A stretch of DNA of 64,000 bases from Lama guanicoe (Eukaryota). The stretch lies in assembly GCA_013239625.1 (NCBI GenBank), contig MU057069.1, positions 1,918,018 through 1,982,017 of the forward strand. Reading direction: 5' to 3'. The notes under the pieces were generated by a model. It searched no databases. It saw nothing but the letters and a program-made list of their open reading frames with translations, and had not been told where the DNA came from. The translations under genes and the position numbers were made by a program. Below are positions 1 to 64,000 of the stretch, piece by piece; the stretch's first letter is position 1, and each line of letters opens with the position of its first letter.

Positions 1-12
1 CTGTGGACGCAC

Positions 13-175
13 CGTATCCCGACACGGGGGTGCTCTCCGGGGACCGGTCCCCTAGTGCTTCTGTGGCTGCTTTCAGCTGCTCCTTCAGCCTGCTGATGTC
101 ACAGTCGGCCTTCGCCCTCACGATGCTCAGCTCCGTGTAGATGTCTTTATACTTGTCGCTGGCGTACTTCTTATC
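13..175 (-). CDS. MPRIP: MPRIP exon 22 (DKKYASDKYKDIYTELSIVRAKADCDISRLKEQLKAATEALGDRSPESTPVSGY), C-terminal coiled coil
   Basis: Acceptor CCAAG|GAT, donor TACG|GTGCGT; 163 nt, phase 0 to 1. Confidence 0.95.
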
Positions 176-758
176 CTTGGGGAACAAGGACAGAGCAAAG
201 CACGGTTCCAGCCTGGCCTTGTGGCCCGCTTCCTGGAGCCGGGGTGCTGCTGCGGGAAGACTGGGACCGCCTTGGAGCAGGGAAGGCAGGTCGGCCCCGA
301 GCTTCCAGAGGTGAAACCGGACCCGAAGTAAAACAGGCACAGCTGAGGGTCTCCGTCTGAACCAGGCACGGCAGGGCCCCGGCTGCCGGCCAGGCTGCAG
401 CTGTCCTGACCCCCAAGGACCTCTCTGTGGCTTCAGCTGGGAAGACCCCTCTCTGTTCTGGGTCTCCCTAAGGCACTGAACGGCCCCCTGGGACTTCTCC
501 CTGACTCTAAGAGCGCCTGCAGGATACTGGCAGGCCTGACGGAACGTACTTCCCGGACAGCCTTCTCGGGTCTCACCGCCCCACCTGGGCACACGGGCCG
601 CAAGGCAGTGGGCTCCTCATTCTCACTGCACCTGCCTGCAGGCTGGCGTTCTCTTAGAACTCGGTTTTGAAACCACCTTCTTGGGGAAAGCCCACCAGCC
701 CGCACTAACAGGGACGCCAGAACCCACCCTCCAGCCCCCCACGGGGCTGTGCCGTTAC

Positions 759-845
759 CCGCAATGCCGTCTGCAGCTCATCCTTGAGGGAGCTGATCTC
801 CTGTTTCAGGTACTGTATTTCTGACTCCTTGACCCGCAGTAAGAC
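759..845 (-). CDS. MPRIP: MPRIP exon 21 (VLLRVKESEIQYLKQEISSLKDELQTALR)
   Basis: Acceptor TTCTAG|GTC, donor CGG|GTAACG; 87 nt, phase 0/0. Confidence 0.96.
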
Positions 846-1488
846 CTAGAATGAGAGAAGCCAGGAACAGAGGGACTTCCAGAGCTGGGAGGCAAAGACG
901 GGCACACAGAGAGCTCCCCTCCGCGCCAGCGAGCTGGTAGCTTCCTTCCCAGCGTCGCCAGCACACAGCCAGGAGGGCCGGCCACCCGACCGCTGCCGCC
1001 ACCCACAGTGCAGACCCCACACAAAGAGGACAGGAGAGAAACCGCTGCGAGTCCTCCTGGACCTCCTCAGGCTGGAGGTGTCCTGCTGAGGCCTCAGCTC
1101 AGCCTCTCCCACATCATTTAGGTGGGATACGGTATTTTCATGACAGAATTTTAATTGAATGGGGAGAAATCTAAGTGCTTTTATAAAAGGACACTTTATG
1201 GACACAGAAAAACCAAACATCCTGACTTAAAACAGACCTCCCAGATCCTGAGTTAACAGGGCACCACGGGATTGCGAGCAGCTGCAGTGTTTGGATAGTT
1301 ACTGAATGTTTTATCTCAGGCAGTCAGTTTGTCGGCGGGGAGAAGTGGGAGAAAGGCAGGTGAGCGAGAACGGGGTTAAAGGGCCCCACACCGCTGTCCT
1401 GGTGTGATCTGGACCTTCCCGTTCCTCCCCTCCCACTGGCTGAGTCTTGTCCCTGCAGTGCTGTCCCCACGTTCGGTCTGAGCGGTAC

Positions 1489-1608
1489 CTCTAACTCGTA
1501 GGCGTCCTTGCCCTGTGTGAGAGGCGAGCCAGCGGCCTCACTACCGGCGTCCCCAGTCAGCAGCGTCCGTAACCGTGAGATCTCTGCAGCCAGACGGTTG
1601 TTCAGCTC
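1489..1608 (-). CDS. MPRIP: MPRIP exon 20 (ELNNRLAAEISRLRTLLTGDAGSEAAGSPLTQGKDAYELE)
   Basis: Acceptor CCCCAG|GAG, donor GAG|GTACCG; 120 nt, phase 0/0; lies within ORF 1324..1719. Confidence 0.96.
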
Positions 1609-2484
1609 CTGGGGGCAGCAACATAACCAAAAGGGATGGGGCTGGGGTTGTGCACGAGCACGGAAGCACAGTGGCAGCTTGGATTTAAATGCCAAGCTGT
1701 GCGTCTTTGCAAAAGCCATTTACATGGGCTCCAAGTTTTTACAGACTTGTATATGTAGGCTTCCACAATCCTTAGTACTTTCTGTGACCATAACGGTTGG
1801 TCTGTCCGCTTTGAGCAGGACTGGGCCCTACTGCCACAATCACCACTCACTTCTTGGACCTTCTTTCCAACTGACAGTGGTCAACTCAGGCCACTGCAGT
1901 GACTAAGGGGAGCCAGTCCTGCCGGAGGCCCCCACATGGAAAGCTGTGGGCCCAGAGGCCTGCAGCCAGGCCAACACGCCTGTCTCCTTGAGGCCCGGGG
2001 AGGATGAGTGAGTGGGTGGGTTGTGTGGACAATGGTCCCATCTTGTGCCCAAGGAGCAGCTTCTCTCAAACTAAACCTGCCTCTAGCTGTTCCATTTGCC
2101 AGGATTTAAAATGTTACCCCAGTTTTCTAAGGAGCAGGTACATTTTAAGAGAATAATCAGATAAAAACTAATGTGAGCAGTATATGGTCTAGACTGGGAG
2201 GTGTTTAAACACAGTCCCAGCCTGGAGACGGGAGACAGGCTGACCCCACCCAGCAGCAATGGAGGAGAAGTTCAGAGATGCGATGTAAGAGAGAGACTCC
2301 CAGGGTCTCCAGAAGGGCTGGAGCCAAGTGTCCCCAAAGGGCAGCAGCTGGCTCACGTAGGAATGGGATGACATCAGACACTGGGGAGATGCCTGCAGAC
2401 TGGGGGACCCTCCGCAGCCCGGGTTCCAGGGGTGACCTTGAAGGAGGCCTGGCTCCACCCCAGCTGGCCCGGCCACAGCCTCAC

Positions 2485-2644
2485 CTGATTGTGGGCGTTG
2501 AGCTCCTGGTTCTCGCGCTGGCACTGCCGCAAGGCCTGCCGCTCGGCCTCCAGCGCCTGGGCCAGGTGGGCATTCTCCAGGCACTTCTGGGAGTACTGCT
2601 CGGAGAGGACCTCTAGCTCGCGCTGCACCGACTGCAGTTCCTCC
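2485..2644 (-). CDS. MPRIP: MPRIP exon 19 (EELQSVQRELEVLSEQYSQKCLENAHLAQALEAERQALRQCQRENQELNAHNQ)
   Basis: Acceptor CCCCAG|G, donor CAG|GTGAGG; 160 nt, phase 2 to 0. Confidence 0.97.
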
Positions 2645-3563
2645 CTGGGGAGAGGGCAGCACTCACTCCCCTGCCCTCGCCCAGGGCCCAGGCCTCTAAG
2701 AGGCTCAGCAGCCTAAGGTTTGTTGTCTTAGCGAGCGCATGCTCAGCTGAATAGGAGCCTCTCTCAAGAAGTTTAATTGTCCCACAGACAAAACTTTCCT
2801 CTGGGGTCAGGAGAGGCCTCACGCACACACACGCCAAAGCAAGTGCTGTTTCAGGGAGAAGCTGGACTTGCAGTCTGTCCTCGGCACTAAGTGTGGGGCC
2901 TCTGGGTCTGAAAGCCCAGTACCAGACTCTGCCCATGTTTGGAAAATCAAAACCTTACAACGTTGTTCTCGGCCACCCTGGACTCCTTGAGAAGGGCTGT
3001 TACTCCTACTGGGGATCCCAGAGTGAGTGCCTCAGGGCAAGTCGTCCAGGCCCTGCACACCTGTCACCCCTCCAGCCCTCCTGGGCCCTGACCACACCAA
3101 ACAGGAGCCGGGAAGGTGAGACCCTGATTCTGCGAGGCTGCGGACCCCCTGAGACGCTGGCTCGGCAGGGCCTGGCAGCAGCCAGTCCAAGGGCTCCCTG
3201 TGGCGCAGATTCTATGGAGGGAAAACCTCGAGGGCGGCCATGCTGGAATCTGCTCTCCACTCTCCTGGCTGCGCAAGGGCCCTCAGTGCACGTGCTTTCT
3301 CAAAAATGGAGCAACTGCGGCCGCCTCTGCCAGGCATGGCCCGGAGCCACAGTGCGCACACGAGGCCCGTGCCCTCCTCACGAGCTGCAGCAGCTGATGG
3401 CGACATTCCAGGGGTGGCCGCTGAGATCGGTCAAGAATGGACAGTATTTATAAAATTTCCTTTGCTGCCTCTTATTCTCTGGCTTTTAGTGGTTGGCCTC
3501 TGCCTGCCTGCATGAGCAGGAGAGTGCAGTGCTCGGGCCCGCTGTGGCGGGCCGCCAACTCAC

Positions 3564-3681
3564 AGGTACTGCCGCCGTAGGGCCTCGACGTCCGAGCTGA
3601 CGCTGCTGACCCGGGACCGCTGGCTCTTCTCCAGCTCCCGCTCCAGCTCCTCACGGTGGGCATTCTTCATGGCTTCAATGG
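3564..3681 (-). CDS. MPRIP: MPRIP exon 18 (AIEAMKNAHREELERELEKSQRSRVSSVSSDVEALRRQYL)
   Basis: Acceptor CCACAG|CC, donor CT|GTGAGT; 118 nt, phase 1 to 2. Confidence 0.97.
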
Positions 3682-4330
3682 CTGTGGACGGGACACAGCT
3701 GTCAGCACCAGGGCTTGAGGGGAAGACCGACAGGAAGGTAGGGCGCCGCCTCAGTGCGCAGTCCATCACTGTTTAGGCCGGGAGGATTCCCAGGGCACTC
3801 CCCGCAAAAGGGATGCAGGTGTGTTTTTTTGGATGTGAAAAAACCAAACTGATGAAATAAAAGTCAATAAAATTCAAGTATGAGTTTATAAATAAACAAG
3901 CAGGCTTTCAGGTTGGCCTTTTTCCTTTCTTGGGACTAAACCCACAAGCCACTGTGGAGCAGCCCCGAGGGAGGGACGCAGGCCCTCGCCAGGGAGAAGC
4001 CATGGGGGCCCTGCCATGCTGGGCGCTGTGGGCACAGGTGACAGGCGTCTGTCCAAGAGATGCCCACGGAGAGGCTGACAGGGCTGGGGGCAGCCCCACA
4101 CAGGAACCGGGGTGTGCAGGTGGCCACAGGGAGCTATGCTGGCTCTGGGGTGGCAAGCTCTCGAAGGGGTCCTGAGACCACACTTTTCCCAAGAGGCCGT
4201 CCAAGAGCTCTCCTGGGCGACCAGGCTTACCCCTCACAGGAGGCCGTGCGAAGGCCGCTCCCCACTTGGAGCTGCACACTCAGCTCAGGAAGGGTCGAGT
4301 GGTTCACCTGCTGCCGGGCCCAGCGCCTAC

Positions 4331-4478
4331 CTGAGATGGTGGCCGCGGTCTCCTCGGCCAGGAGGCGGTCCTTCTCCTCCCTCAGTTTCTCCAGTTCCCG
4401 CTGGTGCTGCCTCTGAAGGTCTTCAATCTTCTTCTGGTGCGTTTCCTCCATGGCTGCAAACCCTCGCTCACACGTGGC
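4331..4478 (-). CDS. MPRIP: MPRIP exon 17 ([49 protein letters not shown])
   Basis: Acceptor TTGCAG|GCC, donor TCAG|GTAGGC; 148 nt, phase 0 to 1. Confidence 0.97.
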
Positions 4479-7184
4479 CTGCAAGGTGCACAGGGGGCTT
4501 TACTGATTTTTCCTCATCTCTGAGTTGGGCTTAATCTAATCAATTGTTTGATGAACAAACTGCGGCCCTGCCCCTCCAGGCTCCTGGCACAGAGAACACG
4601 CTCTCTAGAGCAGAGCACCATGCCAGCGGGGCCGCTGACGGCTGTCTGGGGACTCACTGGTGCCCCGTGCATTTTATTCTCAGCGCATTTACACCATGTA
4701 TTCTGCCTGATTTCTGTGGTGGTTCGGAATCCCTTCTCTCTGTGGGAGGGGTGGGTACTGTGGGTAGGAAGAGGCTGCAGTGGAATTTAAAGCAGTCCAT
4801 CCTGGGCCTTTAAGGAACTGCCGACAGGCAGGACTGGCAGGAGGGGCAGAGGGAGCGAGCGTTCAGGGGCTGGCCGCGGTGGTCTGCGTGACACAGCCAG
4901 ACACACTCAGCACCATCACAGCTGGGGCACCAACAACAGTCTGTCAGCCACGGGGAGACAAGGCCATCTTGTGAATGAGGGGTCACCCCGGGAGAGCTCG
5001 GCGGGGCGGCCCTGCCACTGGCCAGCTGCCACCTCACTGGTGTCCACAGGGAATTAGACACCATGACTCCTTCAAAAGGAAAAGGAAGGAGTCACAAAGA
5101 GGGGCACTGATAAATCAGCACCTCCACTAACTGCACTGACACAACAGAAGAGTGGCCGGTCAAACTGTCTGTGCCTGCTACCACCTAGACTGCTTGCTAC
5201 CTAGACTTGAGTGTGGGGGAGGACGCAGGCACGCCCTAAGGCATCCGACCATCCCACATGTCCCACTGGGCTGCCCAGGCCTGGCTCATCAGACTCGGGT
5301 CTGATCAACAGAGCAGGTGAGCTCGCCACACAGCCATGGGGCGTGGCATGTGCAGCTGTTTTGTGCATGGAGGCATACTTCCTGCCTAAAACCCTTGCAA
5401 GATCTGTTTCAGAATAGGATCAGGCCTTTCAGGGATTTTAAAGCTCTGGAAGAATGTGGCCGTTTTAATTCCAAATGTATGTCCTCCCCGCCCCAATTCC
5501 TATACTGTCTGGTCCATCATCTTGTACATGAATTCAAGAAAGGATACCAAGAAATCCAATCCCCGTGTGCAGGCCTCTTTGAGGCTTTTCTGAGACTCTC
5601 CAGGCAGTGTGTCAAACTCACGGTCAGAGCCTGGACCCTGCGCAGACCTGCTGCACTGGGGACAAGGTCTTAACGGCTGTCCTTCCCCTGGCGGCTCCGT
5701 ATGGAGTCTGGCCATCTCCCCCCACCGCCCTTCCAGCCAGGAGAGCTGGGTGGGCTCTGGAGCTGCCTCCTGCACTCTTTGCTTCAACACGGTTTCTTAG
5801 CTAACACACAGCCAAGAGGTCCTAAGACTCTTAGTTTGATTTGAACACTTTAGACTATTTACAGATTAAGATCAAAATTCTTGCTACAGAAACTCTAAGG
5901 TGTCTTTAAAGACTGGCTGCTTCCTTGGAGAGCATATGTGTTTAAAAAAACAATTGCTCTATAAACAAATCTTAAGTAATCCCAGGAACCGATAAAAGTT
6001 CCTCCATGATCACTGCCCAGAGTCGTAAGGGAAGGCCCCAGCCTGCAGCTATTAGCTGAGGGCCCTCTGGCCAAGACCCTGGTCTCCTTGACCTGGGCAA
6101 AACTCTGCACAAGTGACAGCTGTCACGTAGGCCCACTAAGGGAGCTGTCTGGTTGTGATTTTTGCGTGTGTCCTGGGGGAGACAAGAACAAGCACGGGCC
6201 TGAGATGGAGGATGCACAGAACCAGCAGCATACAAGCCCCCAGCCCGCATCGCCGCTGGGGCACAGCCTGCGCCCTGCGTTGGCACAGGGGGGTTTCTTC
6301 TCCCCCGCCCCGGTGTGAGCTGCCCATCTGGGCCCTGACAGAGCTGCCTCCTGTGCAGACCTGCTGGGAGGTGGAAAGTTGCTGGGAGTTACTCTCAAAG
6401 GCAGCTGGTGCTCTGAAGGCTACGCTCAGGTGCTGCCCGCTGGAGGCACTGAGCTGCATTTTGGGAACAGCCCTTAAGCTTCCTCGTGATTCATGGTACT
6501 TTTCAAAAGGTTTGACTGGCTCAGGAAAAAAGCAGTGAAAGCGGCCTCAGGGCCCAGCACAGCCCTGCGCTGGGGCATCCCGGGCCGCCACAGCAGCTCG
6601 GGGGTGGCAGGAGAGGCACAGTGGCCCCCTGCACCCGGCGCTGGCTCTGCACGCCTGAGGCCTGACTTGAGGTGGAGGGCACATGAGGCCCAGGAACGTC
6701 ACCTGTGCGAGCCGGGGCCTGGGGGCCCTGCCTATAACGCAGGGGGATGTGAAACAGGAAAGGTCACGTCTCCAAACTCCCGAGAAAGTGAGGCTGTGCT
6801 CACTCGGAAGAAAAGCCACTGCCACACAGAGAAGCACCCCCTCGACGCCAGTCCCCCAGAGCTGGGGTGGGGGAGTGATCCTCAACACTATCTTGCAAAT
6901 ACTCCCGTCCTCTGGGAACCCAGCTCTGCTGTCCTAGGACATTAGGGGGAGGGGCCCCCTCCTGAGGTCCAGCTCTGCACAGCCTGGAGAGGGGCGCAGA
7001 GTAGGGAGGCTACAGGCCCCGCAAAGAGACCCCACCACAGCCAGCCAGAGGCCAAGGGAAGAACAGAATGTCAACTCCTGTTCAGTGACTCAGAGCCCAG
7101 AACGCGCTCTCAGCCCCGCCCGAGGGCCAGATGCACCAGACACCCCCCGCCCCTCAGCCCTGACCACTCGCTCTGCTTCGAAAC

Positions 7185-10100
7185 CTTGAGGCTCTCAAAG
7201 TCCCTCTGGTGCTCCTCCTGCAGCAAGGCTGCGCTGCCCGCCAGACCCCTGTGCTCCAGCTCCTCCCGCAGGACGTCCACCTGGGCCTCCAGCTCCTGGA
7301 TGCGTGCTCTCAGCCCCATCACGGAGTCGGCCTCCCCCTCGGTGGGCCGGCTGCAGGAGGGGGCCTGGTGGGGGCTGCTCGGGGGGCCGGGGGCCGGCGG
7401 GGCTGCAGGGGGCTGTCCCTGGTAGTGGTGGAGGGTCTCTTGCAGGCACTGCAGGGTCTGTGAGTAGTGCTCCTGAAGGGCCCTCAGCTCCTCCTGGTGG
7501 ATTGTCTGCAGCTCTTTGATCTTGAGCTGGAACCTGTCCTCCAGTGTCTGCATCTGCTCCACGTGGTGCCTCTCCAGGTCCTGCCTGTCTCTGACGGAGG
7601 CGTGCAGCTGGCTCAGGACACTGCTGTGCTCGGCCTCCTCCAGCACACACTGCATCTCCCCCTCGTGCCCCCTCTGCAGGGCAGACAGGTGCTTGCCCTC
7701 CACTTCCTCCAGGCACTTCTGCTGATGGCCCAGCTGGGTGACCTTGGACTTGAGCTCTGCGTTCTCCTTTTCTATGACGGCAATCGCGTCCAGGTACTCA
7801 CTCTTCTGCTTCCGGAGAAGCTCCTCATACTCCTCCCTCAGGGCCCCGACAGCCAGCTCTTGCTCCTGGCAGGAGGCCCCCCCACCTGGCCAGGACTCCC
7901 TGCAACCCCGGAGCTCCTTTTCATACTCCAGCCGGATCCTGCAGGCTGCATAGCACACCTGAGCCTGAACAATCGCATCTTGAACTAATAAGGATGAATA
8001 CTGACTGAGGCCTCCCAAGCAAGCGTCCTGAGAGAGGTTCCGGGATGCCTGGAGGAGCTGCTGACAGTCCCTCAGTGGCTCCGCGGAAGGGAGCGAGGTT
8101 AAGGCGGCAGAGATCTCCCCTAGGAGGCTGGCCTTGTCTTTAAGCTGCAGGGCGAGCTCCTCCTGAACAGCAACGAGGGCCCCCGGGCTCTGGCTGGACA
8201 AGGGGAAGAGCTCCTGGGAGCCCCCCGTGTCCTGACAGCTCAGTACTTGCGCTGGGCTCAAGCCCCAGGATGCCTGTACCCCGTCTCCAGCGCCTGCTAG
8301 AGGCTCGAGGGCTTCCGAGACCTGCTGCATCACTCTCTCGAAGTCGGGGGTTTGGTAGGCTCCCAAGATGTCCCCCAGCAGACGCTTGTGCTGCTGCAGG
8401 GCTGCCTGGGTCCCCTGCAAGGTCTCCTGGACACTCTGCAACCTGCGTTGGAGGGCCTCCCTCACCGAGTGCATGGCGAAGCTGAGCTCTGCCCTGACCC
8501 ACGTGGCATCGGCCAGGGTGGGGCCCAGGCCCGGCGGGGGGCTCTGCTGCCCGCCACCTGAGGTGCGGGCTGCCTCCCCACCCAGCATCTCCAGGTGTTC
8601 GCGCAGGGACTCCACCTGGCTCCAGAACTCTCCGTCCACCAGCACCTTCTTGGCCCAGGCGTCTGCCGGGGCCCTGGGCCACCCTGCGCCACTTTCAGAG
8701 TCCAGCAGCACCTTCCTCGACTGAGAAACCTCAGAGAGGACGTGCGCGACATCCGAGGTCGTGCGCTTCACGGACTCCGCTATTTGGCCGATGAGCGCGG
8801 CTTCCAGAGCCATCTGGTCAGAAAGCAGCTTGAGCTGCTCCTGCTCGCTCAGCTCCGGCAGGCGGGGCGGCTGCGGTGCAGCTGCGGGCCCCTCCTCCTC
8901 CCGCTGTGTGTGCCCAAGGGCCTGGATGGCGCTGACGAGCAAGCTCTCCACGCTGGCCAGGGGCCCCGCCCCCGCTGCCCCGGCCTCCACCTCCGGGACG
9001 GCTCCCGGCAGAGACCGCAGCCGTTCCCGGCAGCTTTCCAGACAAGCCAGTGCCTGGCTGTTTTTCACCTGGAAGCCACCAAGCTCCCCGACGTGGTCTT
9101 CTACCACTCTGGCCCTGGCCTGTCTCTCCTGCTCCAGCTGGGAGGCCAGCACCCCGACTTGAAGCAGGCTGGCGCGGAGCTGCTCGCGGAGCCCTGCCTC
9201 GGTGCCGGCCCACTGCTGGTGCAGCGCGAGCAGGGCCTCCTGGCTCTGGCCCTGCTGGCTCTCCAGCCTCACCGTCACATCCTTGAGCTTCTCCTCCGTG
9301 ACGTAGAGCTTGGTCTCCAAGGAGTGGATTATGGACAGGTAGGTGTCTGCGTCGCTGGTCGCAGGGAGCGAGCCAGGGGTGGCCTCTGACGACATGCTTT
9401 CCTCCGAGGGTGACCGGTCCTGACTGGTGTCGGAGGACGTGCTGCTGGTCCAGATCTTCTCGGACCCCTCGGGGTGGGTGTATTTTTGACACTGGATGGT
9501 GGAGAACCGGATTCTTTGCCTCTTAATGCCAGGTGCACCCTGGCTGGGCTTTGAGGTGCTTTGCAGGGTCCCCTCCCTATCAGGCGCTCCCAACTTTGGG
9601 GGCTCCATGCCCTCTCCTCTCCGGGGGCTGCTGTCCCCCTGTTCCTCCCCCAGGGCAGCCCCTGGGTCTTCCTCGAGCCTCAAGTGTGAGAAGCCCGGAG
9701 GGGTGCTGGCAGCCTGGGCCTGCGGGCCCAAGAGCGAGATGCCGGCCGCCTCTGCTTCCCCGACGGCGCTCCGCGGCTCGCCTGCCACCTCTGGAGATGC
9801 CTTTGCCGATTTCCTGAAAACCTCTTCCCTTCCCTGGAGCTTCATCTCCGTTCCCTCTGAGCTGCTCCCCAAGGCCTCCTGCAGGCTCTCCTTCTCCTGC
9901 AGCGCCTTCTCATGCACGGCCTTTATGTGCCTCAGCTCCTCCTCCTTCTCCTGCAGGCGAGCGTGCAGGCCCTGCAGCTGGCCGGCCGCCCGCCTGTAGG
10001 ACAGCTCCAGGCGCTGGTAGTCGGCCTCCCTCCCCCGCAGCCTCTCCCGAAGAGCAGCCACGTCCCCATCAGACAGGGTGACACGGTCCATCAGCTCTTG

Positions 10101-10925
10101 GAAGCGCTGCCGGACCAGGTCCCGCTCATCCCGGAGGCCCTGGACGTGTGCGGCCAGTTCCTGCAGGCTGGCCTCCTTCTCCTCCAGCTGCTCCTCCAGC
10201 CGCTGCACTGCCTCACTGCCCTCAGCCTTGGCACTCAGCTTCTCCTGGTGGAGGACCTCCAGCTGCTGCTCGTGGCCCTGGAGCCGGTCCTCGAGGGCGC
10301 TGGCCCTGTCCTCTGCCTCCTTCAGGCTTCGCAGTAGCCCCTGCTTCTCCTCGGCACAGCTCCCCAGCAGCAGCTCATAGTTCCGCTGCAGCTGCTCCTC
10401 CATCAGCCTCTGGGCCTGCTCGCTGGTGCTGAGCTGCTGGCTGAGGTCGGCGATGCGCTCCTGCAGCCTCTGCACCTCCTTCTGCCGGTCCCGCTGCAGC
10501 GCCCGCTGCCTCTCCAGGTCCCGCAGCTCCTGTGTCCTCTCCAGCAGCAGGGCCTCCGCACGCTGCAGCTTCTGCTCACTGGCCTGCAGCTGGGCGCCGA
10601 GCGCAGCCTCGCTGTGCTGCCGCTCCTCCAGCTGCTCACGCACCCTGTCTTTCTCCAGCTTCAGCTCGCCCTTGAGCTTGGCCAGCGCCTGCTCCTTGAC
10701 AGTGAGCTCGGCCGCAGTGTTGCTAAGCCTCGCCTGGAGGCTCTGGATCTCGGCCTCGTGGTGCCGGACCGCATCCTTGGCCTCCCCATAGCTGTGCTTC
10801 AGGGCCTGGATCTGCTGCGTGATCAGCTCCTGGCGCTGGCACTGGGCCTCCAGCTCGCTGTGGAGATCCTGGTTGACTCTGTGGAGCCTCTGCCAGGCGC
10901 TGGACGGGGAGGTGGCCACTTCAGT
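7185..10925 (-). CDS. MPRIP: MPRIP giant alternative exon 16 (3741 nt, 1247 aa; TEVATSPSSAWQ...QEEHQRDFESLK): coiled coil, disordered linker and helical region
   Basis: Uninterrupted ORF 7110..10919 with E/Q/L/R-rich coiled-coil composition. Acceptor TTTTTTTAAG|ACT with TACTAAC upstream; donor AAG|GTTTCG. Phase 0/0 between two phase-0 junctions, so it can be skipped in frame. Confidence 0.9.
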
Positions 10926-10949
10926 CTTAAAAAAACCGATTAAACACTG

Positions 10950-10956
10950 GTTAGTA
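10950..10956 (-). promoter_or_regulatory. Perfect TACTAAC branch point (also a QKI/SF1 ACUAAC motif) for the giant exon
   Basis: The + strand reads gttagta; the branch A is about 25 nt upstream of the AG at 10926-10927. Confidence 0.75.
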
Positions 10957-13034
10957 ACACTCCGGCCTCCCAGTTCTGAGTGTCACACCTCTGGCCGGGG
11001 TCAACCACAGAAAAGCTCCTTGGTGGGTCTGTCTTTTATCCTTTGCACAATTTTTGTTTTCATTAAAAAAATACAACAAATCATCTTAATTTTTTCGGCA
11101 AGTAGCTGCTTCCAGGTAAACAGAAAACATGGACATTAACATCTAAACAGCTCTAACCAAACAGCTTCTAGGAGAAATAAACCAAACAAAACCGAATAAT
11201 GGAGCACACTGAGAAACAAGACGAAGACTGAGGGGCAGGAGGCCGGCAGGAAGGGCGGACGGGGAGCGGCAGTGCATTACATCGCGGCGTTTGTTTTGCA
11301 AAACAAAAGGCACACAGCTCAAGACCACGAACCCCGCAAGCGCAGGACCGGCGTGGGATGCCGCTTCCTTCTCGGACAGGGAGAAGGAAGGGAGGCCACC
11401 GCTGGTGCCTGTCAGCCAGGTGACCCCCGAACACTTTCCTGGGGGGAGTGGGCCCGTCCTCTACAGTAACAGGAAGAACTAATCTCTACCTGCAAGAAGA
11501 CAAAATGAGGGGGAAAATGGAAACCATGGAGTAAAATATGAGAATTAACAAAACAAACCTTTGTGAAACTCAAAATAAGAGAGTGAAGCGTGCAGAAAAT
11601 AAAACAACACAACTGAAACAGAATTCCCCACACTAGAAGGCGTGCAGGACAGACAGAACCAGCTGACGCAGGAGAGAACAGGAACGTGAACGGAGTGGGA
11701 ACAGCTTGGCCTAAGGACTGGCCTGCACGCGGCTCCCTCCACGTGTGCTGGCGGGGAGCCACAGATGTGACACTCAGTTCCGTAAGTCAGAGACGCCTCG
11801 CGCTCCGTGCCCACACGGCCAGCTCCTCCTCCCCCCCGTCAGCCCAGCACCCGTCCCCAGCCGCCGGTCCTCCTGACCATTAACCCCAAAGGCCCTTGCT
11901 CATTCAGACTCTGGATTACAATCATTTTCAAAGCACAAAAAGAGACTGAAAGGAACCCATGTTGGACCCAGCAGAAAGGTGTTAAGGTGTCAGCCGACTG
12001 GCGGGCTTCGGGCAGGCTCATGCACCCGTCCAGCTTAGGCCCGGGGAGGTGCTCAGGTTAGCAATGTGCAAAATCCATGGCCAGGGTCTTCACCACCTGG
12101 TGTGAAATCAACACATGTAGGATGGCAGCCCAACCAGAGATTTAAAAGATGCTTCTCAAACCTGGAGGGTCTGCACAAATGACTCAGAGAGTCTTGGAGG
12201 GAGGTGCAGGGAAGGGGGGTGCCCCGTCACCAGTTCTCAGTGCCTGAGAGTCTGGCCTGGGCACAGCAACAGCTGCAGCTAAAGGGCTAGGGCGGAGGTC
12301 CGGGGGACATGGGGCTCCTGGGGCAGGGCCAAGGCTGGGGGAGAGAGAGAGTCCGGGGGAATGTGCAACGAACACGGCACTGGAGGCAGGAAGGCGGACT
12401 CTGCCCAGAGGGTCGACTCGGACCAAGGAGGCCAGGGCACTGCAGTCTGAAGCGTTGGCCCAGCAACTCAGCCCAGAGACTCCAGGTCCCTGAAAGCCAG
12501 GAAGGCCCTCGGGGACGGGCTCTCGGTCTACATGGGCAAGGAGACTAGTGCTCAGGGGAGGGGTACCGGCTCCTGCAGGTCAGCGTGGGGCCCTGACTCG
12601 AGTGTTGCGTCTGCAGCCTGGGCTGAGGCCCAAGCCCTCGGTTCCGTCGCCCAGCTTGCTCCCCCACAGCCACCTCTCCCAGCAGCATATCCGCCGAAGG
12701 GGCGGGAGTGTGGCGTGTGCACCCCAGGACTAGACGGGGCCTGGACCGCTGCCCCGTCCAGGCAGGCTGCCCCCGGGAGTCTGCCTGGCGGCCAGCACCC
12801 TGGCAGAGACCTCCAGTGAGGATGCAGGGCTCAGGCTCTTGGTTCAGTCCAGGCTGCAGCCCTCATCCCCACTCCAGGCCACAGGGCAAATCGGCTCCAG
12901 GCTGGGTGGCCACGTTTCCCCTCACACTTTAGCCTGGGCAGAGAATCAGAGGTGGGCCACTAGCCTAGCCGTAGCAGCCCCAGATGGCCCTGCAGGTGGG
13001 GTACAGATGTGGGCAGGGACAGGGAACCAGCTCT

Positions 13035-13120
13035 AGAGCTCTAGCTCTGCCACTAACTCAGTCATAAGGAGACTATTACTCCATTCTTCAGTCTGTAAAA
13101 TGGGACTAATACTGCTATTG
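13035..13120 (+). mobile_element. MIR SINE core fragment
   Basis: ctctgccactaact...cttcagtctgtaaaatgggactaata resembles the recalled MIR core. Confidence 0.6.
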
Positions 13121-13432
13121 TCAAAAAAAATTAGAACTTACTTGCAAATATGTGATTACTATACACTGAGCCCTTTGACAGCCAGAGGGAGAGACAACCA
13201 AAATTACTCCACCAAAAAGCAAAGGAGAAACCCTTAGATACAGAAGTTGCAGGTATATTCCCCAAAACGTCACACCAGGGGAGACCCCCATAGGCCCGCT
13301 GTCCGGAGCGCCCGCTCCTGGGGCAGGGAAGCCCGAGGCCTGGCGCTTGGTTTTGCACATTCCTAGCCCGCCTGGGTGACACACAAGCAGCCCGAGGGCG
13401 CCTGGAGGGCCGCGGCAGCCCCTCAGCCCTAC

Positions 13433-13549
13433 CTGCAGCACGTAGCCCTCCCGGGCGCTCTGCTCCCGGCCCAGAGCCACCCTCAGCTGGTCCTGCAGCA
13501 GCCGGTTCTGCTCCAGGAGGTCCGAGGCCTCCTTCTGGCTCTGCTCCAA
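13433..13549 (-). CDS. MPRIP: MPRIP exon 15 (LEQSQKEASDLLEQNRLLQDQLRVALGREQSAREGYVLQ)
   Basis: Acceptor CAACAG|TTG, donor CAG|GTAGGG; 117 nt, phase 0/0. Confidence 0.97.
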
Positions 13550-15031
13550 CTGTTGGCAAACACACACACACATTTTAAAGCAAATTGACCACCGGAGAAG
13601 CCCAGCACAGCCCAGGCCCTGGGGGCATCCCAACTCCAGCTGGGCGGGGCTCCAGCTTCCCTCATAGCCTTCTGGGCACAGAGCTTCAGAGCAGAGGCGT
13701 GCTTGTCACCAAGACTCCAGCTGAGGCTGTACACCACCCTGGCAGCCTTGTCACCCTGGGCACCCACATAATCCCCGCACTGGCCCGAGGATCCAACCCA
13801 CAGAACCCACCAGGGAATGAGGGCTTCGGGCCCGTGTCAGAGAAGACCTCCCCCTGGGTCCTTCGAGGTCCTTGGCACAGTCACCAGGCCCGTGTGCTCC
13901 CAGCAGGCCTCACTCCAGGCTCTGCCTCGGCTCTTACGGGAAGAACCCTGACTGACCAGCTGTACTGGACTTCAGAGCAAGTTCCATTTGTGTGGGGCTC
14001 CTTGGGAGGTGCCCAGTGAGCCCCTGCCCACTCCTCTCACTTCCACCGATTCTGACCCATGGATGCTGGCCGCGGGGAGTGGGAGCAGGGCGTGCCGCAG
14101 GGACTGGGCTTGGACACCCCGCGTCTAAAGCCAAAGCAGCGCCCAGCGTGTGGCCTGCTGACTGGCAGGCCTGGTTTTGCTGTTTAAGCAACGTAACTTT
14201 GAACGCTGTTTTACTGCATCCTGCCTTTACCATCATATTGACACGCGTGGAAATGGAAAAAACCCAAGTGTTGATGCTTGTGACAAACGTTGGCCTCACG
14301 AATTTAACAAAACATAACAAAGAGAAAAGTGAGGGAGGCCGGGGCGGCCTGTCTGTGGGGCCCTCAACCACTGTGTGGAGCGCACGTTGGATTTGCGTCA
14401 CCAAGCGCCCCTAAGAGACGGTGTGACGCTGTACCCCCTTGGCCATGGCACCTCCGTTCAGACATACAAATCCACAAAGTTCTGCAAATTGATTTCTGGG
14501 TACATTTTCACTAAGGAAGAACATTACAAATGCAGGAACGGGCTCCCCCAACTCTGTGTCTGGAGGAGGCCCCACCGCCCCCACCTCCTGCTGGCTGCCC
14601 CGCACGCTCCGGTCTCAGCGAGGGGCACGGGGTGCCACATGCAGATGGAGACCTAAGTCTGTGCCTGCCCCTCTTCTGCCCAGGTCCTCTAACTCATGCC
14701 TGAGGCAGGGCAGGCGAGTCCCCGCGGGAGCACTGAAACTCCCCCAGCCTCATCTTCGGCAGCCCTGCCTCTGAAGGGCAGGGCCCCAAACACATGGCCA
14801 ACTCCTCTGGTCTCTGGAAGGGCCAGGCCCCCCTCCCCCCACTGCCACCCTGTCACCCCCGTGAGTCTCAGGCCTGCACTGCACTCTGGGGCCCTGACCT
14901 GTGTCTGCCTCCCCAAGGGCTCTGAAGCCCCTGGGGTAGGGGGACTGTCCCAGTGTTAGGCACAGTGGGTGCTGGGGGGGTTGCTGGTTGCTGCCCAGAG
15001 CTCACCCGTCCGTGACGGCCCTGGCCATTAC

Positions 15032-15593
15032 CTCCTTCTCCAGCAGGGAAGTTAGGTCGTGAGTGGAGAGCCGGTCACTTCCGTCCTCGGAGGACAGGTG
15101 CAGGGGGGCAATGGGCACCTGCTTTTCTTCCCGGAGAGGGGTGGTCTCCACCTGATGCCACCGCTGCTCAATCTCCACGTGCACATTCTGTGTCCTGAGG
15201 TCAGCGGTCGCGGGCGGCCCCGGGCCCCGATCAACCTCCATGCGCAAGGCTGCTTCGTCGGTGCCTGGCCCATCGGCCATGTCAAGGGCCCCAAAGCGCT
15301 TCCGGCGTTCCTCTCGCCGCCGTGCACGCTCCCGCTCCAGCTCACCCGGCTCTGCCTCGGGGTGGGGGTCGGTGGGCCCCGAGGCACCAGCCCTCTCCTG
15401 GGCCAGGGCCTGCTGGATGGGGCGGAACTCGGCCCAGTCGAAGGTCTTGGAGCGCCCTTCCCGCCTCCTCTCCCGAGCCCGGCTCCTCTTCTGCTCGGGG
15501 TCTGGCTCTGCGAGCTCGCTCTCCTGTTCCTCCCGTGGCCTCGGGTGGGTCTCCACAGGGGGGCTGCTCCGGTGCTTCTCCTGTGGCAATGAG
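15032..15593 (-). CDS. MPRIP: MPRIP exon 14 (SSLPQEKHRSS...RREGRSKTFDWAEFRPIQQAL...LTSLLEKE)
   Basis: Acceptor GCCCAG|C, donor GAG|GTAATG; 562 nt, phase 2 to 0; overlaps ORF 15002..15589. Confidence 0.97.
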
Positions 15594-17645
15594 CTGGGCA
15601 GGGGCAGACAGCCTGTCAGGGGACAGATGCCCGCCGGCAGCGGGCCCAGCTCCCTGCTTTCGCCATGTCCTTTCTACTCAGCTGGGAAGGGGAGGGACCC
15701 CACCTCTACCCACCAACACCCTTGGAGGGAGCCCAACAGCAGGAAAGAGCCACGGGTGGCCCACCTCTGAGGTGCCTCCCGTAATGGGAAAGACGCTGAG
15801 GGGAGTGTCACAATGGCCTGTCATGGGGACGAGGGAGCCCGGGTGCCCCCACCCCATTCAGGCATGGCCGCTGCCTGAAGGAGGGTGAGTGGGAGGTGGC
15901 CCTGCAGCTCCTGTGCACTGAGCAGTGGTGACAGAACAGACCAGGCCAGCCACTCCCCTCGGAAGGCTCAAGCAGGGAAATAATGTGGTCAGACCTATGT
16001 TTTAAGAAAAACACTCTGGTGGCTGTTGTGACGGATGGATCGGAGTGACAGGCCTGGGACTGCATGCGGGCAGGTGAGCTGGATGGCCCAGGTAGCACCT
16101 GTGAGCCCAGCCCCAGGAACTTAGCAACCCATTCGGTGCAGGAGGCAGGTTGTGGGGATGCTGGAGGGCACCTCCACCTGCCCCAGGGCAGAGCTTCCTG
16201 GGCGGGTGGTGTGGGGTCCTGGCCGTGGCGGTCAGAGACAGACATTTCTGGGCTCCAGGGACCAGACCCTGAGGTCCCACCCTAAGCAGAGTGGCCTCTG
16301 GTCCCGCCTAAGTGCTCAGAACAGGCTCAGAAGCCCCCTGAGGTTGCAAGGGGCCGGGGCTGGGGGCTCCAGGGAACACTCATGGAAAGAGGGCAAAAGA
16401 GAAGGGAGCCTGTGAAGAGGCGCCCGAGGACGAGGGCGCCCACAGCGTCCACAGATGCTCAAAGCCAGGCCCTCTGGCCTGTGCACCTGTCTCCAGCGCG
16501 CACGAGAAAACCCATCTTCTCCCCCAACTGTGAAAAAAGCTCAGGGAACAAACTGGGTGAGGCAGGGACACCGACTTGGAGACGTGTGGATTTTGGGAGT
16601 CAGTTCTTGTCAGGAAGACGCCGCCAAGTCTGTCTCCTCACACACACGAGTGCACACAAATGCACATGGTGCCTGTCCCTGTGGGCTGCAGCCCCGACGT
16701 GGAAAGGAGGTGCTTCTCCTGAGCCGCATGTGCCCAAGTGCGTCCGTCTCACACGCATGCACACACGCACGGCCTGCAACCCCCGAGGCCGTTAGTGTTC
16801 CTTCCCCAGCAGGGCCCTGACCTGCCACACAGGGCGTCCCCCACGTGCTCAGAAAGACCCTTGGCCTCTGCACCTGCTGGCCCTGTCCCAGGAATGACCA
16901 CGTCTCCTGCCCCTTCAGTAGATGAAGGCGTGAACAAAGGATGCCTGCAGACAGCACGGGACGGGGGACCAACGGGAAGAGCCACCTTCAGTCCCCTCCT
17001 GCCTTTCTGTTCAAAGAGCTGCAGCATCACCAGCAAGGACCTGACAAAGGTGTGACGCGGCTGCAGCTGCCCAGGCTGAGGACACCCAGTGGGCACCAGG
17101 GACACACCCTGGGTGCAGCCTTTAACACAGGACCTGCCCCTGAGCAGCATTCAAACCACAGGACAGAGACACCTAAATGACAGGCTCTCTGAACAGGCGG
17201 TACTGAAGCTGTGGGGTGAGGATGGCAGCCTCCTGGGCATCACACCCTGGGGCGTCTCTTGCTATTAAATTGAACGCTGTCCAGCCATCATGAGGTTCAC
17301 CGACCACGGACGTTACCACACGGGGCAAGGACAGTTTCCCAACGTGGCCTCCAGCACCAAGAGTTCCAAAGAGAAGCTATTCCCGGTTGCACGGAAATCC
17401 AACGAGACCAAACAAGGAAATGCCGTGGCAGCCTGGGAATGCACGTCCAGAGCCACCCTCACCCGACCCGAGTGCAGCTGCCAGAGGGTCCAGGCCAGGC
17501 CCAAGGGAGATACCGGCCGCCACACTCGTGCTGACGGCTGCCAGGCGCCCCTGCACCTGCCAGGCCTGGAGCGGGAAGGCTCACCTGAGGCAGGAAACCA
17601 AGAAGCCAAGTGGGGAGTGAGTGGGATGTGGAGGATGGGGCTCAC

Positions 17646-17755
17646 CTGGTCACATCCGGGGCGGAAGTCGGGTGGACATGCTTCATGATGGTCTGGATCC
17701 AGTTCCGCCGGATTCCAGATGTCATAGCAGAGAGGGTGAAGGTGCCCTCCTTTGT
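17646..17755 (-). CDS. MPRIP: MPRIP exon 13 ([36 protein letters not shown]), PH2 C-terminal helix
   Basis: Acceptor GTGCAG|ACA, donor AG|GTGAGC; 110 nt, phase 0 to 2. Confidence 0.96.
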
Positions 17756-20700
17756 CTGCACAAAAGACGGAGCGTTAGCAGTGCCATCACCGCTCCCCGC
17801 GAGAGTAAGTCCCGCAGGGAGGACTGCGGCCCCGTGGCTGCCCTGGGGGCGCTATGTGTGCCCCACGCGGGATAGACAAGAGCTGGAGCAAAATCACAGA
17901 TGCCTGTCTGCTGCCCTGGGTGTGGCATCTCCTTCTGCCAGACGCAGCTGGTGTTTACTGGGAGCCTACAATGTCCGGCATCAAGATGCTCCCAGCTCTT
18001 TAAGGAGCGCCTGGACTGGGAGAAGGCGTGTGTGAGGAGTAGTGGGAAGGCAGCTACATGCATGAGGCGGAGCAGGCTTTGTAGGCTGAGGGGGCTGGCA
18101 GGTAGATGGGGAGAGGGTGCATGACCCAGGTTGGGGGGGGGACGCCATGTGGCCATACACCAGGCCTGTGGGGTGACCAGGGAGAGGACAGAGGCAGGCC
18201 CGAGGCTCAGCAGCAGCAGGGCCTGATGGGGGCTGTGTCCGTAGGGCTGAGAAGAGGCCGGGAGACCTCCTGGACCTGCTGGGCAGCTGTCCAGGTGATG
18301 AGAGCACAGAGGGTGGCTGAAGTGACAAGTGACTGGTCAAAGCGCACAATGCGCCACTGACGGGACCAGGAGGGGGGAGTCGTTTCTAGGACGGTCCCTA
18401 GACCACCCCCGACCTGGCTGAGCTGGTGGGACGGCTTCTGAATGGCCTAGGGAGTGGAGCGCAGACAGGAGGGGGCGGCGTGGCCAGTGGGGACGAGTGG
18501 CCTGGGGACACAGTCCCTGTAGCCCTGAGCTGCTGCGCGCAGCACCTCCAGAGTCGAGGCAGGATGGCAATGCGGTGGGGGTGGCACATGCTCCCCACCC
18601 TGCACCCACAGGGCTCGTCTTACAGAAGTGAGGGTGTCAGAACTGCTCTCAGGCTGCTCGGGCTCCTCATAAATGGACCCTTTCACCACGCCTGCAAATC
18701 AGCTGACAGGAAGACGGGATGGGCAAGATGGTGCGGGACAGGAAGACACAAGAGAGCCTCCGCCCGGGCCCCGCCGCACGCCTGCAGGGCGGCCCCCAGC
18801 CCACATCTCCACTCATCTGTGGGGTCCCTCTCAAAGGAGGCTGAGGCTTGGGGCCCGGCCTCCAGGCTCTCGGAAGCACCCGCCCCTTGTGAGCACTCCC
18901 GAGTGCCCTGTTTGTGGAGTCTGATCTCAGCCGTCGTCTCCCGTGACCTCACCTCTCACCCCCAGAAGTTTTTTCCCAACCTGAGGTCCACACCCGTGGC
19001 GGCTATCTAACGTTTTGAGAGCCATCTCGGCCTCACACACAGTGCTGCCAGGACCCCACAGGCTCCACGTCTGTGATGCTGCCTCTGCTGTCAGACTTGC
19101 ACACGTAGCTCGCCTGGCTCCGGGGCTCAAGCCCTCACCTGCCCCACACCTCCCGACCTTGTCCAGGGAAGGACCTGCGTGCTCTTCCTCCATAGCCTCC
19201 CAGCTGCTCCTGTCGGTCCTGGCCCCTGCCATCCGCCAGGCACCTGGTCTCCTGCCTCCACCTCTGCCTCCTTCCTAACCAACCTGCACACCCTGCCGGA
19301 CGCACCTCACTAACACACAGATGGCTCCACGCCCCACGCTTCCCACAACCTCAGGACAAGACCGACTCCTGACTCCACGCTCAGGCCTCCCTGGTGCTGT
19401 CCCCACTGGCTTCTGCAGCAGCTCCCCGGCAGGTGCCACTAGGTCTGGTGGCCGGGCCAGGGACAGTCCTGTCACTCAAGATCCTAAAGCTCCCTAGTGA
19501 CGCAGCTGAGTCCCTCTCATGCTGAGCACTATCTCTACTTAGAACTCTCGGTCCACGGGGCTCATGGAAAAGTACCAGAACGTGGGATAAGCTCCCTGCC
19601 CCCCATCCAAGGTAAAGTGGAGAGGAGTCAGGCTGATGGGTGAGATCAGTCAAGGGAGCACAGGTGACTCAGAAATGCCTGTCCCTCACCGGGAGAGCAG
19701 GCGAGTTCTCAGACAGCAAGCCGGGACCTGCGTGGCCCGGGCCAGGGCCTCCTGGCGCAGAAAGTGATCCCAGCACAATTAAGTTGTGACCTGCTCGGGG
19801 GTGGGGCAAACTCATACCCCCAGGCCCTGCCCAGAGACCCCTGCTCTCCAAGATGGGGAGGTGGGGGTGAGCGAGGGGCACCCAGCAAGGGGTCCAAAAA
19901 GCCAGAACTGGCACTGTCCCCACTGCTGTCTGCAGAAAAGGCTGGGGCCTGGGTCACTGGGCACATGCGTCCACCCCTCCTCAGGGACAAGGGGCAGGAG
20001 GGCGTGGCAGCGGGCCGCAGGGGCCACCAAGATCGGTGCTGCCTCCAGCTCTGACCTGGTGCCCTACACAGATGTCTAGGGGGTCTAGGGTGCCCTACCA
20101 GAGGTCTAGGAGCCAGATTTCTCCTTTTAATAAACTCACTGGCCTTCAGGTCTGAGCTTGTCTCCTCTAAGTGTGATAGACACTGCTTATTCCCATGTGT
20201 TTGACCTACGCCGCGTCCAGATATACAACTGAGTCTTTGGGCCAAAAACCTGGAGACACGGCTCTGGTAAAGGACACGCTGCTGGGTCCTACCACGCTGC
20301 TAAGGCTCTGATGAGGGAGGAATTAGCTTTCCCCAGAGAGAGGTCTGGCCTCTGTCCCAGCTCCTGGGAAGTAACCTCTGAACACCTGACACTCAGAGCT
20401 GGTGCTGGCCAGACCAGAAAGACCAGCCCTGGAGTGAGGGCGGGGCTCTGGCCACAGGCAGGCAGCCAGCCTCCAGGGGAATCCGGGAGACTGCGTTCCA
20501 CCAGGTGGATGGAAACTCAATCAGCTATGAATTCTTGGTGAAAACTCTGGACACAGAGGCTTGGGCCCAGGCTGGAAGCTCTGTGTCACCACATGTCAGA
20601 GCCCAGAGGGACACACACGTCCCTGAGGACAGGAAGCTTCACGTGTAGGGCCCCTCTTCAGTCCGATTCCGCACGTGTCCTCTGGCTGGAGTAGAGATGC

Positions 20701-21379
20701 AGTGCAGAGTGCCATGTCTCTGTGTTCTGTGAGCCTTTCTGACTAATTATGGAACCTGAGGGTGGTTGGAGGCACCCCCCGCCAAACTTGCTGCTGGCGT
20801 CAGGGTGAGGACAGACACGGTCGGTGGCTAGGGGCCTGTGCCCTGACCTCAAGCCACCTGCTTTGATGAAATGGCCAGTGAGAACCGTCCCATCTGTCCA
20901 ATCATTTTTTGAGGACGGGGCAATGCCTTACCCCTCTGAGTCCTTCACAAGACTGTCGGAAAAAAGACGTAGGAGTGGGTGGATGAATGAACGAATAAAG
21001 GAAAGAAGTGGATTGAAAACCTAGCATTCTGAGATGTAACGGACAGTTTTGCTCTTATTCCCCCCCATCCCATGTCCTTCCAACTGTCCCAAACTCCAGC
21101 ATTTAAAAGGGAGAAAAAGAAAAGAACCTTCAGAAACAAAAGGCTTCCAGACAGTCTTGAGAAAAAAATGCTACTGTCTCATCTGTGTTCAGTTCACACA
21201 GATGAGTGGGGGTCAGGAGCGCCAGGACAGAGAGGGACAGAGCGCATCACCAGCACTGGCGGAAAGGCCTGCCCAAAGGGTCCCTGGACCGGGACAGCAT
21301 GTCCTTGGAGAAAGATGCCGGCCCCTTAGGCCCGCAGCCCCCTGCCCCCCGCCTGCCTCCAGGCCCCACCATAGCTTAC

Positions 21380-21469
21380 ATGGATCTGAAAGCCATAGTT
21401 CCTCTGCACCGGATACTCAGTGACGTCGTAACACGTGGACAAGTCGATCTCCCCGTCCAGGTCAGCCGC
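21380..21469 (-). CDS. MPRIP: MPRIP exon 12 ([30 protein letters not shown]), PH2
   Basis: Acceptor CTGCAG|GCG, donor CAT|GTAAGC; 90 nt, phase 0/0. Confidence 0.96.
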
Positions 21470-21609
21470 CTGCAGAGAGGGTGAGAGGATCTCAGCGATT
21501 CAGAAAGTAAGGGCCAGTGCCTTGTGAGTGTGCTGAGTGGGCATGGCTGCTCCCTGCCCTGCACCACCCAGGACCAGAGCCGCCATTCCCTGCATGTCCT
21601 CCCGAGACA

Positions 21610-22842
21610 CCATGGTTCTCAGAACTCCTTTATGCTCCTAAAACCTGAGGCCCCCAAAGGGCTCATTTAGGTGGTGTTTATCTGTTGATGATCTGCCTAA
21701 CGAGAAATTAGCTGCAAAAATTGAAAAAAGGAAACATACTTATTCACTCATTTAAGAAACAAACCCGTTTCATTTTTTAATAAAAAATATTCTTAAAAAA
21801 ACCAGCAAGAAATGTTTGCAACTCTCTTCAACGCGCAGCTCCAGAGGACAGCTGCGTCCTCAGTTGCTGCTGCACCCGGTCTGTTGGCTGCGCTGCTCTG
21901 GCTGACGTGTAGGACCATCAGCCTCACACAGACCGGGCTGGGGAGGGGAGGTGCGTTTTATGTCTTTTCAGACAACTGTGGCTAGGCAACTGGCAGTTTC
22001 TTGAAGGTGAACTACAAAGTGGAATCTGAAATCCAGGAACTTTCTGTACCCTATTACAGCGAAGTCTGCTCTTTGCACGGATCTTCTGCCCACAAGTGGT
22101 TCTGTGGCGCCCTGTCACCTGGAAGATACCGACTTGGGCGTGTCTCCCAGACGTGACACCTCACGGTACAGGGTCAAACGCTGTGCTTGCTGTCGGCACC
22201 GCCTCCCGTCAGGAGAGTGGACACAAAGGAAGCTCTCAAGTTCACGATGGTGAACACGAGTCTCCAAAGCCCCAGTTTTGCCTGAAAGCTCAAACTGTAC
22301 CACTGACGACAAGCTGTCAGTCGCCTTCCTTGAAGGAGAGACTCACTTGGTTCATTTTCAGGAAATGTCTGCCAAGCCCCCGAACCGAGTGTGGTCTACC
22401 TGTCCGTTGTCTCTCAAGCAGAGACAGGCCTACTGCGTCTCAGGGAGAGGCCTCTGGCTTGGGTGGCGCAGGCGGTGGGCAAGCGCTTCCCCGCAAGATG
22501 GCCGGCACCCTGACGCGCAGCAAGTGTGCCTTTGGCCAACTTCCCGTTTTAAAACACAGGATGTTACAAAGATGGGTATTCAAGGGTTGAGACTTCATAA
22601 AATTAGTACTTCCACTGTTCTGTCAAGGCCCTTTCTTCAGCATCGTAAGTGTGTGGCAGCAAAGGACACGTGGCGGCCGGCCATCCGCTCCTATAGCCTG
22701 ACCAGACTGAGGCACCAGCCGTGCACGCACACGCCCAGACAGCAGGAAAAGGAAATGGCACCGCAGGTTTATAACAAAACTCCTGTTATAAGAAACCCTG
22801 GAAGGGCTTCCAGGGCCCCGGAGACCACGCTCTGAGAACAAC
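21610..22842 (-). mobile_element. hAT-Charlie DNA transposon (Charlie1a-like), near full length, degenerate
   Basis: The termini (tggttctcagaactcctttatgctcctaaaa...gagaccacgctctgagaac) and interior match the recalled Charlie1a consensus. A minus-strand remnant at about 22555-22610 reads TNFMKSQPLNTHLCNILC, similar to hAT transposase INFIKSRPL..RLF..LC. Confidence 0.8.
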
Positions 22843-23637
22843 CGGACACTTACACATGCTTGTGCAGTCCCGGATTTCAGGCACCACCGGGGTCCTGGCA
22901 CCCACACTAGCCTGCGTCGACCTTGTATCAGTAACACCCTTCCATGGCAGTCGGGAAAGAACTTAGTTTTGGGGGCTCAGGTTATGCAGACACGCATAAC
23001 CAGCACCCCAGTGCTAGACATCTAGGTTCTGCTGTTACAGAAGTGCAGGAACGACACGTGTGGGACACAGAACTCCCTTCTGACGGGGGTGTCACTGCAG
23101 GGCTCCTGGGGTGGAGTGAGGGGAAAGGGACAAAAACAGGCCAGCCAGACTGCTTAAGAGAAATGCATTTTTCTTGTACGTAAAGACAAAAGAGCCCCTC
23201 TGGTTGGTCTTCGACTGTGGAATCAGGACTCTCCCCTGGGCCAGCTGAGCTCACCTGTCATACCCCCTTCCTTGTCCAGAAGACAAGGGACAAGATTTAG
23301 TTCAGTTCTTTGAAAGACTCAAATCAGCACAAAACTTCCTTGCAGAAAAAGCAAAACTGCTTATCCTGAGCTTTAAAATAAGACATCTTTCAGTGTTTTT
23401 CAAAGAAAAGCCACCAAGACTCCCTGCACCCAGGAGCCTAAGGCAGGGCCCAGAGAGCCCAGTGTTCCAGCAGGAACCTGACCCAGGAACACCAGACCCG
23501 GACCGGGGAGCCCAGGATGGCCCAATGGACACCAGCTGGCAGACAGAAGAGGACCTGGGCCCCAGAGCAGCAGTGGCTCCCAGGGCCGTGGGGACCCGCG
23601 GCTGTCTCCACAAGAGGAGCACAGCTGAGATGCTCAC

Positions 23638-23706
23638 CTCCTCAGCTACGGAATCCCTGTAGTGTCTCAGGCTGTGATCAGCAAGCACAAACCAGTGTTT
23701 CTTCCA
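23638..23706 (-). CDS. MPRIP: MPRIP exon 11 (WKKHWFVLADHSLRHYRDSVAEE), PH2
   Basis: Acceptor TTGTAG|TGG, donor GAG|GTGAGC; 69 nt, phase 0/0. Confidence 0.96.
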
Positions 23707-24687
23707 CTACAAGAGAAGGAAGATCAAGACTGGACTCTCACACTTCCTGCTCTGGGGCAACCACAGCCAGAGTCCTGGGGCACCTCCCTGAGCACAGGTA
23801 AAGCAGAGGGCGGGCACCCCACTGCAGGTAGCAGACATACATGGGACTCTGCTCAGGCCGTGGGCAGCCATGCACACATGACCTCTCCCCAGTGACAAGG
23901 CAGCATGGAGAGCCAGAGTGGGCTGCAGGCCGTGGGCTCTCCACCCCACGGAGCTGTGGCTGGTGAGCAGTGCTTTGGAGTCTCAGCCTCAACTCCGGAG
24001 GCTGCAGACAGGGGCGGGGGCCCCAGAGCTGAGAGATGGCCACCTGTGAGCCACAGCCACCCCCTGGCTAACCAGAAGGGCGTGCCCACCTGCGGCCAGC
24101 AGGAGCAAACCAACCAGCCAGACTCCCCAGTCTTCACTGTGAGTAGCAAGGAGGGGGCTTGAGTCTTCAGGCAAGGCCGAGGGGGTTGACACAGAGGAGA
24201 GTGAAGAGGGCATTTCAACACAGTCGCTCAGGAGGCAGGGAGGGGAGCTCGGGCACGTGGGGTCTGGGGCCTCTCAGTCGGACCCGGCCGGCTCCTCTTC
24301 GCGCCTCCGTGGAGGCCTGGCCTCCCGGCCCCAAGCAGCTGCGAGGGGCTTGCTCTTCCCGCTCGAGTCTCCTGGCTCCTCTTAGGCCTGCGGCGGCCAC
24401 GCAGCAATTAAGAGACCAGCAGGTGGGGAACCAGGCCCCGGCTGAGGCCCCCACAGGGTGTGGAGACCTGGCTGTCACACTGGCCGTGGGCAGGTCTGGT
24501 GGGTACTCCCGGCAGCCCCCACCCCCTACCATGCCTCCCCGTCTCTGAGAAGATGGGGTCTCGGCCACAGGGGCTGAGCTGGAGGTGGGGGCCGAGCCGG
24601 TGCTCACGCACCCACTGGGGACAAGGCCAGCTGGCCCTCACACCTGCTTCCTGGCACCTCAGGGGCACAGCAGGCCCTGACACTCAC

Positions 24688-24744
24688 CTGGCCATCCTCA
24701 TACTGTTTGGTCAGCCAGCCTTTCTTGAAATTCAGCAGGTCGGG
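24688..24744 (-). CDS. MPRIP: MPRIP exon 10 (PDLLNFKKGWLTKQYEDGQ), start of PH2
   Basis: Acceptor TCTTAG|CCC, donor CAG|GTGAGT; 57 nt, phase 0/0. Confidence 0.96.
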
Positions 24745-26189
24745 CTAAGAAAGGGAGGAAAAACAGCAGTTCAGAGGAAAGTGCTGTGGTGTCCCAGCTG
24801 TGGGCAAAGGCTGACTGATGAGGCAGGCATTTCTCTCCAGAGGAGGTGGCACCTGGAAAGGGGGCTTCTCCACCTGCCAGATATGCCCGCGTGGCCTCAG
24901 CCCTGGCAGGCGCTCTCTGGGGACCCTCCACTGCACGCATCTTTGAGGGAGACGCGGGCTCGGCAGATGTAGGGGGCTGCCCTGCGAGCAGCACAGCTCT
25001 GAGAAGCCCCTGATCCATCTGTAGGGCCGCCTGGGCAGCAGAGAAGAGCAGCCCAGACAGAGGCGCTCCGTGTTCACGCGGACGGGAAGATGTGCGACGA
25101 TGGCTGAGAGCAGGGCTGAGCTGCTCTCGGAGAAGCCACAGGAAGACTGAGAGCAGAAGACTGAGCAGAGACAGCACCTGGCGCGGAGCAAGACGCAGCA
25201 GTAAACCTGCCAAGACCCGCAGGCCACTGACCTGTCAGGACGCATCTGGGTCTCCATCTCCCTACAAGAAGCAGGACCAGGACAGCCGGCCCTGAAGAGG
25301 GCAACGTCCCTGCCGGTCCCGCCGAGCCCTGCGCACCAGGGCCTGGGGAGCAGCCTGAGAACCCCTTCAGGGCCCCCGTGGCCCACCTGAGCCTGGCTGT
25401 GCCACACACCTGGTGGCGGCAAGGCCAGTGTGCAAAGAGACGTGGGCCGCCCTTACCTTCAGCCCACGTGCCCTCCACTTTGCTATCGCCATCCTGACCA
25501 GAAACGGGCTGGGACGTCTTCTCACGTCCCAAGGACTGGGAGGGAGTTCGCGAGGACAGGTGCCACATGTCAGGACCACAATCAGCCACACGTGTTCTGG
25601 GAACCTATGCTCCCAGCCCTCAAGCGAAACCCAGACTCAAGGGAAGCTCAGTTTCCTCCAGGACAGAAACTGATCTGCTGCCCTGGCCTGGGGATGAGCA
25701 GCACCAGCTCCGGGCTCCTCAGAAGGCCAAGGACAAAGCGGAGGAGCCCAGGAGAGCAGCTGTCCTCACTCCCGGGGCTCTGACTTGCACACAGGGCTCC
25801 CTGAGGGAGGGACAGTCCCACTGGACTCATCTGACCATGGCTCCTGTGCCCTGGAGCAGAGGCCTCACTCCCTCTGGAGACCCCACAAACAACACAAGCG
25901 TTGAGCAAGAGGGGGCTCCTGCCTCCAAGATGTCCCCAAACCAACACTCCAACAAGAAGAACAGAAGGTCCCAGCTGTGGCTCTGGGCCCCTGGAGCCAG
26001 AATTCCGCTGCCCTGGCCAGGTGGCCTCCTCCCCTGGGGACCTCAGAGCTCAGGATGGCCACGTAGCCCAGAGAGGGGGCAGAGTGGGGACAGCCAGCAG
26101 AGGCACGGGAGAAGCAGACAGAGAGCCCAGGTGACAGAAGCGGCGGGAGCAGCGCCTCCAGCCCTCGGAGCACGGGTGCCTGGGCTCAC

Positions 26190-26294
26190 CGTCAGGGAGG
26201 ACTCCGTGGACCTCCTATCCAGGGACTTGGCTCTTCGGTGTGGAGACAGTGGGGAGGCCGAGGCTTCCGGGAGAGGAGCATCGCTGGGGAGGTC
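26190..26294 (-). CDS. MPRIP: MPRIP exon 9, cassette type (DLPSDAPLPEASASPLSPHRRAKSLDRRSTESSLT)
   Basis: Acceptor CCACAG|GAC, donor ACG|GTGAGC; 105 nt, phase 0/0. Confidence 0.92.
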
Positions 26295-26933
26295 CTGTGG
26301 CAGAGAGCAGCCCCGGTCAGTACAGCCAGCCCCTCGGCAGCCAGGCTGCTATCTGGGCTCCCTCGGCCCCTCTGCCAGAGTGCAGACAGGGCCCGCGGTG
26401 GGCTTGGAGCCTCCCTGAGGATCAGAGCAGCCTTCTCTTCAGAGGCACCAGCCGCATCACTCTCCCGGTCCCCATCTCCCCCGGCCTCATAGGGTCACAG
26501 AGGGAAGACGCCGGGCCCTGTGCAGAAAGCAGCAGGGCACCTCCGAGCCCAGAGAGAAGCAGGGAGTAAGATGAAGGTCGGACCCGGCGGGCAGCCCAGG
26601 AGAGGAGGGATTCAGAAGTGGAATCCACCTGGCGGACGGAGCAGAGATGCGGGCCGTGGCCACTGCCCGGAAGACAGGAGGAAGGTATTCAGCCTCGAGG
26701 CCGGAAGGCCCCAGAGAAGAAGAGAGAGGCTCTGACACCCTGGGATGGAGAGCTTGTTAGAGCGGCCCTCAGCGGAGACGCACAGAGTTCTGAGCAGAAG
26801 ATGCACAAGAAAGGCCTCGCCCTTAAGAAAGTCACTCATTGGAGATGAGACACGGAAGTAAGGAGAAACGGGGGCAGGAAGCCCGCGGAAGCGCATCCAG
26901 GCGCACAAGGGTCTCGGGAGCCCGAACGCTCAC

Positions 26934-27075
26934 CCGCTTCCTGGGGGGCACCCTCTTCTCGCTGCGGCCCTGGCGTGTGTCACTGGATGGTGAGGACCCA
27001 GCCGACGAGTTGGTCTCCATGTGCTCTGCCTTCTCGATGTCCAGGGCCTCAAACTTCTCAATGACCTGGGACCTC
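26934..27075 (-). CDS. MPRIP: MPRIP exon 8 (RSQVIEKFEALDIEKAEHMETNSSAGSSPSSDTRQGRSEKRVPPRKR)
   Basis: Acceptor TTGCAG|G, donor CGG|GTGAGC; 142 nt, phase 2 to 0. Confidence 0.96.
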
Positions 27076-30000
27076 CTGCAAAAGAGGGCATGAGGCTGCT
27101 CAGAGGGAGACAGGGTCCCCCGCAGCTGGGGGTGGGCGTGGTCGAGACACACATGGCCTCAGCCGACGCCCCACGCCTGGCCCACCCCAGCTTCCCGGGG
27201 CCACCCTCCTGCAGGGCATCGGCCGTGCATACCACTTGCTCGGCCAGCTCACCGCTGACACCCTGCTCCCTCTGCCACCACCGTGGAGGGTGGGCTGCGC
27301 AGGGCTGGCAGCCGCTCACAGGCAAGGCCCTTCCTGCTGCCAGGCCTGTCTTTGCCCTCTGCCCCACACTGCACCCACAGAGGAGGCCCCCGCGTGGTCT
27401 GTTGTGCTGACACACTCGGCAATCACAGCTCGTCACCCGGCATCCTTGCCCGAGCCACAGACACGATGGAAAGGCAGCCACCACCTTGGAGGGCACGGCC
27501 TCCGTCCTCATGCTCCTCAGAGACCATGATGCAGCCCCCACCCAGGGCATCCAAAATTTAGCAAGAAAAAGGCCCATGAATTAACATTGTTTCTGCCAAC
27601 AGTAAAAAGAATCAAATCCCAAATTAAAATAAAAACAAGCAAGTTGATTTCGTGTGAAAGGGCGGGCGGCATCGTCAGGCCATCTACGGCTGGAGACGGA
27701 GCTGAGATGGGAGCGAAGCAGGCGGAGGAGGGGCGAGTAACGTCACAGCGACACAGCAGGAGAAGGTGGAGAGGGGCAAGACCTGAAAGAAAATAAGGCT
27801 GGAAAATGAATACACAGGAAAGGACTGCTTCTAAAAATCAAATAATGGTAAATCAAAATTATCTGGAGAATTAAAGAAACGAAAACCCAAGGTGATCACC
27901 AAGGAGCGAGACTACTAGTCTCTGAGTCATGAGCAGTGTGGGTGCCCACATGTCACTGGGCCAGGGGCCTGTACTCCTGAACACGCCAGGCAGGCACTGA
28001 GGTCGCCTCGCAGGGAGGGTGCTCCCTGATTCTGGACAAGTGGCAGAGTCGAGAGGAGCAGGCAAGGGCCGGCCGCTGAGCCCAGAAGACTAAAATCTCC
28101 TCCCTGAGAAGAAGGGAGGACACGGCTCGCATCCTGAGACCCCAGAGGCCAGCTTTCCCTAGGGAGGGTGACCAGAAGTGGCTCTCTTAGGGATTCTTCC
28201 TCAGGAAGGCCCAACACCCAGAGCAGAGCTCTCAGGCACCCGGATCCCACTCTCCTGTGCTTCCCCAGGAGCCTGGAGTCTCCTCCAGGAGCAGAGCTGC
28301 CCCAGTCCGGCCCTGAGGCCAGTGGTGCAGGCGCGGCTGGGAGCGGCAGGAGAGGGTGGGCTGGGAGCGTGGGAAGCTGGGGTGGCGGCAGGAGAGGCCA
28401 GGAAGCCCGAAAGCGCTCGCGGTGCTCAGGCTGGTCGGCAGCGGAGGCCCCCTCTGTGCCCGACCGTCCTGGTGGGTTTAGGCAAGATCCCAGCCCACTG
28501 CAGGCCTCCAGGCCGCCCCGTGAGGAACAAGAGCTCTTCCACGGACCCCGAGGACTAAAAAACCCCAGGAAGGCCTTGAGGAGCAGCGCCTGGCCAAGTC
28601 CCACATGAATCGCAGGCTGCAGGATGGCCGGGGCCGCAAGAGGAGGCTGGTGAGAGGAGAGGACAGTGGCACCTGCAAGGGCTCTGGTGAGTCAGCCAGG
28701 GCTTACTGTGCAAAGTGGGACCTTTTAAACATGGATCCCAGGAAGTGCTGCAGTGTGACAGCAACGGCCTCCCTGTCCCCAGGCTCTCAGCCGAGGGGCA
28801 GTGGGCCTGCAAGTGCTGGCCCTGGTGTCAGTCACCAGCAGTTCAACCAGGGCCACGGCCGCTCCACCATCCAAGAGTCATTCTAGCAGCCCTGTGGCCA
28901 GTCTGAGGATTGCCTCGGGGCCATGGCTTGGGAGGAAACCAACCGGAGGTCCCCCAGTCAGGCTCCTGGGCAGCTGTGGCCGACGTCCTGCCAATCCGGG
29001 GTTCTACTCTACACCACCGGACACGGGGATCAAACCAGCACTGGGTGGGCTACTCGGGACCAGAAAGCAGGCCTCGGAAAGTGACAGCAGCCAGTCAGAC
29101 GGTATCAGGGTCAGTAAGGAAGTGACATTAAGCGTTAGGATGCAGAGCCGATGGGCCCCCCAGAGAGCAGCACCAGGTGAAGGAAGCCCATCCCCAGGAT
29201 GGCAAAGAGCAGGCGGAAAGCAAAGCCCGAGATGCTATGTACCCAGGCCCCAGCTGAGGGAGCTCCAAGCCAAGCAGGTGTGCTGAATGTTAATTCTTTG
29301 GTCACCGCCAAACCAGGGCAGGCCACCCGCTTGGGGGCCTCCAGGACACAGCAAGAAGCCCACCGCCCGGCCCACCAGCCTCCTACTTCACTTATACGTC
29401 AGCGCGGTAAGGACAGCCTCGGCCCGTCCAGGATCCGGCCTGGGAGCAGGGCCTTCCCAGTCACGGGCCTGGCTGGGGGTCTGTGTCGCGGCGCTGCTGA
29501 ACTAGGCTGTTCTTGTGAGGAGGCCCCCTGCTTCTGGGCCTCCATCTCAGCCCTGCATACAGGGAGGCCACGCACCTCCCGGGGTTACTAATGAAACGGG
29601 TGGGCAGACGTGGCTTGGAGGGCTCCTCCCCAGCACAGTCAGCTTCCCTCCCCTCTCCCCAGGCCTTAGGCGTCTCCTGTTCTCTTCTGTTTCCACATGC
29701 TTTCCTAACTCAGGAGAGGACACCCAGGGGAGCGGTGGGTAGTAAGAAGTAAGGGTGCAGGAGAGCAAAAGCAACCTGCTCCCAGCCGGCCCCTCGCAGG
29801 AGAACCCAGGGCCACCCTGTCCGTCCCCGTGGTGTGCCCCAACCTTGAGCTTGGTGGGGGAGGGGGTACAGAGGACACTGCAGACACTTCTGGAACTTGG
29901 GTCTGAACTTCTTCTGGGAAAGCAACTTCTCTGAGAAGTTGGAAACTAATGAGAACTATGGATTTTCTTCTACCCCCAAAAGGTACATGGACCCTCGAAT

Positions 30001-30432
30001 CATTTCAAGAGGTTCACAACAGGCCGGCAGCCTACACACACACCTGGTCGAGAGCCCTGCCACAGGGCATGAGCTCTGATTACAGACTCAGGGGTGGAAG
30101 CTCCTACTGGAAGGGGCGCTTGGGCACTCTGGTCCAGGCCAGAGTGGAGGCCACAGAGACAACCCAGATCCTTCCCCAGCTCCCGGGAAAGTGCAGGGCC
30201 AGGGGAACAAGAAGAGGGAAGGGCCTCCTACCCTCAGACCACCATCAAGTCCCAGACCCTCGGTCCCTGACTCTCCCAGGCACACGTATGTACGTGAGAA
30301 GGGAGGAGAGGAAATGTGTGTGTGTAAAGAACGTGATGGTGTCCATGTGGGTACATGAGTAAGAAAACGTGAGGGTGAGGAGTGTGTGTGCACACGCGCC
30401 TGCGAGCCTTCGGCCTTGAGTACCCCCCTTAC

Positions 30433-30786
30433 CTCCGCTCGTGGCCAAACAGACGGGCCACCTCTTCCCTGCCAGGGCTCCGGGCCCGAGCCCCGCGCTC
30501 CAGCCGCCTCCTCTCCACCTGGAAGGCTTCTCGGTGGCTGATCCTGACGGCCTTGGGGACGTCGGCCAGGGTGGCATACTGCCTGCTGGCTTTAAAGGCA
30601 GAGGCGGGCCCCAGTCTCTCCGCTCCCCGCCCCCCAGCGCTGCCGGAGTCCACGCGGGCTGGAGGCTGGCTGACCGCATCCAGGGAGCTGAAGGAGCTGC
30701 TGCAGACCCTCCGGCCGGGGGGCCGAGGACCTGGGGAAGTAAGGGGATGATCAAGCTCCTGGGAGGGGGGGCCAGGGCCACTGTAC
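30433..30786 (-). CDS. MPRIP: In-frame 354-nt (118 aa) extension of MPRIP exon 7 through an alternative 5' splice site
   Basis: ORF 30429..30920 stays open past the proximal donor (AG|GTACAG) to a stronger distal donor AG|GTAAGG in the same phase 2. The in-frame stop is the TAA inside that donor. Confidence 0.85.
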
Positions 30787-30946
30787 CTGCTGTTGGGGGT
30801 GCTGGGGCTGGGAGGGGAGAGCGGCGGGGGCAGCTGCTGCTCCTCGGCCTTCACGTCCTGCTTGGTCTTCTCCAGGGAGAAGTAGCCACTCTCCACCCGG
30901 ACTTTGCGGCCACAGTCCATGCGGTCACCGCTTGGGGCGCTCTCCT
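30787..30946 (-). CDS. MPRIP: MPRIP exon 7, short form (ESAPSGDRMDCGRKVRVESGYFSLEKTKQDVKAEEQQLPPPLSPPSPSTPNS)
   Basis: Acceptor TTCCAG|AG, donor AG|GTACAG; 160 nt, phase 1 to 2. Confidence 0.95.
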
Positions 30947-32016
30947 CTGGAAGGGAGGGGACAGGAGACGCTCAGCCTGTGTCCACCTGTGGTTCTGAGG
31001 ATCCTTCAAAAAGCCGCACAGTCCAGCAGAGGCTACTTCCTGACCTCCCACCTCCAAGGCTGATGAGGCCGCCCAAGGGCAGAGCCCCGGGAAAGCAACA
31101 AAACACCTTCCCACTCGGGTGCCCCTGCAACAGCGCTGCCCCTCTGCCAGATGGTTGGGGGTCCCTCAGCTTCAAGTCTGAGGGCTCAGCTGGGAGAGCA
31201 GTACTCCCCCCAAATAGAGAGGTCCCGCCCACTGAACACCAGGGAGAAATCCAGAGGCCAACTTGCCGTTCACCTTTTGGCCCATTTTTGGAGAGGGAGG
31301 GACAGAGGACCTTTGTGGGGACGAGAGGAGTGAGTGGACTCTGGACGTGGATGGGTGTGTGCCTGCAGGACCTTCTGCCCAGGGCTGGTATGAAACATAT
31401 TTTGCCTGAAGGAGCTGGGTCAATTCATCTGTCCACTTGTCTCGAGTGATTTGGACACACACGGGGAAGTCAGCCTGTGTCCTGCAGAGCCCTCTAGGGC
31501 CTGGATGAGGAAGGCCAGACTACCGCCCTACCTCTGCTCAGGCAGCTCCAAAGTGCCAGGTGGAGAAGCAGGGTGCTGCCGGCCGCGTGCTCCCCCGTAC
31601 CTCCCTCCCTCCCTCACCTGGGCCTGGGCAGGACAGCCTCCCTGCTGCTGCTCTCAGACACAGTGGGCTTCCAGGGGAACACAAAGCAGCCACAGTGGGC
31701 AGGAACGGAGGCCCCTTGTCACAGAGCATCTGGATTCTCGGGACGCCTGGGGCTCACAAAGCATGTGCAGTCTTCCTCCTTTACAGGGGGCACTGAGGAG
31801 CTCTAGGGGCAGGGGCAGGGGCCAGGCCGAAGCCTGGGGATCCTGGTCCCACACCAGGCCAGTCCCTGCCCAGGGCTGAGGGACACAGAAGGTGAGGGAG
31901 CCTGGGGCCCGGGACTCATAGCCAGGCCCTGCAGGCCCCCAGTCCCAGGGCCAGCTCTGTCAGGAGGCCTGCTCCAGCGCTAAGAGGTGGGGCACCAGAA
32001 GATGGGCACCACTTAC

Positions 32017-32227
32017 CGTCTCTGCTCTCCAGCCCAGGCTCCCTCAGGGTGTTGGCAGCAGGGGGCTGGCTCTGGCTAGGACTCTCAGCTGGACTCAGGC
32101 CGCTCCCATCTGTCTGGTCCTTGGCCCTCATTTCTTCCTGCCAGAGTGTAGACTTGGTGGTGGGGACTTTCTCAGCACTGGGGATGCTGCTGCTGCTGGT
32201 GACAGCCATCTTGGCTGGCCCTGGCTC
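32017..32227 (-). CDS. MPRIP: MPRIP exon 6 (EPGPAKMAVTSSSSIPSAEKVPTTKSTLWQEEMRAKD...GLESRD)
   Basis: Acceptor CTGCAG|GAG, donor G|GTAAGT; 211 nt, phase 0 to 1. Confidence 0.96.
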
Positions 32228-35200
32228 CTGCAGGGGAGAGCGGTGTCTGCGGGCGTGGAGCACACAGCCCAGGCCGGCGCCCAGCTCACCGGCTACAGGG
32301 GACACCAAGGTCAACTACAGTGGCAGAGGCCTGGAGTCCCCAGAGGCTCAGAACAGAGATGTCCAGGCCAGGCTGGAAGCTTTTTCTCCTCTGCAGCCCC
32401 AGCCAGCACCCAAAGTATCTATGCAAGCTGGATGGGAGCCTGGAGCCCCGGTGGGAACCCACGCCAGAGCTGGTGCTGCTCCGGCAGAGACGCATTTGTG
32501 CAGGAGGTAATTCGCCAGACACAGGGAGTACAAAGCCAGAGCACACAGAGCAGTAACTCCACTCTGTGAGCCTAGAGCCCAGATAGAGGCAGGGCTGGGA
32601 TCCCTGCCATCCTGCCCCTGCTCACACCCTGGGCCCAAACCCCTGCCCACCCAGGGTCCTGAGGTGCCTGACAATGAGGGGCTGCCAGCAAGATGGCTTT
32701 GGGTGCCCACAGAAGTGAGGCACACCCCAGCTGTCTTCCCAAAAATGGAGGTACAATGTAAAAATGCTCCCCCCCACTCCCATCCTGGTGGCCAGGCCTC
32801 ATTTTCAGAAATGTCCCCTGAACCATCTCTGAATGGGCCCTTGGCAAGGGTGACAGATCCCCTCACCGGTGTGTGCATGAAAGACCCCCGTAACCCCTCG
32901 GTTACTTGTTCAGTCACGTCACATCGACCGTGGGCCGCGTCTGGCTCGCACTGCACCCGTCAGTGCTCACTCACCATTTCACGGGTGAGGCCGCCTGGGC
33001 TGGTGGGGAGCGGCCCATGCTCGCACGACCAGGAGGCAGATTAGGGCTCTGAGCACTTTCCATCACCCCTGGAGTAGGAGGAAGGCCCGGGAGGGGCTTC
33101 ACCTCGCACAGCACCCGTGAGGACCCACCAGGGGGCCAAGTACCACACGCTGCAAAGACGACGGGCATTTCCCAGGGCCCAAAGCCTCCCTTAGCTTTCA
33201 AGGATCTCAGGCCTCCTGGGACGGGACAGAGCCAGGATGGCTCTTCCCACAGACCCAGGACACGCCCAACCGCCCATTTGGTCAGAACTGTTCATAGACC
33301 TGACTCTGCGGCTGCAGATTCCCGAGAGCTCTGGCCCCCCACGGAGGAAGTGGACTTCTCAAAGAACATGGCATCGGTTTCAGACCACTTCCCGAGGACT
33401 CCAACCGCACCGGCCCCAGGGGCCCCTGTTCCTCACTCAGCACACCGCCCTCGCCCACACACAGCGGCCGTGCTCCCCGTCAGCGGCGCCTCTAGGTCTC
33501 CTTGTCGTGCCCCCTCCCAACTACCTGGGGCCTCTGCTCGGAGGCCAGGGGCTGGACACGGCTCTGCTGGGCTTCCTTCTGCAGAGCTGAGTGAGGGTGA
33601 CCTGAAGACCACTCTCAGTGAGTCCATCCCCTCTGTGGAGAGGAGGCTGGACTGAGGGAGACAAGCTACCAGAAAGGGCCAAGGAGGAAGGGGCAGATGC
33701 TGTGCCCGTGATGACAGCGGCCCTCTCTGTTGGCACCCTCAGCCCCACGCTGCCGGTGAAGGGCCCTGGCACGCGCACCCCTCTCTGATACTCAGAGTGA
33801 CCCCAGCACCGGGTAGGGGCTGGGGCGGCCGGGATCCCCAAGAGGCAGAGGAAATTCCAGGCCTGAGGTGCAAGGCGCTGTGATGGGGGCTCGGGGAACA
33901 CGTGTGTTTCCCAGCACCAGGAGGCCACAGACCTGCCTCCCGGGCCTGGGCCCCCAACCTTGGCCAGGCTGGCTGTACCACAGATCCCTCCCAGCGACCA
34001 TTTCTGGGGACTCATCCCAGAGAACAAGGGCCCTGGATGGCAGCCAAGGTCCACAAAGAGTTCTTTTTCTCTCCTTTGGTAGCCCTGCCTTCTCTCACCT
34101 CTATGCCAAGCCTCATCAAGTCAGCGGGGACAGAGGGACAACCCAGTAGCAGAAACAAAGCCATGCTGGCCTCTAGGAGAGGGCGGCGGCGGGGGCCTAG
34201 TTTCTGGGCAGAGTTGCTTCTCTTCTCCAGAGCAGATGGGTGGAGAGCAGATCTCGCACAGACCAGGCCTGGGCTGCCTGGCACCACCTCCACACTGCAC
34301 ACTGTCACCACTGCAAGAGGCGTGCCAGGACCCACAATGACACGGACCCCAGGTGCCTGTGCAAGAGGAGTGGAAGCCTAGGGTCCTGTGGACTCATCTC
34401 CGTGGCTGGGATGGCTGCAGACTCAGAGCCATCAGTGCCACAACAGAGTCTGCGCTTTTCATGTGGCTGTTCAGAAAGGGTCTGCAAAGCAGGGCAGGAA
34501 GGCAGGCCCCAGTGGAGGCTCCTGTCTAGAAGGGTCACAGAAAGCCTTCCTTTGCACCTCCGGAGCATGAGCACTGAGCCAGGGCCCAGTGAGAAGCAGG
34601 GTTCTGACCCTGAGTGGGTGCAGCAGGCACCCAGTGGAGACGGGCCGGGGGTGGGAGATGAGGGGAGCCACCACCTGAGCCCCGGCCTGCGGCCTCGCCC
34701 AAGCCCCAGGCTGGGGTCTGGGGGAGGGCAGCAGAGTCGCCACCACTCCTGCCCTGGTCAGGCCCCGGGTGGACTGCTCCTTTTCTTGGGGAGGGCAGTG
34801 GGGTTGCCATCACTGCGGCCCTGGTCAGGCCCTGAGTGGACTGTTCCTTTTCTGTAGGCATCTCAGCACCAGGCAGTCTCTCCCCTGAGAGGAGCTGGTG
34901 CCTCTCAGACTCCAGGCTTTGGAGTCTCTGTCTCCTCTCCCTGCCCAGGGTCTGTTGGGACTCCCACCCCGATGCCTGCTCCTCATCCTCCCTCCGCCTG
35001 ACGTGGGGTGCATGCACCTGCCACGGTCCCAATTTCCAAATGCCAGAACACCCTTCTTGAAGTGGGACCCTGGGCTCTCCTGCTTGACAGAGCCCCTGGA
35101 GGGCAGGGTGCAGCAAGGGACACCTCCAGCCCCCATTGGTCTAATCTGACACTCTGGGGCCACAAGAAAGAGGCTCGGTCTGGAGTCTTGGGTTCGTCTC

Positions 35201-35646
35201 TGTAGGGCCCCCTAAGGCATTAGCCTTTCCCCACAGCGCCCTCCCAGGCTGCAGAGAGAGGCCTGCCTGAGACCCCCAGCCCTCCTCTGGAGAGGCCCCA
35301 CTTCACTCCACGAGACTGACTCCCAGGGGAACTGTCCCTGATGAAGGCTCACAGCCTCCAGAAATCAGCTGCCTCTAACGTGATGCTCGGGGAGTAAGAG
35401 GCAACAGGAAGAGAGCTCCCGCCCAGAGGCTGAGCGGAGGAGGCTGGGACCCCAAGTACTCCGGGTTCTAAGAGGCCCTCAGGGAAGTGGGTGATCTCCC
35501 CACCCTGCGATCACAGGGTTCCTGCTACCAACCCAAAATGTGAAAGTGTCTTGGGGGAAAGGATGTAACAGGAAGGGACAGCTGGGAAGCAGGGACACAA
35601 CCAAATTCCCTGGTCTGGGCCAAAAGTGTGTTCGCACATGTCCTTG

Positions 35647-35656
35647 CCTTATTTGG
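35647..35656. promoter_or_regulatory. CArG box CCTTATTTGG (candidate SRF site), intron 5
   Basis: Exact CC(A/T)6GG match; the motif alone does not show function. Confidence 0.3.
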
Positions 35657-37163
35657 AGGCAGGAGCTCGGCTCAGAGGCATCACTATGGAAACGAAATGT
35701 AACCCTTAACACCGTGTTTCTGCCTGGGACATTTCTCTCCAACCAGGCAGCTTTGGGGGTTTGCCTGTGTGTCTGCTGCTCCCCAGCAGGAAGCTCCACT
35801 TCCATTTTCCAGAAATGGCACTGATTACATTTTGCCAACTTCTTGCCAGGGACACTACCTTCCAGGGGGAGGTTGGCCTGGGGCTCCTTAGCCCAGAGGG
35901 CAGACAGTGACCACTGGCTGAACCCCATCAGCAGGAGGGCCTGTGCAGCAGCCCAGGGCAGGCATGTCCAGGGGGGCCTCAGGGGGCGTGGAGGAGGAGG
36001 GGGACCCAGCACACACCTCCCTGTCCTGCCCAGACCCCTGCCACTCAGTGAGGCAAAGAGGAGCCAGCAGGGACTGCTGAGCCCCAGGGGGTAGCCAGGT
36101 CCTGCCAGGGGACGGCTCTCTGTCAGGCTCTGGGGTTTGTGAGACGCCCATGGGACCCCAGTTTCCATCCTGTTCACTCTCAGGGTTGCTGTGAGGCTCA
36201 GGCAGGCAAGGCAAGAGCATGGAGTGATCGTGGGGTTTGAAGCAGAGAGGAAAGAGCAACGTTTACAGTTGACCCTTAAACGAGCAGGGGTTGGGGCACG
36301 AGCAGTCGAAACTCCAGCAGAACTCGCAGTAGTCGGTCCCTGCATCTGCGGTTCCTCTGCATCCACAGCGCCATGTCCACGGACTCCACCAACCGTGGGC
36401 GGTGTAGCACTGCGGCGCCCACCGCTGAAAACGCCCGCGTGTTAGTGGACCCACACAGGTCAACCCTGGCTGTTTCAAGTTGACGGCACTGAGCACCCAC
36501 GCAGGGCCCAATGCTTCCTTCCACGCTCAGTGACTCTAGAGCCAGGTTTCAACGCGTCCATTTTGCCAGTCAGTTCTTTAAGGCTCAGAATCCCTTCCAA
36601 TGCCCTGAGCCCCGCTGACTGGCCTGGGCAGGGAAGAGAGAGAGCGGCCTTCGGGGAAGGGCCAGACCTGGAGGGGCCGCTCGGGCTGCCTCTCACTCTG
36701 GGGCCTCAGGGGAGCTGGGGCAGAGGCACAGAAATCGAGGCCAGCAGTAGCTTCTCCGTTTACGGTCAGCCTGGAACGGGAGCGGGTAAAGTGAAGCCCA
36801 GGGGAGCTGAGCCACCTCCTGGGAGTGATGCATAAGGGGTCTGTGTGGCCAGCAGCCCTGGCATGCTCTTGCCTCCGCAGCAGCTGGCAGGACAGTCAAG
36901 GGAGGGACACACACTGTGCCATCTCTGCATACCCCCTGCCTGCTGGCTGGACACCTCCAGGCCACTCTGTCCCTGGAGGGGGTCCTGTGGCTCAGAGCAG
37001 AGTGTGCAGACGACAGCCCACAGATCATTACGCGGGGCCAATGACAACCTCAGCCCTGACATGACCCTTCCCTCACCCTCAAATTTAGGCTGGGTCCTGA
37101 AACCCTTTAACCTCCCAAGGTGCCTTCACCCTGTCCCATGTCACCCGGCAGCCCCACCCTCAC

Positions 37164-37248
37164 CTGTGGGGTAGGAGGCTCCACCTTCCGCTTCTTCTTC
37201 TGGTTTTGCTTGTTGGTCCTGGGATAGACTGTGAGCATCTCCAACCAC
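37164..37248 (-). CDS. MPRIP: MPRIP exon 5 (WLEMLTVYPRTNKQNQKKKRKVEPPTPQ), end of PH1 plus basic NLS-like KKKRK
   Basis: Acceptor TCCCAG|G, donor CAG|GTGAGG; 85 nt, phase 2 to 0. Confidence 0.96.
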
Positions 37249-40200
37249 CTGGGAGAGAAGAGGGGAGATCACCAGTCAGACCCTGCTGTCAGGGACCAGC
37301 ACTCCACGTTGTTGGCTGGTCCAGGGACCAGGCCCGACGCTTCCTGCCTGCAGGCCCGCCCAGCCTCCTGGCACCCAGGCACTACTCAGATCAGAGCTGC
37401 CACTGCCGGGGCAGGAGGCACCAGCAGTGCAGCCCAGACAAGCACGGGCTGTGCCGGGACCACGCCCAGGCGCTGACCCTGTGGTGACCACAGGGCGGGC
37501 GGGGAGGGCCTGTGCTAGCCTGGGGATGAGGTCAGCTCCACCCTGGTGAAGCAGCAGGCTTGACCACAGGCCTTGGGTGAGGGCATAGCACAGTTTCTGT
37601 TACTGACCTTCCTCTGGTGCTTAGGCTCTGCTCTAAAATTGCCCTCCCAGAGCAGATCCGGCCAGTGCCCAGGCAGACTACAACTGGGAGCCACTCACGA
37701 CCATCGAGGCAGGAATCCAGGAATCTGCCACCAAACCTCCCCGTGGCGGGTCACCTCGGGGGGCTGAGCAGCTGACCCCACAAACCCAACCACTCCACTC
37801 TGGGCCCCCTCATAGTGAGGGCACCAGGCCATGCAGCTTTGGAGAAGGCCCAGCAGAGCTGCCCAGGGGCCCTGTCTGGGGCCCACCTGCCGGAAGGTCC
37901 ACTTCGGATCAGGGCAGACAGCACCAGGGGAGCATGGGAAGAGCAGGGGCTGGAGACAGGAGGCCTGTGCTCAGATCTGGCTCTGCTACCCTCAAATCAC
38001 AGCCCTGGGCAGCTCCTAGCCCCCGGGGCTTGTCTCCTCCCCTCTGAAACCAAGGACTGGATGAGGCCACGAAACGACCACTGCTTGCCTTGGTGGAGCT
38101 TCGCTGTGCCTGGGAGGATGGAGGAAGGGTGCTGGGAGGGGGGAGGGCAGGAGGGGGCTTGGTGGTGCATGGGGCCCTGGGGCTCTCTCCATAGGTTAAG
38201 GCACTGCAGGAGGCTCTGGGCCACTTCTTCCCAGAACACAAGGGTCCCTGCCGGCCGGCTGCCTGCCTGCGCCGGGGACTGGTGGTGATGGCTGGGCTGC
38301 ACGTTGGCACCCTGGCTGGAGGCTACAGCAACGACTGACACCCCTAGCCTGGGGCAGGGAGAAGAGCTCGTGTCCCGAGCACTTGGAGGTGCTTCCTTGA
38401 TTTGGGAGGGGGGACGGGGGGAGGCTGATGGAAGTCGGTGGCCTTCTGGGATAGCCGCGGGGTTGTGCTGCTAGCAGCTGAAAGCTGGGGAAGCAAGCTT
38501 GGATGTGGGGAATCACAACAGCCAAGCCGAGGGGCCACCCCGGCCAGCCCAGCCGAGAGCAGGGGATTCTCGATGTGCAGAGAGAATCAACAATCCCTGT
38601 GCGTGGAGTCCTGGGGCACATGTCCTGTGTCTGGGGTCCCCAAAGCCAGAAAAGGGGCCATGACCGTATCTGCAAGGCAGCAGATGAGCAGACTCTCCCA
38701 GGGCCTCACTCACACGCCTGAGGAGTTCACATGCTTATGGGGTTAAAAGACCTGCTATCCAGCCTGCCACAGGACCTAAGTTTCCTTTGGAAAATCCACT
38801 CCAAGGAACCATGGCTGCAGAGAGCCCCTCTCAAAACTTTCCCTGGGAGGAGAAAAGAGACTGCTCAGCAAAGTCACCTCATCCTCCTGGGCCTTGGAGC
38901 GGGGGTGTGGCAGGCAGGTGCAGACCCTCTGGGGCACCCCAAGCCCCTACACGCTGGCCCAGTCACTACCGATTGGCATCACTAATGAACTGGCACATCC
39001 ACGAGCCTGGCAGGACAGGGCCTTGAAGGAAGACAAGAGGAGATCTGCCCTGTGGCTGCACCACTGACTGGACAACCTCCTGAAGCCCCCGTGCTGGCCT
39101 GAGCAAGGCCGGAGACTCAGGGAGGAAGCGCAGGGCCCCACGCTGCGGTGCTGCGGCTGGAGGCTGAGATGTCCAGGCACAGATGGCAGAGCATGTCCCT
39201 GCACTCGGATTCCTTGCGGACGCCCAGGAGGAAGTGTCTGATGGTGTCCAGATGTGTTATGGACGTCCAGGGAAGGGAGGCAACGGGTGAACAAAGCTGC
39301 CAAATCCTCCTCTGAAGAGCCGTGAGAAGCACAGGGGCCCTGGGGCAGGGAACTGCCCCCTATCAGCTCTGGGCCAGGGGGCCACCTCCGGCCTCTCGGG
39401 GCATTCGGGGGTCTCCCTTCAGAGAAGATCCCGGAAAGAAGGCTGGAGGGACTGTCCTCTACTCCTCCTGCTCAAAGTCAGCCTGGAGGGAGTGTCTGTG
39501 CCTCTTTAGGGACCTGAGTGCTAAGACCCATGTGGGGGCCCCAGAGTCCACAGATGAGGTCACCCAGCAAGGAGCCCCACCAGGCGGTGATACCCAGGCA
39601 GCCACAAAGGAAGCCAAGGCCAGGGCAGAGGAAGGAGACAGACTTCTGTCTCCAGGGCTCATGCCAGCACTGACTAAGGAGACCGTGTCCCATCAGGTGG
39701 GAAAGGTGAGGAAGCTGTTGCCCCAGCTGCAGAGAGACCCCCCTCCTGGGTAGGAACCAGCGAGGCCTGGACTCAGGACAAGGGGAGGGAAGAGAGTCAG
39801 GTGACTCCAGCTCTGGGTCACTACAAGCTTCAGGACGGCTGGCTGACACCTGGGACCCCGAGGGCAAGCACACCCAGGATCTCGGCCTGCTAGGGACCTT
39901 GTCTAGCCAGCCTGCACGGGAACAGCAGGCCCTGTACGTGCCGGTAAGAGTGACCATGGGAAAGGGGCTCAGGACAGAGCCGAGGACCCCAGCCAAGCAC
40001 CTAACACCACGTGGCCCGCAACTGCATCACAGACCTGGTCCCCAGCTCACACGCTCCCCAGCTTGCTTGGGGACCTTGTCCATCCCTTTCCATCCCACCT
40101 TTCATCCAGACCCCTTCTGGGACACAGCTCTGAGGGGAGGCCTAGATCTCCTGAGAGACTCAGCTGGGCAGTGGAACCTCGATCAGGCTCCCTCATTCCT

Positions 40201-41530
40201 AGGGCCTCTGCCCCTCAACTGCAGAATGAGGGCTCAGTAAAACCCTCAACACTCTTAAACCACGTGCTCCTGGGATGAAGATTAGGGTAAGCGGTGAAAG
40301 TAGTCCCCCTGTTTGCCCAGGAGTCAGAAATGCAAACCTGCTGCTCCAGGAGCGGAGGGCCAGGGTGAGCGGGCACCCCTAGCACAGGGCACTGGAGCCC
40401 CCCCAGCTCTGGCCTCTGACCACCCCACCCCGCGTGCTCTTGCTTTCTCACGCGGCAGCCTTGGCCAGGGCAGCAGCTGAGCCATGGAAGCCCAGGCAGT
40501 GCTCACAGAGTCCTTCTGGCCACTGGAACCCAAGTGCTCTGCATTCTACTTCCTTCTCCTCTGCGCTGTAACCACTAGCCTGGTCCCCCAGCCTTGGTTT
40601 TCTCTCAACCAAAACTCTCTCAGCGTCATCGGTCTCCTTCTCACCTTAAAGAGCAACAGGACTCTCCATGGCCCAGGCCTGGGCGCCCAGCACTCACCTG
40701 CCGGTGCCCCAGGAGCAGGGCTCCCGGAAGGCAAGCGCTGCATGGGCTCAGGGCACGGAGCTCAACCCCCTGGACTGTTGGCTACCTGAAAATCTGGGCC
40801 CCTCCACCTCCCAGGGCCCTGCCAATCTTCTGCCCAGGGTGTGCACGGAGGAGTGGGGTGACCCAGAACTTTCTATTCTTCCCGCTCGAACAAGGAAGGC
40901 AGTGCATGCAGTCACCCAGCAGGGCCTCCTGTGTGCAGGCACTAGGAATGCCGAGGGAGACACGGCCTCCACATTTGAAGGCCCACCACTGCCCGAGGAG
41001 GCCACACGTGCACACGGACAAGCCTCATCTTTTATAAGCACTGGCTGATGGAGCTGCAAGACTCACAGGGGAGGGTGTCCAGAGGATGGAGGGGCTGCTC
41101 CAGGCTGAGGGCAGAGTGGGAGGGGAAGCACAGGGTGAGACGCAGCAGGGATGACAGGCAGCTCAGGGCTGAAGGACACAGGGCGGTGGTGGTGAAGCCG
41201 GGGGGCTGGGAAGGGGCCCCGGGCCAGCTAACGTGACCCTCGGGTGATGGGACTTGAGGCAGGAAGGAGGCTGCGCCCCTCAAGGCCGAGCAATGGAAGG
41301 CTGGGCTGCGGTGAGAATGGAAGGGGAGACGTGGCAGTGCCAGCAGAGGAGGCCCTGGGGGGCGAGCAGGGATGAAGAAAGGTGGAGGGTGAGGCTGGCG
41401 TGAGTGGAGAAAGGGACTCAGACAAGGAGACACACAAGGCAGAAAGTGAGGGCAATGATGCCCAACTTGTGTCCAAGAGACCTAGTCCATGGACCCATGT
41501 CTCCTCCCAAGACTCGCAGAGCAAACTCAC

Positions 41531-41682
41531 CCGCTGATGATCTCCTTGGTTTCCGCTCGGATGAAGTGCTCCTTCTCGGGGGTCAGAATGCACAGGGAGA
41601 ACTTCTGGCCTGTTCGGCCCTCCCCGTCCACCACGTCCGTGCACTGGTTCATGTTGATGGTGCCCTGAGGGAGGGTCGTGGG
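41531..41682 (-). CDS. MPRIP: MPRIP exon 4 (PTTLPQGTINMNQCTDVVDGEGRTGQKFSLCILTPEKEHFIRAETKEIISG), PH1
   Basis: Acceptor CTGCAG|CCC, donor GG|GTGAGT; 152 nt, phase 0 to 2. Confidence 0.97.
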
Positions 41683-42739
41683 CTGCAGGGGGAAGACAGG
41701 GCAGGGAGTCACTCAGGGGCCGGCTCGAGGGCCCGAGGAAGGCAGCAGACTGTTCCTGCATCCCGAGGTCCTTTCTTACCCTCCTTGCTTCTCAACAGGC
41801 ACCTGAATCTCTCACAGCTGTATGGGCCCCCTGTTACAGCAGAGGACAGCGTGTGCACTGCCCCACCCACCTCAAGGCCTACTTCCTCCTGAGCCGTCCC
41901 TGGGGGAAGAGGTGACAGGCCTGCTCTTCTCAGGGGACATCCAGCTGGACATCCCTTCCCCTTGGAGAGCCATCCTAGCTCTCCCTATGGGGGGGCAGGC
42001 AGGGGGCGCTCGAGGACAGCTGGGGTGACCTGACCGAGGTGGCCAGGAGCCTGTCTCAGGGCAGCTGTGCCGAGGGAGCAGTGGGGAAGGTTCCAGATGA
42101 CGTGGTTTCACAAGAGCAAGGTTATTTTTAGAGGAAGGGACCAGAGAGAAACACACACCCTTGAAGGCAGGCCGTCTGTGAGCAGGGCCACCAGGCTGCC
42201 TGGCTGCGGTTGGGACGAATGATAACCCTTTTTCCCTTTTCTAACAGCAAACACTATTGGACACTGATGTTAGTGATAGAAAACCAAAAACAAGAAAAGA
42301 TGGTTTTAAGAAGTTCCTACTGAGGTGAAGAGTGAGGATCCTCCTAACTCACTTCCCCAAACATGAGGACGCCTCTAGGAAGGAAGCAGGTGGCCATGGC
42401 TGCCACCACCCCATGTGCCAAGATCCTGGCTGAGGGCTCTCAGGGGAAGGGAACTCAGCCCCAGCTCCCACCCGGCCTCACCTCACCTCTAGGGCAGCTG
42501 CTACGTTTGTTAAGCAGATAGCAGGTGACACGCGGGGCAGAGGCCTCCCCTGTCACGGGGCAGGAGGTGGAGGAGCTGGCTGGAAGGAGACATAGGGCCC
42601 AGAAACGGAGCCTTGTCTCCAGGTGCCCGGGGCCCTGCGTGGCGGCCACCACCCTGGGACCAGGACTGTAGCAACCAGCAGACGAGAGTTGAAAGGCAAG
42701 AGGTGGGGGGGGTGCTGCAGGGGATTTCAGCTACACCAC

Positions 42740-42945
42740 ACATCCAGAGCAGGTAGACAGAGACAGAAGGCAGAGCGATGGCTATTGGAGGCAGCAGGGG
42801 GATGGGGGATGGGAGAGGAGGTGACAGTTAAGGAGGGCAGAGCTGCTTTGTTCGGAAACTAGACTGTGGTAATGACTATATACCAGCCTGTGAATACGCT
42901 AAAGGGCAGTGACTTGTACACTTAAAAATAAAATGAAATATCACA
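42740..42945 (+). mobile_element. Ancient L1M 3' UTR fragment
   Basis: agacagagacagaaggcaga...ggaaactagactgtggtaatgac...tgtgaatacgctaaa...tgtacacttaaaaat resembles L1MB/MC 3' ends. Confidence 0.6.
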
Positions 42946-43729
42946 CAAACATGGAAAATAACAAGGTGGGTGTAGGGGCCGGCAGCCCAGCCCCCGGGGA
43001 GGAGCACCCACTGCCCACAGCCTCCATCTCAGACCCAGAAGCTGCCCGACATCCCTCCCCATCCTGAGGCCCAGAGCGGCAGGTGGATGGGAACCCAGTC
43101 GGCCAACTCCTAACCAGCCCCCACACGCTGCCTGTGCGGCAGGAGTCAGGGACCAGGGCGGCTTGGGCCGGCGCCCCAAGGATGAACTCTCTTCCTGACA
43201 AGATGTGTGGGCAGGAGGGGGTCCGACTGCCAGTGAAGACCCTGCTGAGCAGGCCCCCCAACCTGTCCCCAGGAGGCCCCCTTTCAAGACCTGGCCCCTG
43301 CCCCATCCGGGGCGGCATGGGCGTCCATGGACCCAGCACAGAGGGGCCCACAAGACACGGGATGGACCCACGTGAGGCAACAGCCTTGGAGCCATGGGGA
43401 GAAGAGGGACAGGGAGCCCAACGCTGCACGAGTGCTCAGGGGAGGGGGGAGCGCTGCAGGCTTTGTCAACCAGCAAACTCCTTGCCTTCATGGGGCATTG
43501 GTAGAGTTGGCAAAACTTATTTTTTAAGGAAGAAGAAAACACAAGCACCCTTTCCACTTGCTGCCAAGGCCGGAAAGTTCCTTCTCACACCTGCAGGGCA
43601 AGACTGGCCCGCTGGCTCAGGCTCTGGCTGGGCAGCAAGCCATCAGCATCCTGTCAAGGGCCCCCCCGCTCCTCGGATGGGGTGGGTGCACCTAGCCAGC
43701 AGGACCACACCAGAGCCCAGCGCCCACCC

Positions 43730-44300
43730 TACCATACACGAGGCCAATCACACTGGATCAAAGAGCTAAGGGCGAAAGCAAAACCTGCAAACCTCTCAGA
43801 GGAAGACCCAGGGCAACAGCTCTGTAACATTGGATTCACAAATATGACACCAAAAGCACAAACAAAAGAAAAAAATTAACTAGACTTCATTAAAACTATA
43901 AACTTTTGTGTATCCAAGGACACTATCAAGAGGGTAAAAAAAAGCAACCCACAGAAGGGAAGAAAATATTTGCAAATCACATGTCTGATACAGGATTAAT
44001 CTACAGAATACATAAAGAACTCTTACAACTCAAACAGCAAAAACAATTAATAAGTGGACTGAAGACTTGAATGGGCGTTTCTCCTAAAAAGTTATGCAAA
44101 TGGCTAGTAAGCACATGAAAAGATGCTCAACGTCATTAGTTATTTGGAAAATGCAAATTAAAACCACCAGATACCACTTTACACCTACCAGGATGGTCAA
44201 GTACTGAGATGTGGAAAAATGGGAACCCTCGTGCACTGCTGGTGTCAGAGAACACAGTGCTGACACCACAGAAAGCAGTCTGGGCAGGAGCAGCCCCCAC
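43730..44300 (+). mobile_element. Ancient L1M ORF2 3' fragment
   Basis: Typical L1 segments: gacttcattaaaactataaacttttgtg, agaaaatatttgcaaatcac, aagcacatgaaaagatgctcaacgtcattag, atgcaaattaaaaccac. Confidence 0.88.
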
Positions 44301-44847
44301 ACGCCTGGGCCCCCTCTCCTACAGGCTGCCGACACCCCCCACCCAGGTGTGCTGACCTTGGGCACATACTTTGTACCAAAGAGCACCCAGCACAGGGGAG
44401 CCCTCTGACAGCACACGGCTGGCCCGCTCCAGGGCCAAGCAGCCTTACTTCCTCAGCTCCAGCCCTTGAAGTAAACCCACCTCCTTCCCCATCACTGAAA
44501 TCTGCCTTCAGAGTTTTGCCTTTCCTGGTTCCCACCCAGCACCCTTGCCCCTTCCCCTCCGGGCTCCTCTGCGTGCAGGCATGGTCTCCCTTGTATTGGC
44601 CTCTGCTCCTGGTGACTCTGGCAGTCTCTGGGAGCCAACCCGAAAGACTTCTGGAGGAAGTATGTCATCACCTGCCTGACTCACACCCAGTCCCATGGGC
44701 CTGCAGCCTCTGCCTAAACCCTAACTAGATCCACTTTACATGTATAATCACGTCTCCTGACACATCAGTGACAGAGAAGAAGCCTTCAAGGCTTCCTGAA
44801 AGACCACGAAGTCACCTTGGAAGGCACCAGGCAAAAGTCTGAGTACA

Positions 44848-44990
44848 GGCAACAGACATTTACTGAGCACCTGCTTCGTGCCAGGGTCAGAGGTAAGAGG
44901 ACAGAGGGCCACCCTCACGAAGCTCATTTTATTCTTATGGTGATGAGGGGAAATAAAAAGAAAACAAAGAACGACCCCATTTCAGGCAGT
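44848..44990 (-). mobile_element. L2 3' end fragment
   Basis: caacagacatttactgagcacctgcttcgtgccagg resembles the antisense of the L2 tail. Confidence 0.5.
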
Positions 44991-47324
44991 GGTACCTGAG
45001 AGGAATACAAGGAAAGTGGGTATGGGGCTGGGAGGGCCGGGGCAGGTGAGCACGCACCGCGGCCCAGCAGAGGCCAAGAGGAAGAGGAAGTGAGCGCTGA
45101 GGCCACTGGACAGAGAAGGGCAGGGCCTGGCCTGGGACAGGCCTGCTGTTAGAACTGGAAGGAAGGGGCCCGAGGTGGCCTGGAGGACAGGAAGGCCGAG
45201 GTGCACCCATGGAAGGAGCAGCCTGACCCCAGCCCACAGGAACACTCTGACCCCGACAAGGCACCAACTAAAGAACTAGATTTTTTTTCCCTGTGCTTGG
45301 CGCATATGCTAGCTTTCTCTGGCATTTCTATCCCTGCCTTCACAGAAAACAGACCCTTTTAGGCTAATGGCATATGTGATGCGACTCAGACGGGCAGGAG
45401 CAGTAGAGGCAGAGGCAGAGACAGGACGGAGGCCAGCAGCCATATGGAAGACAAGACCACTGGCTGCTTCAGGAGGAAAGCAAGCTGCCACCCTAAGCCT
45501 TTGCCACAGCCACCTCTGGGGCACAATTTCGTTGATACCCAAAGATCATGGCAGCTGGAGAGACACAACCCGAGGGCCATCCAAGTGTGAGAGCTGGAAA
45601 GGCGTTGGAGACAGCGCTGCCTCTCTGGGGCAGGGGTGCAGCAGGAAAGGGGTGCAGGAGGACGGACATCCAGAAGGGATGTGAACTCAGCTCTTTCTCA
45701 GACGCAAAGGAGACGGAGCCAGTGTCTGTGTCCATAGCCTTCACCTCTCAACAGAAAGTTTCCTTCTGGCAAAGACTTACGTCCACCAGAGTGGGAGGGC
45801 CCGAGACAGCAGGTCTGCAGTGGGCAAGGAGGCAGAGCCCGAGGGCACACAGCAGCTGGGCGGCACCCAAGGTGCTCCGGGGGGCTTCCCGGAGCCAAGG
45901 GAGGAAGGGCCCGGCAAGGTGGGGGCAGGAAGGCTGGTGCTGGCACCACCACCAGGAGTGCCCTGGTCCCCCTGGGTGGGGAGGGCAGGACGCCGCAGCT
46001 GGCACACGCCAGCAGGCTCTGTCCTTCCCTCCCCCTCAGCTGCTCAGAAACGCTGCACCGAGCAGCCTGGCCACAGCCCGAGGCGGCCATCTTCCTCCAG
46101 GAAAGGGTGTTCTGGGACTGGGGCTCATCCAGATCAGGTCTCGGTTCACAGGAGCGACAAGCAGTGGGGACAAGGGTCCCAGGTGAGTCCCATGGGCACC
46201 CACTGAAGGAACCTGGGCTGCTAATCACAGGCTCAGAGGATGAGAGCTGACTGAGGAGGGGCTGGAGTCAGCACACACACCCTGGACGCCAGGCCCTGGG
46301 GACACAGCACCCACCACGGTGAGATCAGTGCTGAAATAAATGTGTGGATGCAGCCTGTGGAGAGCCTGGAGCAAGGCGGCAGGAACGGAGAAGTCAAGTC
46401 TTAAAGGCTTCTCGTGGCACTGGGGGTCAGGCTTGTCTGGCGAGGTCCTCATGGGAGGAGCCAGGCTCAGAGGGCAGAGCTGCAGAGACAGAGTACAGCT
46501 GGCGATGAAGAAGCACAGGTACTGAGAGTCTTTCGATAAATGAACATTTTGTCCCCATAAATCTGAGGCGTGCAGCACCATCTCCACCGTAGATACAAGA
46601 AAATCACTCACAAAAGCAAAGCACTGCTCCCGACAGCAGCCACCTGGCTAGCAGACACCCAAGCACGGAATAAAGCTGACAAACACTTCCGACCTCACAA
46701 CGCTGACTGTGCAGCCTAGAGCTGGACCAGAACAGCACACGAGGTCTGCAACATGGGTGGGAGGACCCTGGTGATGCGCACAGCAGGGAGGTCAGAGGAC
46801 AGCAGGTGGCGGGAAGGTGCCAGTCCTCCAACCGCCGATGGACGAGTGACCGTCAATCCTGTTTTGGTCCTGCTGCCTTGGTTTAATCAAAGAGTCTAAA
46901 GAGAATCTTGTAGGTAAAGGTCGACTGGTCCCGAGAAGGATGCTTGTTTAAGCCTCAGCAGTCACTTGCCAGCACAACCTCTGACCTGCAGCCACCACCA
47001 GACCTCCCACCTCCCCCCAACAGAGGCAGAAAATAAGGCCCCCGGACACCAGGTCACAGTGGGGGTCTCCCCAGGGCTGCAGGGAGGGGAGCAAAGCCCC
47101 TGGTGAGGTTCCGACTGTGACCTGAACCCACTCGCCTTCTGGCTTCGCTCCCGGGATCCCAGCCCCCCGTCCATGCTGGAAGCCAACCCGGGCTTCCTGG
47201 TCCAAAGTCAGGTCCTCCCTTACTGCAAGGACAATTCCAGCAGCACCTCATCTCCCAGCCCTTCCCGGCTGCCTGGCCTGGAGAACTTCCACTTTCTCCT
47301 ACTTTCTTTGGTGCAACTTCTTCC

Positions 47325-48700
47325 TATTTTTAAAATAAACATTTAATTTCAGGATACACCTGTATTTGCAGAAGGTTGTGAAGACAGCAGGGAGTCCCCC
47401 CGTGCCCCGGACTCCACCTCCCCTGCTGCTGACACCTTACGTCAGGGAGGGGGCGCGCTGACTGTCGTTGAGAAAACAAACTGATCTGTGATGATTCACT
47501 GAAGTCCACCCTGTGCCCAGATTCCCTGGCCTCCCTCACGTCCCTTTTGTGTCCCGGGATCCCACGTCACCTCAGGTCCTCTCACTGTGACAGTTTCTCA
47601 GACGCGCCTTACTCTCACACACTGCGTAGAACACTTGGGCGTGTCTGGTGTTTCTCTCCTGGTTACACTGGGCTCCGGGTTTTGGGAGGAAGTGCCGTCT
47701 CCACACGACGTTTCCAGTTACGCTGATCTTGAGCACCTGGCTGAGGCGGTGTTCGTCAGGCCTCTGCCTCTCAAGTCACTGCTGTCCCCTGCGCACACCG
47801 TCCCCTTTGAAGGACGTCGCTTGTGGGGCCCACACACGAGGAGTGGGAATCAGCGCCGCCCAGATTCCTCGGAGCCCTCTGCGCTGGGGATTTTGTGTCT
47901 TCTCCCTTCTTATTTGTGTCTTTAGTCCCCCTTTCCTTACGTCAGCATGGACTCACACGGACAAGGGCTGATTTCACAGTTCGAGTTACCACCCGTACAA
48001 CACTGTATTCTGTTCCGGCTGTGACCACTGAGGGCACGCTCACAGCCCGCGGCTCCTGAACACACCCCACCGGGTGTGCACCTGCGCGTCCTCAGAGCAC
48101 TTCCTCTCAACGGGCACCATGAGGCACCCCAGGCTCAGCCTGTAACTCCTGCCCTGGTCCTACAATCAGCCATTTCTCCAAGGAGCCCAGGTCCCTTTCA
48201 CTGGAGAAGAGAATTAGAACTCAGCACCTAGGTGCTAGGTATGCCCGCTGCTAGTGGGGCATTGCTGCATCTGGGCGCTCTCAGTGGACAGAACAAGGAA
48301 CATACACATCCCACACCCACCCACCCATTACCTTCCTACCTATCCATCTTACCTCTCTCCCTCCTTGTTGTGTCTCCATTAAACACGCTGGTACTCTCAA
48401 CTCTAACCCAGTACCACAAAGATCATTCTACTCTCTCTCCTTGCTCGCCTGTAACCTCCCACCCCAACAGTGGCCTCGCTACCCACCACCCATTTGCTGT
48501 GCTGTCTGATCCCAGGACACATGCACAGGGTCCAGAACTGTCCATCAGCGCCTCATGGGACAGAACTTCAGCAACCAGTGCACGGTGCCTCCACACCGCC
48601 CCTTTTGCCTTTGGTTGTGCAGACTGCACTCACTTCCAAGGGTTCACACGTCCTTCCAAGCCACTGCCTGGGCTCTCTACAGAGAACTCCCAGAGAAGAG
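47325..48700 (-). mobile_element. L1MC3/L1MC4-like 3' UTR, antisense to the + strand, GC-shifted
   Basis: gtgacagtttctcagac, cttgagcacctggctgaggcggtgtt, cagccatttctccaaggagccc and gtgctaggtatgcccgctgcta match the recalled L1MC consensus. Confidence 0.75.
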
Positions 48701-49010
48701 CCTGTCACAGCTCCCTGAAAACCCAAGGGCCCAGTGGGTAGACATTAGTTCAACATTTGGTACCTTCAGCATGAGTTTCCCGCCCCTCTCTTCCAGGGAA
48801 CGTGGGATAAGGAGGAAAATGGAGGGAGGAGAGGACACAGAGAAGGGGAAGACAACGGGCCAGAGGCACCTCCTGGCAGAAGCTGCTCTTCCAGCCTTGG
48901 TGGAGCCATCTCTCTGGAGGCCAGGGCGGTAGGGGGGAGCTGCTCTGAGGAGGCGGAGGCTGGAGGCTGGAGGCTGGCGTGCAGGAGCAGGCAGGCTGGA
49001 GTGGCGGTGG

Positions 49011-49020
49011 CCTTATATGG
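49011..49020. promoter_or_regulatory. CArG box CCTTATATGG (candidate SRF site), large upstream intron
   Basis: Exact high-affinity-type CArG embedded in GC-rich non-repeat sequence. Confidence 0.35.
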
Positions 49021-52000
49021 AGATTCCCACGGCCGGCTGCCGGTCTTCAGCCTGCCACCCCTGAGCCTGGGCCGAGCCTGGGCCGGCAGGAGGGAGCACT
49101 GTTGTCCCAGAAGGTTTAACTGCTTTCTGACCAAAGGCCACCAGGTGGGTCGAGAGAAAACAAGCTGCTGTTTGCTACAGCCAGACGGAAAGCAGCGCGG
49201 CTCTTGGGGCTGCAACACTGAGCAAGCCCCACCTGCAGCCCTCCTGCTCACCCCCAACACGGGGCCCAAAGCAGCAGGGCCAGACCCCACCAGAAAGGCT
49301 ACAAAGAAGGCGAGGGATCTTCAACCGCAAGGTTCCAGAGCTTAAAGCAAATGTTCTCAACTGCTGAACAAGAGTCACCTGGGAAGGTTTCTGAATAGAC
49401 GCTCCCAGAGGGAGATGGAGACGTGCATGTCCTGGGCTGGGCTGGGGCCCAACCAGAATTGTTCAGAAGTCCCCTCTAATGTCCAGCCAGGGTGCAGAAT
49501 GACCGCTGAGAAGGGAGGCCCAGCCCTGCCAGCTGTCCGTCTGTCCCAGGCTGCCTTCCAGCTGCACTAAGTCACTGGCAGCTCCTGGCTGGGCCGCAGG
49601 GGACCCGATGAAAGCAGCGATCGAGGGCAGAGCAGACGGAACACAGCTGTTCAGAACTTGCTGGCAGCAGGGGGATGGGGGTGCGAGGGGGTGCCCAGGG
49701 AGTGGGCACCGCTGGAGGTGTGATGCAGTAAGACGCCCCGACACACAGGGCTGGGATCAGCACCCGCAAAAGGCCCTGCCAGCCACGTTCAGAAAGAAAG
49801 TGAAACCTTGGGCAGCCTGAGGGGAAAGAGGGGAGAGGCGGCGGGCCTCTCTGCTCCAGTGACACTGTGAGACCCCTGGGAGACAGGAAACGTGAGCACC
49901 ACGCCAGGCAACCATACCACCTACGTGAGCCACTGCCACACTTGCACGAGACAGAGGGAAGCCCCTGCCCCAGGCAACGCCCTGAGCAACCAGAGCTCAG
50001 GGAGAGACTCCTGCCTCCTCAGCCCCTGCCCTGAGTCGGGTGGCTTCTTCGGCTCCTGCTCAGTGGGAGCATCTGGCTGGAACACGGGAAGCCGTCACAG
50101 CCAGCACAGTGACGCTGAACCACAGAGCACACAGGTGGCATGCACACACTCCTGTCAGCCATGTGGCTGAGCCCTGAAGCCTATCACAGCGCTTGGCTTA
50201 GCAGGACCCACACAAGCTGAAAGCCCAAAGGACTTCAAACAGGAGAAACTCTCAGATTCACTACAAGAATCCAAACAATCCAGAGAGAAAGAAACTCGAA
50301 CCTGGGCTCGTGACTAATCAGGACTCACTGGACTCCCCAGCTGTCCAGGTTTTGGAACACAGGGAGAGCAGGGGGTAATGACCCTGTGCACCGAGCCCAC
50401 CTGGATACAGGCCACAGCCCTCCAGCCCTGCCCTTGGCCCACAGGGACACCAGATTCCAGAGAAACTCGGGTGCCCAGGCTCAAGGACAGAGGGAGTCTG
50501 CACTGTGGTCAGACCCGGGTGTCCACCTGCAACAACACTGCCAGGCCCGGGGGCACCTGCTGGGCCCCGAGCTCCTGCTGCGCATTCCCAGAGGGAAACC
50601 GGCCTGGGAGACCCCGAAACCTCTCTTGGGGCGGCCTCATGCTCAAATGCCATGGAGTCAGGAGCCACCTGAACAGGGCCCAGCCTGTCTGGGCTCCTCC
50701 CCACTCCTGTCCTAGGCAGGCTTCTAGGCTCCTTCCTGAGGACCCTTGGGGTTTGTCTCTGGAAGGAGCTGGAGCCTCCTGGTACAAGGCCAGGACCCTG
50801 CTCTTCTCAGACCCAAGTCCTTCTCCTGGATTCACAGAGAAACCCCCAAGCACCAGCGCCCTCCCTCTTGGGGCAGAGCACCTGCAGAAGGTCAAATCTG
50901 ACCCCCCTGGTTAAACTTCCAAACAGCAGGGGCAGGAGGGGGGCAGAACCAAACGCCTGGAAGACATGAAGCCTCCCGAGTGGAGGGACTTGACGTCACG
51001 GCTCTCTTCAGCTCCTTCCCTGCTTCCAGAGGCTCCCCGCCCCAGGAGGAGGGCTTGTGAGGACCGGGACCCTCTGCAAGCATCCTGGGCAGGCCCGCAT
51101 CTGGGAGGCTCTCCCTTGTCTCTTTCCTACTGCAAATTCCCAACTGACTTCTCAGAAATCCGCACCTCCTGGAGACCGACAGGGGAGTTTTAAAGTCCAT
51201 CTTTATAAAGTGCCACTCCCCACACATTTTCCTGAGGTTGAGAAAGCAGACAGACTGCTCAGCCGTGGAGACCCCGCAGCAGTTTTTGCGCACGTCTGGG
51301 GTCCTCTCTTCCTGATGCTCCTAGACCCCGGTGAAGACCCAGCCTCTGAGAGAAACAGAGGCCTCAGCACAGGGCCTGACCTCCACCCTGTATCTCCATG
51401 ACTGGCCGGAGCACTGAGGCGCAGGGGAGGGGCGGCTGCAGACCAGCACCAGTCCTGGGTGGGCCTGGCTGGGCCCCTAGCACGGAGCTCAGCAGGGGTG
51501 GGAAGGGGCAACACTGGGGAGAGTGGTCTCCCGAGTGTTTCTGGCACCACCCTCAGGAAGCCACATTTCAGCTCTCCTGAGGGCACAGGCTTTCTCACTG
51601 CCGCAGCCCCATCCAGTCCTCGGGGCGAGGCTGCCCCTGCAAGCTGACCACAAAGGGACCCCCAACAAGCACAAGTCGCTGGGAAAGAGCCTCAGTGGGG
51701 AAGTCAGGCTCCTCTGGCTCCTCTGGCTGCTGAGCGGATAGTCCCGAGCACTGGAAGGGCTGGAGGAGACAGACGTCGGGAGGTGCTGTGCCTCCCAACC
51801 CAGGTGCCGGCTCCGCAGGTACGCGCAACTGCATCAAGCTGTGGTGGGTGCACTTCTCTGTCATGTACGGTTTACTCCAGTAATTAAAAGCCCCCTTTGG
51901 GGCGGAAGATGCCCTATGCAAGGCTAGACTTATTCTTCTAGAGGTAAAAAACTGAAGTGCGCTGGAGATGCCTGCCCAGGTCACAGAGCATTCCCTTCCA

Positions 52001-52916
52001 CTGCCGCGTGATTCCCAGAAGAATGGACCCTAGGCTGAAAGCATCTCCCCTGATAGGACTTCAGACGGTCAGAAACAGCCTCTCCTGTGCCAAGGCCTCC
52101 AATGAACCACCACCTCCAATTAACAGACAGGCTGTCTGCCTAAGCCCATGCTGGGTGGGCCTCTTCTCTGCACCTCATTCCCAGAGGGCCAGAGCAGTCC
52201 TGACCCAGTCAGGGCAGCACGGGGGAGGGGTGTCCCCACTCAGTTTCAGACAGAGACGCAGGAGGCAGCTGGCCAGGAAGGGGCGAGAGGGCATCACCCA
52301 GCATCATCCAGGGCAGTTAACCCTGCGCAGTGGACGGAGGTGGCTCTCCCTACCACCAGCAGGAAACAGAGCCCACCTCGTGGTGCTGAGTGAGCTCAGT
52401 GACCACCAGAGGATGAACAGCAAGTCTGTTTCTAGGCTTCTGCAAAGGCTCACGTAACCCTCAAGCGGGAAACCATGACAGGAGAGCGAATACAGGAGAA
52501 AGCACCAGAACCCACAGTAGGAACTCAGGACCGCGCCACAGACGTGCTCAAAAGCAGCAAGGCCCCTCTCAGCTCCACCACATGTCAACCACTCCCCAAA
52601 ACAGTAAGAGCCCCCACAGAGCAAGCTTCTTGAGGAAGAAAGCCTTACTGAGTGGCCCAGAGTGGTGCCCCAGGGGGTCTCAGGGCAATCACAGAGCAGA
52701 GCGTCAGAACAGGGCTGGGGGAAGGTGGGAGGTGAGCTCGGAGGGCCGGCGCTTCCTGGAGTGAGCTGGCTAGCCCTGCACCTGCCTGCCCACCACGCCC
52801 CACGGGTGATCCCAGGAGAGAGACTTGGGAAGACGCGGCTGCAGGAAAACAATCGGGTCTCTGTCCCTGTGATCAAGGACGGGTACTTCACCAGCACCCA
52901 GGGGAGGAAGGTGACG

Positions 52917-52964
52917 GGGACAAAGGAAGGATGGAGAAACGGGACAAAGGAAGGATGGAGAAAC
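52917..52964. repeat. 24-bp tandem duplication (gggacaaaggaaggatggagaaac x2)
   Basis: Two identical adjacent copies. Confidence 0.95.
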
Positions 52965-53244
52965 GGCTCCCACCCAGGCCCGCCTACAGCCTTGGGCTGT
53001 TTAGCCGGAAGGAAGGACAGAAGCACGGCCGCCCAGTGATGGGGACAGCTTGTGTGTCTTTCATGGTATATCCCGTCCACCTGGACTCGGCCGTCAGTCT
53101 CTAACAGGAAGAGAAACAAATTCTGGTAACCCACGTGGCCAAAGGCTCGGGGCGCGGACCCACAGCTACATGCCGAGCAGGCGGGCGGTACGTCCACCAC
53201 GTGACCTGGGGATCAAGGGCCCGTGCCAGTCATTCCCACAGCCA

Positions 53245-53370
53245 CGAGGCAGCCAGGCCTTGGGCAAGTGACCTAAGCGTCCAAGCCTCAGGTTTTCCCA
53301 TCTGCAAAACGGCTTCATAAATGAGCCTCACTTAAGAGCAGCGTCCAGCACACAGCGGGTGCTGTAAAGG
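53245..53370 (+). mobile_element. MIR SINE fragment
   Basis: ccttgggcaagtgacctaa...gcctcaggttttcccatctgcaaaa resembles the MIR core. Confidence 0.65.
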
Positions 53371-53419
53371 TATTTAGGAAACAAATAACACGTTCTTCAT
53401 TATCATCCTAGCTTTGTTC

Positions 53420-54126
53420 ATGAGAACCCACATTCAGACCAAATTCCTGGGGAGAGACCACCTCACAGCTGTAAGGACGAGCACAGTGAGGAAGGTGGAC
53501 ACAGGCACGTTGGGAGGACGTGGACAAGTCGGAAACTTGACGCACGCTGGTCAGAATGTGAGATGGGGCAGTCACCGTGCAAAACAGTGTGAAGGGTCCT
53601 CAACAGGTCGGATGCAGCAACTCCACTCCCAGATGCACACCCAAGAAAACGGCGACACAGACGTCCACACAGACAGCCATCCGTGGCTGTCCACAGCCGC
53701 TCTGCTCACAACAGCCAACACGGACCCGGCCCGGGCGGCCCTAGCAGATGGACGGGCAACACCGTGCTGTCCTTCCAAATGACATCAGGTCTTCAGCTTT
53801 GAGAAGGAACGAAAGTCTGACACACGCCACACTACCAGGGTGAACCCTGAAGCCCTGATGCTGACCGGGAGAAGCAGACACAAAGGCCACAGATAGTCAG
53901 ATTCCATTTACAGAGCAGAAAGTTGCCTGGGGCTGGGGGCGCTGGAGGGAAATGGGGAATGACTGCCACAGGAATGGGGTTTCTCTCTGGGGAGCTGAAA
54001 ATGTTCTAAAGTGACTGTGTTAATGGCTGCACAACTCTGTCAATATACTAAGAACCACTGAATTATTCACATTAAAGCGTGAATTCTATGGTATGAGTTA
54101 CATCTCAATAAAACTGTTACCAAAAG
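53420..54126 (+). mobile_element. L1MB-like 3' end with AATAAA
   Basis: Classic L1MB terminus: gggtttctctctgggg...gaaaatgttctaaa...atggctgcacaactctgtcaatatactaagaaccactgaatt...catctcaataaaactgtt. Confidence 0.85.
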
Positions 54127-56835
54127 AATTTTTTTTTGAAATTATACAACCAGGAAGTTTCTGGGCCTCACAGGTCTCATCCCTGGTTTTCTGGGCACAA
54201 AGGCCTCTTCTCGGATAACTGCGTGTGTGAGAACTTACAAGGACTCACGCGGGCTGTGCCAAAGAGAAAGTCAAAGGACTTCATGTTTGCCACAGGGAGA
54301 CTTTATATTAACAACCAAACCTGCCACCCTGATCTTAACTCTCCCATCCAACCTCACTGCTGTTCCCGGAGGCTTCAGCACATCATGCCTGGAGCAGGGC
54401 CCTGGACTGAGGTCCTCTCTGCAGGAGAGTAACCAGGGTCTCAGCCAGGACACGGCGGCTGGGAGGTGGGAGGGGTGGGACTCACACAGACACACATAGG
54501 TCCTCACACACTCCCCACCAGCTAAACCCACGTGGATGGGATGGCATCCCCTCCCACTTTCCCCACACCGACCACGTGACCCTGAGGCTGCTCCAGGCCC
54601 AAGTCACACCCTACCTGGGAGCCCCATCTGGCACCTGTGAGGGCTGCAGCATTTCCCTCCTCAGGTGTTCATGTGTCTGCCCCCAGCAAAGCCTCGGGCT
54701 CTCTGAGAGCGAAGGCAGGCCCCCAATTCCGAGCTCAACAGCAGACATAGGGCATCTCAGAGGTCGCTGCAGGGACAACGGGTGAGCACACAGCAAGGAC
54801 CTCCTTACCACAGCCATGCAGGCAGGTGGCTCAGCGGGTGTGTGTACTACGGAGAACTGGCCAGAGCAGCCTCCAAACACAAGGCACCAAACAGAGCATC
54901 ACTTTCCAGAAGATGCCCTTGGAGCGGAGGCCCAGGCCTGGTGCTAGGTGTAACTGTCACAGACGTCAACTGGCACTGACTTCGCTCCCTCCACCTGACA
55001 CTCACTCTAGCACCAGCGGGGACAGGTCCTGGCCACGCGCCCCAGGGAGAAGGCTGCACCGGGTCCCAGCACTTTCCAAACGCACTCCTCACGAAGCCAG
55101 GCAATGGAGGCGTGAGGAGGCCCCGTCTGAGGGGCTGGGAGGGCCGAGCAGGAGAGAGAGCTGCAGGGCAAGGCCTAGGGCCCTGGTCTCACTTGAAGAC
55201 GCTGCCCACAGAGGGCCAGCTGCCCACGAGCCTCTGGGACAGGCTGCGCCCCCAGGAGCATCCAGGGGTGGGTCTCCCTTCCCGCCTTCCGACAACCCCC
55301 GGCCTGCATGTCAGGACCACCTCCCCCCAGCACAACACACACGTTCTACCCACCTCTGCTCTGAAGTGAATTAACTCCTGGGGTTAGTTCTAGTCCCAGG
55401 ACCTCTGTACACGGGGTGAGCCGAGAGGCCCAGGAACCTACTGCGTGACCCGGCCTGTCTCTGAAACGCCAGCCCTCAGCCAGGGTTGCCGCCAGGGGTC
55501 CCAGGATGAGACCCCTCACTCAAGTGTGAATGTATACCACATGCTAGCCCCACAGCTACTAGAGTCATAAAACGTTCTTCCCCTTTACGGAAGCATCAAA
55601 TGATATTTGTTTCCAAAAACACCCCGCCTCACGTCCTGTGAGACGTCCTATTGCTAAAGAGGACAAAGAGGCTTTGCTCCCAGATTTGATTATTCCAGCG
55701 TGAAACACAACAAGGGCATCAGATGCTGGGGGAACTGTGCACACAGGGCCACTGTCTGAGGCAGGGTGTCAGGAAACTCATTCTGTTTTCCTGCAGACAA
55801 CTAGGCTTCCACCTTTTTCGATAGTCTTTTCACTCCCGTGCTTCCAGAGGCAGCAGGTAAGAGGAGGGCACCGCGGGGGACCTTCTCAAGAAGGGACCAG
55901 CACCAGCGCTCGCAGCCTTGGGAAATCACCTGCGAGGTGGAGCCGCGGCCACGGGGGACAGGGCTCCAACAGCCAGAGCCCTGCTCTTCAGCAAAGACAG
56001 ACCTGTTAGGTTGGGGCATGAACCTCAACTCTCCCCACGTGACAAGAGAAGGCCAGACAGAGGAATCAAAGCACAAGGTGAGCCGGTGAAGCTCCCTGGG
56101 CCTCCAGTTAGGCCACTTACTAAACACAGAGGCCAGGACTTCGGGAACAGCAGAGCTACTGGATACCGCAGGCGCCTGGCTTCCCCGAGTCCGAGGAACG
56201 TATGGCCTGAGCGTCCCAGCAGCCGCGTGGCCGGCTGGACAGGGCAGGGTCACAGTGACAGGATCTTGTGAATGGGGAGCTGCTTGGACCACAGAAGGAG
56301 CGAGTGAGGCCTCCTCAGCTCTACGCTTGGCCAATTCTTTTACTCTCGACTTCCACGAAAGCGCATCTGACCCCAGCCACGAAGTGGAAGTGACTTGGTC
56401 CACAGCTGCCTAGAGTACCAGGCCTTCTGACTCTCAGTCCATATTCACTCCACTCCACCGCCCTGCCTCAGGGAGATAAGAACTCCAGGCTGGAGGGGCA
56501 GATGGAACACCTGTGGGTAGAAGAGGTGCGTGACGGCCTCATGGAAAGAACAGGGTACTACTGCAGGCTGGCTGCACTGGGGGTTGAGCACGTGTGGGTC
56601 TTCCAACCTGCAGGTGTCCTGCCAGGCATGTGTCATGGACACGTGCTGCTTAAAGTATGAACTTTAGGGGCAGACATAGTGCAGACACAGTGGTTCCAAA
56701 AGGGAAACAAACGAGGGTGAGCCATGGGAGGGCCCTAGGTTGACTGGTCAGCGCAGGAAGGAGAATGGAGTCCAACTCTTCTTCCAGTGGTGAGCCCAGA
56801 GCAGGGCCACGGGACAGCATCTCCATGCTGCCCAG

Positions 56836-56879
56836 CAGGTCCAAGCCTTAGTGAAGCCAGGTCCAAGCCTTAGTGAAGC
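56836..56879. repeat. 22-bp tandem duplication (caggtccaagccttagtgaagc x2)
   Basis: Two identical adjacent copies. Confidence 0.95.
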
Positions 56880-57394
56880 CTCTCATGGAGGCCCGAAGCC
56901 AGAGCTCTATGGGGCAGGTGCCTGTTAGCTGGGCTGGGAATGCAGAGGACTGCGCAGGAGATGCAGCACCAGCAGGCGCCACCCCAGCCACGGAGGTGCG
57001 CACGCCTAGCACTCTGGGTGCTCAGCCCCATCTCTTCGACACCTCAGGACCCTGAGGAGGACACTGTCCCCACTGCAGAAAAGAATTCCAAAAGTGAGGA
57101 AAATACACACACGATTGGATCACTGTTGTCAATGCTACTGTCAAAATAATTCTGAAGTTTCTCTTCTCTTGGAAAATACCTATTTTTAAAAATCTGGATG
57201 TATTATTACAAAGCGTTCAACTCTGTTCTTAACCTGGACCTGACAAGGAGGGGCTCCTTCAGGGAAGCTCAACTCGGCAGGAGGTCTCCCTCCCCTCCCC
57301 CCAGGGCCTGAGATGAGCTCCCCAGTGGAGCAGGAAGGTAGCAGGGAAGACAGGAAACACAGCTCCACTGAGTTCTTGTGTGAAGTCATCCCAA

Positions 57395-57530
57395 AAGGTG
57401 CTACTACTCTCACCATTCCACAGATAAGAAAACTCAGATTTAGCAAAGTTGCAGAAAGTGGTCACAGTTGGACGGTAGAGCTGGAATTCAAACCCACACA
57501 CACCAATCCACGTACTTTTTCACAAACTGC
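57395..57530 (-). mobile_element. MIR SINE fragment
   Basis: ccattccacagataagaaaactcaga...ggtcacag...agagctggaattcaaaccca resembles antisense MIR. Confidence 0.65.
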
Positions 57531-57857
57531 TTGAGGACAGACCGATTCATTTAGTTTTACTTTGGCTGGTTCCACAGGGGCAAAGCCCAGGCTGGAACAA
57601 CCTGTGAGCCGGGCCTGCTGGGCTGGCACACTGTGCTCTCCAGGGCCGGACACACCGAGGCATTCCAAGGGATGGTGACGTGCTCCTGCAACCTGGATTT
57701 CAAGGTAGAGACACTCTGGACTGGAGTGTCTGGGCTGGAGGGCAGCAGGTGTCCAGGTTAACTTATTGTCAGCCCACACCTGGGTCCATCTGGGCAGCTC
57801 TGGGGCCACAGCGACTGCAGTGCAGAGGTGGGGCCCGGCTGGAGTCACAAAGGGCCA

Positions 57858-58207
57858 CGTCATGGACCAGAATGTTTGCGTCTCCCTTGGAAGTCCTGCT
57901 TTGAAACCCCACTGAAGTGGGGTGACAGGAGGAGGTGGGGGTGTGGGAGGTGACCATGACTCAGCGAGGCCACGAGGGTGGGGGACTTGTGAGCGGGATT
58001 AGTGGTCTTCTAGGGGTCACAGGGAACCTGAGTCCTCGCTGCTCTCTACGGTGAGGACACACGGAGGAATCAGCCTGCACCAGAGCATGACCCCTCAGCC
58101 ACGCTGGCCTGGGACCTCTGGCCTCCAGAACACTGAGAAATACACCGCACTGTTTGTGGCCACTCAGCCTCTGGTACCTGTGAGAGCAGTCTGGATGGAG
58201 CCGGTCA
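57858..58207 (+). mobile_element. MLT1A-like solo LTR (ERVL-MaLR)
   Basis: About 350 bp; catggaccagaatgtttgcgtctccc...gggattagtg...gtgaggacaca...gcctccagaacactgagaaata...agcagtctggatggagccggtca follows the recalled MLT1A0 consensus end to end. Confidence 0.8.
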
Positions 58208-58581
58208 GCCTCCAAGAGTCGGTCCGGCCCAGCACCCCAAGAGGGATGCCCAGAAGGGGACACGTTCACTCCACCTTCTGCCACTGCACACGCGGCAGGC
58301 AGGCAGCAGAGACGTGATGCCTGGAAGGACTTCTCCTGTGGGAACAGCTCTGAGCAAGTAACCCAAAAAGGGCCTCTCATCATTTAAACCCCAAAAAGTT
58401 CACATCAGAAAATTTTTCTGAATAGTCAGTTTATCTTTTCATCTTTGTGCTTTCCTGTTTTTACAAAATGTGTGCAACGAGTAGGCTACTTTTTATACTT
58501 GTAGTAGCGAACAGTTTCGGAGCATTTGCTCTCTTGTATGTGGCCACTCCCCTTGGTTTCAAGATCCAATCCAGTCCTTAC

Positions 58582-58602
58582 ATCTACATTTTTAGTACAC
58601 AT
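58582..58602 (-). CDS. MPRIP: Candidate alternative first coding segment MCTKNVD, in frame with exon 4
   Basis: ATG TGT ACT AAA AAT GTA GAT|GTAAGG is a phase 0 donor downstream of a candidate promoter. No transcript evidence is available. Confidence 0.4.
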
Positions 58603-58789
58603 TTGCTTCACTTTAAGAAATCAGAATAGGAAAATTCAAAGTTACAAGAAAAGGAAATGCAGGGAGAACTTTGGATGCTTAGACAGGACTCGCTGCTCTC
58701 AGGACTCCCCTGCAGCAACCAGTGAAGGCGCCATAAGGGGCAGGGGCTGGGAAAGAGGGGACACAGAGGAAGAGGGGGAAAGGGGGGGG

Positions 58790-58817
58790 NNNNNNNNNNN
58801 NNNNNNNNNNNNNNNNN
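58790..58817. other. Assembly gap (28 N) within a G/purine-rich tract
   Basis: Run of n flanked by G homopolymers. Confidence 0.99.
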
Positions 58818-58926
58818 GGGGGGCGTGGGGGAAGAGGAGGGAAGTGGGGGAAGAGGGCAGGGGCTGAGAAGCAAATGGCTTTCAGCTGGCTCCAAGTTTG
58901 CAAGGCTTGTGCCTTTGACACGGCGG

Positions 58927-59368
58927 CTATTTTTGGGTTTCCGAGTAGGGGGAAGGAATTCTTCTCACCGCCTCCTTGCCTGGCAGCCCCTTTGCCCTAG
59001 CTCCCCCCTCCCCTCCTGGCTCCACAGCCCCTAGGATGAAGGAAGCCCACCCTTGAGTCTTTCCTCCCCCTGCCCCCACTTACCACCCCCATGCTCTTAA
59101 GCCCATTGGGAGGCCTCACCCATTTGCTTGTCTTTTTATACGGAGCTGGGAAAATGTGGAAATAAATGAAGTCTCAATTAGGCCAGCATCCAAGGTTTGG
59201 GGGTGGGGCGGGGGAGGGGTCTGAGGCTTCATCCCAGTCCAGGAATGCCTGAGAAAGCTCCAGGAGCCTCAGGCAGCCTCCAAGGGTGGAGGCTTCCCAC
59301 AGACTCCTTTCTGGTCTGCACTGAGCAGGCAGCCAGGGGCTTAGGGGCCTGGGAGCCCAGTTCATTCC
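58927..59368 (-). promoter_or_regulatory. Candidate internal MPRIP promoter
   Basis: Minus-strand TATAAAAAG at 59132-59140, GC box GGGGCGGGG at 59205-59213, TEAD/MCAT GGAATG at 59242-59247 and CATTCC at 59363-59368, MEF2-like CTATTTTTGG at 58927-58936. Confidence 0.45.
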
Positions 59369-60364
59369 CACACCAAGACTCACTGCAGGCAGCCCACTGC
59401 AGGAGGGCTGCCTCCCTTCCACCCCACGCACAGGAGAGGGGGGCTCTTCGCCCTGGTCCCCCTCTCTCCTCCTCCCTGGTGCCCTTCCCAGAGCAGGGGC
59501 AGGACCCTCGGACCCAGGCGCAGTGGCAGCCCTCCAGACCCAACAAAGGCAGTGTTCCCTCTAACTGTGGAAACTCAGCACTTCTTATTTATTCCGTTCT
59601 GAGTCCGGAAAGAGTGTCGAGAGGCAGGTTTTATTTCTTCCCCGAGTGGAGGGTGAGGGAGAGGCATACTCTGTCGGGAGGAGGCTGGGCGGGAAGAAGC
59701 TCACAGATATTTTTAGAGACATGGGAATTTGACAAGCAGGGACCTTCTGGGGCCAGAAACATGTTCTGTTTCAATCCCAATTCTGAAAGGCCGGTGGGTG
59801 GCAGAGAGTCAGGGGCTGGAGCAGAGCGTGGCGGGAGCAGCATGAGACTCCAGGGAAAAGAAGAAACTGAGCTGAGAGCTGGGACCTCTGAGGCCACTTC
59901 TCACTGCTGCCGTCTCGGCCATCTCTGCGTTCATGGAAGCTGGCAAATGTCACGACTGCACAGCAGCTCCCAGGGGCCCAGAGTGATGGCGCCGACCCCC
60001 AGCAGGGCCACCTCAGCTCTCAGCAGTGTGGGAGGTGGTGAGGGCACAGAGGTGAGACGCCAGTTGCCCCTCCCTCTGCCGCTGGTTCTGGCTTGACTGG
60101 GGAAGAATGAGGTGGGCTCTTCAGTTCTCTCTGGGCTTCCAATGACTCAGGCCATCTCAGTTCTCTGAGACCACAAGTACGACCCTGAAAATCACTCCTT
60201 TAGCCCCATCTCCCACCACCGTCTCTGGGCTTTGACCAGTCCCATCCCTCCACCTTGGATTACTCCTAATTTGCTCTCTCCCCGGGAGTCCCAGGGTTGC
60301 CAGGCTGGCCCCTGCGGCAAGCAGGGTGTGTGCAGCTCTCTGCACTGCACCCCGGCCGGCTGAC

Positions 60365-60478
60365 CCTACTCTTCCTAACTAGAGACTAGGAAGTCCTGGA
60401 GGGCAGGACCCTTGCTCACCTTTTCTTCCAGCCCGCCCAGGACACGCAGCAAGCGAGCAATGAGTGAGTGAATGAAAT
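60365..60478 (+). mobile_element. L2 3' end fragment
   Basis: actagagactaggaagtcctggagggcagga...gagtgagtgaatgaa resembles the L2 tail. Confidence 0.45.
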
Positions 60479-61149
60479 CAACCTCTCCTGCCTTCCAAAG
60501 GTTCCAAAGAGAGTCATCAGGAAAACACATGGTATGGGGAGAAGGGAACCACGATGGTGCGCGTGGCACTGGGATAAGGCCAGGCCTGGGCCCCAAGTCT
60601 CCTGGATGGTCTTTCTCAAGGCAGCCAGAGAGTCGGTTACAGAACCTGCCCGGTCTGTGACAACAAGGGTCTTATTGTTGGTGCAAGCAGGTGACCGGGC
60701 CCCTTATTCACCAGAGGGAGATTAGACAGACTGCTTCCCTCTACTCTTCTGGAAAAGCAGTCATCATTAACCTCTGGGTTTCCAACCAGAGAATTTGGGA
60801 TTTCAACTATCTATGAAAGTCTCTCTTCCTCATAAAAGGTGCAGAAGCAAATTACAGATGGAGGAGAACACCTCCCCCTCAGTAGGCAGGCATACGTCCA
60901 CTCCAGACATGCCACACACACCCCGCCAGGCGCACACAAAGAGCTACACAGACCCAGGGCAACAACGTGGCCCACACAGGACAAAGCAAGGAGAGAACAG
61001 CAGCCTAGAAATAGCGGAGTGGGGAAGGCAGGAGGGATGTGCCCACAGTGAAACCTGCACACACTCTGCAAATCGAGTCCTGAACTGCACGGGGGAGGGG
61101 GGGACCTACAGTCACACATGGCCAAAATCACACAGCAGCATGTTCAAGT

Positions 61150-63390
61150 TGCTGATAAAACCCTAATAAAAATGAGAATTTTTTTCAAAGGTATGAACTC
61201 CCAAAGACAGAAAAAAAAAAAACTGGAGAGGAGATGTAGGATTAAAACCAGCAGCAGATGTGGGATATTAAATAAATTTTGAAACATAGGAAGTGGCTGT
61301 GTATGCACGGAGACTGACCAACCAAAGCAGAGAGGGCTTCCAGAGGGAAACCAGGAGGAGCTGACGCTGTCCCGAACACCAGCAAGCTCAGGGCCTAGAG
61401 GCCCCAGGCACCTCTGACTAAGGAGGCAAGGCCCGGAACAGGAGGCCTGCTCAGCAACCTGCTCAGGGATCAGTCAGACCCTGGGGCCGGGCCCCCGCCA
61501 GCAGCAACCAGCAGGTGTTCTCTGAAAAGGTCTGGATTCAGGGCAGGGGGCAGTGCAGGGCGTGGAAAACTCCATGGAAGTCTGCACCCTCGAAGTTGAG
61601 GTCTCCCCGGTGCCAAGTCCTGCTGCTGCCCCCCGAGACTGGAGCTGAGAGGACCGGACCTGGGGAGAACAGCCAGCCCCGGAGGAAGACCTCCTGAAGC
61701 GGCGTTCTCCACAGGCTGAGATGAGCAGCCCTCCGTCTGGGGGCTCGCCAGGTGCCCGCCTGACTGTTCTTCTGAGGGGAGGCCGGCCAGTCACCCCCAC
61801 ATACACCCTGCACACACAGTCTTGTTCTTGCATACAGACGTACAGCCCAGAGTCACCACTCGTCTGAGAAAGCCCAAGACCAAAACAGGCAGAAAGGAAA
61901 CTGAGAGGAAAGCAGGTCAGGCCAGACATAGAACAGACTTTCAAAGTAACTGAAATTATAAGAGAACATACTGCATCCAAGAAACATGAATAAGGTGTTA
62001 TAAAAAAGGGATACAGAGGAAATAAAAATTGAGCCCTAAAAAACTAAAAATATGATGGCTGACATAAGAACCAGAACAAAAACAAGAAAACAGAATAGCT
62101 GGAATCAGAAACAGAGGGGTTTAAGGCAAGGTTAACTAAATCTCAGGCATGACACAGCAATGTAAAAAGACAACAAAATTTGAGAGTGTCTGAAAGAACC
62201 AATAGGAACTCTAAACATGCAGACCAGGGGAAATGGGGCAAAGGAAACTACCAGATTTAAAACCACAACAACACTTTCTGGACCAGAAGGACAGAGCTTT
62301 CCTCACTGGGAGGCCACAGGCTTTGGGCTCAGTGAAAGAGAACAGGTCCACACCAGCCAACACATAACTTCGTGAAATTTTAGAATTCAAGGGACAATGA
62401 GAAGCTCCTAAAAAGTTTTCAGAAAGAAAATCCCATTTATTTACAAAGGATCAGGAACCGGATCCTTTGCACATGAACTTCTCCACAGCAAAGGAAGAAA
62501 TTAAAGACAAAGAACAGCACCTTCAAAATTCCAAGTGCAAATGACTTCCAGCCTGACCTACAGCCAGTCCTGCCACCAACGGAGAGCGTGAACAGGAAAG
62601 GCGCTTTTAGACATGCGAGGTCTCAAGACCTTTTTCTTGCCTTGAGCCTTTCTCCAGAGGCTTCACCAAATGGAGAATAAGCCAAATAAGAAGAGCTCAA
62701 CCTAAGGAACTCAGAAGCAGGAGGAGGAGCTCCCCGACGGAGAGCTAAGTAGCAGGCCTGGAGAGGGGCCAGTCCAAGTGGAACAAGAGGACAGACGTCT
62801 CCACGAGGGACGTTACCGTGAAAAGAAAGAATCACTGACCTGGGGACCTGCTCACACTTGGAGGAGCTTTACAGTTCTGTCAGGAAGTTGAGAGTTCAGG
62901 AAGGTTAGTTAAATATAAATCAAACAAATGAAGGGTGAGGGCAATTATTAACTGCAAGAGAAACAACGTGAGAGGAGACAGAATCACGGTGTGCCCCACA
63001 GCTTGAGTGTGTACATTTTTCACAGGGTCGTAATAATTCAAACCCGGCTGACGTCAGCCTCACGCTTACCGGTGCTGGCAGGACGGAGGGGGATGAGGGG
63101 GTGGGAGAGCACAGGCACCTGCACACATACGAGGTGGGGGGACACACAAAATCAACAGATAACACCTTCCCAAACCTCAGGAAACAGCTGTATAAACGCG
63201 CTGTTTACAAACACAGAGGTGAGTACCAAAATCCTCCAGCTACAAGAACAGTAAACGGCCTCCTGTGGAAACAGATGGCAGGGTCAGGAGGACCGGGAGG
63301 CTGGTGCGCTCTAGCGTACTACAAGTGTCGTGCTTACATTTTTAACTTTTTAAACTACATACATGTATTATATATATGCCTTTCAAATGG
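61150..63390 (+). mobile_element. HAL1-like / ancient L1 ORF1-region remnant
   Basis: A-rich; gtgaaattttagaattcaagggacaatgagaagctcctaaaa, tacaaaggatcaggaacc, gcaccttcaaaattc and ttttagacatgcgaggtctcaa match recalled HAL1. Boundaries are approximate. Confidence 0.65.
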
Positions 63391-64000
63391 TTTCATGTAC
63401 ATCAGGGTAGAGAGATCACAGGGGAAATACGAGCTACAAGAAAGAAGGATGAAGGACCCTTCAAAACACTGCCCACTGTCACCGACAAGCCTAGACAGAC
63501 CTCCCACCGTCCCAGAGACTGACCCCCGGGGTCTTCAGAGGGAAGTCGAGAGCGGTCTGTGAAGGAACAGGCACACAGGCTGGCCAGCCCTTCAGAAGAA
63601 GCCAGCATGTGGCACAGGGAGGTGGCCTTCCTTCAGACCTGCCACCGCTGTCTCTGAGGTCCCACCAGTACAGTCATGCCCTGGTTTCAAGGAGCCCTCC
63701 CCCTAGAAAGAGCAGCCTCTCCCTTCCCTGCCGAAGACACAGTCTTCTGAAAAGTGCTGTGGGGGCGGGCGGGCAGGAGAGGCAAAGGCACCAACATACA
63801 TGAACACCCTCAGTGGACTGACGCATGGATGCTTAGTGCTGCCCACGTCCCTGCAAAGTCCAAAGTAAACGCCAGGCCAGGCAGGGAGTGCTGGGCGTGT
63901 GACAGGGGTCCTGAGTGGGCCGAGTGAGGGTCCCGAGAAGATGGTGCCCTACAGACTCAGCAGCCTGGTGTCGGGCGGCCTGGCCCCGCGGGGGAGCGTG

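Follow-up and report, generated by a model that had tools for sequence, protein, structure and literature searches.

A giant cassette exon of camelid MPRIP: an ancient segment of mostly predicted helix with a candidate PP1-docking motif

The MPRIP gene on the reverse strand of the window analysed here (64 kb of Lama guanicoe DNA) contains a coding exon of unusual size, and this raises the questions of whether the exon is real, whether it has been described before, and what its inclusion would do to the protein. The MPRIP papers, as far as their available text goes, work with the ~1,000-aa form of the protein, and more than half of the long form is a vertebrate-conserved segment to which we found no function assigned. 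The explanation that we favour overall, with some confidence but well short of certainty, is that the exon is the ortholog of a known one, and that its inclusion lengthens a predicted rod and likely adds a candidate docking site for PP1. New here are a retrocopy that records skipping, the evolutionary depth to which the segment is conserved, the lack of the exon in camelid TRIOBP, and the PP1-docking candidate.

Read from 10925 to 7185 on the gene strand, the exon has no stop in its 1,247 codons, compared with 14-34 stops per frame in the other five frames and a mean of 31 (minimum 18) in 200 nucleotide shuffles; its GC3 is 0.83. The acceptor (...tttttttaag/ACT) and donor (AAG/gtttcg) are canonical AG/GT, and the flanking donor at 13433 (YVLQ/gt) and the flanking acceptor at 4478 (cag/ATCERG) are each in phase 0. 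An earlier reading of the letters by a model (hereafter the sequence-only reading) had proposed a single open, phase-symmetric exon of 1,247 aa, and frame, splice sites and phases bear this out. That the exon is instead an annotation or assembly artefact, a chance open frame in an intron, is next to inconceivable: it is refuted by the cross-vertebrate conservation described below, and it is also at odds with the intact frame as against the shuffles, with the annotated long isoforms, and with an exon named from human RNA data in the available text of PMC10901741. That it is a functional cassette exon is a near certainty. A run of 28 N at 58790-58817 lies in an intron and leaves the giant-exon finding unaffected.

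The heptamer TACTAAC upstream of the acceptor (Table 1) occurs only once on the gene strand of the window. We take it to be a perfect branch-point consensus and, by consensus, a candidate QKI/SF1 site; at this distance from the acceptor it could either aid recognition of the exon or act as a repressor site. Within the upstream intron there is also a single copy of TGCATG (12019-12024, reverse strand), presumably a candidate RBFOX site by consensus.

Table 1 Features of the MPRIP giant exon and related elements (window positions unless a contig is given; aa numbers are those of the exon product).
Feature	Position	Strand	Description
MPRIP giant cassette exon	7185..10925	(-)	3,741 nt, 1,247 codons, phase 0/0
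Upstream flanking exon	13433..13549	(-)	117 nt, ends ...GYVLQ, phase 0; joined to 4478 in retrocopy
Downstream flanking exon	4331..4478	(-)	148 nt, starts ATCERG
TACTAAC	10950..10956	(-)	26-31 nt 5' of giant exon acceptor
Exon aa 7-372	9810..10907	(-)	Long predicted helix/coiled coil (single-sequence AlphaFold2)
Exon aa 373-525	9351..9809	(-)	Predicted disordered Pro/Ser/Glu linker
KRQRIRFS, exon aa 468-475	9501..9524	(-)	Candidate RVxF-type PP1 docking motif
Exon aa 526-1010	7896..9350	(-)	Predicted helix 526-638, then shorter helices with flexible gaps
Exon aa 1019-1247	7185..7871	(-)	Predicted helix to aa 1170, Pro-rich break, conserved last ~50 aa
Processed MPRIP pseudogene	G000:C2399 about 432,800-435,400 (L004, L007)		Stops and frameshifts

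In camelids, the giant exon represents the ortholog of a giant cassette exon already known from MPRIP. Its product is 98.8% identical to the alpaca protein XP_072794677 and 96.8-97.1% identical to three Camelus proteins. A homolog search returned 681 matches among 7,964 scored candidates; since it was limited to long proteins (2,184-5,000 aa), broken orthologs could not appear. The best 120 of the 681 matches were mammalian and nearly all named MPRIP, with Camelus leading at 97%. Among these 120, an insert of 1,214-1,294 aa lies between the same flanking motifs in 119, and the remaining homolog aligns over exon aa 1-1245. Long MPRIP isoforms with the segment at this same junction are on record, as annotation only, for alpaca (the protein above), camel (XP_074198018), human (XP_011522066) and mouse (isoform 3). 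Long forms of fish and amphioxus bear unrelated automatic names such as golgin-like, trichohyalin and CENP-E.

The available text of Ilik et al. 2024 (PMC10901741) includes a human "MPRIP giant exon" of 3,807 nt in its set of giant cassette exons suppressed by SAFB, and reports that SAFB binds this exon in human cells and that SAFB loss leads to more inclusion. As 3,807 nt correspond to 1,269 codons, the insert length of human model P0138, the giant exon was already known. The sequence-only reading had described long isoforms as barely characterised; this is not supported, the exon being named in print together with a splicing regulator. The same available text is silent on tissue, on the function of the protein, on evolutionary depth and on motifs of the MPRIP exon, and our literature search brought up no study of what the protein segment does. 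PMC10901741 was the only relevant paper returned for the giant exon, and queries on the long isoform returned none. PMC10156590, in its available part, treats MPRIP exon 23, and the giant exon is not addressed there or in the available parts of PMC6613909 and PMC7407560.

Skipping has left a trace in the genome. A search of G000 with the downstream exon recovered the gene itself, its paralog TRIOBP, and a copy of MPRIP that lacks introns and is frameshifted (Table 1). In this retrocopy, 18 exon blocks matched the parent at 89% identity (gaps excluded), the exon ending at 13433 runs straight into the one starting at 4478 (GTGCTGCAG/GCCACG), and the giant exon has no significant match. Judged by this junction, the retrocopy is a record of a skipped mRNA in an ancestor's germ line. 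The small near-terminal exon is present in it. Through an alternative donor, the exon that starts near 30946 can be extended in frame by 118 codons (about 30430-30785, reverse strand); this extension occurs in some isoform models and is absent from both the retrocopy and human model P0137.

P0137 divides into 720 + 1,269 + 317 aa, so that its flanks sum to 1,037 aa, and the studied MPRIP form is given as ~120 kDa in the available text of PMC8068864. The flank sum and the retrocopy junction both agree with the earlier statement that M-RIP as studied has about 1000 aa and lacks the exon. The splice switch that had been proposed holds with respect to size, with ~1,037 aa upon skipping and ~2,300-2,450 aa upon inclusion; the parallel with TRIOBP that accompanied it does not, as discussed below. 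The case for inclusion in camelids consists of annotation and of RNA runs in whose unaligned reads 0.52 of the sampled words occur (eight rows recorded as RNA from two studies, which could be pre-mRNA or DNA).

The predicted anatomy of the segment (Table 1) matches the coiled coil, disordered Pro/Ser/Glu linker and helices described in the sequence-only reading. Single-sequence AlphaFold2 covered exon aa 1-542, and an alignment-based model covered aa 476-1200. The first helix is the portion that is still alignable to amphioxus and a hemichordate. The alignment-based model has helices over aa 526-1170 without a confident compact domain (pTM 0.25), and a Foldseek search with this model, to be read with that pTM in mind, gave 0 matches at E<=0.001; Pfam returned coiled-coil matches only, all sub-threshold. 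The last ~50 aa of the exon run into the constitutive C-terminal coiled coil, with the last 47 aa outside the folded model, and the last exon helix has a weak likeness to that coiled coil (87%, hhalign), which may be compositional. A spacer or rod role of the exon is a prediction that we consider quite probable. Two other candidates were rejected, namely generic coiled-coil clusters (JAKMIP, Rabaptin) at 0.90-0.91 in the ESM Atlas for exon aa 500-1100, and an internal repeat between aa 675-850 and 895-1060 (hhalign probability 6%).

On the evidence of protein sequences, the segment is ancient, extending from mammals to lamprey and amphioxus; its single-exon structure and skippability are shown for mammals only. 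Searching 1.84 billion representatives yielded 62 matches; among the 20 that were looked up are gecko, frog, coelacanth, sturgeon, teleosts, whale shark, skate, chimaera, lampreys and amphioxus, with no protostome sequence identified among them. In a 25-row alignment the same flanks enclose the segment in all 24 homologs. It measures 1,179-1,404 aa in 22 of them, among which are shark, chimaera, lamprey and amphioxus; the other two, divergent paralogs from fish, have 1,000-1,070 aa. Identity to the alpaca segment is 70% in human, 53-55% in sauropsids, 24-28% in cartilaginous fish and 20-21% in lamprey and amphioxus. A hemichordate protein gave pairwise BLAST matches to exon aa 18-263 and 533-631. 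The deepest matches may be inflated by coiled-coil composition, but they are also consistent in where they lie, between PH2 and the C-terminal coil. Given this age, short M-RIP is likely a reduced form of a longer ancestor.

It could be argued that weak selection has left behind an exon that is seldom included, comes to light mainly at low SAFB, and gives the long protein no distinct job in mammals. Conservation of the segment is lower than that of its flanks (70% in human vs. 95-98% for the PH domains), truncated or partial models exist in pig, buffalo and voles, and only the ~120-kDa form is used in the available text of three MPRIP papers (PMC10156590, PMC8068864 and bioRxiv 10.1101/2023.03.08.531807). 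Nonetheless, frame, length and both boundaries are maintained across vertebrates, identity to reptiles and birds still reaches the values given above, exon aa 466-600 are 90% identical to human, and the mouse isoform 3 on record has 2,423 aa. We consider a leftover highly improbable.

With regard to the incomplete models, three pig RefSeq models (P0150, P0152, P0153) have a frameshift inside the exon, shortly after the RIRF motif introduced below, that truncates the protein; the exon is intact in five other pig models and in warthog, and the frameshift may be a reference error or an allele. Buffalo models (P0292, P0293, P0298, P0336) keep the first 915 aa of the exon and vole models (P0306, P0313) the first 312, joined directly to the next exon. 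These partial exons may represent internal donors, assembly errors, alleles or annotation work-arounds; the vole internal donor sequence is absent from the camelid 64-kb window. A quick tree of MPRIP-like proteins (9 of 23 inner branches open, without a TRIOBP row) suggests two MPRIP-like groups in cartilaginous fish (P0197, P0282 and P0284 vs. P0192 and P0198), one with the RIRF island and one without. In teleosts there is a copy that evolves fast and lacks PH1 (P0205, P0211, P0221, P0228).

Within the linker, KRQRIRFS is followed by a conserved I-x-C-x-K/R-Y and by a Trp at aa 492. The RVxF core pattern is [RK]-x(0,1)-[VI]-{P}-[FW], and RIRF (aa 471-474) is its sole match in the long protein, counting the exon and both constitutive halves. 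The region is predicted to be disordered (pLDDT about 40, no helix, single-sequence AlphaFold2). Because 24% of exon shuffles contain a plain RVxF match (1.7% with an extra basic residue), it is conservation alone that supports the motif. The pattern [RK]x[RK][IV][RK]F matched in 236 of 253 long proteins, a redundant and mammal-heavy set defined by at least 1,900 aa and a C-terminal anchor. The 17 strict misses came from eel (2), skate (3), lamprey (3), seahorse (3), catshark, stingray, paddlefish and Paramormyrops (3). Despite missing the strict pattern, I-x-F is still present in paddlefish and in the single row of Paramormyrops that was inspected; the motif is wholly absent from lamprey, amphioxus, the skate/ray/catshark copy, and the eel and seahorse rows. 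Its absence from lamprey and amphioxus means that it cannot explain a segment older than jawed vertebrates. Across 16 non-mammal jawed vertebrates, identity was 12-15% over aa 376-450 and 51-54% in the next two 25-aa windows. KRQRIRFS was the top-ranked 8-residue window (0.96) over 17 rows, which were picked after the alignment had been seen, the 7 of 24 omitted being those without the motif. A PDB sequence search with the motif region gave 0 matches, and no prior report of PP1 docking by MPRIP was found among the titles listed, subscription papers not being covered. Whether the giant exon adds direct PP1 docking through this candidate site is, in our estimate, evenly balanced. Elsewhere in the genome, a match resembling the N terminus of PP1 (G000:C3586:8541952-8542086, L011) carries an internal TGA and is probably either the pseudogene of a phosphatase or a related member of the family.

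The same data could be read as a structural spacer or oligomerisation rod only, with the basic-aromatic island binding a non-PP1 partner (an importin, a kinase, or an intramolecular site). KRQR also fits a basic nuclear-localisation pattern, the exon is mostly predicted plain helix with no fold match, and RIRF is missing from the oldest lineages. Short MPRIP has been detected in nuclei, according to the available text of PMC8068864. On the other hand, invariance is not confined to basic residues but covers I, R, F, S, I and C, and in two fish a basic position changed and I-x-F was kept. A role limited to that of a spacer is a serious alternative, although a doubtful one, and we continue with the rod that also carries a candidate PP1 site.

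Short M-RIP binds actin at PH1, RhoA within residues 545-823 and MYPT1 at 824-879, as given in the available text of bioRxiv 10.1101/2023.03.08.531807. In the 1,037-aa form, the exon product would enter behind residue 720, within the RhoA interval and before the MYPT1 interval; the former would therefore be split and the latter intact but displaced. Inclusion is predicted to place a longer helical rod between the actin-binding and MYPT1-binding ends. The MYPT1 interval would stay whole but come to lie ~1,250 residues farther away from the PH domain that binds actin, and RhoA binding may be disturbed. With the candidate RIRF on a flexible loop between two rods, long MPRIP might hold the PP1 catalytic subunit itself, and the short form would reach PP1 only through MYPT1. 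If RIRF does bind PP1, one splice choice would alter enzyme recruitment by a myosin-phosphatase scaffold. A broader proposal, which we put forward tentatively, is that long MPRIP is a hitherto unrecognised PP1 regulatory subunit: inclusion would turn a MYPT1 adaptor into a rod-like scaffold, anchored on actin and carrying its own PP1, whose RVxF motif was gained in jawed vertebrates on a chordate-ancestral rod, with short M-RIP and TRIOBP-1 being reduced forms of the ancestral long protein.

Several known systems can be set beside the long form. The class described in PMC10901741, whose available text also names giant coding cassette exons in ANK3, ANK2, MAP2, MAP4, CLIP1, NIN and NASP, shares with it a large coding cassette in a cytoskeletal gene. 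Like members of this class, the camelid exon codes in frame for more than 1 kb (Table 1), and it is skippable between constitutive flanks, as the retrocopy junction indicates. Human and camelid exons (1,269 vs. 1,247 codons) have the same flanks and are 68% identical. The difference lies in composition: that text states more than 33% adenosine for all SAFB-suppressed giant exons except MAPT, a bias that is typical of the class without strictly defining it, whereas the camelid exon is G-rich (21% A, 36% G, 57% purine). The table in PMC10901741 gives GAG/CAG k-mers for human MPRIP. We file the camelid exon as the ortholog of a listed exon, and not as a proven A-rich SAFB target.

TRIOBP-5/6 resemble long MPRIP in being products of a paralogous gene, in similar total size, and in having a PH domain, a C-terminal coiled coil and the phase-0 junction. 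Their extra length is an N-terminal, disordered part (available text of PMC7663296), whereas the MPRIP insert is internal, mostly predicted helix, and no disordered N-terminal repeat region. Camelid TRIOBP has a 5,278-nt intron at the same phase-0 junction, with no trace of giant-exon similarity in it. The parallel drawn in the sequence-only reading is thus reduced to size. Fish or shark TRIOBP may keep the exon, although the 7 non-mammal proteins compared (real fish TRIOBP not among them) were all nearer to MPRIP than to TRIOBP exons or, for amphioxus, unresolved. If amphioxus is taken as the outgroup, the simpler history would be that TRIOBP lost the segment and that skipping became optional in MPRIP. 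Drosophila Outspread, given as the MPRIP ortholog in the available text of PMC10409296, belongs to the same family, and "protein outspread" is the name given to some of the long forms from fish and amphioxus.

With respect to docking, RVxF is the commonest PP1 docking motif and is found in disordered regions (available text of PMC8786283 and PMC11536154). Phactr1 docks PP1 via LIRF(519-522), EVAD(527-530) and W542, as stated in the available part of PMC7599070. In the MPRIP linker, CQKY (aa 479-482, at +5 to +8 from F474) is a possible counterpart of EVAD(527-530), the site of the hydrophobic pair in Phactr1, and the Trp stands at F+18 (W492) as compared with F+20 in Phactr1. Exon aa 483-492 contain no Arg, with a Lys at 490, where Phactr1 has an Arg motif between the hydrophobic pair and the Trp, and we do not assign the candidate motif to the Arg-containing Phactr1-type subclass. 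It is in its aromatic residue at F+8 and its downstream Trp that the linker is like the RVxF actin regulators, and it has in common with Phactr1 and spinophilin/neurabin (PMC7599070 and PMC8786283, as far as available) a basic-I-x-F core in predicted disorder on an actin-binding scaffold.

Follow-up and report, generated by a model that had tools for sequence, protein, structure and literature searches.

The window, that is, the whole 64,000-nucleotide stretch of Lama guanicoe DNA analyzed here, contains most of the MPRIP gene on the minus strand. The product of this gene couples RhoA and myosin phosphatase to actin. Among known proteins, Vicugna pacos isoforms come closest (99% identity), followed by those of Camelus (96–97%), in line with a South American camelid host. 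Exons 1, 2, and 3 fall outside the window; in window-extended coordinates they map to 101287, 72674, and 70710, respectively, with exon 1 lying within a CpG island. Exon 4 is located inside the window:

41531–41682, minus strand: MPRIP exon 4 (residues 90–140), which encodes the C-terminal portion of PH1; an ATG further downstream is in frame and has a good context

With exon 3 at 70710 and the start of exon 4 (residue 90) at 41682, the candidate element studied here (58380–59370) falls within intron 3 (28,962 nt). A later intron contains a long open frame (10619–9663, minus strand) that shows a weak, coiled-coil type of similarity to MPRIP itself; as we infer, it is probably part of the giant exon of MPRIP isoforms of >2000 amino acids.

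A first-pass annotation had placed an internal promoter and a first exon in this element, naming TEAD motifs, a GC box, TATAAAAAG, a short uORF, and an ATG followed by a donor. All of these are present on the minus strand at the positions named. The promoter-type motifs are as follows:

59363–59368, minus strand: TEAD-type hexamer, core only (GGAATG/CATTCC)
59241–59248, minus strand: TEAD/MCAT-type site, fuller match (hexamer 59247–59242)
59201–59211, minus strand: GC box (59211–59206) overlapping a CACCC box
59132–59140, minus strand: TATA box TATAAAAAG in a GC-rich, CpG-poor setting
58927–58936, minus strand: MEF2-like site CCAAAAATAG, one mismatch to the consensus

Only the hexamer at 59247–59242 matches the fuller MCAT pattern. 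From the usual TATA spacing, a transcription start would be expected near 59107–59110. The CpG observed/expected ratio was 0.22 at 58900–59237 versus 0.92 at exon 1. The MEF2-like site does occur where it had been annotated, but it falls one base short of YTA(W)4TAR and sits downstream of the predicted start; a sequence scan of 58380–59370 found no consensus MEF2 site and no CArG box. Other, consensus MEF2 sites in intron 3 (57189–57180 and 42131–42122, minus strand) are nearer to the consensus than that at 58936–58927.

We then asked how often such a layout occurs. TATA and GC boxes came together in 4 of 300 and 1 of 300 block shuffles. Among the 113 TATA boxes found on both strands of the 544 kb of genuine DNA around the site, with the features and thresholds chosen after the candidate site had been viewed, two were accompanied by a GC box, and the candidate site alone combined TATA box, GC box, and a near donor (1/113) or had two TEAD hexamers beside the TATA and GC boxes (1/113). 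The other TATA-plus-GC site in this control resembles an old LINE fragment. A donor followed 9 of the 113 TATA boxes, and a donor and then an exon-like pair followed one; 23 of 1612 donors had an exon-like pair behind them. In a neutral panel of 14 motifs the site had four matches, which was equaled by 11 of the 113 TATA boxes and by 748 of 5000 random GC-rich windows, placing it in the top 10 to 15%. From these counts, the core-promoter and splice layout is unusual, whereas the muscle/TEAD signature is ordinary. The muscle or YAP/TEAD control proposed earlier relies on motifs for which the neutral panel shows no enrichment.

The ordinary standing in the motif panel favors a possible but doubtful explanation, namely, that the element is no productive transcription unit. 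Its common motifs would then have come together by chance in this GC-rich intron with its low-complexity pyrimidine tract, or they would form an intronic enhancer there. Intron 3 as a whole offers four exon-like pairs, six ATG-plus-donor candidates, and five AT islands, which also suits chance. The ordered, in-phase chain of TATA box, GC box, donor, acceptor, and donor, found at 1 of the 113 TATA boxes, speaks against it. The three further exon-like acceptor–donor pairs lie at 66450–66178 (273 nt) and 68468–68318 (151 nt) in extended coordinates and at 45105–44816 (290 nt) in the window, all on the minus strand. The top-scoring donor of intron 3 (60419) closes an open phase-0 frame of 37 codons (60530–60420, minus strand) whose ATG has A at −3; this frame, 1.3 kb upstream of the TATA box, is another first-exon candidate.

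Downstream of the predicted start, the element can be divided as follows (a slash marks an exon–intron boundary):

59084–59108, minus strand: predicted 25-nt first exon, whose ATG 59092 (A at −3 and G at +4) starts the peptide MGV and which ends at the donor GTG/GTAAGT
58747–59083, minus strand: predicted 337-nt GT–AG mini-intron, containing the MEF2-like site and an assembly gap
58790–58817, no strand: assembly gap of 28 N in the leader, of nominal length, which may hide an AG or an ATG
58582–58746, minus strand: predicted exon of 165 nt, in phase 0 on either side, with a TGA in frame at 58701–58699 (codon 16)
58699–58734, minus strand: uORF MAPSLVAAGES followed by a stop
58582–58602, minus strand: start MCTKNVD of the first-pass annotation, whose context is weak, with C at −3 and T at +4

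The earlier proposal was a single 527-nt first exon ending at 58582, with MCTKNVD (about 944 amino acids) as the main product under muscle or YAP/TEAD control. Its sequence ATG...GAT/GTAAGG (58602–58576) is in phase 0 with exon 4 (41682), as had been claimed. However, the pyrimidine-rich leader actually ends in the top-ranked acceptor 58746 and has the assembly gap inside it. The proposed exon also contains the ATGs 59106 and 59092 and the donors 59119 and 59083; the combination of ATG 59092 with donor 59083, the acceptor, and the 28-base gap had been overlooked. ATG 59106 is probably too near the cap for use. Donor 59083 follows ATG 59092 after three codons and joins exon 4 in phase 0. Chance readily places an open ATG ahead of a phase-0 donor: of the 19 top-scoring donors of intron 3, 6 have one.

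Splice sites were scored with matrices trained on this gene only (21 donors and 20 acceptors). Acceptor 58746 ranked 2nd of 2156 in intron 3 and, with leave-one-out scoring, beat 17 of the 20 real MPRIP acceptors, and donor 58581 ranked 19th of 1913. The mini-intron ends in a 115-nt AG-free pyrimidine tract, the longest AG-free zone among the 2160 AGs of intron 3. Donor 59083 had a lower matrix score than donor 58581 (7.0 versus 7.9), and the two match the U1 consensus at seven and six of nine positions, respectively. The 25-nt exon, a retained mini-intron, and the 165-nt exon together are thus identical to the 527-nt exon. The MCTKNVD ATG is the fourth in that exon and stands behind a 31-codon uORF with a strong context.

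The 527-nt exon with MCTKNVD as its main product seems improbable to us. It agrees with the motifs, which are all present and in frame, and with the donor rank (19/1913). By contrast, three ATGs precede 58602, one of them in a strong context and opening the 31-codon uORF; the internal donor and acceptor would have to be ignored; and the MEF2-like site departs from the consensus.

The strong acceptor also opens a different reading, in which the main transcript includes the 165-nt segment as an internal exon, either a poison cassette or a terminal exon whose 3′ UTR lies in the adjoining AT island:

58295–58694, no strand: AT-rich island, single-copy, in which GC falls to 0.37 over the lowest 300 nt; it contains another TATAAAAAG (58497) and variants of the polyA signal

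As a poison cassette, the segment would bring a stop 15 codons after exon 3 and lead to message decay. The rank of its acceptor among the real MPRIP acceptors (better than 17 of 20), the 115-nt AG-free tract, and the in-frame TGA agree with this reading, as do TATAAA 58497 and GATAAA 58435, which precede T/GT-rich sequence, for the terminal form. On the other hand, the signal scan found neither AATAAA nor ATTAAA, and both forms leave the TATA box and donor 59083 unexplained. We regard this reading as unlikely. The island had been described as an AT-rich non-repeat region surrounding the promoter; it is indeed single-copy, but it spans 58295–58694 only, with the promoter outside it, and it is one of five AT-rich islands in intron 3, two of the others being repeats. 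Each of two parts of the element had one genome match and none in the 544 kb nearby, within a copy search that very old repeats may escape; this differs from the multiple copies expected of a transposon-derived promoter or exon. A search of the element against Rfam gave three matches (E 0.19–2.4), all far under the gathering score, and no snoRNA or miRNA family.

We next considered RNA evidence. Eight runs recorded as RNA, from two studies, possibly one campaign, each contained 0.53 of the 36 words sampled from 58380–58780. This count leaves out the small runs X13 and X14 (shares 0.25 and 0.22); runs X1 and X10–X12 are only presumed to be RNA. The runs richest in these words reached 0.89–0.92. 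The constant half share could reflect a fixed exon boundary. It was compared with a long or retained exon (P 0.05–0.09; 15–16 of 36 words expected, 19 seen), a terminal exon (P 0.04–0.10), full cover in an animal diverged by 1–3% (P 0.03–0.07), and the 165-nt exon alone, which fits poorly (P 0.005–0.015); the 25-nt exon alone accounts for none of it. The word share is therefore compatible with the 527-nt exon and with the terminal form of the 165-nt segment, fits the cassette alone poorly, and, under the chance or enhancer reading, could come from unspliced RNA or from DNA of a diverged relative. As it is compatible with several readings, we take it as an ambiguous hint of transcription. None of the 13 rat Mprip splice events in supplement 3 of PMC6613909 had flanks of exon-3 and exon-4 size or lay in intron 3, which argues against the poison cassette. 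Two other data sets contain two Mprip splice rows, concerning the first exon (PMC9343278), and at least four (PMC8260223, file 4).

To look for the predicted N-termini in known proteins, we fetched 385 proteins from searches covering proteins of ≤2000 amino acids (the best 120 of 969 and the best 120 of 1734 matches). The exon 4 start was contained in 279 of them, including 14 camelid isoforms, and 240 of these had the canonical exon 3 before exon 4. Among the matches listed (≤2000 amino acids), neither MCTKNVD nor MGV was the N-terminus of any of the 279 exon-4-containing proteins. The lack of MCTKNVD among these matches weighs against the 527-nt exon, and the lack of both N-termini also favors the chance or enhancer reading. 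A query with exons 5–6 among proteins of 110–352 amino acids gave 37 matches, none with the MCTKNVD peptide. A metagenome motif scan gave two chance-type matches, neither with flanking similarity, and a profile-free HMMER search of 1.84 billion representatives with the 44-amino-acid frame through the donor gave one match (E 9e-4), an unrelated repeat protein; both results likewise count against the 527-nt exon. Neither search brought up DNA orthologous to the element, so the leading explanation given below gains no support from conservation.

Two apparent supports were rejected. Eight proteins start with M-PTTL; the simplest source of their Met is the final codon of exon 3, and the element has no ATG/GT donor. 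A 22-amino-acid cassette of Pteropus shares three residues with the peptide and scored 18 bits versus 34–36 for positive controls. This cassette is an insert between exons 3 and 4, inside PH1, in RefSeq models of two Pteropus species (P0348–P0364), and it found a background-level match only anywhere in the camelid intron. None of the extra exons of Pteropus, Cavia, and dog mapped to the candidate element.

Some models do enter exon 4 from exons elsewhere in intron 3, namely, V. pacos XP_031532118.1, C. dromedarius XP_031323280.1, and R. sinicus XP_019571520.1. Three RefSeq models have the exon-4 Met as their start: XP_023377876.1 and XP_024900159.1 from two Pteropus species and XP_021550331.1 from a seal, Neomonachus. 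Truncated forms have therefore at least been modeled in V. pacos, C. dromedarius, Rhinolophus, Pteropus, and seal. None of the first exons of the known exon-4-entering models maps to 58380–59370. The 13-codon first exon of an older V. pacos RefSeq model (P0264, P0266, and P0269) lies at 47174–47136 (minus strand) and is joined to exon 4 through a GC donor; a consensus MEF2 site (47333–47324) precedes its ATG by 160 nt, and 47076 is a strong acceptor. The region 46452–46315 (minus strand) has 85% identity to the 46-amino-acid N-terminus of C. dromedarius P0273/P0274, with a weak donor and an open frame. Just upstream of exon 4, 41952–41911 (minus strand) matches 12 of the 14 residues of the alternative N-terminus of R. 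sinicus P0094/P0110.

Our leading, still tentative, explanation is that MPRIP intron 3 contains an internal promoter of the CpG-poor TATA type, whose transcripts would have a short first exon or a two-exon leader. The internal promoter of the first-pass annotation thus holds up in part: with the TATA box, GC box, and splice layout present, an internal TATA promoter is plausible, but the exact MCTKNVD isoform is weak because its ATG is the fourth in the exon, has a poor context, stands behind the strong-context uORF, and is found in 0 of 279 proteins. The protein would likely start with MGV or at the exon-4 Met instead of MCTKNVD. Transcription would begin at about 59108, and the chain from the TATA box through the 25-nt exon, the 337-nt mini-intron, and the 165-nt exon to exon 4 would be in phase 0 throughout. 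Splicing from 59084 to exon 4 would yield an MGV-MPRIP of about 940 amino acids. If the 165-nt exon were included or the mini-intron kept, ATG 59092 would become the start of a uORF, so that protein would arise only via re-initiation or leaky scanning, with starts at 58602 (about 944 amino acids) or at the exon-4 Met (about 927 amino acids).

Every predicted form would lack residues 1–89, which are the front part of PH1. As had been stated before, entry at exon 4 would remove the beginning of PH1; this is confirmed here, as exon 4 aligns to PH positions 43–91 of 105. In the AlphaFold model, residues 1–201 have a mean pLDDT of 47.9 (low confidence), with three strands before the exon-4 boundary. 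The alignment, together with the three strands upstream in this low-confidence model, indicates that PH1 would be incomplete. A preprint assigns actin binding to residues 1–213, LRRC8A binding to PH2, RhoA binding to 545–823, and MYPT1 binding to 824–879 (bioRxiv 10.1101/2023.03.08.531807), and an NLS is predicted at 155–164 (PMC8068864). By these published limits, the product would keep PH2, the RhoA and MYPT1 sites, the LRRC8A site, and the predicted NLS; the 213-residue actin-binding region would be shortened by 89 residues. The first-pass annotation had suggested that such a form could act as a decoy or be relocalized. A C-terminal MPRIP fragment localizes to stress fibers, according to the title of a supplementary figure in PMC8068864, which counts against simple relocalization.

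A more far-reaching version, which we consider quite improbable, is that the hidden TATA promoter and the 165-nt exon act as a switch between an anchored and an unanchored adaptor in contractile tissue. With the 165-nt exon skipped, translation would be strong and give a half-PH1 MPRIP with the RhoA and MYPT1 sites; with it included, ATG 59092 would open a uORF. As part of the main transcript, the same exon would serve as a poison exon. One element would then set the balance of actin-anchored and unanchored myosin phosphatase adaptor. If the internal promoter is real, the form without residues 1–89 could loosen the actin tether and alter contractile tone, and it would escape N-terminal antibodies and knockouts of exons 1–3. 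A literature search, with subscription journals mostly outside its coverage, found no MPRIP intron-3 promoter or isoform of this kind.

TRIOBP is paralogous to MPRIP. TRIOBP-1 (Tara) is made from a second, internal promoter and lacks the N-terminal actin-binding repeats with the C-terminal domains kept (PMC5996455). Like the MPRIP candidate, it combines an internal promoter with loss of an N-terminal actin-binding part; however, TRIOBP-1 is an established, ubiquitous form from which entire modules are missing, whereas the MPRIP candidate is predicted and would cut through a PH domain. Nesprin-1-alpha2 is a short isoform arising by internal promotion with a unique short N-terminal peptide (PMC4924313 and PMC3981789). 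It resembles the candidate in losing the actin-binding N-terminus and having a short N-terminus of its own, but it is muscle-specific and shown at the RNA and protein levels, whereas the candidate is a prediction from sequence. RBM20 has an alternative start between exons 1 and 2 (PMC13198548). As in the exon-4-Met option, the start is intronic and translation sets in at an ATG within the following exon; the RBM20 start, however, is shared by human, mouse, and rat and backed by ribosome profiling, whereas the MPRIP start is a prediction from sequence. The nearest parallels within MPRIP, the exon-4-entering models of V. pacos, C. dromedarius, R. sinicus, Pteropus, and Neomonachus, have the same PH1 truncation point, but, unlike in the candidate, their first exons lie elsewhere in intron 3 (47174, 46452, and 41952) or are unplaced. 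Internal promoters that yield shortened cytoskeletal adaptors are common, so the element would be a useful gene-level addition and not a new kind of system.
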